A stretch of 64,000 nucleotides of DNA from a virus. The notes beneath the pieces were generated by a model, which searched no databases, was not told the DNA's origin, and saw only the letters and a list, made by a program, of their open reading frames with translations. The position numbers and the translations under genes were made by a program. The stretch is from the IMG/VR virus record IMGVR_UViG_3300049202_000001; one strand, given 5' to 3'. Below, one piece after another: positions 1 through 64,000 of the stretch (within the stretch, counting starts at the first letter, position 1; each line of letters opens with the position of its first letter).

Positions 1-924
1 TTTATGAAAACGGCTGATATGAACGGACTGATTACAATCGACCGTGACAAGTTTCTATTGTTCTCTGCGGATAGCGTAAAAGGTAATCCAGAAGGTAAGT
101 CAGTACTGAAGTCAGTATATCTACCTTATAAGCAGCTAGCACTACTTAAAGACCAACTAATGCTTGGCGTGTCGAAAGATATCGCCTCAGTTCCAGTAGT
201 ATATATCCCTCCAAAATATATGGCACAAGATGCCTCAGATTCGGAGAAGGCTGTATATAAAGCATATCTAGACGCAGCCCAAGCCATCGCAGATGGTAAG
301 CAGCGCTCTCTGGTTATGCCTCAAGTGTTCGATGAAAACAATAACAAATTGTTTGAATTCGACTTGATGGAAGCTAAAGGAACTAATAAATTTGATATCC
401 CGAAGATTATTGAGCAGCTTCAGAATGACATTCTAACAGCATTGTCAGCCGACGTATTGAAAAATGGTCAAGCTGAATCTGGAACTTTCTCAATTAAGGA
501 TACTAAGACAAACCTTTGCGCAATGGCGATGGAACACCGCCTAAACGAAATTCGTGACGTGCTTAACAGCGATTTGATTGCGCAACTTTATGCGCTAAAT
601 GGCTGGAGTCAAGAACGTCTGCCTACGTTTGAATATGGCGACATTGCTGATGTAGATAGTGAAGCATGGTCGAAACTTGTACAACGTGTTGCTTCTGTCG
701 GTCTGGTTGAAGTAGACCGTGAATGGCTGAATAAAGCTCGTGAAGTTGCCGGCGTAGCTCCAAGACCTCTCGACGCTCCTGTAGACAAAGAAAATCTAAC
801 AGGTGCAAATAGTCGCTCTGGAGACGGAATGGCTGTTGGTAAGAGCGGAGAAGGAACTTCCGACATCGGGGGCAAGTCTAGCAAGCAAGATAAATCGGCC
901 CGTAACGCTGACAATAAAGGATAA
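1..924 (+). CDS. Portal protein, C-terminal part (5' end cut by window edge)
   Basis: Reading frame is open to nt 1. Lies directly upstream of protease-scaffold-decoration-capsid genes, matching lambda B-C-Nu3-D-E order. Gly/Ser/Lys-rich tail. Confidence 0.65.
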   Translation, partial: FMKTADMNGLITIDRDKFLLFSADSVKGNPEGKSVLKSVYLPYKQLALLKDQLMLGVSKDIASVPVVYIPPKYMAQDASDSEKAVYKAYLDAAQAIADGKQRSLVMPQVFDENNNKLFEFDLMEAKGTNKFDIPKIIEQLQNDILTALSADVLKNGQAESGTFSIKDTKTNLCAMAMEHRLNEIRDVLNSDLIAQLYALNGWSQERLPTFEYGDIADVDSEAWSKLVQRVASVGLVEVDREWLNKAREVAGVAPRPLDAPVDKENLTGANSRSGDGMAVGKSGEGTSDIGGKSSKQDKSARNADNKG

Positions 925-927
925 ATA

Positions 928-1758
928 ATGACAATGCAACGGCCTGTTCGTAGGTTGACATCCGACCTATACAACAAGCCGCATCTCATTTCTGCGGAAG
1001 CTTTCAGTGCGATCACAACGTATCTGGAGCTTCGCAATACTGGGATGCTGGCACAAGTAGAAACCGTTTCTGCCGACCTTGATAAAGCTTCAAATGTTGG
1101 CAAGATCGGCCTAATCAATATTCACGGTAGTCTTACTAACAAACCTGTTGAGTCTCGTTGCGGAGCCACAGGTACAAGCTATGCAGGCTTGATGGATCAA
1201 ACATCAGAGCTAATTGGCATGGGCTGTAAAAAGATCGTTTTCGATATCAGCTCCGGTGGAGGCGAAGCATTTAATTGTTTCCAAACTGCTGACGCAATTC
1301 GAAAAATGGCGGATGACAACGACGTATATCTAATCTCGTATGTTCAAGATTGTGCCGCTTCCGCTGCCTACGCCTTGTGCGTAATGTCCGACGAAGTTGT
1401 AGCACATCCACAAGGACAGGTTGGAAGTATCGGCGTACTAATCGCTCTAATGAATAACAGTAAAGCCCTTGAAAAAGAAGGCTATTCTCGTACATTTATT
1501 ACTGCTGGAGCTAACAAAATTCCTTTCGATGCGAACGGAGAGTTCCGCGAAGAGTTCCTTGAAGCTCTTCAAGCGCAAGTGGATGAACTTTACGGAGAGT
1601 TTGTAGCTCACGTAGCTGAATATACAGGACTGTCTGTAGAAGAAATCAAAGCCACTGAAGCTTCGATGTTCCGTGCTAGTAAAGCCATGGAGATGGGTCT
1701 AGTCAATTCGGTTATGACCAACGAAGAATTCGCTCAGTACCTAACGAAAAAGGAGTGA
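928..1758 (+). CDS. Prohead protease, S49/SppA (ClpP-fold) family, lambda gpC-like
   Basis: Motifs SSGGGEA, AASAAY and VGSIGV are typical of S49 serine peptidases. Position is right after the portal gene. Confidence 0.8.
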   Translation: MTMQRPVRRLTSDLYNKPHLISAEAFSAITTYLELRNTGMLAQVETVSADLDKASNVGKIGLINIHGSLTNKPVESRCGATGTSYAGLMDQTSELIGMGCKKIVFDISSGGGEAFNCFQTADAIRKMADDNDVYLISYVQDCAASAAYALCVMSDEVVAHPQGQVGSIGVLIALMNNSKALEKEGYSRTFITAGANKIPFDANGEFREEFLEALQAQVDELYGEFVAHVAEYTGLSVEEIKATEASMFRASKAMEMGLVNSVMTNEEFAQYLTKKE

Positions 1759-2291
1759 TCTTGAAAGATACGCTAAAACGAATGCTTGGTATTTCCCAAG
1801 CGCCTGCGCAAGCAGAACAACTGAAAGAGGAAGTAGTCAATATGACTGATGTAACTCACGCTGATGCTGCTGCTGACGCAAACGTAGCGGCGCTTCAAAG
1901 CACCGTTGCATCCCTAACGGAACAACTGGGCGTTAAGGACGCCAAGATTGCAGAACTCGCCGCTCTGGTAGCTGCTGCAACCGAATTTAAAGTTGCCCAA
2001 GAAAAAGCTGCTGCTGAAGCTATTACAGCTTCACGAGTAGAGAAACTAACGGCACTTGTGGGAACCGAACAAGCTGCAAATCTTCAAGCTGCAACAGCTT
2101 CGATGGATGCCCCAGCATTTGATGCACTGGTAGCTGCTATGTCGTTTAAACAGACGGCTGAAGCTGCAAGTCCAGCATTCAAAGAAGTAGGTGCGGAAGG
2201 TACTACTGACCAAACCAAACTAAATGCGGAAGTATATGGCGGAAAAACTGCTGACTACCTGCAAGCAATTGTTAACAAAGAACTTAACTAA
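1755..2291 (+). CDS. Scaffolding protein (putative)
   Basis: Ala/Glu/Lys-rich coiled-coil ORF between protease and decoration/capsid genes. GTG start overlaps the protease stop; start is uncertain. Confidence 0.5.
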   Translation: MILKDTLKRMLGISQAPAQAEQLKEEVVNMTDVTHADAAADANVAALQSTVASLTEQLGVKDAKIAELAALVAAATEFKVAQEKAAAEAITASRVEKLTALVGTEQAANLQAATASMDAPAFDALVAAMSFKQTAEAASPAFKEVGAEGTTDQTKLNAEVYGGKTADYLQAIVNKELN

Positions 2292-2308
2292 TCTAAAAGG
2301 AAATAGAC

Positions 2309-2737
2309 ATGCCAGTTATCGCAACTGAAGGCCAATTCGACCGCTTCAGCAGCGTTGTCAAATACATTGACGACGTAGCCAAGCCAAGCACTCACAACGA
2401 ACTAGTTACTGTGAATGAAGCAGCAATTAAATCGTACTCACTGGGAACTGTGCTGGGTAAAGTTACCGCTACAGGTAAATACAAAATCGCAGTCCAGACT
2501 GCCGTGGATGGTTCTAACGTACCAGCCGCAATCGTAATCGGTGACAGCTCTGGTGTTGTAACCACTTTCGCAGTCGCAGCAACTACTGATACCAAAGTTT
2601 TGACTCTGGCTCGTGGTAAAGCAATCGTGGCAAAAGAAGGGCTGAAACTAGACGCAACATACAACGACGCTACTAAAGTTCAAGCTGCTTATGACGCACT
2701 GAAGGCTCTCGGCATTCTTGCTGAAAGCGCTAACTAA
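2309..2737 (+). CDS. Head decoration protein (gpD-position)
   Basis: 142-aa ORF with an RBS, immediately upstream of the major capsid gene. The call is mainly positional. Confidence 0.55.
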   Translation: MPVIATEGQFDRFSSVVKYIDDVAKPSTHNELVTVNEAAIKSYSLGTVLGKVTATGKYKIAVQTAVDGSNVPAAIVIGDSSGVVTTFAVAATTDTKVLTLARGKAIVAKEGLKLDATYNDATKVQAAYDALKALGILAESAN

Positions 2738-2760
2738 TTAACAAAGTAAAGGAATATTAA

Positions 2761-3792
2761 ATGCCTATCGTACGTTCATTTGGCAACAACTTCGAAGTAC
2801 AAGACTGGACTGGTGAAGTTAACACCGTCCCTAACCAATGGGGTCTGATTGGTCAGCTTGGTATCTTCCGTGAAGAAGGCGTTGCAGAGCACGTTGTAGT
2901 GTTCGAAGAAATCATCAAGGACGGTGCGTTGCTGGTTGACCGTGTTCGCGGGGATCGTAGCAACGTGGGTAAAGATGCACAGCGCAAGCTGCACACCTTC
3001 GCCGTTCCGCACTTCCCAATGGAAGATGCGATTTTCCCACAAGACATCCAAGGTAAGCGTGCCTACGGCAAAGCTAACGAAGTGGAAACTCTTGACCTAG
3101 TACGTGCCCGTAAGCTGGCCCGTATTCGTCAGAATCACGCTTGGACTCTGGAAGTAGCTCGTGCTCAGGCTATCACTGCTGGTACTGTCTATGCTCCTAA
3201 CGGTACTGTATCGCAAGACTGGTATCAAGAGATGACAGGTGCAGCTCGTCCTGCTGCTGTGGACTTCTTGCTGGGTACATCGACTACTGAAATCGCTTCG
3301 CAGGTGGAAACCGTTCTGGCGAAGATTCAAGATAACAGCGGTGAAATCAACTACAGCGGCGTAATTGCTCTGTGCGGTACTACCTTCTTCCAGAAGCTGG
3401 TAACACACGCAACGATTAAGCAGGCTTACCAGTTCTACACTTCGACTCAGGAACCTCTGCGTCGTCGTCTGTCGAGCGATGGTAGCGCTGTTGGTATGCG
3501 TCGTACTTTCGAGTACATGGGCGTTACCTTCATCGAAATGCGTGACAACCTTGGCGGAACTACGCTGATTGGCGCTTCTGATGCTTACTTCCTGCCAACT
3601 GGTACGGAGTACTTCAAAACCTACTTCAGCCCAGCTAACCGTTTCGGTCTGGTGAATACAATCGGTGAACAGGTTTATGTGTTCGAAAGCATGGCTCCTA
3701 ACGGAACTGCTTACAACTACGAATCTGAATCGAACTTCATCAACGCGCTGTTGAAGCCGCTGACTGTTGTGAAAGCAACCACAAGCAACTAA
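2761..3792 (+). CDS. Major capsid protein, lambda gpE-like family
   Basis: 343 aa (lambda gpE is 341 aa). Follows the protease/scaffold/decoration genes, has a strong RBS and is followed by a strong terminator. Confidence 0.8.
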   Translation: MPIVRSFGNNFEVQDWTGEVNTVPNQWGLIGQLGIFREEGVAEHVVVFEEIIKDGALLVDRVRGDRSNVGKDAQRKLHTFAVPHFPMEDAIFPQDIQGKRAYGKANEVETLDLVRARKLARIRQNHAWTLEVARAQAITAGTVYAPNGTVSQDWYQEMTGAARPAAVDFLLGTSTTEIASQVETVLAKIQDNSGEINYSGVIALCGTTFFQKLVTHATIKQAYQFYTSTQEPLRRRLSSDGSAVGMRRTFEYMGVTFIEMRDNLGGTTLIGASDAYFLPTGTEYFKTYFSPANRFGLVNTIGEQVYVFESMAPNGTAYNYESESNFINALLKPLTVVKATTSN

Positions 3793-3800
3793 TGCTTGAA

Positions 3801-3829
3801 AACAGAACCCTTCGGGTTCTGTTATTTAT
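3801..3829 (+). terminator. Rho-independent terminator/attenuator after capsid gene
   Basis: Stem AACAGAACCC / GGGTTCTGTT with loop TTCG, followed by a T-rich tract. Confidence 0.65.
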
Positions 3830-3903
3830 GAAGATTGATGCGAGAGCCAGTGCACACCGTGCCAGTGTAAGAGTCTTCATAAATAACATAGAAAGGATAA
3901 ATA

Positions 3904-4377
3904 ATGGCTATTCTCGATCCTACTACGGCTATCGGAAAGATGCGTCTACGTGTAGGCGATTTTAGTGATTTGCCTCTGATGCCAGATTCTGTATATCAGT
4001 CAGCGCTAGACGACTCTAATCAGAGTGTACCGAAGGCGAGTGTGCTAGTTGCCACTTACATCCTAGCGATGCTAACTGGACAGACACATCAGAAGCTTTC
4101 GCAGATTGAAGTGTTCGGGGCAGAATGGTTTAGAAATTATCTGTCGTTTGTTAAGGCCACAATCCTTAATCCAAACTTCATGGAAATTTTGCCAGTGCCT
4201 TACGTAGCGCAGATTAGAAATGAATGCGGTGAGCTGGTTGAACTTCCATTAGTACAGTTCCAACAAGATTGGAATGCAAACTACGTATCGACAACGCAGT
4301 CTCAAGACATGCACATGACAGCCACACTTTCACCAAACGGTGGAGGATGTTGGTCAGCGGTTCCACATTGGGTGTGA
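3904..4377 (+). CDS. Head-tail connector / head completion protein (putative)
   Basis: 157-aa ORF, first gene after the capsid terminator, with an N-terminal LRLRVGD-type motif seen in connector proteins. Mostly positional. Confidence 0.45.
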   Translation: MAILDPTTAIGKMRLRVGDFSDLPLMPDSVYQSALDDSNQSVPKASVLVATYILAMLTGQTHQKLSQIEVFGAEWFRNYLSFVKATILNPNFMEILPVPYVAQIRNECGELVELPLVQFQQDWNANYVSTTQSQDMHMTATLSPNGGGCWSAVPHWV

Positions 4378-4382
4378 TAGAT

Positions 4383-4754
4383 ATGATTGATCCACTAACA
4401 CGTACAGTGATGAATATCATTCGTCAATTCGGAGGCTCTGCAACACTAACTGTTGTGACGGGCGAAGTATATGACGTTGAGACATCCACTGTTGTGACAA
4501 CAGAGACACAGTACCCAATTAAGATGGTTGCACAGGATTATATCCAAAAGTCCAATGGACTGTACGCACAGAATGGAACGTTGCTTCAGACAGGAGACAA
4601 ACAGTTCTTCATTCAATCTGAGGGAGTTCCAGTTCCACGTCCGGGAACCGATTCGATTATATTCGAAGGAAGAAAGTGGACAGTATTAACTGTAAAGGAT
4701 TATAACCCTTCAGGCGTTAAATCCTACTGCTACGAAATCTACGCGAGGGTGTAA
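4383..4754 (+). CDS. Head-tail adaptor / head closure protein (putative)
   Basis: ATG at 4383 just after the upstream stop; the track start at 4269 overlaps the previous gene. Size and position fit a head-tail joining protein. Confidence 0.45.
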   Translation: MIDPLTRTVMNIIRQFGGSATLTVVTGEVYDVETSTVVTTETQYPIKMVAQDYIQKSNGLYAQNGTLLQTGDKQFFIQSEGVPVPRPGTDSIIFEGRKWTVLTVKDYNPSGVKSYCYEIYARV

Positions 4755-5170
4755 TGGGATTCGCATCATCTGTCAAAGCGTTTCAGGCAAAAGCTACTAG
4801 CCAAGTGAATGCACAGGTGAATGCAATTGCGACGGAACTGTTCGAAGAAATTGTAAAAGAGACGCCTGTAGAAAAAGGCGTACTAAAGAATAACTGGTAC
4901 ATCGGCTACGGGAAGGTCTACAACACCGCCTACAGCGAAAATTCAGCGTCCAAGGATGGGATGGCCAGCTTGAGTCGAATCTCGGCTCTAAAGACCGGTA
5001 CGACCTTCCTGAAGAAGGACGGAATTGTCAGTCTGTCCAATTCAACGCCATATGGATTCCGAGCTGAGTACGCTGGCTGGCCTTATCCTCAATGGACTGG
5101 ACGTGTTGGCCCATATGCAATGATTGCTAAAGCCTTCATCGTAGTTGTTCCAAAATATAAGAGGGCGTAA
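4754..5170 (+). CDS. HK97 gp10-like neck / tail completion protein (putative)
   Basis: ATGA start-stop overlap with the upstream gene. Motif TPVEKGVLKNNW resembles the TPVDTGxLRxSW signature of the HK97 gp10 family. Confidence 0.5.
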   Translation: MGFASSVKAFQAKATSQVNAQVNAIATELFEEIVKETPVEKGVLKNNWYIGYGKVYNTAYSENSASKDGMASLSRISALKTGTTFLKKDGIVSLSNSTPYGFRAEYAGWPYPQWTGRVGPYAMIAKAFIVVVPKYKRA

Positions 5171-5562
5171 TGAGTACACGATCAGAAATTGAAGCACGTG
5201 TGATTACTTGGGCAAATGCTCAAGTTCCACCTATCCCAGTAGCACTTGAAGGTAAGAGTTTTCCCAAGCCTGTAACAGGGCCTTGGCTTGAAGTGTTTCT
5301 TCTGGGAGCAAACAACGTAAATCGAAACGTAGCAGCAGAAGGAACCCGAACATACGGAATGTTCCAAATTAATTGCTACGCTCAAGCAGGTAAAGGAATG
5401 GGAGAAGTTGAAGCATTGCGCGACAACATGGTAGCCCTTTTCCCCGTACTACCAAAGACAGGGACGGTGAGTATTGAAGCTCCCCTGAGTTGGTCTGGTA
5501 GTGACGTTATTGACGGGTATGCATTCGTACCTGTCCGTGGCAACTACCGAACTGAAACATAA
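5170..5562 (+). CDS. Tail terminator protein (DUF4128-like)
   Basis: 130 aa and coupled to the upstream gene. The pattern (PVALEGKSF...PWLEVFLL...GMFQINCYA) recalls the DUF4128/gpU-like family. Lies upstream of the tail tube gene. Confidence 0.5.
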   Translation: MSTRSEIEARVITWANAQVPPIPVALEGKSFPKPVTGPWLEVFLLGANNVNRNVAAEGTRTYGMFQINCYAQAGKGMGEVEALRDNMVALFPVLPKTGTVSIEAPLSWSGSDVIDGYAFVPVRGNYRTET

Positions 5563-5593
5563 ATTAAACAACCTTCTTCTAAAGGAATAAACA

Positions 5594-5947
5594 ATGGCAG
5601 CACTTACACCAACCGTACGCGGAGCACTGGTAACTGCAAACCGTAACACCCTGTCTGCATCTGACACGTTTGTCTACACACAAAATCTGAGTCAATGCCT
5701 TGAACTTCACAATAACACTGCTGGGCCACTTACTGCTGTGATTAAAGGTTCGGCGCCTTCTGCTGCATATCCAATTCAGGGTGCAGGTGGAACGACAGTT
5801 GACCTAAGCGCAGGACTATCAGTAGTTGTTGCAGCAAACGCTTCCAAGCTTGTAAATCTGGATGCACACGCAGCTTATCTAGCTGGTAACGGAACAGTAA
5901 CTGTAACAGGCGCAGCAACAGCTATCGCTATCCTGTTGACTAACTAA
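5594..5947 (+). CDS. Hypothetical structural protein
   Basis: 117-aa Ala/Gly/Thr-rich ORF with an RBS, between the tail terminator and tail tube genes. Confidence 0.4.
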   Translation: MAALTPTVRGALVTANRNTLSASDTFVYTQNLSQCLELHNNTAGPLTAVIKGSAPSAAYPIQGAGGTTVDLSAGLSVVVAANASKLVNLDAHAAYLAGNGTVTVTGAATAIAILLTN

Positions 5948-5968
5948 TTTTAACAAAGGAACATATAA

Positions 5969-6436
5969 ATGGCTGCATCTAAAGTACGTACCAGTGCTGG
6001 TACAAAATTCTATGTGTCTGACCCAATCGCTGCACTGAATACGACATATGACGCTGCGACATTCGCAGGCGGAACATACATCGAAGTTGGCGAACTGTCT
6101 GACCTAGGTAGCTTCGGTAAGAAATACAACCTTGTAACGTTCAACCCTCTGGGTGATCGTAAAACTGTAAAGCGTAAAGGTTCGTACAACAACGGTACAT
6201 TGGCCCTGAAACTGGGCGCTGCTGTAACCGATGCTGGACAGATCAAAATGCAAGCAGCAGCAGATTCTGACTCGTCTTACGCCTTCAAGGTTGTAACGCA
6301 GAGCGGAAGCATCTACTACTTCACCGGACAGGTAATGGGATGGATGCTGGAAGTTGGTAGCGTTGACCAGATCATGGGTGCTTCGACCGACCTTGAAATC
6401 GACAACGACATTGTAGCCACTAACCTGACTGCCTAA
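5969..6436 (+). CDS. Major tail (tube) protein
   Basis: 155 aa with a strong RBS. It is the last gene before the terminator and the chaperone/tape-measure block. Confidence 0.6.
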   Translation: MAASKVRTSAGTKFYVSDPIAALNTTYDAATFAGGTYIEVGELSDLGSFGKKYNLVTFNPLGDRKTVKRKGSYNNGTLALKLGAAVTDAGQIKMQAAADSDSSYAFKVVTQSGSIYYFTGQVMGWMLEVGSVDQIMGASTDLEIDNDIVATNLTA

Positions 6437-6442
6437 TGTTGA

Positions 6443-6472
6443 AGAGCCGCCTTCGGGTGGCTCTTTCTGTTT
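6443..6472 (+). terminator. Rho-independent terminator after tail tube gene
   Basis: 9-bp stem AGAGCCGCC / GGTGGCTCT, loop TTCG, then TTCTGTTTC. Confidence 0.65.
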
Positions 6473-6505
6473 CTAGCACACCTTAGCAAGTAACACTATC
6501 AAAAT

Positions 6506-6534
6506 TTGACAAAATGTGATAAGTAGTGTACAAT
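6506..6534 (+). promoter_or_regulatory. Sigma70-type promoter
   Basis: TTGACA, 17-nt spacer, TACAAT. The spacer ends in AAGTAGTG. Confidence 0.6.
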
Positions 6535-6611
6535 CTGGGGTAAGTAGGCAATAAGTCTACGCATAAAATGATGGCAATAGAAGCCGCAACCTACCATAAA
6601 AGGACTATAAC

Positions 6612-7022
6612 ATGTTTGACGTAAAATCGCTAGCAATTAAAGAATCTACTGTTCTGCACTTGACTAACCCATTCACCCAAGAGCACCTGTTCGTGAACGA
6701 TAAAGGTGAACTGGACTCCAAGGGTAAGCACCCTGTAACCGTTACCATTGCATCACAAGGTAGCCGTGAATATCGTCTTGCTGTGAACGCTATGATTAAC
6801 CGAGACAACAAGCGTGGCAAGAAACTGAAAACTGCGGAAGAAAGCCGTGCGGAAGGTATCGAACTGCTGGTAGCTATCTGTTTGGATTCCGACAATCTGT
6901 CGTATGACGGTGAGCCAGTAAAGACTGATGCGCAGTTCCGTGCAATGCTGTCGGATGATTCTCTGGGATTCATCAAGCAACAAATTGATGAAACTCTGGG
7001 TGACATCGGCGTTTTCAAATAA
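6612..7022 (+). CDS. Tail assembly chaperone (gpG-like)
   Basis: 136-aa acidic ORF directly upstream of the tape measure gene. It is overlapped at its 3' end by an open -1 frame. Confidence 0.6.
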   Translation: MFDVKSLAIKESTVLHLTNPFTQEHLFVNDKGELDSKGKHPVTVTIASQGSREYRLAVNAMINRDNKRGKKLKTAEESRAEGIELLVAICLDSDNLSYDGEPVKTDAQFRAMLSDDSLGFIKQQIDETLGDIGVFK

Positions 7023-7564
7023 CAGTCGAAGAGGCTGAGCTTTACATCCGACAGGAAGCGTTTTACAACGCTGTACCAGACGGTCAAAAGCTCAGTCGAG
7101 CGGAGCAAATAAGGCAGGTAGCGCTTGGTAGCGTTAATTTGCTGGACGACTCCGGGGAAGAAGACGATGGTTCAATCCCCGACACTCCTGCTGCCTCTAT
7201 TCAAGAGCTACGAGAAATTCCAATGCCCGAAGTTTCGGAAGCTGCGGGGTATCTCGTAGCTCTTTTGCATTCTGCTGGTGTGGCGTCTGCAACAGGCATG
7301 GGACTATCAGGTTTGTCGTGGCAAGAAATTGAATCGTGGGCGAGATGCAATGATTTCGTAGGCATCCTAAGTCCAAAAGAATACAGGGCTATCTACACCC
7401 TAAGCAGAGCATATGTTTCGGAGCATGCAGTTGCATCGAAGAAAGGTGCCAAACCTCCATATATGCCGCCAGTAGAAAAAGAAGATGAAGTAGTGCGTGA
7501 ACTGGTAGCAGAGAAAGTGGATGACGTTTTCGCTGTGATGTTGAAAGCACAAACAAGAGGGTGA
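7004..7564 (+). CDS. Tail assembly chaperone -1 frameshift extension (gpGT-like)
   Basis: The -1 frame is open from 7004 and overlaps the last 6 codons of the upstream ORF. No SD precedes the TTG at 7139. Geometry matches the conserved G/GT frameshift. Confidence 0.5.
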   Translation, partial: HRRFQITVEEAELYIRQEAFYNAVPDGQKLSRAEQIRQVALGSVNLLDDSGEEDDGSIPDTPAASIQELREIPMPEVSEAAGYLVALLHSAGVASATGMGLSGLSWQEIESWARCNDFVGILSPKEYRAIYTLSRAYVSEHAVASKKGAKPPYMPPVEKEDEVVRELVAEKVDDVFAVMLKAQTRG

Positions 7565-7596
7565 GCCAGATGGCTTAAATTTTATAAGGAAAGAGA

Positions 7597-10500
7597 ATGG
7601 CAACACAAGATATTAGCCAACTCGTCGTAGAGGTAAAGAGTAAGGGTATTCAAACTGCTGAAAATCAGTTGGATAAACTGGCCACTGCTGCGGACAAAGC
7701 TGAAGCTGCTGTCAAGCGACTAGGTACATCTGTCGTAGGAACCAACAGCACGTTGAGCGGGGGAGTAGCTAACGCTGCTGCCCTTGTATCTTCTATGACA
7801 GCATTGACAGCAGTGTTGGAACGTATGTCCCTTACGCAAGCACGTGCTGCAAAATCTACGCGTGTAAGCAACGAAGCAATGCGTGAAGCCCATGCCCTTG
7901 CTAGAGGTCTTTCCGGGTCACTAGGAGCGCTGTGGATCACGTACGGTAACCTTGCAGGTATGGGTGTAGGTATCGCTATTGGTGCCTCCCTGAAGGGCAT
8001 TGTAACGAGCGGCAAAGAGGTGGAACAGACACTGGAACAGATTCGTGTTCTAGGTCAGGCATCAACAGGTGAAATCGATCAAATGGCTATTGCCGTCACC
8101 GATTTGGGAAAGGGAGCACAAGGCCCTAAAGATGTAGCTGAAGCTCTGCAAGTGTTGACGTTGGCAGGTTTGAATGCCAAGTCCGCATTGAGTGGTGTGC
8201 AGGCAGCTCTTAATCTGTCTATTGGCGGTGGAGTCAGTATTGAAAAAGCTGCTGAGACGCTTGTTCAGGTAAGTTCGGCACTTGGATATACAGCACGCGA
8301 TTTCGATCACGTATCTGATGTCATCCAAAAAACTGCGGCAGTGTCTATGTCGAGTGTTGATAGCATCTCTAACGCATTCAAATCTGCTGCTGCTGTCGGT
8401 GAAGTTTATGGAGCATCGTTGCAAGATATCGCTCTTGGTCTTGCTGCTGTTGCTAACTTGGGTATTCAAGGTACATCTGCTGGTACGGCACTGAAAAACT
8501 TCTACAAAGACTTGTCCGCGTCTACTCAAAAAGTAACAGGGACACTTCAAGCAATGGGTCTAACTATTGCAAGCTTCCGGGATGAATCCACTGGTAAATT
8601 CCGTCCACTTCTGGATGTTGTAAAAACACTGGATGAAGGTTTCGGCAGACTGAATCAGCAACAAAAGAAATTGGCTGAAGTTAGAATGTTTAGCCAACAG
8701 GGTGTACGAGAATTCGCTGTATTGAGCAAGCTGTTGAACACTGCATCAGAAGAAGTTGATGCAACCGGAAAAGTGTACGCAAGCAAACTTGAAGAGATGG
8801 CAGATAAGATTGACAAAGCTGCTGCGTTCTCTACGCTTGCCGCTATTGCGATGGCTCAGACAACCAGTAACCAGTTGAAGTCTGTTGCTAATACTATTGA
8901 ATCCACTTTTGTAGAAGTGTTTAGAGAAGTCTCTCCACAAATTGGACAAATTGCACGTGCAATGAAGTCAGCCTTTGCTTCTCCAGAGTTCAAGGCTGGA
9001 CTGACGGCTGTTGCAACAGGTATCGCAAACATCACTAAATTCGCAATTGAAAACGCTAAGGTAATTGCAGAAGTAGCTGCGGCATGGTGGACTGGTATGC
9101 GTCTGCTGGCAATTGCTCCAGCACTGGCAGGCATTACTACTGGCCTGACTTTGGCAAGAGTTGCTGCGCTTGGATTGAGCGCTGCCCTTGGCCCAATCGG
9201 TATTACTTTGGCTGCGCTTACTGCTGCATGGTTCTTGTACAAATCTGCTCAAGATGACGCACTGAACAATCAAGCTGCTGCTGCCAATCTGAACGAGTAT
9301 AACGAAGGCATTGTCAAAGCTGCTGAAAAAGAACAACGTATCCTAGCAATGCGTAAGGCCGGTAAGACTCAGGCTGACATGGATCGTGAAGAACAGATGC
9401 AGCAAGACAAAGACGCTGCTGACCAAGCTATCCGTAATTCTCAACGTGGGTTGGATGCAATGAAGTCCAAGCTTGCTGCTGACGAGAAAGCTTTGTCAGT
9501 GCACGAGAAGCTTATTCTTGGACTGGTAAAGCAAGGTACTTGGACAGGTATGGTTTCTTCTAAGATGGAGTCGTTCATCAAACAGGAAGATGAATATACC
9601 CGTGCACTTACTCAACATGCTAACCAAGTTAACATCACACGTAAAGCTACTGAAAAGCTTGTAGAACTTCGTAAAGAAAATGGCGCACTAGCTGATGCTG
9701 GAGCGAATAAAACTAAAATCTCAACAGGAGATGGAAGTCTTAACGGGAAGCCAGACAGAGTTGGCGCTAACGATCAGTATTCCGCCACCATTAAAGGCTT
9801 CCAAGACGACATGAAAGCAGCTTACCAAGCTCTGTCGAATTTCCGAGAAGAAGAGAATGGTAAGTTCCGTGCTGGTGAAATCGGACGCCTACAAGTGATC
9901 CAAGAAACAGCAGACAAGGAAGTTGCAACATACACCTTGATTGCTGAAAAAGCTCGTGCTGCACGTGCCGTGGCTGAACGCACTCCTAACAAATCTGCGG
10001 ATGCTGAACGTTTCCGTGGAGAAGAGGAACGTGCTGAAGCTGAAAGGGTTCAAGCAGAAAGAATGCGTTCACAAAATACTCTAGCATTGCAACGCGAAGT
10101 GCTTGCACAGAAGACAGCTTTGCAAGTTAAAGCTTTGGAGGATGAAGGTAAGTATGTAGACGCTGCTAACCTGAAGTGGTCGGTAGATGGGAAGCTGTCT
10201 CTAGACCAAGCTCAGAAAGACCTTGCTGCGTACGGAGAGAAGTTTCCTTGGTTGACAGACTTGGTAAATCAGTTTGCAGCAACACGTGATGCAGCAGTTG
10301 GTTCGGCCCAGTTGAAGCAAGACGCTCTTGAGTTTGATACAGCACTCCTGAATGTACAAGCGACGTTGAAAGGCTTTAAAGCTGACACATACGGAGACAG
10401 TGTTTCTGGTGTGCTAGATAAAGCTACTGATGCTACTCAGCGCTTCCAGAAAGCTATGGAAGTTGCTAAGGTAAAGCGTGACAAGCTGATGAACGATGCA

Positions 10501-13047
10501 AAAGGCGGTAAGCCTGAAGCCGTCAAAGCTGTAGCAGAAGCCAACAAAGAACTGCTGGCAGCAGCAGACAAGCAGAAAGAAATGTGGCGTGATGTAGGTA
10601 AGACGATTACTGATTCGTTGACAGGTGCATTTGGTTCCGCTGGTAACGCGATGGGTAAACTTCTGGAATCTACTATTGAGATTCAAAACACTGAAAATGC
10701 TAGCGCAGAACAGCGCATGGGACAGTATGGCGACATGGCTCAAGCAGCAAGTGGTTTCTTCGACAAACAATCGAAAGGCTACAAACTGTTGAACGGTATC
10801 TCGCAAGCATTCCACGTAGCTGAAATGGCGCGTACGCTTGTGATGACTGTAGCTAAGATTGCTCAAGGTGCTGCGACATTCTTCGCACAATCTGGATGGG
10901 GTGGATTTGCTGGTATTGCAGCTATGGGTGCAGTTATGGCTGGCCTTGGATTCGCAATGTCAGGAAACACAAACGCTGGAGGAAAGAGTGCAGAAGACAT
11001 GCAGAAAACTCAAGGTACTGGGGGTGTGTTCGGTGATGCCAGCAAGAAGTCAGAGAGTATTAACAAGTCTTTGGAAACTTTGAAAACGAACTCTAACGTT
11101 CTGCTTCCAATTAACCAAGGAATGCTGCAATCGCTTCGTGCTATTGAAGCTTCCATGACTGGACTGACTAACCTTGTTATTCGTACTTCCGGCCTGACAG
11201 AAGGTACTAACCTGGGAATCACAACAGGTAAACTTTCTTCTGGTGAAACTGGACTACTTGGAACATCTGTAGGACTTACAAACAAGCTGGCAAGTGCAAT
11301 TCCTGTTGTTGGAGGTGTAATCTCTAGCATCATGAGCAAAGTTAGTTCGTTGTGGGGAAGCACAAAGCAAACCATTATTGACGCTGGCCTGCAATTTGGA
11401 GGACGCGTGTCTGACCTTCAAGGTGGTAGTGGATTCAATCAGTATGCATCGGTAGATACGACCAAGAAGAAACTCTTTGGACTATCTAAGACAACAACCA
11501 ACAAAGTTGTAACGCAAGGTGTTTCGCAAGAGATGGCCCAGCAGTTCGGATTGGTGTTCTCTAATCTGGAAGAAACTTTGAAGTTGGCTGCAAGTGGTCT
11601 AGGTAAGAGTGGAGAAGAAGTTGGAAACGCTATTAACAACATGGTGCTGACAACTACTATGGTTTCGCTGAAGGGATTGAAGGGAGAAGAGCTGACAGAA
11701 GCACTTAACGCTGTCTTGAGCAAGTCGATGGACGAGATTGCGGAAAAGGCATTCCCATCTATGGATTCATTCCGTCAAGTTGGTGAAGGTTACGCTCAAA
11801 CTGTTATCCGTGTATCTTCTGGTGTTGAACAAGCGAAGCTAGCAATGGAACAGCTTGGATTGACAGCGATTGATTATACCAACATCCTTAATAAGCAAGG
11901 AGATGTATCTGTTGAAATCGCTAGGCAAACTATCGCACTAGCCGAAGGAAACAGCGGCATTAATGAAATGCTTAAAGGGCTTGGGGATTCTCTGGACGAT
12001 TTGGTTAGCACATACAAAGCTCTGGTAGATATTCGCAAGCAGATGAACGGACTAGGACTTAACGGTAACGGGCTGGACATCAATGTTGTTAAGGGAGCTG
12101 GAAGTATTTCCAAACTAGGTAGTGCACTAACTGCTTACCAAGATAAATACTTTACAGATCAAGAGAAGTCTGCTATAATGTTGAAATCTGTAACTGCTGA
12201 GTTTAATAAGCTCGGCCTTGCACTTCCAGCAAGCAAAGCAGCACTTCGTGCCTTGATTGAACAAACTGGTGTAGGTACGGCTGAAAACGCTAAACTTACA
12301 GGTCAACTGCTAGCTCTAACTGATGCCTACGCGAAAGCTACGGAAGCAGCAGACGAAGCAAGAGATAGCCAGATGGAAAGTATCAATTCTACGCTCGACG
12401 GTCTGAAGCGATTCTTGGACACGTTAAAAGAGTTCAAAGACTCCTTGGCTCTTGGTGGATCATCTATCCTGACTCCTAACGAAAAATACGTAGAAGCTAA
12501 ACGCCAGTATGAGGAAACTCTTGCTAAGGCAATGGCCGGAGACGTTACTGCACAAGACAACTTCACCGGAGTGGCGCAAGCCTTCCTAGATGCGTCCCGT
12601 GTTATCAACGCTAGCTCACAAGGCTACACCGATACGTACAATAAAGTTATGGCAGACATCGATAGATTGTCAGCTTCAACTTCGGCTCAGATCACTAACG
12701 CAGAAGCACAACTTAAAGCTTTGCAAGATCAAGTGGCTCGTTTGGATACATTGAATGCAACAGCTCAAGATATCCTGACTAACCTTGTGGCTCCTTCACC
12801 GTTGCTGCAAACATCCGTATCTCCTGTAGTGGTTGATACATCATCTCTAGAAGCTCAAATTGCAGAACTTCGTGCGCAGTTGGCCGAAGCAAATACTTTG
12901 AATGCTAAGCAGATGGACGACCTGATGGGCGTGGTGTTCAACTCACAAACAACGAGTGCAGGTGTTATTGCTGAAGCTGTTACCTCTTCAACGAGTGCTA
13001 CAGTGTGGGCCGATAAGACAGGCAAACTTCTAGAAAATGAACGATAA
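7597..13047 (+). CDS. Tape measure protein
   Basis: 1816-aa ORF after the chaperone pair, with long Ala/Gln/Lys coiled-coil stretches and central hydrophobic Gly-rich segments. Confidence 0.9.
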   Translation: MATQDISQLVVEVKSKGIQTAENQLDKLATAADKAEAAVKRLGTSVVGTNSTLSGGVANAAALVSSMTALTAVLERMSLTQARAAKSTRVSNEAMREAHALARGLSGSLGALWITYGNLAGMGVGIAIGASLKGIVTSGKEVEQTLEQIRVLGQASTGEIDQMAIAVTDLGKGAQGPKDVAEALQVLTLAGLNAKSALSGVQAALNLSIGGGVSIEKAAETLVQVSSALGYTARDFDHVSDVIQKTAAVSMSSVDSISNAFKSAAAVGEVYGASLQDIALGLAAVANLGIQGTSAGTALKNFYKDLSASTQKVTGTLQAMGLTIASFRDESTGKFRPLLDVVKTLDEGFGRLNQQQKKLAEVRMFSQQGVREFAVLSKLLNTASEEVDATGKVYASKLEEMADKIDKAAAFSTLAAIAMAQTTSNQLKSVANTIESTFVEVFREVSPQIGQIARAMKSAFASPEFKAGLTAVATGIANITKFAIENAKVIAEVAAAWWTGMRLLAIAPALAGITTGLTLARVAALGLSAALGPIGITLAALTAAWFLYKSAQDDALNNQAAAANLNEYNEGIVKAAEKEQRILAMRKAGKTQADMDREEQMQQDKDAADQAIRNSQRGLDAMKSKLAADEKALSVHEKLILGLVKQGTWTGMVSSKMESFIKQEDEYTRALTQHANQVNITRKATEKLVELRKENGALADAGANKTKISTGDGSLNGKPDRVGANDQYSATIKGFQDDMKAAYQALSNFREEENGKFRAGEIGRLQVIQETADKEVATYTLIAEKARAARAVAERTPNKSADAERFRGEEERAEAERVQAERMRSQNTLALQREVLAQKTALQVKALEDEGKYVDAANLKWSVDGKLSLDQAQKDLAAYGEKFPWLTDLVNQFAATRDAAVGSAQLKQDALEFDTALLNVQATLKGFKADTYGDSVSGVLDKATDATQRFQKAMEVAKVKRDKLMNDAKGGKPEAVKAVAEANKELLAAADKQKEMWRDVGKTITDSLTGAFGSAGNAMGKLLESTIEIQNTENASAEQRMGQYGDMAQAASGFFDKQSKGYKLLNGISQAFHVAEMARTLVMTVAKIAQGAATFFAQSGWGGFAGIAAMGAVMAGLGFAMSGNTNAGGKSAEDMQKTQGTGGVFGDASKKSESINKSLETLKTNSNVLLPINQGMLQSLRAIEASMTGLTNLVIRTSGLTEGTNLGITTGKLSSGETGLLGTSVGLTNKLASAIPVVGGVISSIMSKVSSLWGSTKQTIIDAGLQFGGRVSDLQGGSGFNQYASVDTTKKKLFGLSKTTTNKVVTQGVSQEMAQQFGLVFSNLEETLKLAASGLGKSGEEVGNAINNMVLTTTMVSLKGLKGEELTEALNAVLSKSMDEIAEKAFPSMDSFRQVGEGYAQTVIRVSSGVEQAKLAMEQLGLTAIDYTNILNKQGDVSVEIARQTIALAEGNSGINEMLKGLGDSLDDLVSTYKALVDIRKQMNGLGLNGNGLDINVVKGAGSISKLGSALTAYQDKYFTDQEKSAIMLKSVTAEFNKLGLALPASKAALRALIEQTGVGTAENAKLTGQLLALTDAYAKATEAADEARDSQMESINSTLDGLKRFLDTLKEFKDSLALGGSSILTPNEKYVEAKRQYEETLAKAMAGDVTAQDNFTGVAQAFLDASRVINASSQGYTDTYNKVMADIDRLSASTSAQITNAEAQLKALQDQVARLDTLNATAQDILTNLVAPSPLLQTSVSPVVVDTSSLEAQIAELRAQLAEANTLNAKQMDDLMGVVFNSQTTSAGVIAEAVTSSTSATVWADKTGKLLENER

Positions 13048-13072
13048 GCCTTAACAGGCTAGAAGGGAAACA

Positions 13073-14539
13073 ATGATTGACTACGCAGCTTGGTTGAAAG
13101 ACCCGGCTGCTGTCAGGGTTGTGTTGATTGAAGTAGGTGTAAAGACAGCCGGGTTGGAAACAACCCGGTTTTTGTCTACTAAACCTTACGTTACATCGCC
13201 GACTGACAGCCCAGCCAACCAATTTTACCAGCCTATCGTAACGACAGGGCTGCAATTTACTGAACAACTTGCTCTCGATGGCCAAGGGAGTTTTAGTGCA
13301 GGTGACATCGAGCTTTCCAACTACAACGGAGAGCGTGATTCATGGCTAGACGATATCTGGGACAACCACTCAATCAAGATGTGGATTGGTGATCCTCGTT
13401 GGATTCGCTCAGATTTTCAAATGATTTTTAATGGCGTGGTTGCTACGATTGGTAGCAAGAGCCGCGACTTACTAAACCTTACGTTGAGAGACAAACTCCA
13501 ACGTCTTAATACTCCGGTGACGGATGACAAAATTGGTGGAAGTGACGGGAACAGTGATAACGTACTGAGCCTATCGTTCGGTGAAGTTCACAACGTCACA
13601 CCACAACTTACGAACGCTGTAACGCTGGAATACGAAGTGCATGATGGTGCAATCGAGCGAGTGATTGAAGTGAGAGATAATGGCAAGCCAGTGGGTATCA
13701 CAGCTACACTAGGCACTGGCCGTTTTACTTTGAACCGTCCTTCCGCTGGCTCCATTACAGCCTCCATTCAAGGTGACAAGTTCGGAGGAACATATAGAAA
13801 TACAATTGCAGCCCTAGTGGAACGTATCGTCACAGGGTATGGAAAAGATACAGACAGATTCGATTCAAGTGACATCGACGCCTCTAACTTTTCAGCTTTC
13901 GATACAGCACACCCACAACCTATCGGCGTATATGCAGACGGACGTACTAACGTTCTAGAGCTGTGTCAACAACTAGCAGGAAGTGTGGATGCACAGCTTG
14001 TAATGTCCCGTCAAGGACTCCTGCGCTTGATTCAATTGCAGATTCCGGGAACAGGAACACCATTCGCTGTCGGGCCTTCCCAGATGGTTGAACGTTCACT
14101 TCGTATCACGTCCCGTCCTTACGTAAAGGGAGCTGTGATGCTGGGATTTAATAAGAACTACACAGTTCAAGAGGGCTTGCTAACTTCTATTCCTGATGCA
14201 CATAAAACATTATTTGCAATGGAATGGTTGACAGCTACAGCAGCCGATACGACAGTGCAAGCGGATTACAAGTTGAACTCAGCTCCTCCGCAAAAGGATA
14301 CGTTGCTGTGTAAGCGTACGGATGCTCAGGTCGAAGCACAACGTCAATTGGATATGTGGAAGGTAGCACGCACAGTATTTACATTTGAAGGAACTGCTGA
14401 CCTGCTTCAACTAGAGCTTGGACAAGCAATCACAATTACACATCCACGATTCGGACTTCAGAACGGAAAGACAGGCATCGTAACATCGTTAGCCCCTGTA
14501 TGGCTGAATGGACACGTAACAGTGGGTGTACTAGTATAA
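13073..14539 (+). CDS. Minor tail / distal tail or hub protein (putative)
   Basis: 488-aa ORF immediately after the tape measure gene. Positional call. Confidence 0.45.
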   Translation: MIDYAAWLKDPAAVRVVLIEVGVKTAGLETTRFLSTKPYVTSPTDSPANQFYQPIVTTGLQFTEQLALDGQGSFSAGDIELSNYNGERDSWLDDIWDNHSIKMWIGDPRWIRSDFQMIFNGVVATIGSKSRDLLNLTLRDKLQRLNTPVTDDKIGGSDGNSDNVLSLSFGEVHNVTPQLTNAVTLEYEVHDGAIERVIEVRDNGKPVGITATLGTGRFTLNRPSAGSITASIQGDKFGGTYRNTIAALVERIVTGYGKDTDRFDSSDIDASNFSAFDTAHPQPIGVYADGRTNVLELCQQLAGSVDAQLVMSRQGLLRLIQLQIPGTGTPFAVGPSQMVERSLRITSRPYVKGAVMLGFNKNYTVQEGLLTSIPDAHKTLFAMEWLTATAADTTVQADYKLNSAPPQKDTLLCKRTDAQVEAQRQLDMWKVARTVFTFEGTADLLQLELGQAITITHPRFGLQNGKTGIVTSLAPVWLNGHVTVGVLV

Positions 14540-14548
14540 AGGAAAAGA

Positions 14549-16426
14549 ATGGCTACTATTCAGAACGACAGGGATAATATCCTGCAAGCAGCGTCAACAC
14601 GAGACGTTGACCCTACAGCAGGGAAGTATTTGACGCTGACCCCATCGACGCCAGTGTTCCACGTTTCAACGAGTGGTACGCCAACTCCTTCGTCAATTAC
14701 GATTACCGCTAACCCTGTCAATATGACAGGAACAGAGGCATCGTTTAGCATCACTGCTGGTACGCTTACAGGAACAGGAAATACAAGAACGCTTACCTTC
14801 GCAAATATGCCAGTGGATAACATTACTGTCTCTGCCAGCGTAAGCTTCCTAGGACAGACGTACAATGCTTCCATTGATATTGCCAAAGTAGAAGACGGAG
14901 TTGCAGGTGAAACTGGTGCAGATGGAAGCATGTTTGCTACGGCTTCTTTGTATCAATGGTCTACTGTTGATCCGGGATTGCCTTCAGGCTCTTCAACGTT
15001 CACATGGGCTAGCGCAGCGAATACGTCCTACATCGGAAGTGACGGATGGTTTACTACTGTTCAGACGAATCCGGGAACATCAGGAATTAAACTGTGGGTA
15101 GCTTCAAAACCTATCACAGCTCCAGCAGGAACGCCTACAACAACCGTAACATACTCAGCTGGTGCCACGGTAGCTGCTGTGTCTCAAAACGGCGTAGCGG
15201 GCGCTAAGCAGGCTGTGGCTCGTGCCTATCAATGGTCTACAGGTGCAGCTCCTACAGCTACAGGCACAGCCACATGGACGTGGGCAACAGCAAGCTACAA
15301 TACTCCACCAGCGACAGGATGGACAGCAGCTAAGACAGATGCTCCAGCACTTGGTTATACGCTTTATGAAGCAACAGTGGCTTTAGTAGATTCAACAGGT
15401 GCAACTACAACCGCGATTGACTGGACAACAGCAACACGTACAGGTATCGGCTACATGGCAACAAACGGCAACAATGCTGCTATTGCTTACGTTCTTGTAG
15501 ATGGTAATACGTTGAATGGAACACCAGCTACGATTACGAAGTCTGGTACAGCTCTTCCAGCTTCTGGTGACTGGGGAAGTACACGTACTTGGGTAACATC
15601 CCCTCCTGTTCCGGCAGCAGGACAGTCTGTTTTCCAGAGTAATGGTATCTGGAATTCTGTATCGAATCAGACTGTCTGGGGGCTACCATATCTTAGTGCC
15701 CTTCGTGTAGGTAGTTTGTCTGCTGTATCTACTGACACAGGCACGTTAAATGTGTCTGGAACGATTAGCAGCGCCAACGGAAACTTCACGGTAGACAGTA
15801 ACGGCAACGCTTCGATGAAGGCGCTCACTGTCCGTGACTCTGGTGGTAACATCTTGATTCAGAGTAGCGCGTCTACGCAGATTACTTCTGGCAACGTAGC
15901 CAACTGGGTTCAGGGTGGCGCTATTGGGAATACTCAAATTGGCGGTGACTTGTTTTCCACTAACTGGAACGGAAGTGTGGGGCCGAGCGGAGTAGGCTGG
16001 AGGATTGACAGGTCAGGTACGCTTTACGCTAACAACATCTATACGCGTGGCTCTCTAATGGGTGGTGTATATACAGGATACTCTTGGCCGGCTGCTGGTG
16101 CAGGTAACACTGGATTCTTCCTTGGAGCATCGGGGCTGTTGATTGGTAACGCCAATAACAACAAATATTTCCAAGTCGAGGAAAGCGGAAACGTATATGC
16201 CCCCGGCTTCAGCATCGTCAACGGTAACTTGAGCGTAACTGGCGCTATTACAGCCACTAGCGGATCGTTCTCAGGAACGCTCAACGCACCTAATGGAACG
16301 TTGGGAACAATTACTTCGGGTACGATTCAGTCTGGATCATCTGGGCAACGTACGGTTATTAATCAAAACGGTGTTAACGTGTATGACAGTGCAGGTACGC
16401 TCCGTGTTCGTTTGGGGATTTGGTAA
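14549..16426 (+). CDS. Tail tip / host-specificity protein with internal repeats
   Basis: 625 aa and Thr/Ala/Gly-rich. Two roughly 92-aa repeats start with YQWST...TW(A/T)... The C-terminal region is Gly/Asn/Ser-rich and fibre-like. Confidence 0.5.
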   Translation: MATIQNDRDNILQAASTRDVDPTAGKYLTLTPSTPVFHVSTSGTPTPSSITITANPVNMTGTEASFSITAGTLTGTGNTRTLTFANMPVDNITVSASVSFLGQTYNASIDIAKVEDGVAGETGADGSMFATASLYQWSTVDPGLPSGSSTFTWASAANTSYIGSDGWFTTVQTNPGTSGIKLWVASKPITAPAGTPTTTVTYSAGATVAAVSQNGVAGAKQAVARAYQWSTGAAPTATGTATWTWATASYNTPPATGWTAAKTDAPALGYTLYEATVALVDSTGATTTAIDWTTATRTGIGYMATNGNNAAIAYVLVDGNTLNGTPATITKSGTALPASGDWGSTRTWVTSPPVPAAGQSVFQSNGIWNSVSNQTVWGLPYLSALRVGSLSAVSTDTGTLNVSGTISSANGNFTVDSNGNASMKALTVRDSGGNILIQSSASTQITSGNVANWVQGGAIGNTQIGGDLFSTNWNGSVGPSGVGWRIDRSGTLYANNIYTRGSLMGGVYTGYSWPAAGAGNTGFFLGASGLLIGNANNNKYFQVEESGNVYAPGFSIVNGNLSVTGAITATSGSFSGTLNAPNGTLGTITSGTIQSGSSGQRTVINQNGVNVYDSAGTLRVRLGIW

Positions 16427-16692
16427 TGGCAGCAGGACTACAAGTATGGGATGCGTCAGGAAATATTATTCTTGACACGTCCGATCAGACATTTAGATAT
16501 ATTGGTTCTTACGGTTTTACTGTAAGTTCTTCTGACAACAGTAGCACAGTCGTAAGTGTTCCGGGCGTGTCTCCCGGTACTCACTTTGCGACTAGCTCTA
16601 TAGGACTTCCAGTAGTAGAGACTAATCAGGTCAGAGTTTACGGCCAAATCGGGTCAAGTGGCTCTGGTACATTTTACGTTTTTAGGATTTGA
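16420..16692 (+). CDS. Small tail-associated protein (GLxVxDxxG N-terminal motif)
   Basis: Start overlaps the upstream stop. The N-terminus AAGLQVWDASGNIILD is paralogous to the next gene. Confidence 0.45.
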   Translation: MVMAAGLQVWDASGNIILDTSDQTFRYIGSYGFTVSSSDNSSTVVSVPGVSPGTHFATSSIGLPVVETNQVRVYGQIGSSGSGTFYVFRI

Positions 16693-16693
16693 A

Positions 16694-17386
16694 ATGACAG
16701 CAGGACTAGAAATCTACAATGATGCTGGGGCTTTGATTATTGACAGTGTTAATCCAAATTATAGCCTACTAGCCTCTGGAACTGCCTCTACTGGTGTGGC
16801 TGTTAGTTTTACAACTACTACAGTTCGTCCTCTGGTATTTGTTCGTTTCAATACATCCAACAGGTTTGTTCGTGTGGCGGACTTGACAAATAGCAGTGTC
16901 ACATTTGCCTGCTATGACCAACCTGCTTCAAGCACAGCGTACGCTACAGAGGTATCAGGGAGTACAGAATATATGGTGTTCGGGATTGCCAGTACGCTTG
17001 CTCCGAGCAGTCCCGGATATGGTTTGAATGTGTTTGATGCAGCAGGGAACCTTATCTACGACTCAAATAGAGTTGTACCGCGTGTGAAAGAAGTTGTGAC
17101 GCTTCCAGCATTATCCCCCCCAACTGTTACATATAATCCTATTAGTGTTATAGCACACAGTCAAGGATCAAACCCTTGGATGCTGGCAAATAGCACATAT
17201 AATCCATACGGGTATGTCTTTCACGACGATAATCCCGCACACCTTAGCTACTTACTATGCACCGCATTAAGAAGCAGTACAGCTTCAGGAAACCAGATTT
17301 GGCTAGAGGCGGTGAAGGTTTACACCATTGGTACTCAAGGTTCGTCATGGCCGTCCGCGCCCACACAGGTAGCATTGATTCCATAA
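16694..17386 (+). CDS. Tail-associated protein with two GLxVxDxxG motifs
   Basis: ATG at 16694 with an RBS; the track start at 16658 is less likely. Contains motifs TAGLEIYNDAGALIID and YGLNVFDAAGNLIYD. Confidence 0.45.
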   Translation: MTAGLEIYNDAGALIIDSVNPNYSLLASGTASTGVAVSFTTTTVRPLVFVRFNTSNRFVRVADLTNSSVTFACYDQPASSTAYATEVSGSTEYMVFGIASTLAPSSPGYGLNVFDAAGNLIYDSNRVVPRVKEVVTLPALSPPTVTYNPISVIAHSQGSNPWMLANSTYNPYGYVFHDDNPAHLSYLLCTALRSSTASGNQIWLEAVKVYTIGTQGSSWPSAPTQVALIP

Positions 17387-17412
17387 ATGTAAGTAGTATT
17401 ACGTAACAGAAA

Positions 17413-17435
17413 GCCGCCCTGATGGGCGGCTTTTT
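17413..17435 (+). terminator. Rho-independent terminator
   Basis: Stem GCCGCCC / GGGCGGC, loop TGAT, followed by TTTTT. Confidence 0.75.
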
Positions 17436-17462
17436 GACATTATAGGTAAGTAGTGTTATAAT
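17434..17462 (+). promoter_or_regulatory. Consensus sigma70-type promoter
   Basis: TTGACA, 17-nt spacer, TATAAT. The spacer contains TAGGTAAGTAGTG. Confidence 0.7.
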
Positions 17463-17524
17463 CCTACTTATGACTACTCCTTACGAGAGTATAACACAGA
17501 ATTACGAAGAAAGGTAAAGAATTT

Positions 17525-20002
17525 ATGTCTACACGTTTCTATTACAACCAGCAGGACTATATCGTTCAGCTAAATCTAATGGACGATATTGCAACAGCCA
17601 GTGCTGAGAGCGCAGCAGGATATGCGGCGGCGGCAGAAGCTAGTGCAGATGAAGCGGCGGCATCGGCGGCTGCGGCAGCTTCTCTGGTTGAGAATCAAAT
17701 TGTAGATGGTCAAACTGTAAAGGCTCCATCTCAAAACGCAGTGTTTGATGCACTTGCTGCTAAGCAACCTACCATTGTTGCTGGAACCACGTCCCAATAT
17801 TACCGTGGAGATAAAACGTTTCAAACGCTTGATAAAGCTGCTGTAGGGCTTTCCAACGTAGACAATACAAGTGATGCAAGTAAACCTGTCTCTACCGCTC
17901 AAGCAGCAGCAGACGCAGCAACGTTGGCAAGTGCAAATAGCTACGCAGATGGTTTGGTCGTTAGCATGTGGGATGATCGTGGTAACTACGACGCTTCAGT
18001 AAACACGTTCCCTACAACAGGCGGATCAGGAAGCGCTGGAGCTGTAAAAAAGAATGACATCTGGACTATTTCCGTAGCTGGAACGCTTGGCGGAACTCCT
18101 GTGGCTGTACGTCAATTTATTCGTGCTCTTTCAGATGCTCCGGGACAGACAGCCACAAGCTGGGCAATTGGCCTAGCTAATACCGATATCGATGACTCGA
18201 TCACAGATGGTATTACAGGCCGAGCACCGTCACAAAACGCAGTGTTCGATGCTTTGGCATTGAAGGCTCCTTTGGCATCTCCTTCACTGACAGGGACAAT
18301 TGGCGTAGAAAATCTTACACTAAACGGAGCAGCCCGTAGAATTAGAGCTGACTTCTCTAACGCAACAATTGCTAGCCGAACTCTGTTCCAAAGCTCTACG
18401 ACTAATGGGCTTACTAGTATTGGTACAATTCCTAACGGTACATCTACTAACTCAAGTGTTCTTGCATATAACGGCACAGACCCAGATAATTCAGGACTCG
18501 CAGGTATTACTATTAATAACGGCGGTGTTACTCTTATCTCTAGTAAGTCAGGAACTGGGACGACTGTACCACTTGTGGTGAATGTAAACAGTAACGAGAT
18601 GATGAGATATGATAGTACAACTTATAACATCTCAATGTTCGGAGCTGCAATCGAAGATAACGGAACTGCCTATCGTACAATCTCGCTAGGTAGCGGTTCC
18701 ACTGGCAGTGCAGGTACGGTAGTATCGTTCAAAGACTCCAGCGGCAATGCTCGTGGCTCTATCGCTTCCAATACTGGTGCGGGTCTTCAGTTGCAATCTG
18801 CCGGTGCGGGTCTGCCGATGCTATTCTACATGCAAGGAACGGAACGTTTGCGTCTACCGAGTGGTGCCAATGTTATCCAGTCGGACATGACTTCGACTCC
18901 TCAGAATCTTCGTTTGGCATTTCAGACTTCGGTACTGAATGGAGCTACGAGTCTTAATTTGATTCCTAACGGTACAAACACTCAATCCACTATTGTAGCA
19001 CATAACACATCTGATGCTGCAAATGCAGGACGTCTTCTGTTGGGCGTAGATAGTACTACTTCATTCCTGCAAGCAGATAACGTCGGCACTGGTACAGCTA
19101 AACCATTCCAAGTACGTGTTGGAGGTATTACTCGTTTCACGATGCCTGTAGCAAGCAATACAATGCAGGTTTTAGGGTCGGATGCCACATTAAATAATCG
19201 TTTTGCATTCCAAGATAGTACAGTTAATGCTGCCTCAAGTCTGGAAACAATCCCAAATGGCACAGGCGGTAGTTCACAACACATCGTCTGGAATAACTCA
19301 GATCGAGCAAACTCCAGCTACATGTTGATGCGTTGTAATTCCACAGCAGCTTTGTTCTCTTCTTACGCTACTGGTACTGGCTCGGTGTTGCCAATTACGT
19401 TTGAGACAAACGGCATAGAACGTATGCGAATCGCTTCAAGTGGTGTTCTACGTATTGGTCAAAGCACAACCGATGATCCGGCCGCCGCACATATCGACGG
19501 CACTACTATCGGCTCCTTGGGCGCAGGAACTATGATTATGCGCCGTGCGGGACAAACACCGCTTCACATCGCTCGTGGTGATACGTCAGGAACTAACATT
19601 CAGTTTTACACTGATAATGGTTCAGTTGTTGTTGCAGGTAATATTACTTCCAACGGTTCTTCTACGGCGTACAACGTCTCGTCTGATTACCGTCTGAAAG
19701 AGAATGCTAAACCTTTGGAATTCGGTCTGGACTTTATCAAACAAGTGCAGTTTCTGTCTTGGAATTGGAAGGTGGATGGTCGCCGTGGTGAGGGTGTGTT
19801 TGCACACAAACTACAGGAACTTGAAAACCCTGTTCCAGATGCTGTGCAAGGAGATAAGGATGCAGTTAGAGAAGATGGAACTCCAGAGTACCAAAGTGCA
19901 GACTATTCTAAACTAGTACCGCGTATGGGACGGGCCATTCAAGAACTAAGTGAAAAACTTGATGCAGCTCTTAAGCGCATTGAAGCGTTGGAAGCTGCCT
20001 AA
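17525..20002 (+). CDS. Tail fibre with C-terminal S74 intramolecular chaperone domain
   Basis: The C-terminus SSDYRLKEN...WNW...YSKLVP...coiled coil matches the peptidase S74 auto-cleaving chaperone pattern. Also has duplicated APSQNAVFDALA motifs and three roughly 95-aa FQxS...IPNGT repeats. Confidence 0.8.
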   Translation: MSTRFYYNQQDYIVQLNLMDDIATASAESAAGYAAAAEASADEAAASAAAAASLVENQIVDGQTVKAPSQNAVFDALAAKQPTIVAGTTSQYYRGDKTFQTLDKAAVGLSNVDNTSDASKPVSTAQAAADAATLASANSYADGLVVSMWDDRGNYDASVNTFPTTGGSGSAGAVKKNDIWTISVAGTLGGTPVAVRQFIRALSDAPGQTATSWAIGLANTDIDDSITDGITGRAPSQNAVFDALALKAPLASPSLTGTIGVENLTLNGAARRIRADFSNATIASRTLFQSSTTNGLTSIGTIPNGTSTNSSVLAYNGTDPDNSGLAGITINNGGVTLISSKSGTGTTVPLVVNVNSNEMMRYDSTTYNISMFGAAIEDNGTAYRTISLGSGSTGSAGTVVSFKDSSGNARGSIASNTGAGLQLQSAGAGLPMLFYMQGTERLRLPSGANVIQSDMTSTPQNLRLAFQTSVLNGATSLNLIPNGTNTQSTIVAHNTSDAANAGRLLLGVDSTTSFLQADNVGTGTAKPFQVRVGGITRFTMPVASNTMQVLGSDATLNNRFAFQDSTVNAASSLETIPNGTGGSSQHIVWNNSDRANSSYMLMRCNSTAALFSSYATGTGSVLPITFETNGIERMRIASSGVLRIGQSTTDDPAAAHIDGTTIGSLGAGTMIMRRAGQTPLHIARGDTSGTNIQFYTDNGSVVVAGNITSNGSSTAYNVSSDYRLKENAKPLEFGLDFIKQVQFLSWNWKVDGRRGEGVFAHKLQELENPVPDAVQGDKDAVREDGTPEYQSADYSKLVPRMGRAIQELSEKLDAALKRIEALEAA

Positions 20003-20013
20003 GAAAGGAAGAC

Positions 20014-20847
20014 ATGGCAAACGTTAGAATTATTTACAACAACTCTGCCGACCGTGCCACTCTCTCTGCCTCTACAACGGCAGGGAGTTTGGTAGCAAGT
20101 AATATGTTGACAGACATTAAGAGCGCCGTATGGCGTTCTACAAGCACTACAGCAACAATCACAGCAACATGGGCTGTTGGTGAAACCATTGCTGGCGTAG
20201 CCCTCCCATTCTGCAACCTCACGTCTCAAGCTACCATTCGTGTACGGGGATACACAAACGAAGCAGATGCTTCGCCTATCTTCGACACAGGAGTTATCTA
20301 CGCCTGCCCTACAAGCGTTCTAGGGCTGTTTGGATGGGGAAGTGAACCGCTAGGTGTGAACTCTTATAGCTACGGAGGAGGAGCCTACGGGCGTGCTTGG
20401 ATTAATAGCCCAGCTACCGTTAAGAAGCTTGTAATCGATTTGGTAGATACGACGAACGTCTCTGGATACATCGAAGTGAGCCGTCTAGTAGCTGGACAGT
20501 ATTGGGAACCTAAAATCGGAGCTGAGCAAGGAGCTACGCTGACAGTGGTGGATACCAGTAAGCATTACAGAAATGATGCTGGGGATCAAATGACAGATCG
20601 TGGCACTCGTCACCGTAAACAGAACTTCTCTATTCCTTCCCTTGACGAACAAGACAGGGCAAAGATGTGGGACATTCTGTGGGGTAACGGGATGGCTAGA
20701 CCTGTGTTCATCAGCGTGTATCCGAATAACGCGGACTCTCGACTGGAACAGCTCCATCAACTCTACGGGAAGATGGTAACGACTCCAATCATGGGCACTC
20801 CATATTTCAATCGTAACAACGCAACAATTGATATTGAAGAGATTTAA
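20014..20847 (+). CDS. Hypothetical tail-associated protein
   Basis: 277-aa ORF with an RBS directly after the fibre gene. No motif recognised. Confidence 0.4.
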   Translation: MANVRIIYNNSADRATLSASTTAGSLVASNMLTDIKSAVWRSTSTTATITATWAVGETIAGVALPFCNLTSQATIRVRGYTNEADASPIFDTGVIYACPTSVLGLFGWGSEPLGVNSYSYGGGAYGRAWINSPATVKKLVIDLVDTTNVSGYIEVSRLVAGQYWEPKIGAEQGATLTVVDTSKHYRNDAGDQMTDRGTRHRKQNFSIPSLDEQDRAKMWDILWGNGMARPVFISVYPNNADSRLEQLHQLYGKMVTTPIMGTPYFNRNNATIDIEEI

Positions 20848-20848
20848 C

Positions 20849-21301
20849 ATGCAAACAATCACCGTCATTTTTACGAAACGAAAATGGAATCCGGTGTCAG
20901 GAGCGATTCGTTGGGCAATCCCGCGTAGTCGCTTCCATATTGCCAAAGCTTCTCACTGTCTTATCCAAGATGGTGAATACGTCATCGAAGCTTCCATGAC
21001 ACACGGCGTTCGTCGCACGTTGATGGTTGATGCGATGAGGGGACTTGCTATTACAGATGTCGTTAAGTTCCAAGTGTTTGACGCTGAAGCAGGACTGACA
21101 TTCGCTCGTTCGCAAGTAGGTAGGAAGTACGATTTTAAAGGAGCATTCGGGTTAGCACTATATCCCGGACGCGAGTACACGGAAGACGACTCATGGTTCT
21201 GCTTTGAATTGGCCGCAGCAGCCCTCAAGGCCGCAGGACGTGATGTGTTCCGTGCTTCTAGCCATATTACAGGCACGATGCTACAGGCTATCAAGCCTTA
21301 A
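20849..21301 (+). CDS. Putative papain-fold (permuted NlpC/P60-like) peptidase
   Basis: ATG at 20849. A His (ASHCLIQDG) lies upstream of a Cys (SWFCFELAA), as in permuted NlpC/P60/YiiX-type amidases. Weak call. Confidence 0.35.
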   Translation: MQTITVIFTKRKWNPVSGAIRWAIPRSRFHIAKASHCLIQDGEYVIEASMTHGVRRTLMVDAMRGLAITDVVKFQVFDAEAGLTFARSQVGRKYDFKGAFGLALYPGREYTEDDSWFCFELAAAALKAAGRDVFRASSHITGTMLQAIKP

Positions 21302-21328
21302 GATTAATTAATTAAGAGAGGGTAACAA

Positions 21329-21676
21329 GTGAATGTAGAAACATTGGTATACGCGCTAACTGTAGCAGTTGGGGTTATTACGGCATTGGGTGGAGTCATC
21401 TGGGCTATGCTTAGAAACGAAACTGCTAAACAAGCAGAACAATTGGAAAAGAAAGTGGACACAGACCGTCTTCGTGAAGTGGCAGCAAGTTTGACTATTG
21501 AAATCAATGACGTACGAGATAACAGCGAAAAGCTAGTTAATAAACTAGAACAACGTCACGACAAGGAGTTGGAACAGATGGCTCACCGAGTAGGCGAACA
21601 AATCCGAGCAACAGAGCAAAACATTCTTACGCAGATTCGATTGATGATTGAAGTGTTGAAGAGTGACAGAACGTAA
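21329..21676 (+). CDS. Membrane-anchored coiled-coil protein (lysis-associated?)
   Basis: N-terminal TM helix followed by a charged coiled coil. Sits immediately upstream of the endolysin gene. Confidence 0.4.
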   Translation: MNVETLVYALTVAVGVITALGGVIWAMLRNETAKQAEQLEKKVDTDRLREVAASLTIEINDVRDNSEKLVNKLEQRHDKELEQMAHRVGEQIRATEQNILTQIRLMIEVLKSDRT

Positions 21677-21703
21677 TAGGGCACACGCCCAAGGAGAAAC
21701 AAA

Positions 21704-22255
21704 TTGAGTATCGAAACAATTATTGACAACATCATCACAGCGGAAGGAGAGTACTCAAACGACCCTTTGGATGCTGGCGGTGCAACGAAGTATGGCATTA
21801 CATTCAGAGTGGCCCGGTCTAACGGTTACATGGGTGACATGAAAGACCTGCCACTTTCTACAGCCAAACAAATTTACAAGAACATCTACTGGCTGGAGCC
21901 ACACTTTGATAGGGTAGCAACGTTATCACCGTCCGTAGCTGAAGAGCTATGTGATACAGGGGTGAATTGTGGTGTTGGATTCGCAGAAGGTATCTTGCAA
22001 TCCTGCTTGAATCTTTTGAACAGAGAGCAAGCTGATTACAAGGACATTCCCGAAGACAAGGCCATTGGCCCTGCTACACTGAACGCTCTAGCCTCTTACC
22101 TAATCAAGCGAGGAAAAGATGGAGAGCTTGTGCTTCTTCGTATGCTGAATGTGATGCAGGGAAATCGTTACATCGAGTTATCCAAGACAAAGCCTTCTCA
22201 AGAAGCCTTTCTGTTTGGATGGTTCTTGAACAGAGTAAAAATTAAAGGAGAATGA
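21704..22255 (+). CDS. Endolysin, glycoside hydrolase family 108 with PG-binding C-terminal domain
   Basis: N-terminal motif EGEYSNDPLDAGGATKYGIT matches the GH108 signature EGGYxNDPxDxGGxTxxGIT. Confidence 0.85.
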   Translation: MSIETIIDNIITAEGEYSNDPLDAGGATKYGITFRVARSNGYMGDMKDLPLSTAKQIYKNIYWLEPHFDRVATLSPSVAEELCDTGVNCGVGFAEGILQSCLNLLNREQADYKDIPEDKAIGPATLNALASYLIKRGKDGELVLLRMLNVMQGNRYIELSKTKPSQEAFLFGWFLNRVKIKGE

Positions 22256-22256
22256 T

Positions 22257-22805
22257 ATGGAGTGGAAGGAACTAGGGAACGTACTAGCTAAAGCTGCACC
22301 AGCACTAGCTACCGCTCTTGGTGGGCCTCTCGCTGGAGGGGCTGTAGCGGCCCTAGAAGGCGTTTTCGGGATCACCGAAGGAGGAAGTGCCAAGGAACGT
22401 ACAGAAGCGCTTGTAGCGGCTATTAGCGGTGCTACTCCCGATCAGATGTTGGCACTGAAAAAGGCCGATCAAGACTTTGCTGTACGGATGGAAGAACTCG
22501 GAATCAAGCGAGAAGAAACTGCAAACGCAGATCGTGACTCAGCTCGTAAACGTGAATCAGATGTCAAAGACAAAACGCCACGTAATCTTGCCTATGCAAT
22601 TACAGCCGGATACTTTGGGATGTTGATTTTCATGATGCTATATCCAATCCCGGCAGCTAGTCGAGATATTCTAAACTATATGTTGGGTACACTTGGGACA
22701 GCTTGGATTGCAGCAGTGACATACTACTTCGGTAGTACGAATGGAAGTTTTGAGAAGTCTAGACTCTTGGCTCAAGTTCCAGAGAAGAAAGAAGAAAAGA
22801 AATAA
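22257..22805 (+). CDS. Holin (GTA-type 3TM holin family-like)
   Basis: Gly/Ala-rich N-terminus, an ADRDSARKRE motif, C-terminal TM helices ending in YYFGST. Coupled to the endolysin gene. Confidence 0.55.
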   Translation: MEWKELGNVLAKAAPALATALGGPLAGGAVAALEGVFGITEGGSAKERTEALVAAISGATPDQMLALKKADQDFAVRMEELGIKREETANADRDSARKRESDVKDKTPRNLAYAITAGYFGMLIFMMLYPIPAASRDILNYMLGTLGTAWIAAVTYYFGSTNGSFEKSRLLAQVPEKKEEKK

Positions 22806-22827
22806 GGTTGCCTTGGTAGGGCGTGTT

Positions 22828-22865
22828 GGAGGGAAGAGGCTTATGGCTTCTCCCTCCTTTTTTAT
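22828..22865 (+). terminator. Late-operon terminator at the convergent junction
   Basis: Imperfect stem GGAGGGA...TCCCTCC followed by TTTTTTATTT. Abuts the stop of the last minus-strand gene. Confidence 0.6.
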
Positions 22866-23306
22866 TTACTCACTGCCAAGTTCTGCTTCCAGCTCTTCAA
22901 AGGTATCGCCCTTCACAATTACTTTCTTGACTGGCGTAGGTTTACCTTGAGGTACAGGTTTATTACGTGCGACGAAATATGGTTTCAGTTCTCCCGCTTT
23001 GTAGGGACGAGGGCTGTCCTTGGTAGAACGTGCAGCACCCTTGATGGCAGATTTCAACTCACTCTCCATCGTCTTGATTTCATCAATCACGTCTTTGTTT
23101 TGTTCCTCTACATAAGCTTTCAGTTGCTCTTGTAGATTGGAGATTTCCTGTTTCAGTTCTTGAGCGTGTTCATCGGTTTCCTTGAAGTCTTTGATGATTT
23201 GCTTCTTCTTTTCGATGTCACGAATCCGAGGGCCAATCTCACGGCTATACTCGATCAGGGCTACTTGCGGAGCGGTTGCTTTAGGGCTTTCTTGTTCGGC
23301 TTTCAT
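22866..23306 (-). CDS. Hypothetical protein (acidic coiled coil)
   Basis: 146-aa ORF, last gene of the minus-strand block, coupled to the upstream gene. Confidence 0.55.
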   Translation of the reverse strand: MKAEQESPKATAPQVALIEYSREIGPRIRDIEKKKQIIKDFKETDEHAQELKQEISNLQEQLKAYVEEQNKDVIDEIKTMESELKSAIKGAARSTKDSPRPYKAGELKPYFVARNKPVPQGKPTPVKKVIVKGDTFEELEAELGSE

Positions 23307-23554
23307 TCAAAAATCGCTTTCATTTTCTGGGCAATGCCAGTGGCACGGAGTGATTCGGACAGAGCACGAGCTTTCACTTCGGACTGTGCAGCAATCACAC
23401 GCTCAGCCTCTTGAGCTGCTGCTTCGTTGATTTGAGAAACGGTTTCCAGATCAGCAATAGTAGTGTTGAAGGCTTCCATCACACCGTCAACGGTGGAAGG
23501 TTTGGTAGTGTTAGCTCCGAAAATAGAGCTGAACACGGACGGTTCTTTACGCAT
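23303..23554 (-). CDS. Hypothetical protein
   Basis: 83-aa ORF with RBS AAAGGAGAATAATAATG. Confidence 0.55.
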   Translation of the reverse strand: MRKEPSVFSSIFGANTTKPSTVDGVMEAFNTTIADLETVSQINEAAAQEAERVIAAQSEVKARALSESLRATGIAQKMKAIFE

Positions 23555-23572
23555 TATTATTCTCCTTTTAAA

Positions 23573-23746
23573 TTAGAAATAGCCCAGCAGTGCACCAAGA
23601 GGTGGCACGAAGATACCTACGATACGAATCAGAGCCATCAAGGTAATGCCGCCATCAGCAAGGCAGATGAGTTTAACGATATTTGCTAGCCAGCCACTGA
23701 TTCCGGCGATCCAGATAGCTACAATGATAAGTGAGTAAATCTTCAT
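23573..23746 (-). CDS. Small membrane protein (57 aa, not in ORF track)
   Basis: ATG at 23746 with RBS AAGGAGAAAC. Translation MKIYSLIIVAIWIAGISGWLANIVKL...LGYF is two hydrophobic helices. Confidence 0.5.
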   Translation of the reverse strand: MKIYSLIIVAIWIAGISGWLANIVKLICLADGGITLMALIRIVGIFVPPLGALLGYF

Positions 23747-23769
23747 TTTTGTTTCTCCTTTTAAGTAGT

Positions 23770-24207
23770 TTAAGTAGCCAGTGGAACATCTACCAGTACC
23801 ATAAATTGCTGACGAATATCTGCATGCTTCCGAGCAAGCTCTTCAGTTTTTAGTGCAATTGCCAAGTCTTCTCGTTTTGCAAGTGTGCTAGAAATGAAGC
23901 TGCGTTCAGAAGGTGTCATCCAAGTGTCATTAATTGTGAAGTCATTTTTATCTTTTAAAAGACTCCTGAGCATCAAACTTGTGTGGGTACGGTGGTAATA
24001 TACCCGTACTTCGGTTCCGCTATATCTAGGCCCTTCGACAACTTTCCAGTCCTCCAACTTCAAAAGTGATGCGGCCAAAGACTTAACAGGCTCAGAAATG
24101 TCTTGAGTTTCCTCGTCTAGAATTTCTTCCAAGTCTGCTGCATATTCCAGAGTTAACTTTAGCTCCAACTCTGGAAATTTTGATTGTTTTGAAAGCCAAT
24201 TAAACAT
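23770..24207 (-). CDS. Hypothetical protein
   Basis: ATG at 24207 preceded by GAAGGAGG and overlapping the macro-gene stop (TGATG). The track start at 24225 is less likely. Confidence 0.55.
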   Translation of the reverse strand: MFNWLSKQSKFPELELKLTLEYAADLEEILDEETQDISEPVKSLAASLLKLEDWKVVEGPRYSGTEVRVYYHRTHTSLMLRSLLKDKNDFTINDTWMTPSERSFISSTLAKREDLAIALKTEELARKHADIRQQFMVLVDVPLAT

Positions 24208-24686
24208 CAATCCTCCTTCAGCCACAACGTAGCGTCTACATCATGGAACACAGCTTGAAAGATAGCAGTGAGACGCTTCACGTCACCACCGCCCAGCCCA
24301 CCGCCAATCATCGGTAGGTAGACAGGAAGGTTGTCAGCTAGTGCTACATCTCGCACAGATTCTAGAGCCTTAATTACAGCGACATAGCTAACATATTGCC
24401 TACCGTCACGTCCATAGTTCTCTTGGGTAATAGCATTGCAAACAATCACTGAGGTAATGTTTGTCTTCTTCACAAACTGAGTAGAACCTAAGTCAAAACC
24501 GAAGTCGTTGTACTCTTGCTTGTAAGCTTCAAACGCATGCGGGTAGAGCTTCTTGACGAGAGCTGCTACGCCACTGCCCATCACACCTTTTGCGTTACAA
24601 CCGTGAACGAAGATAACTCCTTCTCCAGCTTCATGTCTCTTCAGAAGTTCGTTGAATACATCACCAGATTCAATTTTAAGTGGCAT
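24207..24686 (-). CDS. Macro domain protein (ADP-ribose binding/hydrolase)
   Basis: Motifs HGCNAKGVMGSGVA and PMIGGGLGGG fit the macro-domain ADP-ribose pocket (NxxGxMGxGIA ... IGxGxxG). Confidence 0.7.
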   Translation of the reverse strand: MPLKIESGDVFNELLKRHEAGEGVIFVHGCNAKGVMGSGVAALVKKLYPHAFEAYKQEYNDFGFDLGSTQFVKKTNITSVIVCNAITQENYGRDGRQYVSYVAVIKALESVRDVALADNLPVYLPMIGGGLGGGDVKRLTAIFQAVFHDVDATLWLKED

Positions 24687-24698
24687 TATTTTATTCCT

Positions 24699-24821
24699 TT
24701 ATCGTACTAGATCAATATACTGGCCGAATTCTCGATCAAACACACTGATAAGATTTTCATAATCGGAGGATTGCATTTCAGTGACTATAGCTTCAGCGTT
24801 CAATCCAAGTTTCTTCGCCAT
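24699..24821 (-). CDS. Small ORF (40 aa), hypothetical
   Basis: ATG with AAGGAAAG RBS. MAKKLGLNAEAIVTEMQSSDYENLISVFDREFGQYIDLVR. Below the track cut-off. Confidence 0.3.
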   Translation of the reverse strand: MAKKLGLNAEAIVTEMQSSDYENLISVFDREFGQYIDLVR

Positions 24822-24892
24822 ATCTTTCCTTTCTTCGGTACATTCCCCATCGCCTTACAATGGGAGCATTTACAGGTACACTTCTTTGCCAT
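24800..24892 (-). CDS. Tiny Cys-rich ORF (30 aa), hypothetical
   Basis: GTAGGAGGAGTGATG RBS. MAKKCTCKCSHCKAMGNVPKKGKIWRRNLD. Overlaps the next small ORF. Confidence 0.25.
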   Translation of the reverse strand: MAKKCTCKCSHCKAMGNVPKKGKIWRRNLD

Positions 24893-25094
24893 CACTCCTC
24901 CTACGAACAAAAACTGACACGCTCACCTTGAAAGCCTGACTTTCGAATCATCTCGCCGTAAGCCTCAAGGGAGATGATTGCCTTGCCATTAATGTATCAA
25001 GCGTACGTGAAGAAACTCTTTCTTATAGTACCTTGTTGGATACTTACTAGTGTCAATTTAATCATTTCTTTCCTTTGTTGAACAGATAGGTAAC

Positions 25095-25124
25095 ATTGTA
25101 TTGCTACCTACCTATTCGTGTCAA
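25095..25124 (-). promoter_or_regulatory. Sigma70-type promoter
   Basis: On the minus strand: TTGACA, 18-nt spacer with TAGGTAGGTAG, TACAAT. Confidence 0.5.
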
Positions 25125-25131
25125 GAATTAA

Positions 25132-26502
25132 TTAAGCAACGTAGTGACGCTGCCCCTTTTGAGAATGTGGGCCTGCATCATAAGCTTTCTTGCCTGCTTG
25201 CTTGGCATAGGCACGGGCTTGGTCACGAGTAGCAAAGAACGTGCTCTGCACACCATGAGGCATATGATAGCGAACACGTGCACCGTTACCAGCCGTACCC
25301 AGTGGCAGGATTGCCAGAGGCTTCACAGGGGCTACCGAAACAGCAGGTACAGGCTTCTTCGATGCTACAGGTGAAGAAGTAGGCTTGCCAGTTGCAGGAG
25401 CCTGAGCCAATACAGGCACAACAGGAGCGTTGTTCTGACCAGCGTAGCGGGTCAAATCAGCCTGCGTTACAGGACGCCCTTTCTCTGCCCAGTACAGAAT
25501 ACCAGTACCAGCTACCAGCTTACGATTCACCGACTCCGATTGAATGAAGATGTCATATTCCCCGTTGCCGTGGTTAGGGTGGATACGAGCATTGTTCACG
25601 GTATCCAGACCCAGCATCTTACGAGCATCAGGGCCAGCATACACTTTGCCAGTGGACTTCTCGCGGATCAGAATCAGCTTCGAAGGAGAAACCTTCGGCT
25701 CAGTTTTAGTGAGCTGGTAGAACGCACCACCAATCAGGTATTCAGTACGCTTCGACAGAATGAAGTCACGAATCTGGGCACCATCGTGGAATTGATCCAC
25801 TACGTACAGCGAAGTTTTAGCACTGATGTCCACCAGAGCCGAAGTGTTCACAGCCGACGTGTTGGTGTAGAACACGTTAGACGATTGAGCACCAGCCGAA
25901 CGAGCGGAGAAGTAGGTGTTCATTGCTTGTGCAGTAGCCGCAGTGGACTTCTCCATACCAGCAGAAGTAGTTTCCCATTCCTGAATGTTATCAGCCGGGA
26001 TGCCCAGATTCATAACAGTGCTACGATGACCAGAAGGCACGCGGACAACGAAAGTCCAACGACCTGTACGTTGAACTGCTTCAATCTTCTGACGCAGGGA
26101 CTGTGCAGTGTGAATCCGCGAACTGCACTCTTCACCGTCAGTAGTAGTCATGACGAGGAACGATACGTGAGAGTCGTTTGCATCTGGCAGCGATTGGAAC
26201 AGATCGATCATGTTTGCGATACCGTCGTACAGAGGAGTACCGCCCGGAGTAGGCCAGTCAACGACAGGCTTCAGCACGTGAGGATTCGACACAACGACTT
26301 GACGCGTTACTTCAGAGTCACGCGGATAACCGAAAGCCACCACCGATACGACAGTATCCAGCATTTCACGGGTGGCTGCTTCCTTCACAGTAGTGATGGT
26401 AGAGTTGTAGTCTTTAGTTGCTGCACGAGCACGAACGCCGCGCATGCTGCCAGAGTGGTCATTAACGAAGCCAATGTAGTTCTTAGGTTGTTTTTGATTC
26501 AT
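25132..26502 (-). CDS. von Willebrand factor type A (vWA) domain protein
   Basis: MIDAS motif DHSGSM near the N-terminus plus a downstream TTDGEE. 456 aa with an unassigned C-terminal half. Confidence 0.7.
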   Translation of the reverse strand: MNQKQPKNYIGFVNDHSGSMRGVRARAATKDYNSTITTVKEAATREMLDTVVSVVAFGYPRDSEVTRQVVVSNPHVLKPVVDWPTPGGTPLYDGIANMIDLFQSLPDANDSHVSFLVMTTTDGEECSSRIHTAQSLRQKIEAVQRTGRWTFVVRVPSGHRSTVMNLGIPADNIQEWETTSAGMEKSTAATAQAMNTYFSARSAGAQSSNVFYTNTSAVNTSALVDISAKTSLYVVDQFHDGAQIRDFILSKRTEYLIGGAFYQLTKTEPKVSPSKLILIREKSTGKVYAGPDARKMLGLDTVNNARIHPNHGNGEYDIFIQSESVNRKLVAGTGILYWAEKGRPVTQADLTRYAGQNNAPVVPVLAQAPATGKPTSSPVASKKPVPAVSVAPVKPLAILPLGTAGNGARVRYHMPHGVQSTFFATRDQARAYAKQAGKKAYDAGPHSQKGQRHYVA

Positions 26503-26523
26503 TGTTATTTCTCCTTAGTTAGT

Positions 26524-26778
26524 TTAATTGATAGTGCTATTACGTTTTAGTTCTGCCGCTTTGAACACATCACGGACGAACATGCATCGAGACTGAGTAT
26601 TCTCCAAGTAGAAGGAGCGACCGATGTAATCCCCGGACATGGTGTAAGCAAGTACAGTGGAATCATCAATCACCTCTTCTACTCTGAAAACTGTAAGCAG
26701 TGCTTCGTAGTTTTCAATATCAGAGAACGCTACAACATCGCCAGCATAGAGCCTTTTACCGAAGATGTCGAGTGCCAT
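26524..26778 (-). CDS. Hypothetical protein
   Basis: 84-aa ORF tightly packed between the NAMPT-like and vWA genes. Confidence 0.55.
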   Translation of the reverse strand: MALDIFGKRLYAGDVVAFSDIENYEALLTVFRVEEVIDDSTVLAYTMSGDYIGRSFYLENTQSRCMFVRDVFKAAELKRNSTIN

Positions 26779-26781
26779 AGT

Positions 26782-28434
26782 TTATTGCTTCAGGCGTGCT
26801 GCAATTTCTGCAAACGTTTGGGTGTTGACAGCTTCACCGTCCATGAACACAGTGCGGAGTTCACCTCGCCGTTCTTCAATCTCGCCTTGCTTGTCATACA
26901 GGACAAACTTACCATCCTCCAGTTCGACACGTAGAAGGCCAGTAGCAGACTTTTTCATGCCATCCCCAGTAGCAGGGTCTTTCTGAATATCCCGTGCACC
27001 GCCGTCTACTTGGCCCCACGTCGCTTTCACGGCCATACCGAAGGTATCACGAGTGATATACTGGTAGGTGTACGAGCCAACGCCGAACACAATGTTACCA
27101 GCACTAAAGCCTTTGTCCATCAAGCGTTGCAGAATTTCTTCAGCACGTCTCAACGTGATGCTGTCACCATAGATCAGGCCGACACGTTGGTTCAGAGTCT
27201 TGTAACCCTTCTCCGTCATGTCACCACCAAACACGTCCCACAGGCATTCGACTGCGCCCTTCACTTCGTGCTCTGGTACTTCACGACCGAGGATGAGACC
27301 GAAGTGCTGGCTGGGGCCGAATTCAAACACTTTACCGAAGATACGCACCGCATCATACTCGTCTTCCAACTTGTACGAATTTTCAACGCTCACAAACACA
27401 CGTCCGTCTTCCGACTGTTTGAAATTTGCTTCCGAGATGTCTTTGACACGCAGGCCCGCGACAATCTTCACAGGATCGCCCGAGTCAGGACGGAACACAA
27501 CTTTCGCCATGCCCAGACCGTTCGGGGTACGGTTCAGGATGTCTTGACGCAGCACAGCGGCAAACTCTGTAATCACTTTCCAGAAGTCCCACGTATCCGA
27601 GACGATGGACACGATGCCCGAAGGGTAGACATCCTTGATTAGACGGCGGAACGTGCGAATCTCGCTGTCTTTGCCACCCATGCACATTACGGAGTGTTCC
27701 GTGGCAGGTACGGAGCCAGCTACCAGTTCCTTCGTAACGTCAGCACCGTAGTACTCTTCCAGATAATCCACAGCCGGAAGGGTATCAGTGCCACGCGAGA
27801 TGAACAGATGAGCAGCACCAGCCTTAGCGGCACTCTGCCAGCCACACATACCACGCATCGAGAAGTCATGAATCTGCCAGTCAGCAAATTCTTTAGACGA
27901 ACCCGTGAGTTCCACGTATTTGTTCAGAATACGACGGTATTCGTAAGTAATGGTAGCTACGGTGATTTGTTGCCACAGCTCGTCCGACAGGACAGTTTCC
28001 AGATAATTCGTCAGCCAATAAAACTGAGGCAAAGTGTTACGAATCGTCAGGAACGGAACTTTAATATCTACACGACTACCTTCAGGCAGGGCTTTGATGA
28101 TGATAGGCAGATAGCCCAAATCATGCAGAGCTGCAATATGATCGGTGCGTACTGCGTTCTCACCTAGGAACGTATCACAGCGACGTTTGTACTCAGCAAT
28201 CACTTCGTCCTTTGGACGCTTGAAGAAGTGTTCGTTCCACGCTTCAATCAGGAACTCTTGGACGAAGCCTCGCAAGCCAACGAATACAACTTTGTTGTCG
28301 AACATGTCGCCCATATTAGCGTGAGCAGCACTACGAGCTGTCAGATTGGAATACACATAATCGGTGCCTTCCGGGTACTGGTCGATGTGACCTAGCTTGT
28401 AGCTATCCAGAATCAGATGTGGTTTGATTTTCAT
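26782..28434 (-). CDS. nadV: Nicotinamide phosphoribosyltransferase-like enzyme (NAMPT/NadV or NARP1 Namat-type)
   Basis: 550 aa. The overall pattern, including DSGDPV, YGDSITL, FGVGSY and KDPATGDGMKKSATG, matches the NAMPT family (type II PRTase). Confidence 0.8.
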   Translation of the reverse strand: MKIKPHLILDSYKLGHIDQYPEGTDYVYSNLTARSAAHANMGDMFDNKVVFVGLRGFVQEFLIEAWNEHFFKRPKDEVIAEYKRRCDTFLGENAVRTDHIAALHDLGYLPIIIKALPEGSRVDIKVPFLTIRNTLPQFYWLTNYLETVLSDELWQQITVATITYEYRRILNKYVELTGSSKEFADWQIHDFSMRGMCGWQSAAKAGAAHLFISRGTDTLPAVDYLEEYYGADVTKELVAGSVPATEHSVMCMGGKDSEIRTFRRLIKDVYPSGIVSIVSDTWDFWKVITEFAAVLRQDILNRTPNGLGMAKVVFRPDSGDPVKIVAGLRVKDISEANFKQSEDGRVFVSVENSYKLEDEYDAVRIFGKVFEFGPSQHFGLILGREVPEHEVKGAVECLWDVFGGDMTEKGYKTLNQRVGLIYGDSITLRRAEEILQRLMDKGFSAGNIVFGVGSYTYQYITRDTFGMAVKATWGQVDGGARDIQKDPATGDGMKKSATGLLRVELEDGKFVLYDKQGEIEERRGELRTVFMDGEAVNTQTFAEIAARLKQ

Positions 28435-28461
28435 TTGTTCTCCTTTGGTTGTTAAGTAAGA

Positions 28462-29040
28462 CTACATAGTAGCAGATAGTTTTACGAATGTACAGCCCCT
28501 GTGTGACTTTCTTTTGCCAAGCAAGACTGCGGATATAAGGCGGAAGTCAAAGCCCTTCCGCTTCATATCTTCGTTACCGTACATGGTTGTCACGAGTTTT
28601 CCAGCTTTGTCATATACCTCCACAGCCCCGGTGAATGCGAAAGCTTTAGCAGCGAACGGGTGATCAACAAATAGGCCGCTATCAATGGCATGATCTTTGT
28701 TCTCTTCGTTAGTCGCCCACTCTAAGTTGCTGATAATGTTATTAGTCTTATCCCCGTCTTTGTGGTTTACTTGAGGTTTGTCGTCGGGGTTAGGAACGAA
28801 AGCCTCTGCTACTAGCCGGTGTACCTTTCTAGTGAACTTACTGCCGCCCACGCTGAGGCGTACGCGAGAGTATCCCCGCTTGTCAGGGTGGGGAGCTAAC
28901 ACTACCCCACCAATAACACGACTTGGCTTGTTATCACTGAAAGTCAGGAGCCTTACAACACTTCTGACCTTCCCATGATTACTAACCTCGTAAAACCCTT
29001 CGAAGCCATTACAGCTTTTCCAAGATTCCGTAGGTGTCAT
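28462..29040 (-). CDS. HNH homing endonuclease (NUMOD4 + HNH_3)
   Basis: NUMOD4-like WKSCNGFEGFYEVSNHGKVRS. HNH_3-like HRLVAEAFVPNP...VNHKDGDKTNN...LEWAT. Its start overlaps the Prs-like 3' end by 32 nt. Confidence 0.85.
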   Translation of the reverse strand: MTPTESWKSCNGFEGFYEVSNHGKVRSVVRLLTFSDNKPSRVIGGVVLAPHPDKRGYSRVRLSVGGSKFTRKVHRLVAEAFVPNPDDKPQVNHKDGDKTNNIISNLEWATNEENKDHAIDSGLFVDHPFAAKAFAFTGAVEVYDKAGKLVTTMYGNEDMKRKGFDFRLISAVLLGKRKSHRGCTFVKLSATM

Positions 29041-29824
29041 TCGCCTTGTCCCTTCTCATATCATTCGCCACGTAAATCTTATCCAGTACACCGTGGAACT
29101 TGTCCACGCCAGCGCTGAACAGTCCGTGGGTAACGTACAAGCAAATCTTCCCAGTTGTGAGCTTGCGTAGCTCTGTAGCAAGAGCCACAAACGTCCCGCC
29201 AGCATCAAGAATGTCGTCCACGATTAGGAAGTCTTGGTTGCCGATGTGTGGGATACCAACGGTGCTGGTAGCTACAATCTTACCGCTAGCAAGGTCGCGT
29301 ACCTTGCTAGCTTGTACAAAACCAACGAAGCCGCCCTCTTGTGCAAATTTGTGTGCTTTCTTCGATGCTCCTGAGTCAGGAGCTACGATGATAGTGTTAG
29401 CAATGTTTTTACGCAACTGTGGACGGCTCGACATCGCCCATTGTTCATGTACTACAGTGTTATTGAACAAAGCAGCAGTAACATCTGAATGCGGGTCGAG
29501 GATGCAGACGGCTTCAAAGTTTAAGGCATTGATGAAGTCTGCTACTACTTTAATGGACAAGCTTTCACCTTCATTGCAAACACGGTCTTGACGAGCGTAA
29601 GGCGCATATCCCATCCACAGTTTCAACTTCTTAGTCGGAAACTTCCTGCGGCAGGCATCAGCCAATAAGGCTAGATCGAATAGATCACCGTTATTCTCGA
29701 ACGCCAGTTCCAGAGTTAGGTCAGGTTCCAATGGAGAGTTCATGGTTACACGAATGCACGACTCACCTCCGGGGAACGTTGTCTTGGTGAAGCCTTCGGG
29801 GTAGCCTACAATATGAACGCTCAT
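29009..29824 (-). CDS. Ribose-phosphate pyrophosphokinase-like enzyme (Prs-like; possible ADPR-PP synthetase)
   Basis: Prs hallmarks YAPYARQDR and the PRPP loop LIVDDILDAGGT. At 271 aa it is shorter than cellular Prs. Confidence 0.75.
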   Translation of the reverse strand: MSVHIVGYPEGFTKTTFPGGESCIRVTMNSPLEPDLTLELAFENNGDLFDLALLADACRRKFPTKKLKLWMGYAPYARQDRVCNEGESLSIKVVADFINALNFEAVCILDPHSDVTAALFNNTVVHEQWAMSSRPQLRKNIANTIIVAPDSGASKKAHKFAQEGGFVGFVQASKVRDLASGKIVATSTVGIPHIGNQDFLIVDDILDAGGTFVALATELRKLTTGKICLYVTHGLFSAGVDKFHGVLDKIYVANDMRRDKANDTYGILEKL

Positions 29825-30018
29825 ACGTATGCTCCTTCACGGAGTACACGAATCCAGCACTCGCCTACTTCTTTGTTTTTTACACGCTTGATGTCACAGT
29901 ATGACCCAGCACGAATCTTCTCCAGTGGACATCCGTTCTCGCCAAGCGCACGTGACAGGTTTGGGTTATAGCACCAGCCGGGAATAAACCGGCCTTCACG
30001 TTTGTTACGACTCTGCAT
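29821..30018 (-). CDS. Hypothetical protein
   Basis: 65-aa ORF, coupled (ATGA overlap) to its neighbours. Confidence 0.5.
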   Translation of the reverse strand: MQSRNKREGRFIPGWCYNPNLSRALGENGCPLEKIRAGSYCDIKRVKNKEVGECWIRVLREGAYV

Positions 30019-30440
30019 TACATGTTCTCCTTGTAAGTTGCGATACGATGCTTCAGACGAGCGATAGCAAGTTCCTTGTCAGTACAACCTACTGAAATAA
30101 GATCACCATACTCATCATACTTCGTATCAAAACCCAACGTAGCGTCCAACAATCCACTTGCATGACTGTGGAAAAGTTCTTTCATTGAGTTACACCCGAA
30201 GAGTTCATCACCTGCGTCGTTCCACACACTGACGCCGTTGACGGATGGAGTATCATACTTATTCCATCTCATTCCTTGTGCTTGAAACTCTGGCATCGTA
30301 CATGCCAAGCCAGCCACGCAGAGGATAGTTCCACATTCGGATTCCTGTTTCCAAGCGCACAGAGCGAATAACGCTTCAGGCTGTGCTTCTACTGCTTCCA
30401 GCAGCGTTTCCAGATTACTGATGATTGTTGCATTGCTCAT
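30018..30440 (-). CDS. Hypothetical protein
   Basis: 140-aa ORF in an operon array. No motif recognised. Confidence 0.55.
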   Translation of the reverse strand: MSNATIISNLETLLEAVEAQPEALFALCAWKQESECGTILCVAGLACTMPEFQAQGMRWNKYDTPSVNGVSVWNDAGDELFGCNSMKELFHSHASGLLDATLGFDTKYDEYGDLISVGCTDKELAIARLKHRIATYKENM

Positions 30441-30643
30441 TTTTCTTCTCCTTGTTCAACGTCCGAATACGGACAGTTTTCAACACCGGGGCATGAAAAG
30501 CCACCAGCATCCTCTTGTTGCTCACATTGACAACGCTTGTTGCGCTTCTTATTAAACGTTACAAGGTACTCTTTATATTCGTCCCATTCAGTCATCACAG
30601 CTTCCATAGGTTGGTTGCAGGAAGTCACAAAGAAGCGCAACAA
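30437..30643 (-). CDS. Hypothetical Cys-rich small protein
   Basis: 68-aa ORF. The true start may be ATG 30607 or 30595. CQCE...CPGVENCP. Confidence 0.45.
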   Translation of the reverse strand: MLRFFVTSCNQPMEAVMTEWDEYKEYLVTFNKKRNKRCQCEQQEDAGGFSCPGVENCPYSDVEQGEEK

Positions 30644-30770
30644 TTATAGCACAGAACATAACTGTGGTGCAGTGCCAGCGTGCCGGCTCACTCCACAGCG
30701 CAATATTGAAGTTTGCCGCACCAAAGGCAAAGCCAAGATAAACTACCAACACTACAATTGCAATTTTCAT
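30588..30770 (-). CDS. Small membrane protein
   Basis: 60 aa with two hydrophobic helices. Confidence 0.5.
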   Translation of the reverse strand: MKIAIVVLVVYLGFAFGAANFNIALWSEPARWHCTTVMFCAIIVALLCDFLQPTYGSCDD

Positions 30771-31168
30771 TTTTCCTCCTTAGTAAGTTGGAAGTATTTC
30801 ATAATATTGTGTACATGATGCCTACGCTCTCCACGGAGAAAGATCAGTTGAGTATTGCCTACATAAACTTCCTCGCTCTTGTACTCAGCAAGAATGAAAC
30901 CGTTCTCGCTTAGCTCTTTAAGCCACTCGTCATCATACAACCAGCTACGAAGTTGGTCAATTGAAACGAAGCCATAGTGAAGCGTCTCGATCTTGGTATA
31001 TGCTCGATGGCCAGCAGCAGTAATACTCGCAATAAGCAAACTGTCACGCTCTGGTTCAGGATGTCGAGAATCAGTAGAGTACGAGCTAATTTCATACAGC
31101 CCTCCCATACCACTGTATATCCCGCGCCTGTTATCTTTACGTTCGACACGGTACACAATTTGCTTCAT
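30767..31168 (-). CDS. Hypothetical protein
   Basis: 133-aa ORF with an RBS. No motif recognised. Confidence 0.55.
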   Translation of the reverse strand: MKQIVYRVERKDNRRGIYSGMGGLYEISSYSTDSRHPEPERDSLLIASITAAGHRAYTKIETLHYGFVSIDQLRSWLYDDEWLKELSENGFILAEYKSEEVYVGNTQLIFLRGERRHHVHNIMKYFQLTKEEK

Positions 31169-31209
31169 GTTCGTCCCTCGTTAGTTGGTATGAACGAGAG
31201 TATGTACTG

Positions 31210-31695
31210 TTAGCTATTTTCTGTCAAGTAGTTTGGAAAAATAATTTCGCATTTGTCCTGCAACAGATCGAGAGCATCAGCACTGATACGGAGCGGATAC
31301 AGAATAGCCCGCTTCTCTAGAGCAATCATCCGGTGAAGCATGTCCAAACTTCCGGTACTCTCTCCGTCCCATACAACCAACGCACAATCTGCCACCTGTG
31401 CCATTTCCTCGTTACGCCAGTGACCCGCCAACAAATTAAATGGCTTGCCATTCTTATTGTAACGAACGACAGCGCCGGCAGCTTTGATATCGTCCCAGTT
31501 CGCAGGCTTAGCGATTGGCTTCTTCAGTCCAGCTTTCTCTGCGAAGATGAGTCCATGCTTATCTGGGCCTTCAGCAAGCCCAGAGACGACGACAATACTC
31601 TTCCCGTATTGATGCCACAAACCGCTGTTGATAATAGCTTGACGCGTGATGTTATAGTCTTTAATGCTACGAGAGCCTGCGATAATTAGCTTCAT
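31210..31695 (-). CDS. SLOG-fold nucleotide-binding protein (DUF2493/YspA-like)
   Basis: N-terminal MKLIIAGSRS, then VVSGLAEGPD and VVWDGESTGS, fit the Rossmann-like SLOG/DUF2493 pattern. Confidence 0.55.
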   Translation of the reverse strand: MKLIIAGSRSIKDYNITRQAIINSGLWHQYGKSIVVVSGLAEGPDKHGLIFAEKAGLKKPIAKPANWDDIKAAGAVVRYNKNGKPFNLLAGHWRNEEMAQVADCALVVWDGESTGSLDMLHRMIALEKRAILYPLRISADALDLLQDKCEIIFPNYLTENS

Positions 31696-31874
31696 GTTGC
31701 TTGTTCCTTGCTAAGTGCATCCAAATACTCGTTGGTGCAGCGGACAGCATTTTCGTGTGGCATGTGCGGTGCATAATACAGGAACAGAATCTCCCAGAGG
31801 GAAGGTTCAGGCCCGGACTCTACTCGGGCGATTTGAGGCTGAAATTCGGCCAGTTGATGGATTGTTTTCGTCAT
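31692..31874 (-). CDS. Hypothetical protein
   Basis: 60-aa ORF coupled to its neighbours. Confidence 0.45.
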   Translation of the reverse strand: MTKTIHQLAEFQPQIARVESGPEPSLWEILFLYYAPHMPHENAVRCTNEYLDALSKEQAT

Positions 31875-32059
31875 TGCATCGATCCTCCGTCAGCAAATAC
31901 TACGCCAGCCTTGCCACAGCAAGTACACACCTTATTCTGTACGTGATAGGTAGCCAGATAGCCATTTACCTTGCCCATATAGACAGGGCCGTACACCCAA
32001 TCATGAACCCCAAAGAAGCAGAAAAATTTAGTCATAGTTTCTCCATAGATTGTACCCAA
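31871..32059 (-). CDS. Hypothetical protein
   Basis: 62-aa ORF. An internal MTKFFCFFGVHDW start is possible. Confidence 0.45.
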   Translation of the reverse strand: MGTIYGETMTKFFCFFGVHDWVYGPVYMGKVNGYLATYHVQNKVCTCCGKAGVVFADGGSMQ

Positions 32060-32331
32060 GCATTCGGGTTATCATCAATCATAACATCAATTCGAATACC
32101 TTGCTTGTACATGTAAGGCTCCTTAGCTTTACGATTGGTTGCATAAAAGCCATGCACCTTACCGTCTAGGGCTTCATACACTTGATGCATTTCCGATTCA
32201 CTACGCCACGTCACAACGTAGATTTTGTGTCCAGCTTTACGTAGCACTTCCAATACTTTATCCCATGTCTTAGGATCACGAGTGAATGTATCGTCGTAAT
32301 CAAGTCCGATGTTCATTGCAATATCCTTCAT
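32032..32331 (-). CDS. HAD-superfamily phosphatase-like protein (putative)
   Basis: DxDxT motif (GLDYDDTF) near the N-terminus and a C-terminal DD (MIDDNP). The better-supported start is ATG 32316. Confidence 0.45.
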   Translation of the reverse strand: MKDIAMNIGLDYDDTFTRDPKTWDKVLEVLRKAGHKIYVVTWRSESEMHQVYEALDGKVHGFYATNRKAKEPYMYKQGIRIDVMIDDNPNAWVQSMEKL

Positions 32332-32479
32332 TTTGTTGTTTTACAGCCTCTTGTCTCGCCGTTTTTCTATTAACCCTGTCAACGGTTTGACGACAGGTGC
32401 GATCTTTACCAGACTTACCTGCACAGCAGCCGTACTTGCACTCCAGTTTATCCCTTCGACTGTGACCATAAGGTTTCAT
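32300..32479 (-). CDS. Small Cys-rich basic protein
   Basis: ATG at 32479 with a GGAGA RBS; the track TTG start at 32491 lies in the terminator T-run. Confidence 0.45.
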   Translation of the reverse strand: MKPYGHSRRDKLECKYGCCAGKSGKDRTCRQTVDRVNRKTARQEAVKQQNEGYCNEHRT

Positions 32480-32489
32480 TTCATTCTCC

Positions 32490-32526
32490 AAAATAAAAGG
32501 CTAGCATACCCGAAGATATACTAGCC
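32490..32526 (-). terminator. Rho-independent terminator
   Basis: Minus-strand hairpin GGCTAGTATATCTTCGGGTATGCTAGCC followed by TTTTATTTT. Confidence 0.6.
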
Positions 32527-32538
32527 TGTCAAGTAGTA

Positions 32539-32961
32539 TTAACTACGTTCGATTTTAATTGCACGCTTGTCCAAGCAGCCGACTGTAATAGTACCAGCAA
32601 TCTTGCTCCCAACAGGGCCACCTACGTACCCACAGATAGCAGTGAGAGCAGTAGGGTTGATGCTACGGATACGAAGGAACTCCATACGATCCGAGCTGAC
32701 AGGATAGACGATAGTGTCACCTACGGACAAGTCACAACCCATTACATCTTTCAGTGCAGGACGTGCAAGTACCATGTCTTGCAGAGTACCTACGACTTCG
32801 TAGTCATAGTTATCGATGTCATGCTCGTCTCCTGCATCGTCCATCACCGTAGCGTAGTTGGCAATTACTCTCGTGACGAGATACAGCTTATTGTACGTCA
32901 TGTCGAGAGTACGCACTTTAGAAGTAAATCGCACCACATCACCTTTTTTAGCTTTAGTCAT
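32539..32961 (-). CDS. Hypothetical protein
   Basis: 140-aa ORF with an RBS, preceded by a promoter. Confidence 0.55.
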   Translation of the reverse strand: MTKAKKGDVVRFTSKVRTLDMTYNKLYLVTRVIANYATVMDDAGDEHDIDNYDYEVVGTLQDMVLARPALKDVMGCDLSVGDTIVYPVSSDRMEFLRIRSINPTALTAICGYVGGPVGSKIAGTITVGCLDKRAIKIERS

Positions 32962-32993
32962 ATTGTTCTCCTTGGATTGGTAAGAAAGACTAC

Positions 32994-33022
32994 ATAGTAC
33001 ATAGCCTTTCCTACGTTGTCAA
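32994..33022 (-). promoter_or_regulatory. Sigma70-type promoter
   Basis: Minus strand: TTGACA, 17-nt spacer, TACTAT. Confidence 0.55.
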
Positions 33023-33025
33023 CAG

Positions 33026-33250
33026 TTATTTGAAATGTTTCATCAGTCCTTGGAAACCCCCAGCTACGAACAACTTATCCCCTTCGTAAATCTGAGGCAT
33101 AGCCCGATGACCTTCCTTCTTCAAGAACTCCCATGCTTCTGGGTTCTCATCGATCTTCACAACTTCAAAGTCAATACTCTTCGATTCCAACAACTTGGTG
33201 GCTGACACGCAAGCAGCACAACCTTCCATACTGTAAACAGTTAATTTCAT
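33026..33250 (-). CDS. Glutaredoxin (NrdH/Grx-like)
   Basis: 74 aa with CAAC (CxxC) at the start of helix 1, MPQIY and a GGF motif. Lies downstream of the RNR genes. Confidence 0.8.
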   Translation of the reverse strand: MKLTVYSMEGCAACVSATKLLESKSIDFEVVKIDENPEAWEFLKKEGHRAMPQIYEGDKLFVAGGFQGLMKHFK

Positions 33251-33262
33251 TTCATTCCTTTC

Positions 33263-35017
33263 TTATTGGCAGCTCAAACACTCAGATGAAGAGGACACTA
33301 CAGCACGGCTTGAGTAGATGTAGTATAGGCTATGAATATTCTCGTCCTCAAACGCAATCTGATGAAGCTCTGCGATGTACTCCTCAGTCACCCCTTTAGA
33401 CAGGTAGATGTTGATGCTCTGTCCTTGGTCAATCTCTTTTTGTGCTACGGATGCCAAGCGCAACACCACACGCTGGTCAACCTCGAATGCAGTTTTGAAC
33501 ACAGCCTTCTCTTCTTCCGTTAGCCAATCAACGTGTTGTACAGAGCCGTAGCCTTGCACTACATCCGAGATGCATTTCTTGACGTTCAATCCTTTACGTT
33601 TAATTAGGGAGAGTAGTGGAGGATTCACTCGATCCACTTCACCAGCAGAAGTTTTCTGGGTGAAGCTCATCGCTGTATCCAGTCCACGTCCTTCACTGAT
33701 TCCACCCATAATCAGCGCAGTAGACTTAGTAGGAGCTACAGATAGGCGGTGGGTGAAACGTAAACCATATCCAACGCACCACTCCGGTTCTCCAAGCTCT
33801 TTAGCCAACCATTGAGAAGCCTTCAGGGACTCTTTGTTCAAATGCTTGAAGAACTCCGCATTAAACATGTAGGCATCAATACTCTCATAAGGCATCATGT
33901 GTTCTTGCATGTAAGTGTGCAAACCTCCAGCTCCTAGGCCAATAGCACGCCCAGCTTTCGTAGACGCCACGGCCTTTTCAAGCCCCGGAATCTTCTCCGC
34001 TTGTTCAATGAATTCGGACACAACGCAATCAAGGAACACAGTGGCTACTTGAACAGCGTCGGTATCTTTCCACTCATCCCACTTTGATGCGTTCATCCAT
34101 GCCAGCACACAGGTGTAAGTGTACTTAGTTGCATCGCTGTGCAGGAAGATTTCGGTACAAAGCTGGGAAGCCTTCACCATAAATCCCATGTCCTTGTACA
34201 TCTTAGGACGGTTACGATTTACCTTGTCGATGAAGAAGAAATAGCCTTTGCCTGTTACCATCTTAACCCGCATCGCCCGATGGAAGCGTTCATGAGCTTC
34301 AAAATCTCCACGATTCAAAGCGTCGATAAACTCATCAGTAATGATCCAGCCGATGTTCAAATCGTCATCATGCTTCTCAAGATAATTCACCACTTCCCAA
34401 AAATCACCATGCATGATGTTAAGGTATGCAGCCCAAGCACCACGACGGCTTTGGCCTTGAGTGACATCACGAGACATCTCAACGTGCATTTTAATTACTG
34501 GCATTACGCCGGAGGCTTTACCTCCACCTTTAGTGACACTACCACGGGGACGCACAGGTGACAGATCAGTAGCAGTACCGAAACCTTCTTTCGACAATAG
34601 AGCCATCTCACGCAGATTAGAGTAGAAACCATTTACGGAATCATGCATCTCCGATCCTGCACACGAGACAGCACAACCACGATCTGTGCCCATGTTCGCC
34701 AGCACCGGTGTAGAGCAGGCCACCCAACCATTCCACAAGACGTTGAAGAACTTGTCTGTCCAGTATTCTTCGTAGCTATCATAATTGCCCTGCATGTAAC
34801 CTTTGAACGTACCTTCGCCGCTTCCCGGTAGTAGGGCATGTGGGGCATGCTTTGCAGCCGTACGTGCGATACGCATATACTGTTCACGAGGGTTCTCAGC
34901 TTCGTATAAATACTTCTCAACGAACATTTGGTAGCCTGCTGTTGGCATCCAATCCGGCACAGTGCCGCTTGCCTGTCCTTCCTTACGTGCCAAACTGAAA
35001 CGTTCATACTTCGACAT
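33263..35017 (-). CDS. nrdA: Ribonucleotide reductase large subunit (class I, no ATP cone)
   Basis: Catalytic SQLCTEI (NxCxE) motif and a C-terminal CxxC (CLSCQ) tail. Adjacent to the beta subunit gene. Confidence 0.85.
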   Translation of the reverse strand: MSKYERFSLARKEGQASGTVPDWMPTAGYQMFVEKYLYEAENPREQYMRIARTAAKHAPHALLPGSGEGTFKGYMQGNYDSYEEYWTDKFFNVLWNGWVACSTPVLANMGTDRGCAVSCAGSEMHDSVNGFYSNLREMALLSKEGFGTATDLSPVRPRGSVTKGGGKASGVMPVIKMHVEMSRDVTQGQSRRGAWAAYLNIMHGDFWEVVNYLEKHDDDLNIGWIITDEFIDALNRGDFEAHERFHRAMRVKMVTGKGYFFFIDKVNRNRPKMYKDMGFMVKASQLCTEIFLHSDATKYTYTCVLAWMNASKWDEWKDTDAVQVATVFLDCVVSEFIEQAEKIPGLEKAVASTKAGRAIGLGAGGLHTYMQEHMMPYESIDAYMFNAEFFKHLNKESLKASQWLAKELGEPEWCVGYGLRFTHRLSVAPTKSTALIMGGISEGRGLDTAMSFTQKTSAGEVDRVNPPLLSLIKRKGLNVKKCISDVVQGYGSVQHVDWLTEEEKAVFKTAFEVDQRVVLRLASVAQKEIDQGQSINIYLSKGVTEEYIAELHQIAFEDENIHSLYYIYSSRAVVSSSSECLSCQ

Positions 35018-36041
35018 TAGCTTCTCCCTTTACCTTCCAAACAAACCTATCTTCTTTCCAATGCGACGTGTACTCTCGTCCTTTACCTACGAAAAAGTCA
35101 TTCATCATGTAACGTTGTGCTGCACCGTAGAACCACTCAGCAATCGGATTCTCGCCAATTTTCTTCTTGCTATACAAGACAGGTACACCTAAGTCGTTAA
35201 GACAGATGTTGATACGGCTCATGACAAACTGTTTCAAGCTCAGAGCTGTAACGCCAGTACCGATGTCTCCTTTTTCCATCAACATATCCGAGATGCGGAA
35301 CTCATGTTCGGCTAGCTTCTTGGCTGCACGTCGAATACGGTTGCACAACGATTTCCACATCTTGTCAAACTCTTCCGTAGACAGGACATCTCGCAGTTCT
35401 TCAATAGCTGTACGGAATAACATAGCTCCGCCGATTTGATGCAGACCCTCATCTACTAGCGATTGGTCGATACCTCGAACAGTGTTTCCGATGAAGTTAT
35501 TACCTTTGCTTTGGAAGCTCTTGAACAATGCGAAGTTGGAGAACAGTACAGCACCTTCCATCATCGAGAAGACAGCTACACTTAACAGATCGTCTTTACT
35601 GTCTACCATCTTATCTAGAAACTTTACACGAGCATTTAGTACCTCATCATCTACGTACGAAGTATAAAATTCATCAGTATCAAGGCCCAGTACTTCATTC
35701 AGCTTGTTGTAGAACGGGGCATGAACTTGAAGTTCGAATGCTCCGAACACAGAGGCCATACGTTGTACTTCAGGCCGTGGGAAAGTCTTCATTACACGTC
35801 CCATCCAGTATTCAGTACCGGCAAACATCTCGTAGCGTGTGAACAGCTTGAGGCCGGTTGTAATAGCATGACGTGCTGCCGGCTTCACATTAATCAGCAT
35901 ATCTTGCTTATCTTTTTCTACTGAAATTTCGTTAGCAGTCCAACGGCAATCCTCAAACTGGGTATCAGCTAGTTTGATAAATTCCGGGTATAGCGTAACG
36001 TAGCTATCAGTAGGAGTCATAATTCTTGCTTTTTGCATCAT
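35004..36041 (-). CDS. nrdB: Ribonucleotide reductase small subunit
   Basis: 345 aa. Ferritin-like diiron motifs (MEGAVLF..., DEGLH) and overlap with the alpha subunit gene. Confidence 0.8.
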   Translation of the reverse strand: MMQKARIMTPTDSYVTLYPEFIKLADTQFEDCRWTANEISVEKDKQDMLINVKPAARHAITTGLKLFTRYEMFAGTEYWMGRVMKTFPRPEVQRMASVFGAFELQVHAPFYNKLNEVLGLDTDEFYTSYVDDEVLNARVKFLDKMVDSKDDLLSVAVFSMMEGAVLFSNFALFKSFQSKGNNFIGNTVRGIDQSLVDEGLHQIGGAMLFRTAIEELRDVLSTEEFDKMWKSLCNRIRRAAKKLAEHEFRISDMLMEKGDIGTGVTALSLKQFVMSRINICLNDLGVPVLYSKKKIGENPIAEWFYGAAQRYMMNDFFVGKGREYTSHWKEDRFVWKVKGEANVEV

Positions 36042-36050
36042 ACTCCTAGG

Positions 36051-36076
36051 AAATAAAGAAGGGCCGAAGCCCTTCT
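36051..36076 (-). terminator. Hairpin/terminator in the nrd leader
   Basis: Minus strand: AGAAGGGC-TTCG-GCCCTTCT followed by TTATTT, 10 nt upstream of the nrdB RBS. Confidence 0.55.
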
Positions 36077-36085
36077 AGTTAATCG

Positions 36086-36109
36086 GACGAATATTATAAC
36101 ATATTCGTC
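36086..36109 (-). promoter_or_regulatory. Perfect 9-bp palindrome spanning a TATAAT box
   Basis: GACGAATAT-N6-ATATTCGTC. The minus-strand centre reads GTTATAAT. Confidence 0.4.
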
Positions 36110-36110
36110 G

Positions 36111-36665
36111 TTAATTTGCAACAGAACGTTTCCTACGTTCCTTCTTAGCAACTTCTGGTTCCGCAGGAGTATGATACTCTACGATTGTCTTCAAGCTGCC
36201 ATCCTCTTTGAACCTGTCGGGCCTTACTTGATCTAGCAGGTTAGTTAGCACTTCAATCTGTTCCACGATGGCTGCTTCATCTGGGTTGGTCATATCGGGC
36301 GGGAAACCTTCAACAACGCCAGTGTCATAGTTCCGGCTAGTAGACAGAGCATTTGACATCTGACTGGCCAAGCTCAAGTCTTTGTAACCGGCAGCGATGA
36401 TACGGTCTTCGGCAGTAGCAAAAGCACTACGCAGGAAACGTTCGTTACATTCCACTTCACCGCACACCATGTAAGCGATGACTACCTCTCCTGCGAGGTT
36501 CCGGTGCTGACGTGCCATGTATTCGATGGGATAGTCCAGATCAAATCCCAACACTTTCAAGAACGGAGCTACCAACAAATCGTTTTGTGGGTTAATGAAG
36601 TCAATCATTCGAAGATGAGATAGCTCCGGGATACGCTTCAGATCGGTAACACTGATTGTCTTCAT
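36111..36665 (-). CDS. Hypothetical protein
   Basis: 184-aa ORF in an operon array. No motif recognised. Confidence 0.55.
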   Translation of the reverse strand: MKTISVTDLKRIPELSHLRMIDFINPQNDLLVAPFLKVLGFDLDYPIEYMARQHRNLAGEVVIAYMVCGEVECNERFLRSAFATAEDRIIAAGYKDLSLASQMSNALSTSRNYDTGVVEGFPPDMTNPDEAAIVEQIEVLTNLLDQVRPDRFKEDGSLKTIVEYHTPAEPEVAKKERRKRSVAN

Positions 36666-36871
36666 TTCTTTTGTTCCTCCGCTTGGATGATACCAATGCC
36701 GACGTGCTGTTCATCACAATTGAGTCTGATGATTCTTCCTGAAGCACATTCGATATACACTGCGTTAATACACTTGGCATCTACTTTGACGATGGTTTCA
36801 TCAAGCAGATATTCAAACCCCCTATACGGACGATTACGCATTTTAGTACGCCTTACCACCAGCGGCTTCAC
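36662..36871 (-). CDS. Hypothetical protein
   Basis: 69-aa ORF with an ATGA overlap. Confidence 0.5.
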   Translation of the reverse strand: MKPLVVRRTKMRNRPYRGFEYLLDETIVKVDAKCINAVYIECASGRIIRLNCDEQHVGIGIIQAEEQKK

Positions 36872-37259
36872 GTGCTTCTTTCTTGTGGTCTGGACGCACC
36901 TTGTTGAATGCTAGTTTTTCGTCAATAGCACCACCTAGATCAAGACCCATTGCACCACACAGGTCAGCAATACGAATCACTGCATCAGCAAACTCCACTT
37001 CAATCATTGGACGATGCTTCAGTTTGTCATCCATCAGGCCCTTACGGTGGCCTTCCATGGCTTCGCTCAGTTCGCTGTGAGACAGACAAATCTTCTGTGC
37101 CACCAGAGCACCAGCCAGCAGCTCTTCGAAAGGCGAAGCAGGGGCCAAGATGACACGTTTCAAGTCAATGCCGCTCTTTGCGTGATTCCACCAGCCAGCG
37201 TTATAGGAAGCTTCGTGGCACTCGTATACCAGTTCGTTAATATTTTCTGCGATACTCAT
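36843..37259 (-). CDS. MazG-like nucleoside triphosphate pyrophosphohydrolase
   Basis: All-alpha protein of 138 aa with SELSEAMEG...EVEFADAVIRIADL, i.e. the ExxE...ExxD metal-binding pattern of the MazG family. Confidence 0.65.
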   Translation of the reverse strand: MSIAENINELVYECHEASYNAGWWNHAKSGIDLKRVILAPASPFEELLAGALVAQKICLSHSELSEAMEGHRKGLMDDKLKHRPMIEVEFADAVIRIADLCGAMGLDLGGAIDEKLAFNKVRPDHKKEAREAAGGKAY

Positions 37260-37273
37260 TATTTCTCCTTAAA

Positions 37274-37558
37274 TTAATTCAATTCCAGCTTTTGCTGAAT
37301 CAACCATGCTTTAAGCACTGGCATTTCTTTATACTGGTAAGCCTCACCATACTCGTAATCTGACTTATCTCCCTTCATATCCTTCAACGTGGACGCGTCT
37401 GGGGTAAAGACTCCACTAATGCCGTCATCGTCTGGAACAAAATCATACAGTGTAGTGAAATGAAAACTTCGTTCCAACATAACTCTACCGTCAGAAAGAA
37501 GCACGAGAATCAATCCCGTGTCCCATACAGGTACTTCTATAAAAGTCAGAAGACTCAC
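37274..37558 (-). CDS. Hypothetical protein
   Basis: 94-aa ORF. Confidence 0.5.
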   Translation of the reverse strand: MSLLTFIEVPVWDTGLILVLLSDGRVMLERSFHFTTLYDFVPDDDGISGVFTPDASTLKDMKGDKSDYEYGEAYQYKEMPVLKAWLIQQKLELN

Positions 37559-37788
37559 TTAAGCCATCCAAGTTCTTCGGCTTTACGGAGAGCCTTACGA
37601 AGATTTTCCGCGTGCTCTTTGCTATGTACCACTACGTATTCGTTTCCGTCGTGAATTTTTACGCCGTTAAGTGCTCCACAGTAGCGTTCAAGCTTATAAG
37701 CTACCTGTGTGGAAGATACGTTTTCTTCTTCAAACGTGATGGCAAAAATGTCAACAGCAGCTTCTTTACGTATGTCAATTGTGCTCAT
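37555..37788 (-). CDS. Hypothetical protein
   Basis: 77-aa ORF with an RBS. Confidence 0.5.
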   Translation of the reverse strand: MSTIDIRKEAAVDIFAITFEEENVSSTQVAYKLERYCGALNGVKIHDGNEYVVVHSKEHAENLRKALRKAEELGWLK

Positions 37789-37817
37789 ACCTATTCTCCT
37801 TAAGTTGGTTATGCTGC

Positions 37818-38687
37818 TTACAGTGGCATTGCTTCCAAAACTGGCACACCTTCAATAACCAAACCAGTGCCAATAATAGGCCGATGTGGGTTGATCTTGT
37901 TGTATGCGAAAGCCATCTTCTTGTCGTTAATCAGACAGCCAATGTTCATACCGTAATACAGACCCTTCGGATTTGCCCAGTATTCAATACCGAATGATTC
38001 ATGAAAGTGTCCACATACGTGGCTCATACTCATCGCCTTGCTCGTCATGATAGCACGTTTGGTTTTGCCGTGGTGAACATAAATATCCGGTACGTCCCAC
38101 TGGCTCATATCCAACGTCAGATCATGATGCCAAGTCCAGCCCGGCCCTACTTCAAGAATCTCGTTGTAGGAACGAATGTAGCGCCTGCTCAGACCGCCAG
38201 ACTTAGCTTTACGCAAGTGCAACGATCCGTGATTAGACTCCACCAGCTCCATCTGTGGGAACATCTTCTCCAGTTCCTTGATGTACGGCAGACTCTTTTC
38301 CAGCTCATCACCAGCACTATGTAGGTCTGGATCATGCTCGTGATAACTTTCTGCGTGCTTGTCCAACTCGTCACCAACGTTAATTACCAACGTAGGTTCG
38401 TAACGCTTCTTGAGTCCCTCAAGGAAGACGAAAGCCTTCTCATGGTGGAACGGAATGTGCAAGTCAGAGATAAACAGGATACGCGTGGTATCCCACTCTT
38501 TCATCTTGTTAGGATGCATTTCAGGATACAACGCATCCACACGAGCTTCAGCCCGTAGTTCATGGTACTTTCGCAAGTAGTCACCAACGGTACTCTTAGG
38601 CTTCTTTAGCATTGCTGCGATGTCGCGTCCACTTACGCCTTTCTCATCTAGCGCAACAGCCAACACCTGCCAGTCTACATTACTCAT
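37818..38687 (-). CDS. Metallophosphoesterase with N-terminal HTH
   Basis: Calcineurin-like motifs ISDLHIPFHH (DxH), VGDELD (GDxxD), SNHG (GNH), GHFH. N-terminal HTH DIAAMLKKPKSTVGDYLRKY. Confidence 0.75.
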   Translation of the reverse strand: MSNVDWQVLAVALDEKGVSGRDIAAMLKKPKSTVGDYLRKYHELRAEARVDALYPEMHPNKMKEWDTTRILFISDLHIPFHHEKAFVFLEGLKKRYEPTLVINVGDELDKHAESYHEHDPDLHSAGDELEKSLPYIKELEKMFPQMELVESNHGSLHLRKAKSGGLSRRYIRSYNEILEVGPGWTWHHDLTLDMSQWDVPDIYVHHGKTKRAIMTSKAMSMSHVCGHFHESFGIEYWANPKGLYYGMNIGCLINDKKMAFAYNKINPHRPIIGTGLVIEGVPVLEAMPL

Positions 38688-38898
38688 GAGCAGCCTTATG
38701 TTTGTAAGCAGCTTGAAGTGCTTTGATTAGATTAGGAATATCTTCGTAGTAGATTTCAATAAAAGTTTCATCACTTTGAGTGACATTCACCCATCCTTCT
38801 TTCATCACTACTTTCTCTTCGTAGCCGTGTTTGTTTTCATAACTATAGCCTTCAATATTTTCGGGCTGAACTTCCCTGTCTACACGTTTAAACATCAT
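38680..38898 (-). CDS. Hypothetical protein
   Basis: 72-aa ORF. Confidence 0.5.
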   Translation of the reverse strand: MMFKRVDREVQPENIEGYSYENKHGYEEKVVMKEGWVNVTQSDETFIEIYYEDIPNLIKALQAAYKHKAAHE

Positions 38899-39431
38899 TG
38901 CTCTCCTTTCAGAATTTTCGTTACAAGCTCTTTTCGCTTGGTAGCGTTACTTACAACAACGCCAGTGTACCCGTGTTGCTCCAAGAAAGCAAGTATTTCT
39001 TTCGTAGGTAGCTTCAGCATTTCCAACACCTCCTTTACCTTCCTCGCTTCTTCGAACGAGATGTTTTGCTCCTCAGCAAGTGTATGAATCTTGTGGCAAG
39101 GAACACACAGTACACGAAGATTGTCCACCTCACAATAGAGATTGTTAGCAAACTCTCCGATGTCAGCTACGGACAGAATGCTACCTGCTGGCTTAGGGTA
39201 GTGGTCAACACAAACTTCTTTCATCTTGAACCATTGCTTACAGATGGCACACTCATGTTCCCACTTCTGAAGCTTGTTCGGGCCTTTGTAAGACCGTCTA
39301 GACCTCTGTAAGGCTTCGTTCCTAGGAGGCCATCTAAGGCTCTTAGAGCGTAAAGCAGAGCGAATCCAAGCCAAATACGCTGCCTCGGTCATTGTACCGC
39401 TACAACGCGTTTTAGAGACTTTACTCTTCAT
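38895..39431 (-). CDS. HNH endonuclease
   Basis: CAIC...VDHYP...NLRVLCVPCHKIHT, a classical HNH zinc-finger nuclease motif. Confidence 0.75.
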   Translation of the reverse strand: MKSKVSKTRCSGTMTEAAYLAWIRSALRSKSLRWPPRNEALQRSRRSYKGPNKLQKWEHECAICKQWFKMKEVCVDHYPKPAGSILSVADIGEFANNLYCEVDNLRVLCVPCHKIHTLAEEQNISFEEARKVKEVLEMLKLPTKEILAFLEQHGYTGVVVSNATKRKELVTKILKGEQ

Positions 39432-40410
39432 ACTTAATCCCCATCTTGTCTAGTACCTTCCTGACATTAAATTCATCTCCTTCCCACCTACGCATAAAAG
39501 CAGCATGGGCGTAGAGTTGCCAGATGTCCAGCCACGTTTTATTCTCTTGCAGAGCATTATCCCATGCTCGATAGGTGATTGGTTGCGGATACCAAATCTT
39601 ATACTGCTTAACAAGAGCTTCTAGAGCTTCCTTGTCGGTTTTACAATTTTTAAGTAGTTCGTAAGCTCCGATTTCACCAAACTTGACTTTAGCCAGTTCA
39701 CAGGGTTTGTAGGCGTCTACAGGATCACCGAAGACCATTTGGTAGTACAGCCATACACGTCCTTTACCTTTGATACTCTTTTCAATCACCGGCTTACCTG
39801 CTGCTGTCTTACGCGCTGTCTCTTTCTCAATAAGCTCTAGCGCACCAAAGCCTTTAATCATCTCAGGCTTCTCCATCGTGTCCCAGTTGTACAAACGTCC
39901 GGGGCCGTGATTCGCATCCTTGTCAATCGACGCTTGGATGTGTCCTGCTGTCATATAAGCTACCAGTACGTCATCTGCTTCCACGCCTACGCTGGTTTCA
40001 GCAGCATGCGAGTTGAGAAGATAGTTCTTACAATCTTTCAACTGCAATGGACGCATGGTGTCTTTGCGAGAATCCTTGTATCGAGTTGGAAGTGGAAGGT
40101 CAAGACGGAAATTATCGTCTCCGCTCACAACGATGTGGTAGCTCTCCACTTCACACGCCTTCGTAATATTCTGAATCATGTGATTCAAGATATGGAAGGC
40201 ATTCTCAAGTGGGCCAGCCTTCTGTCCCGGCGTCACCTCATAATCGTCTTTTGTGTCACCAGCCCATTCACGAAACTTGGTTAACGTATCGAACTCTACT
40301 ACTTCGGCTGTCTCTTTGTGCACACAGGATACGAAGCGTTTCTCATTTGCTGCTGATGCACGGTAACTGAGAATGTCACCGTCTATGCACACCAATTCAG
40401 GCAGTGCCAT
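39421..40410 (-). CDS. 5'-3' exonuclease, T7 gp6-like (PIN/FEN fold)
   Basis: MALPELVCIDGDIL, EADDV, IDKD and GDPVDAY parallel T7 gp6 MALLDL..MDGDWL, EGDDV, CDKD, GDITDGY. ATG 40410 has an AAGGAG RBS. Confidence 0.7.
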   Translation of the reverse strand: MALPELVCIDGDILSYRASAANEKRFVSCVHKETAEVVEFDTLTKFREWAGDTKDDYEVTPGQKAGPLENAFHILNHMIQNITKACEVESYHIVVSGDDNFRLDLPLPTRYKDSRKDTMRPLQLKDCKNYLLNSHAAETSVGVEADDVLVAYMTAGHIQASIDKDANHGPGRLYNWDTMEKPEMIKGFGALELIEKETARKTAAGKPVIEKSIKGKGRVWLYYQMVFGDPVDAYKPCELAKVKFGEIGAYELLKNCKTDKEALEALVKQYKIWYPQPITYRAWDNALQENKTWLDIWQLYAHAAFMRRWEGDEFNVRKVLDKMGIKYEE

Positions 40411-40606
40411 GAAGCGCTCCTTTCCCTGCACAGGTCATCTCGTAGCCTGCTTCGAATACCTCGCACAGAGACCTGTACATTGTCTCGCTAACAGGGAATG
40501 CTGTACATCCGTACTCTGCGTGTAGTCTTACGTAGTCGTCGTACCCGAAGTCGCGGCTCCACGCAGAACCCTCTGGTGTGCTCCAAATACTGTTAATTCT
40601 GGTCAT
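40397..40606 (-). CDS. Hypothetical protein
   Basis: 69-aa ORF with an RBS. Confidence 0.5.
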   Translation of the reverse strand: MTRINSIWSTPEGSAWSRDFGYDDYVRLHAEYGCTAFPVSETMYRSLCEVFEAGYEMTCAGKGALHGTA

Positions 40607-40620
40607 TCATCTCTCCATGT

Positions 40621-40650
40621 AAAAAGCCCCGCTCCCGTGAAGGAGCGGGG
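40621..40650 (-). terminator. Rho-independent terminator
   Basis: Minus strand: CCCCGCTCC-loop-GGAGCGGGG followed by CTTTTT. Confidence 0.75.
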
Positions 40651-40657
40651 CATATTG

Positions 40658-41074
40658 TCAGGCGTTCAAGCCCTCACCATACTCTGTATGCCATGCTTTG
40701 TGATGCACGGAGCAGAGCCACATAACCGATAACGGTCTGCTATAGTCGGTGTGATGTCCGTGAACGTCAACCGAACCGCACACTTCACATGGCAGCGGTA
40801 CTAGCTTTCCATCTCGGATAGCGTTACCTACAGCTACATGCGCTGCACGCTTCTTAGGGTTCTGTTCTCGGTATCTGTGTTGGTCTTCCAGCGTTTGTCG
40901 ATTACCCCGTTTAACGTCATAGGCTCTGTAGTACTCCACGTTAGACGCTCGATTATCTCTTACGTCTTTCTTGTTGCACTCCTTGCACTTATTTACATGG
41001 CCGTCAGCCATCTTGGAGTGTTTGTAGAACTCTGAAAGTTCTTTGTCCACTCCACATTTAAAACAACGCTTCAT
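40658..41074 (-). CDS. HNH endonuclease (free-standing)
   Basis: N-terminal CxxC...CxxC zinc ribbon. C-terminal CEVCGS...HGHHTDYSRPLSVMWLCSVHHKAWH motif. Confidence 0.75.
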   Translation of the reverse strand: MKRCFKCGVDKELSEFYKHSKMADGHVNKCKECNKKDVRDNRASNVEYYRAYDVKRGNRQTLEDQHRYREQNPKKRAAHVAVGNAIRDGKLVPLPCEVCGSVDVHGHHTDYSRPLSVMWLCSVHHKAWHTEYGEGLNA

Positions 41075-41140
41075 ACTTATCTCTTAATAACGAGCGGGAG
41101 TTTCACCCGCCCGAGGTTTTTATTGTGGTTTGCCTACCAC

Positions 41141-42121
41141 TTAATTAAAAGGTATGTCGTCGTCCATGTCGCTCATGTCAGGAGCAACTGGCTTCTTCGG
41201 AGTTGCAGGTTTGGCTTTTGGCTTAGCTGCTGGCTTGGCAGGTGCGTCTTCTGCTTCATCCTTGTTACCCCCGTTTTCAGCTTCATAAGCTTCAATAGCT
41301 TTTTGCATCGCACTGCCGGCATAGTTATTTGCCAGCTTGATCTTCTTGATGAAGTCACGACGAATCCACTTGATGTCTTCCTTAGTAGCGTTGTCGAAGG
41401 TGATGCACTTCGCTTCAGTTTTCAGAGGACGAACAACAGGCATAGCTTCGATTGGATTACCATCTTCGTCATCTTCACCTGTAGCTACTGGAGCCAGAGG
41501 TTGCATACCTTTTACGTTGACGTTCTTGTAGATGATATCGTTGCCATCTTTGTCTTGCTTGCCAGAGTTGGTTTCTTTCACTTCAACAGTGATGTTGAAA
41601 GCCATGTCCAGCAGTTGCTCGATGTCAGTGTTCTCGGCTACGCCCAGATCATTCAGGCCACAAGCAGTTGCCAGCTTCTTCAGAGTGTTCTGAGGATGGA
41701 ATGTCCATGGCTTACCTTCCAGCAGTTTGCCTTTGGCATCTTTCGGAGGAACCTGACCGAAATTGATACCTTCGATTTCACCTTTGAAGCCTTTGTTCAG
41801 TGGCAGACGGTATGGTTGCTTACCGATGTCACCACCGTAGTCAACGATATTCGATACCAGATCAACAAACACTGCTACTTGGTCTGCTGGCTTTTGAGAC
41901 TTAGCTTCAGCGCCCGGAGTGTCTTCATTTACCAGTTTACCGTCCAATTCGTAGATGTCTTTACGATTTTGGTTGCCCAGATCAACGATCAGGGAAACAC
42001 GTGCAGGACGCACTTGAGTAGCTACACCGCTCTCGCCAGTAGCGAAGGGAACTGGGAAATTGCGAGGTTCGAAATTACCACCGTTACCGCCGCCACCACT
42101 ATTTTTTGCTTTGAATGCCAT
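41141..42121 (-). CDS. Single-stranded DNA-binding protein (T7 gp2.5-like role)
   Basis: Gly-rich N-terminus, acidic C-terminal tail ending DMDDDIPFN (the canonical SSB DDDIPF tip). Located in the replication module. Confidence 0.65.
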   Translation of the reverse strand: MAFKAKNSGGGGNGGNFEPRNFPVPFATGESGVATQVRPARVSLIVDLGNQNRKDIYELDGKLVNEDTPGAEAKSQKPADQVAVFVDLVSNIVDYGGDIGKQPYRLPLNKGFKGEIEGINFGQVPPKDAKGKLLEGKPWTFHPQNTLKKLATACGLNDLGVAENTDIEQLLDMAFNITVEVKETNSGKQDKDGNDIIYKNVNVKGMQPLAPVATGEDDEDGNPIEAMPVVRPLKTEAKCITFDNATKEDIKWIRRDFIKKIKLANNYAGSAMQKAIEAYEAENGGNKDEAEDAPAKPAAKPKAKPATPKKPVAPDMSDMDDDIPFN

Positions 42122-42212
42122 CTTGTTTCCTTATTTAAATTCGTAGCCTTTCGGTCGTACGCCATTGCCGTTTTGTTTTAAGACACTTACGGCATTTCGT
42201 CCATGTAAGACA

Positions 42213-42497
42213 TTAAATCAGATGAAGAAGCCAGCCCACCGTGAGGTAAATAACAAATACACAGAAAGTAATACCATTGTTCAGCAGTACTTCTTTATTT
42301 GTGTTGAGCGATTTACGTTCAATTCGGATATCTGCATTAGCAATGTTCACTAACAGCATCAAAATGATGGCCTGAACAACACTGATGTCATTTACGCCTA
42401 AGCTCGGTGCAGCATGCCAATTGAACAGCAAGGACAGTGTAAGACCTTGGAACAGCGTAATTGCAATACCAAGTACAAGGTTTAGAACTAAAAACAT
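42213..42497 (-). CDS. Membrane protein
   Basis: 94 aa with three hydrophobic helices and RBS GAAGGAGAAATATG directly after the tRNA-like gene. Confidence 0.55.
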   Translation of the reverse strand: MFLVLNLVLGIAITLFQGLTLSLLFNWHAAPSLGVNDISVVQAIILMLLVNIANADIRIERKSLNTNKEVLLNNGITFCVFVIYLTVGWLLHLI

Positions 42498-42515
42498 ATT
42501 TCTCCTTCAATTTAA

Positions 42516-42595
42516 TGGAGCGTCTGGAGGGATTCGAACCCACATTGACTCCGGTTACGATGCTCTGGTGTAGAAGACCAGTTCGGTACAGACGC
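42516..42595 (-). tRNA. tRNA-like gene with UCU (Arg) anticodon loop but no canonical D arm
   Basis: Perfect 7-bp acceptor stem GCGTCTG/CAGACGC. T arm GTGGG-TTCGAAT-CCCTC. Encoded CCA. Hairpin CTGGT-CTTCTAC-ACCAG. Only 7 nt lie between the acceptor stem and the anticodon hairpin, and 21 nt precede the T arm. Confidence 0.5.
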
Positions 42596-42603
42596 GTTGT
42601 GGG

Positions 42604-42762
42604 TTATCGACCTTTAAGTGCTCGGTCTTTGGCGGTCTTGCCCGGACGATTCACTGGGTTCAGTTTTGCTTCTTTCAGCAGACGACGGCAATTCTCGTGA
42701 GTGCGAGGAGCATTGCCCATTGCAACAGATTGTGCGTAGTTCATAAAGTCAGCTCGTTTCAT
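42604..42762 (-). CDS. Small basic protein (52 aa)
   Basis: ATG 42762 with RBS AAAGGAGAAATATG. The track start at 42828 would run through a palindromic hairpin and has no RBS. Confidence 0.45.
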   Translation of the reverse strand: MKRADFMNYAQSVAMGNAPRTHENCRRLLKEAKLNPVNRPGKTAKDRALKGR

Positions 42763-42802
42763 ATTTCTCCTTTGTGTTGGTAAGTGTTTTGAGGATTTCG
42801 AA

Positions 42803-43164
42803 TCCTCATTTAACAGAAGACGATACATAGCACCTTCCTATCAAACATAAAGCCCCATCCTTGGCTATTAAAACTTTTAGTGGAAGATTGAAGAAACGTT
42901 TAGCTACAAGCACCTCGTTAGAGGTGTCAATCTTTAGAAGTTTTAGCTTTAAACTGTGTACCCCTATGGGTCGCCAGTTTCAACCTTTAAACTTTCACGG
43001 ACAATCTTTAAACTACAACCTTCAGATTTTATAAGCGTTCTCACGCATCATAGATTAATAGTCTATTGCTTTCCATAAGCTAGTTGGCTGGCCCGTTTTC
43101 CGTCTTGGGCCATACGACGGGATAGATTCTTGTTTTACTATGTACATCCTCTGTTAAATGAGGA
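42803..43164. repeat. ORF-free island bracketed by 15-bp perfect inverted repeats, with CTTTAAACT iterons
   Basis: TCCTCATTTAACAGA (42803-42817) pairs with TCTGTTAAATGAGGA (43150-43164). CTTTAAACT occurs at 42947, 42985 and 43006. No ORF with an RBS on either strand. Confidence 0.6.
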
Positions 43165-43180
43165 CTCGATTCCTACATGA

Positions 43181-43795
43181 TTAAACCGTTGCTACGTCTA
43201 CCTTAGTAGTGGCATTAGCTTCAGACAGCACGTAGTCCACCTCAACGTTGAACTGTTCCAAATCAGAAGCCATCTTGTCGATTTTTGCTTTCATACCATC
43301 GAACACTAAAACTTCTTGCTTGGTGTTGCGCTCAGCCATCGCACGGAAGACTTCAATTTCTGCGTCAGTGGCCTTCTTGGTTCCAGCAGAAGCAGTTGTA
43401 ACTTGCTGGGCAATCTTTTGGTCAATCTGAGCTTGGATTTGATCCACACGGGCCTTGCCGTTTTGCATTTGAGCACGCAGGGTGTTCAGGAAGGACAGTT
43501 GGAAAACATTGGCAGATTTCTTAGCCAGTGCTTGGTCAATTGTCATCTTAACTCCGGCGATGGTAATTTCGGTGGTAGCATTTGCCTTGTTCCGTGCAGC
43601 TTTCAGTACCGCCAGATTGGTAAGCTGTGCTGCTACCTTATCGAAATTAGCCTGCGACAGGCGCTTACCTTCTTCCACTCCTGCCGAATCGTCCACTGGA
43701 GCGGTATACACGAAGGTTTCTCGTGGAATGTTTTGCAACTTCTCTTCTGCTGCTTTAATCTCCGCAATGATTCGATGTAGCGACATATTTTTCAT
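43181..43795 (-). CDS. Hypothetical coiled-coil protein
   Basis: 204-aa Ala/Gln/Lys-rich ORF with an RBS, preceded by a promoter. Confidence 0.55.
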   Translation of the reverse strand: MKNMSLHRIIAEIKAAEEKLQNIPRETFVYTAPVDDSAGVEEGKRLSQANFDKVAAQLTNLAVLKAARNKANATTEITIAGVKMTIDQALAKKSANVFQLSFLNTLRAQMQNGKARVDQIQAQIDQKIAQQVTTASAGTKKATDAEIEVFRAMAERNTKQEVLVFDGMKAKIDKMASDLEQFNVEVDYVLSEANATTKVDVATV

Positions 43796-43843
43796 AATTG
43801 TTTTCTCCTAAAATTTAAGTTGGTTGGTACTCTTAGAAACGCT

Positions 43844-43872
43844 ATATTACACTAAGTAGTATTACTTGTCAA
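43844..43872 (-). promoter_or_regulatory. Sigma70-type promoter
   Basis: Minus strand: TTGACA, 17-nt spacer ending TTAGTG, TAATAT. Confidence 0.6.
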
Positions 43873-44134
43873 GCGTTGGAACATACACAGTGTTGTAGGT
43901 CTCAAAGCTGCCATCAATGTTCACCTTAACTACAGGCGTGGTGAACGTGATACGTCCGTTGAGATATACAGCAGGATGATCTACAGGTAGGACAGCGATA
44001 CTATGTCCAATCTTATAGTTTTCACCTTTCACCGGCGTGAAGTGTACCACCGGCTTAGGATTTGTACGTTCTGCTTGCTGCTTGGCGATGTAGGCAAAAT
44101 AGTCTGCCTTACACGCAAATTTACTCATACTCAT
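43862..44134 (-). CDS. Hypothetical protein
   Basis: 90-aa ORF with an RBS. Confidence 0.5.
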   Translation of the reverse strand: MSMSKFACKADYFAYIAKQQAERTNPKPVVHFTPVKGENYKIGHSIAVLPVDHPAVYLNGRITFTTPVVKVNIDGSFETYNTVYVPTLDK

Positions 44135-44146
44135 GATTAGCTCCTT

Positions 44147-44536
44147 TTAAAGAATGTCGAACTCCCTTCCAATTGAAGCTTCCAGTCGTTCGTAAAATTT
44201 AGTTTGTGCTACTAACTCTCGTGCATTATACCTGCTGTATCCGTTGTTGTAAAGCCAGTTAAGCAGTCTTACAGCATTTATTTTATACGTATTGCTACGT
44301 ACAGTTTTTTCTACTAGGTGCCCCTTGGGGAACCCTTCCCTAAACTTTACGAAGTAGGGGAAGTCTATCAGGACATACTCTGGGCCATCAGACCTCCCTT
44401 GCATAGCAAGGGAGCTGTTTCTGTTTCGCATCACTACTTCGCTAGCAGCGACTACCATCCGTTGGTAGTCGCTCTTTCGTGCTGGCCGAGTAGCTTTAAG
44501 CATTTCTCTCGTCGGCCTGTGTCTCATCGAGTCCAA
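44147..44536 (-). CDS. Hypothetical basic protein
   Basis: 129-aa ORF. Start uncertain. Confidence 0.5.
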   Translation of the reverse strand: MDSMRHRPTREMLKATRPARKSDYQRMVVAASEVVMRNRNSSLAMQGRSDGPEYVLIDFPYFVKFREGFPKGHLVEKTVRSNTYKINAVRLLNWLYNNGYSRYNARELVAQTKFYERLEASIGREFDIL

Positions 44537-44730
44537 ATTTCACAGATGCCTACCATCAAGAAAATCGCAACGGAAACAGTAGACATGCAAAGCCCACCGA
44601 TCATTGTTTTGTGAGACATATGCGAAGTTCTAAAATCGAAGAGCAAGGCGTTCGCAAGCATGCTAATAAGGGCCAGTGGAAGTCCGCTCAGTAGTAAAGT
44701 ACCGCTGACCTTCATAAGGAACTCTACCAT
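44524..44730 (-). CDS. Small two-TM membrane protein (possible SPFH partner)
   Basis: 68 aa with two hydrophobic helices. Starts 2 nt after the SPFH gene stop. Confidence 0.5.
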   Translation of the reverse strand: MVEFLMKVSGTLLLSGLPLALISMLANALLFDFRTSHMSHKTMIGGLCMSTVSVAIFLMVGICEIWTR

Positions 44731-44731
44731 A

Positions 44732-45523
44732 TTATTTCCCTGCGTTCACGATACCTTTGAAGTCGTAAGGAACGACGATGGTCTGAACCTTACCTTCCGC
44801 GATGCCTTCAGCAATCTTCATTTGAGCCTGAGCATTCATGTAGCTGATGGCACCTGCATTGGCGTTCAGGGCAGCGATACGTTCAGCTTCTTTCTTCGCA
44901 GTGCTCACTTGTACTTCTTTAGCTGCCAGCTCGGCTTTAGCCTGTACCAGTTGGTTAGCAGCATTGCTTACAGCAGCAGATGGAGCAATACTCTTCACTT
45001 GCACTTGAGATACGAGCAGGGAACCATCCAGCTTCTCACCTTTCAAAGTTTCCCTGATTTGGTCAAGAAGTTTCGCTTCAATTTCGGTACGAGAATCATT
45101 CATCTGAAGCGAAGGGTACTCCCGTGCCACTTTAAATACAGCATTACGTACAGTGGTTTGAAGGTACGAGTGCATCAGATAAGTAGTACCATCATCTGCC
45201 GAAGCGTGGAAGCTGTGGCTCTTATTGGTGTACAGATCAGAGACGCTGCTAGGGCTGATGTTGTACACCACCGTTACATCGAAGTCGGACATGGTGCTGT
45301 TGTCCGCTGCCAGTGGACTCAGGTTTTGTACGTCTACAGAAATCTCTCGTACTGGAAACTTCAGGATGTCACCTACAATCGTTTGATTGAAGGAACCAGC
45401 TACACGTTCCGTAGCTTCTACAGTTTTATCGAAGTTAACACGAAGGCCAACCTCGCCGGTGTTGATGCGGGTACAGCCGGTGAAAGCGATGGCAAATGCC
45501 AGTGCTGCAAAAATTTTCTTCAT
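44732..45523 (-). CDS. SPFH/Band 7 (prohibitin-like) lipoprotein
   Basis: Signal peptide MKKIFAALAFAIAFTGC with a lipobox-like Cys, an SPFH-like beta/alpha core, then an Ala-rich coiled coil. Confidence 0.6.
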   Translation of the reverse strand: MKKIFAALAFAIAFTGCTRINTGEVGLRVNFDKTVEATERVAGSFNQTIVGDILKFPVREISVDVQNLSPLAADNSTMSDFDVTVVYNISPSSVSDLYTNKSHSFHASADDGTTYLMHSYLQTTVRNAVFKVAREYPSLQMNDSRTEIEAKLLDQIRETLKGEKLDGSLLVSQVQVKSIAPSAAVSNAANQLVQAKAELAAKEVQVSTAKKEAERIAALNANAGAISYMNAQAQMKIAEGIAEGKVQTIVVPYDFKGIVNAGK

Positions 45524-45555
45524 TTATTTCTCCTTATGTTGGTTAGTGAGGTAGT

Positions 45556-45584
45556 ATTATCTACCTTTTTCGTCGTAGTGTCAA
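45556..45584 (-). promoter_or_regulatory. Sigma70-type promoter
   Basis: Minus strand: TTGACA, 17-nt spacer, GATAAT. Confidence 0.55.
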
Positions 45585-45865
45585 GCGTTTTCTGCGAACA
45601 TTTTATCCTGTAGCTGCGACATTACACGCAGCTCTAGCTGAGTGAAATCTGCATTAATTAGGCACTTAGCTACAGGATCACGAACACGTTCCATATTTTT
45701 CACCAATACGTTGGTAACGTAGTTCTGCATCATGTCTCGTTGACGTTTTTCGAAGGCATCCAGTTCTTCCAATTCCTTCTTACGTACTTCTACATCTGCG
45801 TCAATATGACGGAAAGCTGCTTCTTGACGTTGTTCGAAGGTGCCACGATTCTTTGCTTGGCCCAT
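45581..45865 (-). CDS. Hypothetical protein
   Basis: 94-aa charged ORF. Confidence 0.5.
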   Translation of the reverse strand: MGQAKNRGTFEQRQEAAFRHIDADVEVRKKELEELDAFEKRQRDMMQNYVTNVLVKNMERVRDPVAKCLINADFTQLELRVMSQLQDKMFAENA

Positions 45866-45940
45866 GTTTATCCCTCAACCATCAGCATAACCATGCTGAC
45901 AGCGAAAACGATTCCAATGAAATACCACATTATTTGCTCC

Positions 45941-46105
45941 TTACTTGGTAGACTGTTGCACATTTTTAACAACTTTCTCCAGTGCCGTAGCAGTGTAAGG
46001 TTGCTTAGTATCCATCAGGCTACCGCCCAGCGTCACAACGTCTGCTACCAGAGCCACAGGGGTTTCAACAACCAGACCTACAGCCGCTTTCAAAATTCCA
46101 AACAT
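45941..46105 (-). CDS. Small hydrophobic protein (54 aa, not in ORF track)
   Basis: ATG 46105 with RBS AAGGAGAAGAAAATG. MFGILKAAVGLVVETPVALVADVVTLGG... Confidence 0.45.
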   Translation of the reverse strand: MFGILKAAVGLVVETPVALVADVVTLGGSLMDTKQPYTATALEKVVKNVQQSTK

Positions 46106-46137
46106 TTTCTTCTCCTTTAGTTGTTACGACAAGTAGG

Positions 46138-46166
46138 ATAATAAACACTATCTACCTACTTGTCAA
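46138..46166 (-). promoter_or_regulatory. Sigma70-type promoter
   Basis: Minus strand: TTGACA, 17-nt spacer AGTAGGTAGATAGTGTT, TATTAT. Confidence 0.55.
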
Positions 46167-46173
46167 CACTTAT

Positions 46174-46320
46174 TTATGCTTGACTCTCGCCTTCAGCGTC
46201 ATCGAAGCCATCTTCCCATTCAGAGTGTTCTGGTGAACCCTCCTGATAAGGGTTCTCGTCACGTTCCCAACCTTCACGAAACGCCTTCTTACCCTCGTAA
46301 TACTCCTCTGCTACAAACAT
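46174..46320 (-). CDS. Small acidic protein (48 aa, not in ORF track)
   Basis: ATG 46320 with AAAGGAGGATTG RBS. MFVAEEYYEGKKAFREGWERDENPYQEGSPEHSEWEDGFDDAEGESQA. Confidence 0.5.
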   Translation of the reverse strand: MFVAEEYYEGKKAFREGWERDENPYQEGSPEHSEWEDGFDDAEGESQA

Positions 46321-46345
46321 CAATCCTCCTTTAATGTTGTTTTTG

Positions 46346-49300
46346 TCAATGGCACGTGGCCCAATTTGTCCCTAACATGTAACCAGCAGTAAGCTCCACC
46401 TTCAGCTTGTAGTACTTACCAGCGTCCGTTACTGCTTTCGTAGCAAGCTCACCAGCACGATTATAAGCCACGTAGAAGCATTTGTCAGTGTGTCCGATGT
46501 CAGACCATACCTTATCGGTTTGAGCCTCTTTAAACGCTGCTGCTGCCTTCTTAGCGGCCTTAGCTTCAGGGCTTAGTTCCATCTTACCTTCTTCGTTCAA
46601 CACTTCGTACGGGCCGTCGAACTTAAACATCTTGAACTGGACACTAGCCTTGCTCACTTCACACTGAGCTTCATCATGGTACGCAATTAGTTGCTGAGCA
46701 AAATGCTCCTTATCTTCAAGTTTAGCCTTCCAGTCATCACGGAAGAAGTCAACAGACAGCCCTTCTTCTTTCAGGTAGCGGTCATGCAACACCATAGCAC
46801 GTTTCGCACAGATAACGCCACAACTTTGGAAAGCAGTGTTAATTACGTTCCCCTTCGAACGAATCGGAAGTTTCCTTCCGTCGATTCCTAGCAGGAACTT
46901 CTTCCCGCCAGTGGACTCCCAATAAGCTTGCATCGCTTCCTTCAACTGCTTCAACGGGAAAGCCTTCTCCCAGAACGCGTTGAAAATAATTGTTGCTTCT
47001 TCAATGGTACAGCCAACCGTTTTCGCCACTCGGGCAATCTGCGCATTATATGAGCAGTTACCTGTGACAGTCAGAACGCCACCCTGCCGGATAACAAATG
47101 TGTCAAACCCTGTAGTCAAACAGAATACATCCACCTTACGTGTAGGTTTAAACTCTCCAGTCTGAAATCCAGTCCATCGAGTAGCTGAGCCACGAACTGT
47201 TTTGCACGTCTCACTTCCTCGTACAGTGACTTTCCGACCTGTCAACATCAAAGCTACGGCAATCGCGTCAGCAATATTGCCATCGTTCTGCCTTATCTCC
47301 ACAGCATTTTTCACCGTAGTACGACCGTCAGCTTTCCAACTAGCAGAGATGAACGCCTCCAAAGCCGGGTACGAGAGTTTAACAATCCAACTAACCCAAT
47401 CAATATCGTGCTTCGATACATTTAACGGCAGGCCACACCGAAACATGAGCGCCCTAAAGTCGTCAGAATTAATTCGAAATTCAGTCATCTCATTGTAGGT
47501 GTACTCCGTGAACTGGATACCTGCAAGCGCTAAATCCTGTTGAACGTCCTTATGGAATTTCTTTTGGGACTGTCCAATACTCGCCACAACGCCGTTAGCT
47601 TGTCCGAACGAATTCTGACGCGCAGAGTCTTTGCCCGACCACTTCCAATATCCATCAGTCAGCAGCCAACCAACAACAGCAGCATCAACAGCAGATACAT
47701 CGCTTCCTCCTTCGTGAAACTGTGCGGTGTTAAGGATAGACGAGTTGGTTTGCAAATCAAAGCCATACTCCATACATGGGAGATTGTGACTTTCATACCC
47801 AGTCTTCGCTACCCACCTATGGTCTTCGGTGCATTCTACGTTCCAGCGTCTGTTTCCTAGAAGGCCCACTTCAGCATCTTTGTAGAATTGCTTATCACTG
47901 ACCTTCGTCCATCCAAGTTGGTCATTTGCTGCATTGTAGCCCATAACAACATCACCCACGTATATGTCAGCTTGTCTCTTCCACCCTTTCGAAGTTAGAA
48001 CCTCTGTGTTGTCTACAGGAAGGCACCCGTACTTAACGTTCTTAGCCGTTCCACGAGGGAACGGCCTACCAAGCAGCTCCGAAATGTACGCAGCAAGTAC
48101 AGTGTGGCAGTCGTTTGGCTTCTCTGCCGTCAGCGATAGTCCATACTCGGGGCCGCCCGGATAACGGTAGGTATAGTGTGCCTCTACCTTGGCCTCCAGC
48201 GAATCGAAATCATAGCCCATCTGGTAGAAATACTCGTCCACCCCGAACAACTCTCGCATCTCACTCCCGTACATCGAAGTGACACGAGGGATGTTAGCCA
48301 CCAGTCGGTGTTTAAACCGGCTTGTAGCAGCTCCACAGGTATCTGCTGGAGTTGGGATACGTCCATCGACATCAATTCGCGGAACGCTCATCCAACCCTT
48401 CTGCATGTCCTCTTCATCGTCTGGGTCAATACCTCCGCCAAGAATACTGTTACGTCGGTGCTTGTACGTCAGATAGTGTGAAATCTCCTTTGCGTAAGGG
48501 AACTTCTCCGACAATTTTACTAATTCTGGATCTATTTCCTTTTCCATACCCACTGTCAGCGTAGGATTGGTGTACACCTTCAACGGTCGCTTCAGATGCT
48601 CATGTTCTAGCAGCTTACGTAGCACGTATTCCTTGCTGACACGGGGAGAGTATTCCATCTCTTCCAGCCTGTCAGTTTTGAACGGGCTATCGAAAGTTTG
48701 GTCAACCCACTTCGTCACAGCTTCGATGTACTTCTCACGGGTCAGCTTCTTCTTCTTGCTGTCAACCGTCAAATCACGTTCCTTGTACTGGCTAGGATTC
48801 CACCCCATCGAAACAAGCCATTGCTTGATGTGTAGCGTGTCATCCAGCTTAGCTGGTTCTTCGGTAACGATTGGCTCTGGCTCCATCGGCAGCGTGTACG
48901 TCTTCCCGTACATTTCTGCTGTCCACACACCATCCACTTCCTTGAACTCACCTCCATGCTTCTTAGCGAAGTTCAGAATGTGAACGATAGGTTCACCGTT
49001 CTTCTTAAACTGCTTAGAAGTAGGAGTCATATCTGCCAGTCGAGTTTTAGTCAAAGGCTTCAATGGGATAAGTGGTTCAACTTTCTCCCGTAGCTCTTCC
49101 ATCTTTGCATCCAAGAATCGGACGTTCTCTACAGCTTTCACCTTGTTGAAAGCGAAGCCACGATGTTCCTGACGTGTGATGATTTCAGCTACAGCTTTCT
49201 CAAGCTCGTATGCATCGTCCCAGTCCCAGTCGCCCCATTCGTTCTTCAGCCAGCGATACACACGCTTATTAACATGGCAGTCTCGCATCATGTAGATGCC

Positions 49301-49831
49301 CATCTCTGGGTGCCACACACGGAACTCTTGACCTTTAGGAGCATCCGGGAGGATCAGACCAAGTTCCGTAGCCTTAGCTCTCCAGTTGATCTTCTCCAGT
49401 CCGAGAATACTACCGAAATACTCAATGCTGTGCTGTGGACGGTCAGGGTTGAGCGTCTTCGACATAACAAGCGTATCAGTAATCTTTACCTCTTTCACCT
49501 TACCCTTGTACTCCACTGTATCAGGGATGCCTAGCTTGGCACAACCGATGGTGTAGTGCAGGCCCGTATCGAGTTTTTCAAGAAGATGATCGTACGAGAT
49601 TGTGTTGTGACCAATCAGTTCGTCCGCCTCTTCCATAATGAACTCTACGTGCTTGTGCTTCCTTGTATCCTCTGGGCCGAACAACCATTCGTCATCAGAG
49701 TTTAGATCAACAAACCCGGTGCAATGGACAAACTCCGGGTCTTTCAAGCGGTAAGGCGAAGCAAGGTAGTCAATCGATTCTGAGTTCAGGAGATTCTTTG
49801 CTTCCTTGTCCCAGATTAGTTGCTTTCCCAT
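46346..49831 (-). CDS. DNA polymerase, family A (T7-like), interrupted by an intein
   Basis: Motif A YDFDSLE, motif B RGTAKNVKYG/CSY split by the intein, motif C AYHDEAQ. N-terminal 3'-5' exonuclease region. Confidence 0.9.
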   Translation of the reverse strand: MGKQLIWDKEAKNLLNSESIDYLASPYRLKDPEFVHCTGFVDLNSDDEWLFGPEDTRKHKHVEFIMEEADELIGHNTISYDHLLEKLDTGLHYTIGCAKLGIPDTVEYKGKVKEVKITDTLVMSKTLNPDRPQHSIEYFGSILGLEKINWRAKATELGLILPDAPKGQEFRVWHPEMGIYMMRDCHVNKRVYRWLKNEWGDWDWDDAYELEKAVAEIITRQEHRGFAFNKVKAVENVRFLDAKMEELREKVEPLIPLKPLTKTRLADMTPTSKQFKKNGEPIVHILNFAKKHGGEFKEVDGVWTAEMYGKTYTLPMEPEPIVTEEPAKLDDTLHIKQWLVSMGWNPSQYKERDLTVDSKKKKLTREKYIEAVTKWVDQTFDSPFKTDRLEEMEYSPRVSKEYVLRKLLEHEHLKRPLKVYTNPTLTVGMEKEIDPELVKLSEKFPYAKEISHYLTYKHRRNSILGGGIDPDDEEDMQKGWMSVPRIDVDGRIPTPADTCGAATSRFKHRLVANIPRVTSMYGSEMRELFGVDEYFYQMGYDFDSLEAKVEAHYTYRYPGGPEYGLSLTAEKPNDCHTVLAAYISELLGRPFPRGTAKNVKYGCLPVDNTEVLTSKGWKRQADIYVGDVVMGYNAANDQLGWTKVSDKQFYKDAEVGLLGNRRWNVECTEDHRWVAKTGYESHNLPCMEYGFDLQTNSSILNTAQFHEGGSDVSAVDAAVVGWLLTDGYWKWSGKDSARQNSFGQANGVVASIGQSQKKFHKDVQQDLALAGIQFTEYTYNEMTEFRINSDDFRALMFRCGLPLNVSKHDIDWVSWIVKLSYPALEAFISASWKADGRTTVKNAVEIRQNDGNIADAIAVALMLTGRKVTVRGSETCKTVRGSATRWTGFQTGEFKPTRKVDVFCLTTGFDTFVIRQGGVLTVTGNCSYNAQIARVAKTVGCTIEEATIIFNAFWEKAFPLKQLKEAMQAYWESTGGKKFLLGIDGRKLPIRSKGNVINTAFQSCGVICAKRAMVLHDRYLKEEGLSVDFFRDDWKAKLEDKEHFAQQLIAYHDEAQCEVSKASVQFKMFKFDGPYEVLNEEGKMELSPEAKAAKKAAAAFKEAQTDKVWSDIGHTDKCFYVAYNRAGELATKAVTDAGKYYKLKVELTAGYMLGTNWATCH
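47057..48025 (-). mobile_element. Intein (323 aa) with LAGLIDADG homing endonuclease, in polymerase motif B
   Basis: Starts at Cys (CLPVDNTEVLT). Block B is TEDH. LAGLIDADG-like VVGWLLTDGYW and FISASWKADG. Ends ...LTVTGN followed by the +1 Cys (CSYNAQ). Confidence 0.8.
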
Positions 49832-49855
49832 GCCTTCTCCTTTTTATCATTCATT

Positions 49856-50044
49856 TTAGTATCCCAGAATTGCATATGTGTCGTCAGGGAATTCTGACTT
49901 CAACATGTTCTTGTTGTAGTTAGCCAGTTCAACAGAGGTAGTCTCCGCACGCTTGAGAAGCTTTCCGTTGTAGTCTCTAAGAGAGCAAGTACGCCAGTTG
50001 GTTCCTTCGCACTTACGCATTACCTTGTAAATTGTTTGTTTCAT
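49856..50044 (-). CDS. Hypothetical protein
   Basis: 62-aa ORF with an RBS. Confidence 0.5.
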   Translation of the reverse strand: MKQTIYKVMRKCEGTNWRTCSLRDYNGKLLKRAETTSVELANYNKNMLKSEFPDDTYAILGY

Positions 50045-50135
50045 GTTCTCTCCTTAAAACGGGAGGGTTGCTATGTCTTCGTCCGAATATCCTTCAGCCT
50101 TCCTCTCAGCAACCCATTCTTTATGGGTTTGAATT

Positions 50136-51884
50136 TTATGTGTTACCGAATTTGTCGAAGTAAAGAGGCCCACTGGGGCCGCTGGCATGGCGAAACCCGG
50201 AGCCATCAGCATAGTACGTGGTGGCCTCCCTTTCCTCGCTAGCTTTCCTACGTTCTCTTAGTTCTTGTGCATAGATTGCCATATCTGCATGGAGATCGTC
50301 GTATGGCACACCTTGACTTTTATTAACAGCCATGATTTCCCACGCCATCGGTGCATCGTCCGCAACATACCCGTCAGGACAGTCGCCTGCTAGGCTCCTC
50401 ATCATCGTCTTGAAGGCTCCACCGTTCTTGAAGTACTCCATGGCTTCACGCACCGAATCGTTAATCTCCAGCACGTTTTGAGCACGAGTGACTGCTACGT
50501 ACAGAAGGTTTTGTTCCATCTCTGCCAAACCAATCCACTCACCTCCATCGTAGTGGCTTGGGAAGTCATCTGCCAGAATCACTTGGTCATGCTCCCGGCC
50601 CTTAGCTTTGTGGCCTGTGGTGTACACGATACGTGCACTAGTGGGATTCTGATAGTTCTCCAGCGTACGAACAAACTTCCAGTAATCTCCTCCGTCGATG
50701 ATATTAACGATACGCTTCATCTCGCCTGTAACCTTCTGCGCTTCTTCCTTGTACTCTTCCCAAGTAGGGTAGGGCAGGATGTTCTCGTGCTTAACGTTTG
50801 GCATGTCCTTCTGCGAGAGAGCATAGGCCGACTGGAGCATACGGAGGAAGTCTTTCACATCGATTTCCAGACGGATGTCCTCACCCTTCGCAATAGCAGC
50901 TACAGCGGTGTACAGGAGGCCAGTGTTCGTACGGAACAGATACATGTGAGGCTTGGTTCGATCAACCGTTCCAGCTCCACCGATCTTCGACAGCATATCG
51001 TCTCGCCCTGTCAGGGTCATCTTCCCCATCAGCACAGCGGTAGCAACATCAGCTACACCTTGTCCGAATCGGAAACTCTTGGTCAGATACTCGCTGCGTC
51101 CTTCGATACGCTCCATTGCGTTGATAGCTCCACGCCATCCGTAGATAGCTTGACGACGATCACCTACCAGAATGATCTTTGCACCATTTCCGGCTTGAGT
51201 CATAACGATGTCCAGAACACATGGAGTAGAGTCTTGTGCCTCATCAAGGTAAATCACTTTATAGCCAAGGTCAGGCTTACTCAGTTGGAACTGTTTCAGG
51301 TACGTGTCGTGGCTGGCCATGACAGCACTAGAAGGATCAATACGATCATCCCACAGCTTACGAGCCAATCGTACGATGTATTCTCCTGCCTTCGGATCAG
51401 CACGAAGCGTCTTTTCCATGTCCATCTTTGGAAGATGCTTGTCACTGATTTTATCGTCAGCAGACTGCTCAAAACGTTCCACCGTCAGACGTACAAACAG
51501 ACCAACAGCATTTTCCGTGGACACGATGAAGCCCATGTCATCAATGATGCAGCCTACCTTGTAAAAGCGGGCAATCTCGGTGCCGGTGAAAGCAACGTTC
51601 TTGTAACCTCCCGTTGGTCGCTTCAGCTTGTCTTGCAGCCTACGGCCAAATTTAGCGTAGGCAATGCTGTGCGTTGTTTTACAAACTACATACGAAGGAA
51701 ACTTCTCCGCTGCGTCCGTGGCAGTTGCCTTATTGAAGGCCACGTACAGCGAAGGCTCTTTCACTACACCACTCACCAGTTTAAGCGTAGAAGTCTTGCC
51801 GGAGCCAGCTCCAGCTTCAATCTTAACGATGGCATACTTCACAGCAGCGGCCATGCACTTCTCTTGTTGTTCAGTTGGGGTCAA
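50136..51884 (-). CDS. UvrD/Rep-family SF1 DNA helicase
   Basis: Walker A AGAGSGKTS, motif II YLDEAQD, motif III VGDRRQAIYGWRGA. Confidence 0.85.
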   Translation of the reverse strand: MTPTEQQEKCMAAAVKYAIVKIEAGAGSGKTSTLKLVSGVVKEPSLYVAFNKATATDAAEKFPSYVVCKTTHSIAYAKFGRRLQDKLKRPTGGYKNVAFTGTEIARFYKVGCIIDDMGFIVSTENAVGLFVRLTVERFEQSADDKISDKHLPKMDMEKTLRADPKAGEYIVRLARKLWDDRIDPSSAVMASHDTYLKQFQLSKPDLGYKVIYLDEAQDSTPCVLDIVMTQAGNGAKIILVGDRRQAIYGWRGAINAMERIEGRSEYLTKSFRFGQGVADVATAVLMGKMTLTGRDDMLSKIGGAGTVDRTKPHMYLFRTNTGLLYTAVAAIAKGEDIRLEIDVKDFLRMLQSAYALSQKDMPNVKHENILPYPTWEEYKEEAQKVTGEMKRIVNIIDGGDYWKFVRTLENYQNPTSARIVYTTGHKAKGREHDQVILADDFPSHYDGGEWIGLAEMEQNLLYVAVTRAQNVLEINDSVREAMEYFKNGGAFKTMMRSLAGDCPDGYVADDAPMAWEIMAVNKSQGVPYDDLHADMAIYAQELRERRKASEEREATTYYADGSGFRHASGPSGPLYFDKFGNT

Positions 51885-51913
51885 TCTCTTCTCCTTGGGT
51901 CAGTTAAGACGCT

Positions 51914-51942
51914 ATCGTACACTACCTACGTAGCTATGTCAA
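51914..51942 (-). promoter_or_regulatory. Sigma70-type promoter
   Basis: Minus strand: TTGACA, 17-nt spacer ending GTAGGTAGTG, TACGAT. Confidence 0.6.
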
Positions 51943-51954
51943 TGCTCTCATAAA

Positions 51955-51978
51955 TAGAAAAAGCCGCCCGAAGGCGGC
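51955..51978 (-). terminator. Rho-independent terminator
   Basis: Minus strand: GCCGCC-TTCG-GGCGGC followed by TTTTT. Confidence 0.8.
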
Positions 51979-51984
51979 ATTCAC

Positions 51985-52083
51985 TTAGTTAGTATCAATA
52001 AGCAGACACATAAAGCCGATGACATACCAGTACCACGCTGCATCAAAATTAATGCAGACAAGCAATGCAAACAACGCTACCAT
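51985..52083 (-). CDS. Tiny membrane protein (32 aa)
   Basis: ATG 52083. MVALFALLVCINFDAAWYWYVIGFMCLLIDTN. The longer track ORF overlaps the HD gene. Confidence 0.35.
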   Translation of the reverse strand: MVALFALLVCINFDAAWYWYVIGFMCLLIDTN

Positions 52084-52084
52084 T

Positions 52085-52618
52085 TTAGTTTCCTTTCCCA
52101 GTAAGTTCGTAAAACCGTTGATTGTACTCCCATTCAGCATGTGCAGGCGACCACGGATCAATCTTGATCTTGTACGGCTGCACGCCACGCAGAATCTCCC
52201 ATTGTTGAGCCGCTGGAGGCATCAATTGAACCACTTCAGTAGCCAGCATACGAAGGTCTGCTTCTTTCGTTTCTGGGAGCATTGGAAAGGTAGTGCCAAA
52301 TCGCTCTGCAACGGCCTTCTCAACACGTTTCTCAATCACTTGATACTCAGGCAGCATCATCTTTAAAGGTGTTGCTACGTCTCCCATGAAAGCTTCAGAC
52401 GTATCGTGCAACAAGAACTCCAATGCCATTTTTGGGTCTTTGAATTGCAAGCTTCCAAGCACACAATGTTGTGCTACCGAGTACGGGAAACTGGTGTGTC
52501 CTGTGTAACGATTGATACGGCTCAAGGCCAACGCAACATCTTCAATCGTGAACTCCGATGTTTCCGGCGACATGAAGTTGAAGTATTTGCCGCTGTACAT
52601 CATAATCTCTGGTGCCAT
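52085..52618 (-). CDS. HD-domain phosphohydrolase (5'-deoxynucleotidase/dNTPase-like)
   Basis: H...HD...D pattern: SVAQHCVL, LLHDTSEAFMGDV. Confidence 0.7.
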   Translation of the reverse strand: MAPEIMMYSGKYFNFMSPETSEFTIEDVALALSRINRYTGHTSFPYSVAQHCVLGSLQFKDPKMALEFLLHDTSEAFMGDVATPLKMMLPEYQVIEKRVEKAVAERFGTTFPMLPETKEADLRMLATEVVQLMPPAAQQWEILRGVQPYKIKIDPWSPAHAEWEYNQRFYELTGKGN

Positions 52619-53880
52619 TATTTCGTCTCCATCGTATAGTGTTTAGGGTTCTTACCTTCGTGTAGCTCATTTAGGTGCTTCACAATGCTACTCAAAGCTT
52701 CACGTTCTTTCAGATACCCCGATTGCTTGCACCGATCATCAATCAGCGTTCCAGCAGCACGTGCTTCAAGAATAATAGCAACGTTAGCCAGTACACCTCC
52801 CAAGTTAGGAACTCCGTCTTTGGGATCAAATTCTTCACCAGCAACCCATGCAGCCAAATGACGCATTGCTCCGTCAATGTAGATGGACGCTTCCACAGGC
52901 GTATTGGCGTAGTTAGCCTTGCCATACTTCCCTGCCCCGTTGTAGAAGGCCAGAGCACCATAAGCGCTACCCAAGCTGCTCCACATACTCAAAGGAATGC
53001 TCTGAACGCCAAACTGTTTCTTAGGATTGGTGTCCAGTTGAATTACATTGTTATCGTTACGTTGAGTTTCGAAATCATGCACAGGCACAGCTACGTCCTT
53101 GCCCAAGTCCCATGCCACGTCTTGCACCATATCTTCCATCGAAACGACAGATGTTTTCGCTGGCTTTTCTGGCTGCAACGTGTATGCCACAACTTGATAC
53201 TCTTCGTCCACGGCTACGCCGTCTGGAGAGTGAGTGCCAAATGTGACAATATCATCGGCTTCCCGCGTCGAGCCGCCTCGGAGCCTTACCCGTGCGGCAT
53301 TAGTAGGTGCAGGGTCTTTAGCAGGATCATGGGCAATCCAACCATCCTTAGATTTCTTGTGTCCTACAACCTTGTAGCTGACGATATCTCCAGCTTCTCC
53401 GGTGTCAGTCCATCGCAAGTGTCGTGCTTCTCCTTGCGCTTTTCGTCCCGTAGCCATTTTGTAGGCTACAACAGCATCTCCACGTACAGGGCAACCAATG
53501 AAACTGTTAGGCGTAGCCGTCTTATCCCATTTACGGGCCTTAGCACGTTTCTTTTGTGCTTTGCTCTCTTCACGCTTGATCTTACGTACTGTTTCAGCGG
53601 CTTCTAGCACGTAGTTACGAGATACTTCAGTGTAGTCGTCGTAGCCGAAGTCCTCTGGAACGATATCAAAACCTTCCGCGTAAGAAATTTCACAGTTCCC
53701 GTTTACGCGAAGATAGGCTGCATCGGTGAGTCCTCGTACTTGACGCTTACCTTCGTCTTGGTAAGCCCATCGGAAGCCCATCTTAAAGAATGCTTTCTCG
53801 ATGTCCGTAGTATCCTCTCCCGCAACACGGATGAAGCTGTTCTTGAACTGACTGGTAATCTTATTAGTTGCTACGCTCAT
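52618..53880 (-). CDS. Two-part protein; C-terminal domain resembles MazZ-type dATP/dGTP diphosphohydrolase N-terminal family
   Basis: C-terminal GAGKYGKANY...AMRHLAAWVAGEEFDPKDGVPNLGGVLAN recalls the GxKYGxxNW...RHL...GExxDxESGxxHL signature. The N-terminal 300 aa are unassigned. Confidence 0.4.
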   Translation of the reverse strand: MSVATNKITSQFKNSFIRVAGEDTTDIEKAFFKMGFRWAYQDEGKRQVRGLTDAAYLRVNGNCEISYAEGFDIVPEDFGYDDYTEVSRNYVLEAAETVRKIKREESKAQKKRAKARKWDKTATPNSFIGCPVRGDAVVAYKMATGRKAQGEARHLRWTDTGEAGDIVSYKVVGHKKSKDGWIAHDPAKDPAPTNAARVRLRGGSTREADDIVTFGTHSPDGVAVDEEYQVVAYTLQPEKPAKTSVVSMEDMVQDVAWDLGKDVAVPVHDFETQRNDNNVIQLDTNPKKQFGVQSIPLSMWSSLGSAYGALAFYNGAGKYGKANYANTPVEASIYIDGAMRHLAAWVAGEEFDPKDGVPNLGGVLANVAIILEARAAGTLIDDRCKQSGYLKEREALSSIVKHLNELHEGKNPKHYTMETK

Positions 53881-53910
53881 ATTTTCTCCTTGAGTTAGTT
53901 ATAAGGAGGT

Positions 53911-53939
53911 AGCTTACACTACCTACCTAAGTTTGTCAA
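53911..53939 (-). promoter_or_regulatory. Sigma70-type promoter
   Basis: Minus strand: TTGACA, 17-nt spacer ending TAGGTAGGTAGTG, TAAGCT. Confidence 0.55.
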
Positions 53940-55696
53940 AATTCTTTTGTCCCGTTCTTGCTCATCCAGTCGTCCTTGTCCCACATAGTGTGGCTTTCAT
54001 TGGCGTAATAGTACTCGCCAGCTACACCAGTCTTACCCGTCCAACGAATCTTCGAAGCCTTCATCTTGGTAGTGTTACGTTCGATTTCGTCTTCAGCTTC
54101 CTTGTTACGAGTGAACAGCAGGTTACATGCACCGGACTTGAAGATAGAGGACGAACCTTGCATATCTTCTTCAAACAGGTCAGCACCCGTGGAATTGGCC
54201 TTCTGATTACCACCACTCTTACGTACGTGGTTGACGTTGATGAAAGTGACATCGTGACTCTTCACCATACCCTTCATCCATTTCAAGAACACCGCTTGAT
54301 CTTCGTTGCTCATACCGTCCAAGATGTCCTGTAGTGGGTCAAGAATGATAAGCTGACAGCCACATGCAATGATGAGCTGTTCAATCTTCTCCTTCATCGA
54401 CTCAAGTCCACCATCACGATCTTCAACGAGGAAGAAGCGTTCACTACCATCCTCACGGAAGTATAGCTCATGTTCCTTCTGTCGTACATAGTCTGTGTCC
54501 AGATACGCCAGCTTTTCGTTCACGTCTTCAATCAGGTCGATCTTCCGGCCCAAGTGTCGGCTAAGAATCTTCGTACCATACTGCCCACTATCGCTCTCAA
54601 GAGTGACGATACCCGGCTTGTATGGGCTGTTAAAAATCCAGTAGTAGGTCATCTCGTCAATAATCGTAGACTTACCTGTACCAGACGCAGAGCCAAGGTT
54701 GATGATGGTTTTCAGTGGAATACCGCCAGCCATCATCCGCTGCAACTTGTGCATGAACGGAGGCAGTGGAATCTTCAACTGTGCAGCAGCCTCACGAATC
54801 TTATCAGCCAGCGATGCAGCACCAACAATACCATCAGGAGTGTAGGGCTTAGCTTTGAAGTAATCGTTAATAAACTGCTTATCCATGCCGCTTGTCAGCA
54901 TCAGATTAGGGTCTTTCTTCGTCCACTTCGCTACGTACACTTTGTTCTTCGGCAGCACCTTAGCAATCTTGTGTGTAGCCTTCTCTCCAGCAGCATCATT
55001 GTCCATGCCGATGATAATTTTATCGAACTTGTTGAACCACTCGTACTGTGCTTGAATCTGCTTTACACAGCCAGTTTCTCCGACTGTAGGAGAGACAACT
55101 GGGATTGGGTCGTAGCCACGAGATGCCTGATACTCTGCAAGCATCTGGTAAGCCGATTCCATGTCCACTTCACCGCCAGTAAGCAGCAATGTACGACCCC
55201 CGTTAGGGAACTTTACCTGCCCTGCGAGTTCACAGTCCTTGCCTACCAGTCCTACAGGGTTGCTAAAGTCCTTGGGGAAGGTGCGTACTTTGAAACCAAC
55301 CAGTTTTCCGTCGATGGTAGTTGGTACGTATTGTGCGTCTGGTTCTCCGGTTTCTTCGTCGTAGGTGTAACGAATGTTAAAGAACTTGTTTGTCTCATCC
55401 TTGATCCCACGCCAGCCCTTGCACTTGAGGCCAGTGTATCCCTTAATTTGCTCATATTCTTCCTTTGTAAGTCGTTCTCTTGTGCTCACTTCTTCTTCCT
55501 CATCTTCAAAATCAATTCCACGAGCTTCACGTTCCGCATCACTCAAGATGGTGAACTCGCATGCGTGGCAGTAAGCGCCCTTACCCTCTCCGTATACTTG
55601 CAGGTTGTCCTTCGCTGTATCTCGCCCATTACGAGCGCAACGAGGACATTGACAGTTGTGAGGGTAAGACAAGTCAATGCCCCATTTGTTGGTCAT
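53936..55696 (-). CDS. Bifunctional primase-helicase, T7 gp4-like
   Basis: N-terminal zinc finger CQCPRC...CHAC. TOPRIM (GGEVD, MDNDAAG). DnaB-like Walker A GSASGTGKST. Confidence 0.85.
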   Translation of the reverse strand: MTNKWGIDLSYPHNCQCPRCARNGRDTAKDNLQVYGEGKGAYCHACEFTILSDAEREARGIDFEDEEEEVSTRERLTKEEYEQIKGYTGLKCKGWRGIKDETNKFFNIRYTYDEETGEPDAQYVPTTIDGKLVGFKVRTFPKDFSNPVGLVGKDCELAGQVKFPNGGRTLLLTGGEVDMESAYQMLAEYQASRGYDPIPVVSPTVGETGCVKQIQAQYEWFNKFDKIIIGMDNDAAGEKATHKIAKVLPKNKVYVAKWTKKDPNLMLTSGMDKQFINDYFKAKPYTPDGIVGAASLADKIREAAAQLKIPLPPFMHKLQRMMAGGIPLKTIINLGSASGTGKSTIIDEMTYYWIFNSPYKPGIVTLESDSGQYGTKILSRHLGRKIDLIEDVNEKLAYLDTDYVRQKEHELYFREDGSERFFLVEDRDGGLESMKEKIEQLIIACGCQLIILDPLQDILDGMSNEDQAVFLKWMKGMVKSHDVTFINVNHVRKSGGNQKANSTGADLFEEDMQGSSSIFKSGACNLLFTRNKEAEDEIERNTTKMKASKIRWTGKTGVAGEYYYANESHTMWDKDDWMSKNGTKEF

Positions 55697-56088
55697 CAGT
55701 AGTCTAATTTCCTTGTAACGTGGTATTCATCGTAGATGCCCTTAGGCTCCTTGTGCTGCTCAGCAGACCGGATATGCCACTCCACTGCATTACACTTGTA
55801 AGGCTCCAAGTCTTCTTCAACCCACGCATGGGAAATCTGCATTCCAGAGATACAACTTGTGTCTTCCAAGGACACAAATCGAATGCTCCCTCCGTCCTCA
55901 TGTTTAGCAGTTCTGGTGAACACATTGAAAGAGAAGCCGTTAGGCTTTCCTACAAGGTTAATCAACGTATGCCATGCGTTCTGAGCCTTGCTCCATGTAC
56001 TGAAGGCGAACAGCACCTTAGAGTTAGGATCAAACTTTGCAAGCATCAGTGCGTATTGAAGCCTGTACTCAAGCGCTTTCTTCCTCAT
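55696..56088 (-). CDS. Hypothetical protein
   Basis: ATG 56088 (MRKKALEY...). The longer track ORF runs antisense-free through the thyX 3' end. 131 aa. Confidence 0.5.
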   Translation of the reverse strand: MRKKALEYRLQYALMLAKFDPNSKVLFAFSTWSKAQNAWHTLINLVGKPNGFSFNVFTRTAKHEDGGSIRFVSLEDTSCISGMQISHAWVEEDLEPYKCNAVEWHIRSAEQHKEPKGIYDEYHVTRKLDY

Positions 56089-57049
56089 AGTTCTCTCCCT
56101 TAATCGTCTTACGATACTGAATCCAGCCACGGAAATTGCCCGACCACAATCTGCATTTATTGTCCATGTGGGAAACACCATGTTCCCACGCGTTAGGAGG
56201 TGGAAGTCCGGGGCGTCGTTCCATCGGAGTAGCACAGTGTTCCAGTGCAGAAGCATGCTTTTTATCGCTGCCTACCAGACGCTCGTAAAGCTCAATGCTC
56301 TTTTCCAGATCATAACCTTCATTGCGATACGAGACAGCGGCACAACGAGCACACGACACTTTAATTGCGTCTTCTAGTGTGTACTCCGTAAACGCCTTGG
56401 CAGGTTCTGATTCATAGGGGTGAGACGAGAAGCTACCATAAATGCGTCGTTCGTCATTCCCACGTATTACGTCAATATACGGAAGATGCCACTCGCCCGC
56501 CTTCAGCAGTTCAGGCTTAGACACATCCTTAGCCTCACGCATCACACGTGCCAATTCGTCAATCGTAGGGTCTGCTGCCAAGTCATCACGAAGCCAGAAG
56601 AAGTTGTCCCACTCTGTTCCGCTGATAACGGTTTTCTGCATCTGCCAAGGTTCCAATAGACGGTTGTACACTTGCTTGTGGTAGCCAGCTTCGTAGAACT
56701 TTCTTGCAAACGCAATGGCTGTGTCTTTAGCTGTTTCCCATGCTGATTCAGGAGAACGTTGTGCTTCTCCAAACATAACCGGAACGGTGTAATCTTCTCC
56801 TTTATCCTGCATACCAGCTTGATTTGCACCGAAGCGAACAGGACGACCTGAGAGTTGTGTCAGCATCTTTTCAAACGGCACAGCACGGCTACTAAAACTG
56901 TTACGCGACTTATCCCGGTGCGTGTTCAGTTCAGCCAGAATCAAACGCGGATATTCGATTTCAAACGTCAGTAAGCGTACCCCTGCTTCGCTAATACTGT
57001 CGGCTAAGATGGTAGCCTTGATGCCGCATTTACCTTCTACTGTAATCAT
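56069..57049 (-). CDS. thyX: Flavin-dependent thymidylate synthase-like (ThyX family), long form
   Basis: Motif THRDKSRNSFSSRA fits the ThyX signature (R)HRxxSxxxxSxR. At 326 aa it is longer than typical ThyX. Confidence 0.7.
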   Translation of the reverse strand: MITVEGKCGIKATILADSISEAGVRLLTFEIEYPRLILAELNTHRDKSRNSFSSRAVPFEKMLTQLSGRPVRFGANQAGMQDKGEDYTVPVMFGEAQRSPESAWETAKDTAIAFARKFYEAGYHKQVYNRLLEPWQMQKTVISGTEWDNFFWLRDDLAADPTIDELARVMREAKDVSKPELLKAGEWHLPYIDVIRGNDERRIYGSFSSHPYESEPAKAFTEYTLEDAIKVSCARCAAVSYRNEGYDLEKSIELYERLVGSDKKHASALEHCATPMERRPGLPPPNAWEHGVSHMDNKCRLWSGNFRGWIQYRKTIKGENYEEESA

Positions 57050-57201
57050 TCATCCTCCTTGCAGTACTCTTCCATCGCGTAGTCGTAGCCACTCCAGTTA
57101 TCGACGCCAGCCCCTTCCAGACAGGACAACTTCCAATCACGATCCTGAAGTCTGTCATACTCTTTCTTGGAAATCGTAATTTCTTCGTTGTTCTCGCTCA
57201 T
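57046..57201 (-). CDS. Small acidic protein (51 aa, not in ORF track)
   Basis: ATGA overlaps at both ends. MSENNEEITISKKEYDRLQDRDWKLSCLEGAGVDNWSGYDYAMEEYCKEDE. Confidence 0.45.
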   Translation of the reverse strand: MSENNEEITISKKEYDRLQDRDWKLSCLEGAGVDNWSGYDYAMEEYCKEDE

Positions 57202-57506
57202 ACACCTACCGCTTTCAGGAACGCATGCACCTCTTCCACGCTCAGACGCTTCTGAAGAACGATGGTAGTGTTGTTATCAACGATGCTCACGTTATAATTT
57301 ACGTTCGACTTTTCCAATTCCTTAAGGTTGGTCAAGTAGATGTAATCGGCCCGTCCACCTTCTGCTTCGAATTTTGGCTGAATACTCTGATCGTCTTTTA
57401 CGAACATCACAATAGTTCCTACTTTAGTGCTGTGTTCTTCATCGTATCCTCCAATAACTTCGTACTTTTTTCCGATGATAAATCCTGCGGATTGTGCTGG
57501 TGTCAT
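57198..57506 (-). CDS. Hypothetical protein
   Basis: ATG 57506 with RBS CAAGGAGAAAC and an ATGA overlap with the upstream stop. 102 aa. Confidence 0.5.
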   Translation of the reverse strand: MTPAQSAGFIIGKKYEVIGGYDEEHSTKVGTIVMFVKDDQSIQPKFEAEGGRADYIYLTNLKELEKSNVNYNVSIVDNNTTIVLQKRLSVEEVHAFLKAVGV

Positions 57507-57943
57507 TTGTGTTTCTCCTTGAAAAATATATGTTTTCCGATGCGTACGCATCGGGTCATTTTGGTTGCCCATGCTGGCCTAACGTAGGTAGCGTGGAAGT
57601 GAGTGCATTGTACAGCAACAGGCTTCATCTTGGCAACCTGTATGAAGCGTTGTAACGCTTCCTTATTAGTTAGCGTCACGTTGTACACTTTACGTTCAGA
57701 ATATCCTGAGAATTGCCTTGGCGCAGACACTACGTCACAGGCACTTTTCCCTGTCTTCTTCATACGCCGCAATACTACGTCTAAAACAGCTCTAGCGCCC
57801 TTCAGCGACTCTCCACGGGCTTCATCATGCACAACCCAAGCCATACAACGCCAAGGCTCAGGAGGCTTATATTCAAGCCGTGGAGGTATGGAAAGCTGAG
57901 AGCACGACATCATCAGAAGTAGTGCTACTATAATTTTTCTCAT
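57503..57943 (-). CDS. Secreted cell-wall hydrolase, SleB-like (Hydrolase_2)
   Basis: Signal peptide MRKIIVALLLMMSC. Motif VVHDEARGESLKGARAVLDVVLRR...VVSAPRQFSG matches the SleB-family signature. Confidence 0.65.
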   Translation of the reverse strand: MRKIIVALLLMMSCSQLSIPPRLEYKPPEPWRCMAWVVHDEARGESLKGARAVLDVVLRRMKKTGKSACDVVSAPRQFSGYSERKVYNVTLTNKEALQRFIQVAKMKPVAVQCTHFHATYVRPAWATKMTRCVRIGKHIFFKEKHK

Positions 57944-58542
57944 GTTCCGTGCCTCTCCGTGTAGCCCGCACCTTGAGTATTTAGTTCACTAATTATAGCA
58001 TCCCTGTACACACAAGCTTGCTTAAAAGCTGGAAGAAGTCCTAAAGAAGCTACACTGAAATATTTAGATTTTCGCTTTCCTTTTAAATCATTCCATTGTG
58101 CTTTGCAGTACAGATTTCCGGCTTTATTAGTATGAAACCCTACTCCAGTGACTCCTGAAGAATTGTTAGAAAACGTCCCTTTGTTACGAGAGTTTTGAAC
58201 ATTCCCAACTAGCCTAAGATTCCATGATTTGTTGTTACTTCTGTCCCCACTTTCATGGTCAATTTCATCACCTTCGCCTAGTTCAACCTGATACACAATA
58301 GAATACACTATTCTATGACACTTTAGCTGTCTGCCTCTATGGCGTGTAATCCAGTAGCCAGTAGCTTCATGGAAATGCCCTACTTCGTCACCTTTTCGGT
58401 TAATCACTGTAGTATGCTTTCTTCCTCGGAACTTGTCCTTTCGTAGTCTCAGACAACTTTTACTTGTTTCGTCGTAGTAGAAAGCCGCACTGAGTTCCTT
58501 CAACGATATTTCAGTGCTCGCTCTCATATCACCCCTTAGCAA
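57940..58542 (-). CDS. HNH homing endonuclease with AP2-like DNA-binding domain
   Basis: HRIVYSIV...IDHESGDRSNN...NLRLV (HNH_3), then SGVTGVGF...YCKAQW...KSKYF (AP2-like). Confidence 0.8.
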   Translation of the reverse strand: MLRGDMRASTEISLKELSAAFYYDETSKSCLRLRKDKFRGRKHTTVINRKGDEVGHFHEATGYWITRHRGRQLKCHRIVYSIVYQVELGEGDEIDHESGDRSNNKSWNLRLVGNVQNSRNKGTFSNNSSGVTGVGFHTNKAGNLYCKAQWNDLKGKRKSKYFSVASLGLLPAFKQACVYRDAIISELNTQGAGYTERHGT

Positions 58543-58687
58543 GTAGGTAATGATTACTAACTACCTTGAACGAGAAATCCTTGTCCATTGCTTTTAGCAC
58601 AACACCTTCTCGCATGACGCCCGGAGCAGCACCATCTCCGTCTACGCAACGAATCTTATCACCTACCTTAAAAATTTTCTTACCCAT
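58529..58687 (-). CDS. Hypothetical small protein
   Basis: ATG 58687 with RBS AAGGAGAGAAC. 52 aa. Confidence 0.45.
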   Translation of the reverse strand: MGKKIFKVGDKIRCVDGDGAAPGVMREGVVLKAMDKDFSFKVVSNHYLLAKG

Positions 58688-58736
58688 TGTTCTCTCCTTG
58701 TTGGTTGTCCCTGTAGGGAATTTGTAAAGAAACGCT

Positions 58737-58765
58737 ATCTTACTACTTACCTGTCGTGTTGTCAA
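58737..58765 (-). promoter_or_regulatory. Sigma70-type promoter
   Basis: Minus strand: TTGACA, 17-nt spacer ending AGGTAAGTAG, TAAGAT. Confidence 0.55.
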
Positions 58766-58974
58766 GTACTTTGTTTACCTAGCGTCTTCAACACCACGTC
58801 AGCATAATGTGCTGGATTGTGATGCCCTTTAGCAATGATCTTCAAACACAGGATGTAGTTGTCGCGTTCATTGATAGTCAGATCAAGCATACTCTCCAGC
58901 CCTGAGTTCCGGGCCTTCAGTTGCTCAACGTGTCTTTCCAGATGCTTCATGAGCTTTGGCAAATGTACGCACAT
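58762..58974 (-). CDS. Hypothetical protein
   Basis: 70-aa ORF abutting the upstream stop. Confidence 0.45.
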   Translation of the reverse strand: MCVHLPKLMKHLERHVEQLKARNSGLESMLDLTINERDNYILCLKIIAKGHHNPAHYADVVLKTLGKQST

Positions 58975-59169
58975 CTACGCCACCACAAGCTTGAACGGAG
59001 CGTTCACGTAAGCTGCATACAGTAAACCAAAGGCGATTGCACCAGTGATGATGAAGTAGTCGAACGGAAACTTCCCGGTAAACAACACTTGTACGTAGGT
59101 GCCTCCCAGTGTCACCCACAGGAAGTACAAGCCCAGTGCTACCAAAAACAGAAATCCGATGATTGCCAT
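58975..59169 (-). CDS. Small membrane protein
   Basis: ATG 59169 (MAIIGFLFLVALGLYFLW...). Two to three hydrophobic helices. Confidence 0.5.
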   Translation of the reverse strand: MAIIGFLFLVALGLYFLWVTLGGTYVQVLFTGKFPFDYFIITGAIAFGLLYAAYVNAPFKLVVA

Positions 59170-59170
59170 G

Positions 59171-60553
59171 TTATGCTCCTTGTTTAGCAGCTTCCAACTG
59201 GGCGTAGATACGCTCCGTAGTGTCAGCTTTGTTCTTGTCCACGCCACTTCGTACTTCAACGAAGATTGGCAACGATAGGGAAGGCTTCTTACCTACTTCC
59301 CGGCTTTGAGTGATGTCGTTTGCTTCCACAGTGACAACAGCACCTTCGATCAGCCACGGCTTCTCCCAGAATTCCTTGCGCTGAGGGTCACTGAAGCCAG
59401 AGCCACATGCACACTGGATGCCAGAGTCCTCTGATTCAATGTAGACGCCACCAAGCATGCCTTTGGCTTTACCTTCGCCTTCATACATACCGTTGACACG
59501 CATCTCCACAGCGAACTTGATCTTCAGCTTAACGATGTCCTTTGCCGTGCCATCCTTCCACAACGAAGCCGGGTCTTTGATGATACAGCCTTCCAGCCCA
59601 CGTTGCAAGTGTTCTTGGTAGATAGCGAACGCTTCATCCAGGTTGGTTACTTCCTTCGTGTAGATGACAGAGACACGTCCCGGAATTTTGTCCACTTCAT
59701 ACTCAAGGCTTTCAAGACGATCTTCGTAAGTACGCAGGGATTTGCCAGCTTCGAACTCTTCTTGAGTCAGCAAATCCCATGCTTCCATGTGAACGGAGTA
59801 CCGGGATTCATCGAACTTCTCACCGTCCTTCAATGCGGAGTTGAGCAAGCCGTTAGCAGTCTTACGCTCCAACGATTGACTACCCAGACCTTGCATCTTT
59901 TCGTCTACCAGCAGTTCGCCTACCAATACCTTACCCGGCTTCAGGCCGTATGCGAGTTTCTGAGCAAACCATTGTGGGTACTTGCTACCTTGGCGGGTAA
60001 TCACGTCTACAGTGTCATCCAGACGCTTCACAACGTACGCAAACGATCCGTCAGCTTTGGTCTGTACATAGAACTTCTTTAGCTTTGCAAAGCGCTGACG
60101 AGCCTTCACATCCAGCAGCGAACAACGTTGGTATGGTGGCAGGAAGTATAAGTCAGGCCACGTCTTCAACACCATCGTATCACCTACGGATGCACCAATC
60201 TTACGATCCAACATGTACCCGACAAGTTCTTTGCCTTCTGGCGAAAGGGAACACAGCAAGTCCTTCAGGTGACGTACTGCCTTGTCGCCAGTGTAGGTAC
60301 GGTTAGCCAGTTCGGCCATCACTTCCAGCATTGTCGTTGGATCGTATTTGCCGTCCGGGTAGTCAGACCAGTCCATATTCCAGTGGTACGGCCCCTTTGG
60401 TAGCTTTTTCTGATAGTAGTTGATACCTACGTCGTACACAGCCTTCATGTACGCCTTGAACAACTCATTGTCCTTGTTGGCGTCGAGAATGGCTTGCTTC
60501 TCGATATTGCCTTGAGCCTCTTGCAGGCTTTTGATGATGTTATACAGCTTCAT
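59171..60553 (-). CDS. ATP-dependent DNA ligase
   Basis: Adenylation motif I TKADGSF (KxDG), followed by nucleotidyltransferase and OB-fold regions. 460 aa. Confidence 0.8.
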   Translation of the reverse strand: MKLYNIIKSLQEAQGNIEKQAILDANKDNELFKAYMKAVYDVGINYYQKKLPKGPYHWNMDWSDYPDGKYDPTTMLEVMAELANRTYTGDKAVRHLKDLLCSLSPEGKELVGYMLDRKIGASVGDTMVLKTWPDLYFLPPYQRCSLLDVKARQRFAKLKKFYVQTKADGSFAYVVKRLDDTVDVITRQGSKYPQWFAQKLAYGLKPGKVLVGELLVDEKMQGLGSQSLERKTANGLLNSALKDGEKFDESRYSVHMEAWDLLTQEEFEAGKSLRTYEDRLESLEYEVDKIPGRVSVIYTKEVTNLDEAFAIYQEHLQRGLEGCIIKDPASLWKDGTAKDIVKLKIKFAVEMRVNGMYEGEGKAKGMLGGVYIESEDSGIQCACGSGFSDPQRKEFWEKPWLIEGAVVTVEANDITQSREVGKKPSLSLPIFVEVRSGVDKNKADTTERIYAQLEAAKQGA

Positions 60554-60846
60554 TTATGTCTACCCTCCTTAACCATTTTAATCATGTTGTTCAGCATGCA
60601 GATGCGGTAGCTGTTCACCACCTCATTGGCGATGTACGTATACGGCTTCATCTTCCACTTCTTACGTAAAAACTTTTCCATTGTATACATTTTCCCGATA
60701 TGCATCTCTACCATCCGTTTGATGCAATGTTCTCCTGCTTCAAACATAGCTTCAACGCAAACATAATTACTGTACGAAGGCTTACTGTCAATCTTGGATT
60801 TTATTTTCTCGATTGTTTCTAGAATCTGATGGTCAAATGTGTTCAT
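60550..60846 (-). CDS. Hypothetical protein
   Basis: 98-aa ORF with an ATGA overlap. Confidence 0.5.
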   Translation of the reverse strand: MNTFDHQILETIEKIKSKIDSKPSYSNYVCVEAMFEAGEHCIKRMVEMHIGKMYTMEKFLRKKWKMKPYTYIANEVVNSYRICMLNNMIKMVKEGRHK

Positions 60847-61193
60847 GCCATCAACTCCTTACGGATGTCTTCCAGCATCTTCTTGCGGAAGGCTTGTGCA
60901 TACTGGTAAGTTTCATCGTAGTTATCGTCTTTCTCTCGCAGGTAGGAGCTGGCGGTGAAATATCCGTCAATGTACGTATCAATCCGTTTAAGCACCCAGA
61001 GAGTGTCTGGGTGCTCCTTTGCTTCACCGTACTCTAGTCCCAGGATTAGCATCGCTGCTTTAACCGTTGCATAACATGCATACAATTCAAATACTCGTAC
61101 TGAATTTTTATCGTATTGAGATCTAACGTTATTGCCATCCCACAACTTTTGAATTGCTGCATCTACAATAGCTACTTTCATTACATTGGTCAT
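60843..61193 (-). CDS. Hypothetical protein (first gene of minus-strand block)
   Basis: 116-aa ORF with an RBS, downstream of the promoter at 61236-61264. Confidence 0.55.
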   Translation of the reverse strand: MTNVMKVAIVDAAIQKLWDGNNVRSQYDKNSVRVFELYACYATVKAAMLILGLEYGEAKEHPDTLWVLKRIDTYIDGYFTASSYLREKDDNYDETYQYAQAFRKKMLEDIRKELMA

Positions 61194-61235
61194 CTTTTTC
61201 TCCTTGTGTGTGCCGGAAGGCGTTGGTCAAACTGC

Positions 61236-61264
61236 ATTCTCTTCTAAAAATTTTCCCTTGTCAA
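61236..61264 (-). promoter_or_regulatory. Sigma70-type promoter for the minus-strand block
   Basis: Minus strand: TTGACA, 17-nt spacer, GAGAAT. Confidence 0.5.
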
Positions 61265-61756
61265 GCATGTAGCACTACCTAAATTGTAACAAACCCCCAC
61301 TTGTTTTGGATTTCATCTCAGATATCTAAAGGTAGAATTTTCACAGGAACTGGGGAATTTTCAGATTCTTTTTATACGAAATGCTTCCTACTTGTCTCAG
61401 AAAGTGACTAGTGTTTCATTCTTACAACACTTCGTATTTCTTCCATGCAATAAATTACATTTAGGCAATGCAGCGGCTTTTCCTGCTAAGACCTCCTTGT
61501 AGGCTTCCTCCAGTATAGGTCGGCACACACATAAGAGCAAGAAAATACTGGTTGCACATACAGTGGTAGCTAGCGTTACATACCTACATAACTCGGCAGG
61601 ATGTAATTTTAGAAAGGTTCCTCTAATTTGTTGCACGAAAGCTGCGCACGATTGGAATTCCCTTGAAATTCTGAAGAGCTTGACTAAACTTGGAATTGTC
61701 CACTGGACGTAAGCATCCAACCCTTCAAAACTTGTGTTCACTAAAGGAGAAATAAC

Positions 61757-62470
61757 ATGGCCACCGATATCCTCTGCCGCTTTGACCCAGCTAAACGTGA
61801 AGCTGTCGTGTTCCTCGCTGACTCCATGAAAGGCAACAAGATTCAAGCATGGAATGGCTCTGGTAATCCTCAATTCGTTCCTCTTGATTACTATCATATG
61901 ACCGCACCGTTGTCGGCTGCTGACGAAAAGGTGTTGATGGAGCGCTTCAAACAAGCCACCAACCGTGGGGATCAAGTGGTAAGGCTTCGTCAGCGTTTGC
62001 CACGTGTCTCTCGTCCTCTGCCTAACCTGCTGTCCAACGAAACGTCCAAGTCTGTGTTGCAGCCTGAAGCACAACCTAGTGTTCTGCCTATTGCTACGGC
62101 TCCAGTGGTTCCTATTGCTGGCGAATTGCCTAGTGCTGCCATCTACCGCCAGATTGTAGCCGATAATGATCGATTGATGCAAATGCAATCTTCCATCGGC
62201 GTTCTCACCCAGCAAATGGATAGCATGATGGGGCAGCTCAAACAAGTACAAACCGATTTTGATGCTGCCAAAGCTGCTTACAACACGTTGACGGTTAAGT
62301 ATAGCGAGGCTATTGAACAGGAAGCTAAAGACATTCTGGCCCAGCGTAAAGCAGAACTGGCTGCTGTCGGCTCTCAGCCTGTTGTAGAACCTTCCGTCGT
62401 GGCTCCCAAGGCTTCGCCTAAGCGTGTTCGTAAGGCTCCTGCTAAGAAGGTGATTCGCCAGCGTAAATAA
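61757..62470 (+). CDS. Hypothetical early protein
   Basis: 237 aa with strong RBS AAAGGAGAAATAACATG. Central Pro/Ser linker, C-terminal coiled coil and a Lys/Arg tail. Confidence 0.6.
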   Translation: MATDILCRFDPAKREAVVFLADSMKGNKIQAWNGSGNPQFVPLDYYHMTAPLSAADEKVLMERFKQATNRGDQVVRLRQRLPRVSRPLPNLLSNETSKSVLQPEAQPSVLPIATAPVVPIAGELPSAAIYRQIVADNDRLMQMQSSIGVLTQQMDSMMGQLKQVQTDFDAAKAAYNTLTVKYSEAIEQEAKDILAQRKAELAAVGSQPVVEPSVVAPKASPKRVRKAPAKKVIRQRK

Positions 62471-62488
62471 GGGCTACCGCCTACAAGG

Positions 62489-62510
62489 CGTGGAGACATG
62501 CGTCTCCACG
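62489..62510 (+). terminator. Hairpin/terminator
   Basis: 9-bp stem CGTGGAGAC / GTCTCCACG with a 4-nt loop. The T tract is weak. Confidence 0.45.
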
Positions 62511-62564
62511 TCGTATTTCCTTCCTGTATTAAATTCCCCACATTAAAATATTTTCAAATAATTC

Positions 62565-62593
62565 TTGCACGGACAGGAATTGTTAGGTATAGT
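62565..62593 (+). promoter_or_regulatory. Sigma70-type early promoter
   Basis: TTGCAC, 17-nt spacer containing GGAATTGT, TATAGT. Confidence 0.55.
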
Positions 62594-62666
62594 GACTTCA
62601 TTGCAGCGAGAAACGCAGCAAAATTTAGCTAGCACTACTAACCTACTCCCTTGAAAAGAGAACAGC

Positions 62667-63158
62667 ATGAACAACATCAAATACAAAGGCTTCAACATCG
62701 CAGAACGTAAGGCCCTCGGCTCTATTGTTATCCAAAAGAATATTCGTTACTACGTTCAAGTGGCTGACTTCATCTGTCCCGGCACTCACCCTTTCCGCGA
62801 AGATGGCTACCCTACGCTGAACCATGCCAAGGGCGCTGTCACTAACCACTTGAAGGCTGTTGAAAAGCAGCACGAAGATCTGTTTGACGATGTATCCGAT
62901 TTGGTGAAAGAAGATGACATGGACGTAGCCCTGTCTCATCTGGAGCATGTGATTGCCTCCAAGATTTTCACCAAATCGCCTAAGTCGGTGGTAGCCTCCC
63001 GTAATAAACGTGAGGGCCACATGTTCGGCAAGGTAGCTGGTGCGGTTTGCCGTGGTAAAACTCGTAAAGGTAGTGGCTGGCTGTGTTCTGCTGGTAGCTA
63101 CAACGACACTCGCAAACAACGCAAACAGTTCAAACTGCAAGCATCCCGTAACATCTAA
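62667..63158 (+). CDS. Hypothetical early protein
   Basis: 163-aa ORF. Confidence 0.55.
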   Translation: MNNIKYKGFNIAERKALGSIVIQKNIRYYVQVADFICPGTHPFREDGYPTLNHAKGAVTNHLKAVEKQHEDLFDDVSDLVKEDDMDVALSHLEHVIASKIFTKSPKSVVASRNKREGHMFGKVAGAVCRGKTRKGSGWLCSAGSYNDTRKQRKQFKLQASRNI

Positions 63159-63177
63159 CGAGTAGGAGCATTAGAAC

Positions 63178-63345
63178 ATGCAAGGTAATAGCAATTTCGA
63201 ACGTAAGCAACGCACCAGCAAGAACGCTCGTCCTCCTCGTGGCAATGAGCAAGTGGAACGTCAGCAGCAAGAGAAGCGTGGTAAGCAGTGGAGCCGCGAG
63301 AACAACAAGCGTGACCAGTGGAATTCGTTTGATTCCTTCCAATAA
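63178..63345 (+). CDS. Small highly basic/polar protein (55 aa, not in ORF track)
   Basis: ATG 63178 with GTAGGAG RBS. MQGNSNFERKQRTSKNARPPRGNEQVERQQQEKRGKQWSRENNKRDQWNSFDSFQ. Confidence 0.5.
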   Translation: MQGNSNFERKQRTSKNARPPRGNEQVERQQQEKRGKQWSRENNKRDQWNSFDSFQ

Positions 63346-63359
63346 ATCGAGGTGACATC

Positions 63360-63647
63360 ATGAGCCGTATCATCAAAACTAAATACTGGGTTGACTATCG
63401 CGCACGCGAGGAGGATACCATTCGTGTGAACAGCAGCAGCAATGCTAACGTGGCAGTGGCTACCTGCATCATGCACATGCAGATTGACCACTACGGGGCA
63501 GCTCTGGCTGAAGTGTGGGATGATGATACGGGAGCTTTGCACGCTGTAATTAAGCGTAAGAGCAATGGGAATATCGAAATCATCTACAAGCGCAACCCGA
63601 AGAAGTTTGAGGTGCGTTTGGCTACCGACGTAAAACGTCGCCTGTAA
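63360..63647 (+). CDS. Hypothetical early protein
   Basis: 95-aa ORF with a GAGGTGA RBS. Confidence 0.55.
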   Translation: MSRIIKTKYWVDYRAREEDTIRVNSSSNANVAVATCIMHMQIDHYGAALAEVWDDDTGALHAVIKRKSNGNIEIIYKRNPKKFEVRLATDVKRRL

Positions 63648-63658
63648 GGAGATATGTA

Positions 63659-63909
63659 ATGACTACCAACACCAAAGAGAGCGCACCAGCCGAGTTGCCG
63701 CCCTAGTAGAGCAGCATGAAGCGCAAGAGCCTGTGGGCATTCGCGGCCCGATGCGGGACCAGGATCGGCAGTATTGCATGTCCTATGCGCGGACACTGGG
63801 TGTCAGTCAAGAGACTGCCGATGCCATCATTTCTTGTGTCGCGCCAAAAGCTTATGTGAATGGATTCAAAGACAATGAGCCTACCCTAGCAGCCACGCAA
63901 GCATATTGA
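63659..63909 (+). pseudogene. Small gene apparently split by a -1 frame change
   Basis: AAGGAG-N7-ATG at 63659 opens a 15-codon frame ending in TAG TAG. The -1 frame is open from 63634 to 63909 and looks coding, but has no ATG/RBS before GTG 63733. Confidence 0.4.
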
Positions 63910-63937
63910 GATATTTCATTCCTGATATTTCAAATCA

Positions 63938-63967
63938 AAAGCCTCCTTGTGAGGCTTTGCTTTTTGG
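63938..63967 (+). terminator. Rho-independent terminator
   Basis: Stem AAAGCCTC / GAGGCTTT, loop CTTGT, followed by GCTTTTTGG. Confidence 0.7.
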
Positions 63968-64000
63968 TCTACAATTTTATATTCCAGCAACTAGGGAGAA

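What the first reader, a model, noticed from the sequence alone, without database searches (positions are those of the whole stretch)
26782..29824. Prs-like + NAMPT-like gene pair: candidate phage NAD+ reconstitution module with no NMNAT in the window
Seen in sequence: a 550-aa NAMPT-family ORF (26782-28434) and a short 271-aa Prs-family ORF (29009-29824; YAPYARQDR and the VDDILDAGGT PRPP loop) lie on the same strand, separated only by an HNH endonuclease gene. Established knowledge: phages counter NAD+-depleting defences (Thoeris, DSR, SIR2/SEFIR-type and similar) by rebuilding NAD+. Two routes have been described. One is NAMPT plus NMNAT. The other, called NARP1, uses a Prs-homologous ADPR-pyrophosphate synthetase plus a NAMPT-homologous transferase, and rebuilds NAD+ directly from ADP-ribose and nicotinamide. 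Inference: I see no NMNAT-like (NadR/NadD/NadM) ORF anywhere in these 64 kb, and the Prs homologue is truncated relative to cellular Prs. The NARP1-type reading is therefore at least as likely as classical PRPP/NMN salvage.
Basis: partly seen in the sequence, partly recalled or inferred. Interest (0 to 1): 0.75.

Follow-up and report, generated by a model that had tools for sequence, protein, structure and literature searches.

The report
Phage NARP1 NAD+ rebuilding operon
This uncultivated 89-kb phage carries an ordinary copy of the already described two-enzyme NARP1 pathway, which rebuilds NAD+ from ADP-ribose and nicotinamide to defeat NAD+-depleting bacterial defences; here a selfish homing-endonuclease gene splits the operon.

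Summary
On the minus strand lie a 271-aa Prs-like gene (29009-29824), a NUMOD4/HNH endonuclease gene (28462-29040) and a 550-aa NAMPT-like gene (26782-28434).

The NAMPT-like protein falls in the Namat clade, not the PRPP-using Nampt clade:
- 100% bootstrap support
- 488 bits to the SPbetaL1 Namat structure against 207 to human NAMPT
- the aromatic 'selectivity clamp' motif GSYTYQYITRD is intact

The Prs-like protein has the Adps hallmarks. It lacks the C-terminal alpha11-alpha12 module, carries the Adps-type motifs, and fails every Prs equivalog cut-off.

I closed the whole genome in silico (89,228 bp) and found no NMNAT anywhere.

The HNH gene is a mobile insertion. Most relatives lack it. 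A related HNH gene (61% identical) sits at the same adps 3' end in another lineage, and the window's adps is mosaic from codon 184 onward.

A Poa1p/TARG1-class Macro protein (24207-24686) lies three called genes downstream of namat. It belongs to the family of the NARP1-associated phosphatase Adpp, so a loosely linked NARP1-AP is plausible.

Verdict: a real and well-supported NARP1 operon. It is a new member of a known kind and of low surprise.

The parts
29009..29824 (-). adps: 271-aa PRPS-like ADP-ribose pyrophosphate synthetase candidate (first NARP1 enzyme)
   Evidence: Family hits: Pfam Prs domains and phrog_619 at 254 bits, within the range of verified Adps (248-287). NCBIfam TIGR01251 gives 122 bits, like ICP1 (98) and SPbetaL1 (106) Adps, against 423 for E. 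coli Prs. All Prs equivalog cut-offs are failed. The alignment shows the catalytic Lys and the acceptor residues R87, H121, D161, D212, D213 and D216 (ICP1 numbering). It also shows F221, no C-terminal alpha11-alpha12 and no N-terminal Prs helix.
29012..29275 (-). Mosaic 3' third of adps (aa 184-271), of different ancestry from the 5' two thirds
   Evidence: aa 1-183 are closest to P0002 (80%). aa 184-271 are closest to P0029 and P0028 (71-73%), which are only 49-52% identical overall (overall identities). Nucleotide similarity to the nearest relatives stops at window 29276 and resumes at 28445.
28462..29040 (-). Free-standing NUMOD4 + HNH_3 homing endonuclease gene inserted between adps and namat
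   Evidence: Pfam and PHROG HNH hits. The gene is absent from the same slot in six relatives (L012/L013, L025, L026, L027, L030). That slot is empty or holds small unrelated ORFs, such as a 121-128-aa lipoprotein-like ORF. A 61% identical HNH overlaps the adps 3' end in the same way in contig L031.
26782..28434 (-). namat: 550-aa nicotinamide ADP-ribose transferase candidate (second NARP1 enzyme)
   Evidence: PDB: 488 bits to SPbetaL1 Namat 9W5X/9W5W against about 207 to mammalian NAMPT. blastp: 365-555 bits to Namat-type proteins against 107-138 to KVP40-type Nampts. NJ tree: Namat clade at 100% bootstrap. Catalytic F189, D215 and R306 equivalents are kept, as is the ATEHS motif.
27046..27078 (-). 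Selectivity-clamp helix motif GSYTYQYITRD (aa 453-463)
   Evidence: Matches the Namat signature GS-X-phi-X-phi-X-phi-TRD with aromatic X (PMC12774641). Nampts of NARP2 phages have GGGLLQxxxRD. The PRPP-type 9ke8 has GAQTYQRNTRD.
27265..27453 (-). 63-aa insertion in Namat (aa 328-390), after the RPDSGDPVKIxAG strand
   Evidence: Absent from SPbetaL1, ICP1 and Acinetobacter proteins. Insertions sit at the same site in the Thalassavirus (Cody), Justusliebigvirus and close-relative Namats. The Felixounavirus and Pakpunavirus Namats are similarly long (562-593 aa), but their insertion site was not inspected. It is a common variable feature of the family.
24207..24686 (-). Macro-domain protein (159 aa), candidate ADPR-1''-phosphate phosphatase (Adpp-like)
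   Evidence: Pfam Macro. phrog_335 'phosphatase' at 1e-36, the same family as the Macro gene inside the Thalassavirus NARP1 operon. hhalign to that protein gives 98.7% probability. AlphaFold model pLDDT 95; Foldseek hits are BT1257, TARG1, DarG and Poa1p with TM 0.72-0.81. Conserved downstream of namat in all relatives examined. Directly adjacent to Adps/Namat in Denitromonas and four other bacterial loci.
25132..26778 (-). Two syntenic ORFs between namat and the Macro gene (84 aa and 456 aa), function unknown; probably not part of the pathway
   Evidence: The 456-aa ORF hits phrog_26613 (unknown function) at 7e-76 and has no Pfam hit. Its homologues in Caulobacter Cr30, Mycobacterium Myrna and Streptomyces phages show no NARP1 linkage. 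Present in all close relatives.
31210..31695 (-). SLOG (YAcAr/DprA-like) protein; context only, part of an NAD/ADPR-centred gene neighbourhood
   Evidence: Weak Pfam hits to DNA_processg_A and YAcAr. The homologue in L030 hits YAcAr, next to NADAR and DUF4326 genes just upstream of adps. NADAR/DUF4326 genes sit at the same place in other relatives.

Best explanation
The pair is a NARP1 operon.

Proposed mechanism. When a host defence (SIR2, TIR, SEFIR and similar effectors) cleaves NAD+ into ADP-ribose and nicotinamide, the 271-aa PRPS-like enzyme (Adps) transfers the beta,gamma-pyrophosphate of ATP to the distal ribose of ADP-ribose, giving ADPR-PP. The 550-aa NAMPT-like enzyme (Namat) then displaces that pyrophosphate with nicotinamide and regenerates NAD+ directly. 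No NMN intermediate and no NMNAT are needed.

What is shown here: family membership, the diagnostic motifs, operon linkage, and the absence of an NMNAT from the whole genome. The enzymatic specificities are inferred from characterised homologues.

The HNH gene between the two genes is a selfish homing-endonuclease insertion. It leaves both reading frames and the namat ribosome-binding site intact, and it brought in a foreign adps 3' end by co-conversion.

The Macro protein three called genes downstream of namat probably dephosphorylates ADPR-1''-phosphate to ADP-ribose, as Adpp does. That would extend the pathway to RES-type defences (NARP1-AP). This last step is the least certain; I put it at about 0.5.
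For: Namat
- 4.4e-145 and 488 bits to the SPbetaL1 Namat crystal structures 9W5X/9W5W, against about 207 bits to mammalian NAMPT (PDB identities from PMC12774641).
- 100% bootstrap separation from NARP2-type Nampts. The window protein nests among Namats from SPbetaL1, from ICP1, from a Felixounavirus (same genus as Bas63) and from a Thalassavirus (same genus as Gary).
- The clamp-helix triad is Y/Y/Y and the catalytic F189, D215 and R306 equivalents are kept.

Adps
- C-terminal alpha11-alpha12 is missing, which is the 'defining signature' in PMC13586617.
- The motifs PHSDVTxAL, K-x-R-D-x-x-[ST]-G-x-I, DDIxD[GA]GxTF and YVTHG[IL]FS are shared with verified Adps and differ in E. coli Prs.
- Its NCBIfam scores sit with verified Adps and far below the Prs equivalog cut-offs.

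Linkage
- adps and namat are directly adjacent in one relative. Osterman et al. report that 97% of Adps-clade genes have a Namat nearby.

No NMNAT
- Pfam scans.
- The genome was closed to 89,228 bp and searched with phage NadM sequences, an HMM run with --max, and HxGH motif patterns. Nothing was found.

Homing endonuclease
-.

Macro / Adpp
-, and 10.64898/2026.01.28.702374.
Against: - No enzymology: substrate preference is inferred only.
- The variable clamp loop (SCL) has Ala where SPbetaL1 has the stacking Arg40, and the loop is 5 residues longer. One of the two clamp elements is therefore not verified.
- Namat-type enzymes also make NMN from PRPP in vitro, so some classical activity is likely.
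- The nearest cellular relatives (52-60% identity) are bacterial 'NadV' proteins, historically assigned to PRPP-dependent salvage.
- The Adps tree was rooted with a single canonical Prs, so clade membership rests mainly on motifs, scores and linkage.
- The Macro gene lies outside the two-gene distance used to define NARP1-AP. Its fold equally resembles the ADP-ribosyl hydrolases TARG1 and DarG.
Confidence: 0.85

Rival explanations
1. Classical salvage. The Prs-like enzyme makes PRPP, the NAMPT-like enzyme makes NMN from PRPP and nicotinamide, and a host NMNAT (NadR, NadD after PncC, or NadM) finishes NAD+. This would be a NARP2-like route that borrows its last step from the host.
For: - Annotation pipelines name both proteins this way. 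TIGR01251 scores 122 against a cut-off of 113, and NF006629 scores 553 against 405.
- Namat-clade enzymes retain PRPP-to-NMN activity in vitro.
- The closest cellular homologues are 'prs-nadV' operons, assigned to Nam salvage II in older work.
- A relatively close structure, 9ke8 (385 bits), is a PRPP-type NadV.
Against: - The protein sits in the Namat clade at 100% bootstrap, away from the KVP40-type Nampts that prefer PRPP.
- It has the full aromatic clamp helix that 9ke8 and the Nampts lack.
- The Prs-like protein fails all Prs equivalog cut-offs and lacks the regulatory C-terminus.
- The SPbetaL1 homologue gave no measurable product in the PRPP-synthetase assay.
- 94% of phages with a KVP40-type Nampt carry their own NMNAT. 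This genome has none.
Confidence: 0.08
2. A dual-purpose module. The enzymes use both ADP-ribose/ADPR-PP and ribose-5-P/PRPP at comparable rates. They would boost NAD+ during every infection, not only under immune attack.
For: - The clamp loop lacks the Arg/Lys/Tyr stacking residue at the aligned position.
- The window clade is sister to bacterial housekeeping-type prs-nadV-nrtR operons.
- Clamp mutants of Namat keep NMN synthesis.
Against: - The clamp helix, the more conserved and diagnostic element, is intact.
- Bacterial prs-nadV operons are derepressed specifically by ADP-ribose, not by PRPP or ribose-5-P, which fits an ADPR-consuming role for that lineage too.
- Verified Adps did not use ribose-5-phosphate.
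Confidence: 0.05
3. A decaying operon. The HNH insertion and the replaced adps 3' end have uncoupled or inactivated the pathway, so the genes are remnants.
For: - The HNH ORF overlaps the adps stop region.
- The last 88 residues of Adps have foreign ancestry, and the PP-loop reads DDILDAGGTF where close relatives have DDICDGGRTF.
Against: - Both ORFs are full length with all catalytic residues.
- namat keeps a strong ribosome-binding site, and no terminator-like site lies between the genes.
- The identical arrangement is found on many independent contigs.
- The foreign 3' end comes from functional-looking adps genes.
Confidence: 0.02

Closest known systems
NARP1 (Adps + Namat) of Bacillus phage SPbetaL1, E. 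coli phage Bas63 and Vibrio phage ICP1 (Osterman et al. 2024; PMC12774641; PMC13586617)
   Same: - Two-gene module: a short PRPS-like gene upstream of a NAMPT-like gene.
- Namat clamp-helix motif and catalytic core.
- Adps truncation and catalytic residues.
- No NMNAT in the genome.
   Different: - Only 30-40% (Adps) and 38-45% (Namat) identical to these proteins.
- A homing-endonuclease gene sits between the two genes.
- The clamp loop is longer and lacks the aligned stacking Arg.
- A 63-aa insertion is present in Namat. The Thalassavirus and Justusliebigvirus Namats have an insertion at that site; the SPbetaL1 and ICP1 Namats do not. The Felixounavirus (Bas63-type) Namat is similarly long, but its insertion site was not inspected.
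NARP1-AP (Adps-Adpp-Namat) of Vibrio phage Gary (10.64898/2026.01.28.702374)
   Same: A 159-aa Poa1p-class Macro protein of the same PHROG family (phrog_335) is encoded near the NARP1 genes. It is conserved there in all relatives.
   Different: The Macro gene is not inside the operon. It lies three called genes downstream of namat, possibly behind its own promoter-like site. It is only 28% identical to the Thalassavirus protein. Its phosphatase activity is untested.
Bacterial prs-nadV-nrtR operons (Rodionov et al. 2008, PMC2330246) and bacterial NARP1 of Paenibacillus foliorum (PMC12774641)
   Same: These are the closest cellular relatives of the window Namat (47-60% identity). They have the same aromatic clamp motif and an adjacent short Adps-like Prs paralogue.
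   Different: They are chromosomal and usually carry an ADPR-responsive NrtR regulator. They have no HNH gene, and most lack the Namat insertion.
NARP2 (Nampt + bifunctional NMNAT/Nudix) of Vibrio phage KVP40
   Same: A NAMPT-family enzyme is used to restore NAD+ during infection.
   Different: A different clade (27-32% identity) with a non-aromatic clamp region. It requires a phage NMNAT, which this genome lacks, and it has no Prs-like partner.
Free-standing homing endonuclease genes between conserved phage genes (for example mobE between nrdA and nrdB in T-even phages; from my own knowledge)
   Same: - An HNH-family gene wedged between two co-functional genes.
- Sporadic distribution among relatives.
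- Altered flanking sequence consistent with co-conversion.
   Different: The target here is the 3' end of an anti-defence gene (adps). Cleavage specificity is unknown.

Membership tests
Namat (NARP1 transferase) | Placement in the Namat clade, separate from PRPP-preferring Nampt | tested here: met
   NJ tree with 100% bootstrap. Bit scores of 365-555 to Namat-type proteins against 107-138 to Nampt-type. PDB: 488 against 207 bits.
Namat (NARP1 transferase) | Selectivity-clamp helix motif GS-X-phi-X-phi-X-phi-TRD with aromatic X | tested here: met
   GSYTYQYITRD at aa 453-463. Nampts have GGGLLQxxxRD, and 9ke8 has GAQTYQRNTRD.
Namat (NARP1 transferase) | Selectivity-clamp loop that provides a stacking Arg, Lys or Tyr | tested here: inconclusive
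   The aligned position of Arg40 is Ala. The loop is 5 residues longer and contains His and Met. The loop is variable in the family, and no structure was modelled.
Namat (NARP1 transferase) | Conserved Nampt-like catalytic core (F189, D215, R306, catalytic His) | tested here: met
   All are conserved in the alignment.
Namat (NARP1 transferase) | Preference for ADPR-PP over PRPP | not testable with these tools
   Needs enzyme assays.
Adps (NARP1 ADPR-PP synthetase) | PRPS-like fold with the catalytic Lys (K185 ICP1, K162 SPbetaL1) and acceptor residues R87, H121, D161, D212, D213, D216 | tested here: met
   All are conserved. These residues are also conserved in Prs, so they show competence rather than specificity.
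Adps (NARP1 ADPR-PP synthetase) | Loss of the C-terminal alpha11-alpha12 module of canonical PRPS | tested here: met
   271 aa. The protein ends where ICP1 and SPbetaL1 Adps end. E. coli Prs continues for roughly 30 more residues.
Adps (NARP1 ADPR-PP synthetase) | Adps-type PP-loop and lid (conserved DDIxDGxxSF/TF; Phe221) | tested here: met
   DDILDAGGTF with Phe at the 221 position; E. coli has DDMIDTGGTL. Position 223 is variable among Adps.
Adps (NARP1 ADPR-PP synthetase) | Phylogenetic placement in the Adps clade, apart from cellular Prs | tested here: inconclusive
   The protein nests among verified Adps, with a long branch to E. coli Prs. Only one canonical outgroup was available and internal support is weak. 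NCBIfam scores sit with verified Adps.
Adps (NARP1 ADPR-PP synthetase) | A Namat gene within 10 genes | tested here: met
   namat is the next gene but one. Only the HNH gene intervenes.
NARP2 (Nampt + NMNAT) | A phage-encoded NMNAT (NadM/NadR type) | tested here: not met
   None found in the closed 89,228-bp genome.
Canonical ribose-phosphate pyrophosphokinase (Prs) | Score above the NCBIfam equivalog cut-offs | tested here: not met
   Best equivalog score is 110 against a cut-off of 296. Only the broad subfamily model TIGR01251 is passed (122 against 113).
NARP1-AP (with Adpp phosphatase) | A Poa1p-like Macro-domain protein | tested here: met
   Pfam Macro and phrog_335. hhalign 98.7% to the Thalassavirus operon Macro. 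Foldseek to Poa1p gives TM 0.75-0.78, but TARG1 and DarG match equally well.
NARP1-AP (with Adpp phosphatase) | The Macro gene lies within two genes of the NARP1 genes (the authors' operational criterion) | tested here: not met
   Three called genes (84, 456 and 40 aa) lie between namat and the Macro gene.
NARP1-AP (with Adpp phosphatase) | ADPR-1''-phosphate phosphatase activity | not testable with these tools
   Needs an assay. The catalytic Lys of DarG is replaced by an invariant Gln, which argues against that glycohydrolase chemistry. TARG1 was not aligned residue by residue.
HNH homing endonuclease | HNH nuclease plus a DNA-binding module, sporadic presence at a fixed site, and mosaic flanks | tested here: met
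   NUMOD4 + HNH_3. Absent in six relatives and present at the same adps 3' end in L031. Mosaic adps. Cleavage was not tested.

The most novel reading that the evidence does not exclude
The window's NARP1 belongs to a lineage whose nearest relatives are chromosomal, ADP-ribose-inducible prs-nadV-nrtR operons found in many bacterial phyla. All 80 loci sampled carry the Namat clamp motif and 61 of the 80 have an Adps-like neighbour.

If those cellular enzymes are true Adps/Namat, then NARP1 is not essentially phage-specific. It would be an old, widespread cellular ADPR-recycling pathway that phages captured. In this phage it would also have become the target of a homing endonuclease that shuffles adps alleles between phages.
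Probability: 0.35. Interest if true: 0.5.

Novelty: new member of a known kind. Interest (0 to 1): 0.2.

Why it matters
The finding adds a divergent NARP1 operon from an uncultivated phage lineage. Its proteins are 30-45% identical to the characterised enzymes, and its major capsid protein is most like those of Limnohabitans, Curvibacter and Pseudomonas phages.

It shows three things:
- The published sequence signatures (clamp helix, Adps truncation) classify such distant members cleanly.
- The operon tolerates a homing-endonuclease insertion between its two genes.
- The Adpp-type Macro gene can travel with NARP1 without being inside the operon, so counts of NARP1-AP based on a two-gene distance may be underestimates.

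For annotation, the two genes should not be called Prs and NadV/Nampt.

None of this changes the current understanding of NAD+ reconstitution.

Tried and rejected
- Megablast of the region against GenBank phages found nothing, so no close cultured relative exists.
- The Adps structures of PMC13586617 are not in the PDB sequence copy. The best hit was Sulfolobus Prs, so no structure-level Adps test was possible.
- PHROG and NF006629 profiles do not separate Namat from Nampt, or Adps from Prs, well enough to use as tests.
- The promoter and terminator scan was not above chance: 15 sites against 13 expected, and 9 against 7.7. It served only to note that no terminator-like site lies between the three genes.
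The Adps tree therefore kept a single canonical outgroup.
- Apparent 'NMNAT' neighbours of bacterial homologues were NrtR-like Nudix-wHTH proteins matching only the Nudix half of the NadM queries.
- The 456-aa ORF between namat and the Macro gene was considered as an accessory NARP1 component. I rejected it because its homologues occur in unrelated large phages without NARP1 linkage.
- The 121-128-aa ORF found between adps and namat in relatives is, where I read its sequence (L012, L013, L031), a lipoprotein-like low-complexity protein with no counterpart in the window.
- The 63-aa Namat insertion was considered as a novelty. I rejected it because insertions occur at the same site in other Namats (Thalassavirus, Justusliebigvirus and the close relatives).
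- Foldseek could not tell a Poa1p-type phosphatase from a TARG1- or DarG-type hydrolase for the Macro protein.

Full report
**1. Observation**

The window holds three consecutive minus-strand ORFs at exactly the coordinates given:
- 29009-29824, 271 aa
- 28462-29040, 192 aa
- 26782-28434, 550 aa

Pfam assigns them as follows. The 271-aa protein matches the Prs domains Pribosyltran_N, Pribosyltran and Pribosyl_synth, each just above its cut-off. The 192-aa protein matches NUMOD4 + HNH_3. The 550-aa protein matches NAPRTase + NAMPT_N.

The HNH ORF starts 32 nt inside the end of the Prs-like ORF. It stops 27 nt before the NAMPT-like start codon, which follows an AAGGAG ribosome-binding site. No terminator-like site lies between the three genes. 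The promoter and terminator scan as a whole was not above chance.

**2. What phage this is**

Megablast finds no close relative in GenBank phages.

The exact Prs-like protein occurs on 13 contigs, 12 of them 50-200 kb long. By overlapping three retrieved loci with the window at 100% identity, I closed the genome to a circle of 89,228 bp.

The major capsid protein is 53% identical to that of Limnohabitans phage DC31. It is 44-47% identical to those of Curvibacter and Pseudomonas phages with genomes of 84-95 kb.

The module sits at the distal end of the leftward block of replication and nucleotide-metabolism genes. That block includes RNR, ThyX, DNA polymerase, a primase-helicase and a ligase.

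**3. The NAMPT-like protein is a Namat**

- *PDB.* The best matches are 9W5X/9W5W at 4.4e-145 and 488 bits. These are the SPbetaL1 Namat structures (PMC12774641). Mammalian NAMPT scores about 207 bits and Xanthomonas-type Nampt 180-190.
- *Phage genomes.* tblastn identities are bimodal. Proteins from NARP1 phages are 35-52% identical (E below 1e-96). KVP40/T4-like Nampts are 26-33% identical (E about 1e-27).
- *Tree.* A bootstrapped NJ tree separates ten Namat-type sequences from five NARP2-type Nampts with 100% support. The window protein lies inside the group spanned by SPbetaL1, ICP1, a Felixounavirus (the genus of Bas63) and a Thalassavirus (the genus of Gary).
- *Signature motif.* The published Namat signature is GS-X-phi-X-phi-X-phi-TRD with aromatic X. 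These residues stack on the adenine of ADPR-PP. The window protein has GSYTYQYITRD. All NARP2-type proteins with a recognisable motif have GGGLLQxxxRD. The fairly close structure 9ke8 has GAQTYQRNTRD. That entry is probably the PRPP-type NadV of Haemophilus ducreyi, judging by the paper cited in PMC12143786.
- *Catalytic core.* The F189, D215 and R306 equivalents and the ATEHS histidine are conserved.
- *Unverified element.* The variable clamp loop is not verified. The aligned position of Arg40 is Ala, and the loop is five residues longer.
- *Insertion.* The 63-aa insertion (aa 328-390) lies at a site where the Thalassavirus, Justusliebigvirus and close-relative Namats also carry insertions. 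It is therefore not a peculiarity.

**4. The Prs-like protein is an Adps**

The protein is 30-40% identical to Adps of ICP1, SPbetaL1, Thalassavirus, Felixounavirus and Pakpunavirus. It is 28% identical to E. coli Prs (141, 88, 128, 121 and 139 bits against 75).

The alignment shows:
- The catalytic lysine of the beta-hairpin, and the residues R87, H121, D161, D212, D213 and D216 (ICP1 numbering, PMC13586617). Prs shares these.
- Features that set Adps apart. There is no C-terminal alpha11-alpha12 module, which the authors call a defining signature. There is no N-terminal Prs helix. The motifs DPHSDVTAAL, KVRDLASGKIV, DDILDAGGTF (with the Phe221 lid residue) and YVTHGLFS match verified Adps. 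E. coli Prs reads DLHAEQIQGF, KRRPRANVSQV, DDMIDTGGTL and YATHPIFS at those positions.

NCBIfam gives 122 bits for the broad model TIGR01251. ICP1 Adps scores 98, SPbetaL1 Adps 106 and E. coli Prs 423. The window protein fails every Prs equivalog cut-off.

The Adps tree had only one canonical outgroup, so I rate formal clade membership as inconclusive. Motifs, scores and linkage all agree.

**5. No NMNAT**

Pfam scans of all sizeable ORFs gave no cytidylyltransferase-family hit. Precomputed Pfam calls on the same DNA agree.

I took NadM-type NMNATs from two NARP2 phages, where they sit next to Nampt. I searched the six-frame translation of the closed genome with phmmer, with an HMM under --max, and with HxGH motif patterns. 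Nothing was significant. The two references find each other at 3e-55, which serves as the positive control.

This matches the report that no phage carries both NARP1 and NARP2.

**6. The HNH gene is a homing-endonuclease insertion**

In six relatives (Adps 49-73% identical) the slot between adps and namat holds no HNH gene. It is empty in L026. It holds a 121-128-aa ORF in L012, L013, L025 and L027 (followed by a further 73-aa ORF in L027). The L012 and L013 copies read as lipoprotein-like, low-complexity proteins.

Nucleotide similarity between the window and its nearest relatives stops at 29276 and resumes at 28445.

The window's Adps is mosaic. Residues 1-183 are closest to P0002 (80%). Residues 184-271 are closest to P0029 and P0028 (71-73%), which are otherwise distant.

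The P0029 contig carries a 61% identical NUMOD4-HNH gene that overlaps the adps 3' end in the same way.

Three features together are the standard signature of a free-standing homing endonuclease with co-conversion of flanking sequence:
- sporadic distribution among relatives
- a fixed insertion site
- an imported flank

Both NARP1 reading frames remain intact.

**7. The neighbourhood**

A 159-aa Macro protein (24207-24686) lies three called genes downstream of namat. A Macro-family gene of 157-164 aa is conserved downstream of namat in all relatives examined.

Evidence that it is Adpp-like:
- It belongs to phrog_335 'phosphatase'. So does the Macro gene inside the Thalassavirus Adps-Macro-Namat operon. 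hhalign to that protein gives 98.7% probability.
- A homologue lies two genes after namat in a Pakpunavirus.
- Homologues lie directly next to Adps/Namat in five bacterial loci, including the best bacterial match, Denitromonas (44% identity).

A confident AlphaFold model (pLDDT 95) matches BT1257, TARG1, DarG and Poa1p about equally well (TM 0.72-0.81). The catalytic lysine of DarG is replaced by an invariant glutamine.

Osterman et al. 2026 showed that such a Macro protein (Adpp) converts ADPR-1''-phosphate to ADP-ribose. That lets NARP1 overcome RES-domain defences. The window gene is a plausible Adpp, but it lies outside their two-gene criterion and is untested.

Upstream of adps lies a SLOG/YAcAr-like gene (31210-31695). 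Relatives carry NADAR and DUF4326 genes in that region. These families have been proposed to process ADP-ribose derivatives (PMC9503650). The region is therefore an NAD/ADPR-centred counter-defence neighbourhood.

**8. Relation to cellular genes**

The best 'phage' database hit (52%) is really an Acinetobacter chromosomal contig carrying prs-nadV-nrtR.

A scan of one genome per species found 125 bacterial stretches that encode relatives, of which the best 80 loci were kept. They are 47-60% identical and come from many phyla. Among the 80:
- all have the aromatic clamp motif
- 61 have an adjacent short Adps-like Prs paralogue
- 53 have an NrtR-like Nudix-wHTH gene
- only one has even a weak NMNAT domain

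NrtR repression of prs-nadV is relieved by ADP-ribose, not by PRPP or ribose-5-phosphate (PMC2330246). A bacterial pair from Paenibacillus has NARP1 activity.

This makes the cellular sister group look like NARP1 as well. It also keeps open the possibility that enzymes of this lineage use PRPP to some extent.

**9. Verdict**

The most likely mechanism is NARP1: ADP-ribose + ATP gives ADPR-PP, and ADPR-PP + nicotinamide gives NAD+. My confidence is about 0.85. Classical PRPP/NMN salvage finished by a host NMNAT is the main rival, at about 0.08.

The pathway is well described and common in phages (4.3% of genomes). This is a new, divergent member of a known kind. It has two minor twists: a homing endonuclease that splits the operon, and an unlinked Adpp-type Macro gene. 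Interest is low, at about 0.2.

Noticed in passing
L004 (CAKLQF020000015.1, labelled 'Acinetobacter phage MD-2021a'), 5099-8316: This record in the phage collection is an Acinetobacter chromosomal contig, with iron transport and efflux genes around the match. It carries prsA_2 - nadV - a gene annotated as bifunctional NMNAT/ADPR pyrophosphatase. That third gene is in fact an NrtR-type Nudix + winged-helix regulator (Pfam NrtR_WHD 5e-22). The NadV has the Namat clamp motif GSFTYNYLTRD.
   Followed up: yes
L032-L111 (80 bacterial genome loci): Namat-type 'NadV' genes with the aromatic clamp motif occur in many bacterial phyla. 61 of the 80 have an adjacent short Adps-like Prs and 53 of the 80 have an NrtR-like regulator. 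[quoted passage not shown]
   Followed up: partly
window 52085-53880 (-), with 56069-57049 (-): A 420-aa protein has a dATP/dGTP diphosphohydrolase N-terminal domain (PF18909, 5e-16). Directly downstream is a 177-aa HD/YfbR-like 5'-deoxynucleotidase, and a ThyX-like gene lies nearby. This gene set recalls nucleotide-pool editing in phages with modified bases. None of the ORFs scanned gave an adenylosuccinate-synthetase (PurZ-type) Pfam hit.
   Followed up: no
window 57940-58542 (-): A second HNH endonuclease gene (HNH_3 + AP2). It is 44% identical to an HNH gene that sits two genes upstream of adps in relative L013. Several homing-endonuclease families evidently move around these genomes.
   Followed up: partly
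window 31210-31695 (-), and L012/L013/L026/L027/L030 upstream of adps: A SLOG (YAcAr/DprA-like) gene lies in the window. NADAR and DUF4326 genes lie at the corresponding place in relatives. Together they form a variable cluster of predicted ADP-ribose-derivative-processing genes next to NARP1.
   Followed up: partly
PHROG family phrog_12872: The first 220 positions of this 547-position profile match Adps and the rest match Namat. Fused Adps-Namat proteins apparently exist in some phages.
   Followed up: no
window 25132-26502 (-): A 456-aa protein with a DxSxS-like motif near the N-terminus, possibly von Willebrand A-like. It has a low-complexity Pro/Ala/Val linker and a small C-terminal domain. 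It is conserved between namat and the Macro gene in all relatives. Its homologues are scattered in Caulobacter Cr30, Mycobacterium Myrna and Streptomyces phages. Function unknown.
   Followed up: partly
L028 13453-18112 (genome outside the window): The 25 kb outside the window encodes an RtcB RNA ligase, an HD_4 (RelA/SpoT-type hydrolase) protein and a serine recombinase (Resolvase). It also encodes two tandem 202-aa paralogues of unknown function that have very many metagenomic homologues.
   Followed up: no
window 44732-45523 (-) and 44660-45613 (+): An SPFH/Band 7 family protein (PF01145, 2e-19) is encoded on the minus strand. A 317-aa ORF with no family hit lies antisense to it and is probably a shadow ORF.
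   Followed up: no
L012 8856-9242, L013 8854-9234, L031 3847-4209: In relatives, the gene between adps and namat encodes a small protein with a lipoprotein signal (LxACG), a Gly/Ala-rich segment and a Thr/Arg-rich tail. It is absent from the window, where the HNH gene takes its place.
   Followed up: partly
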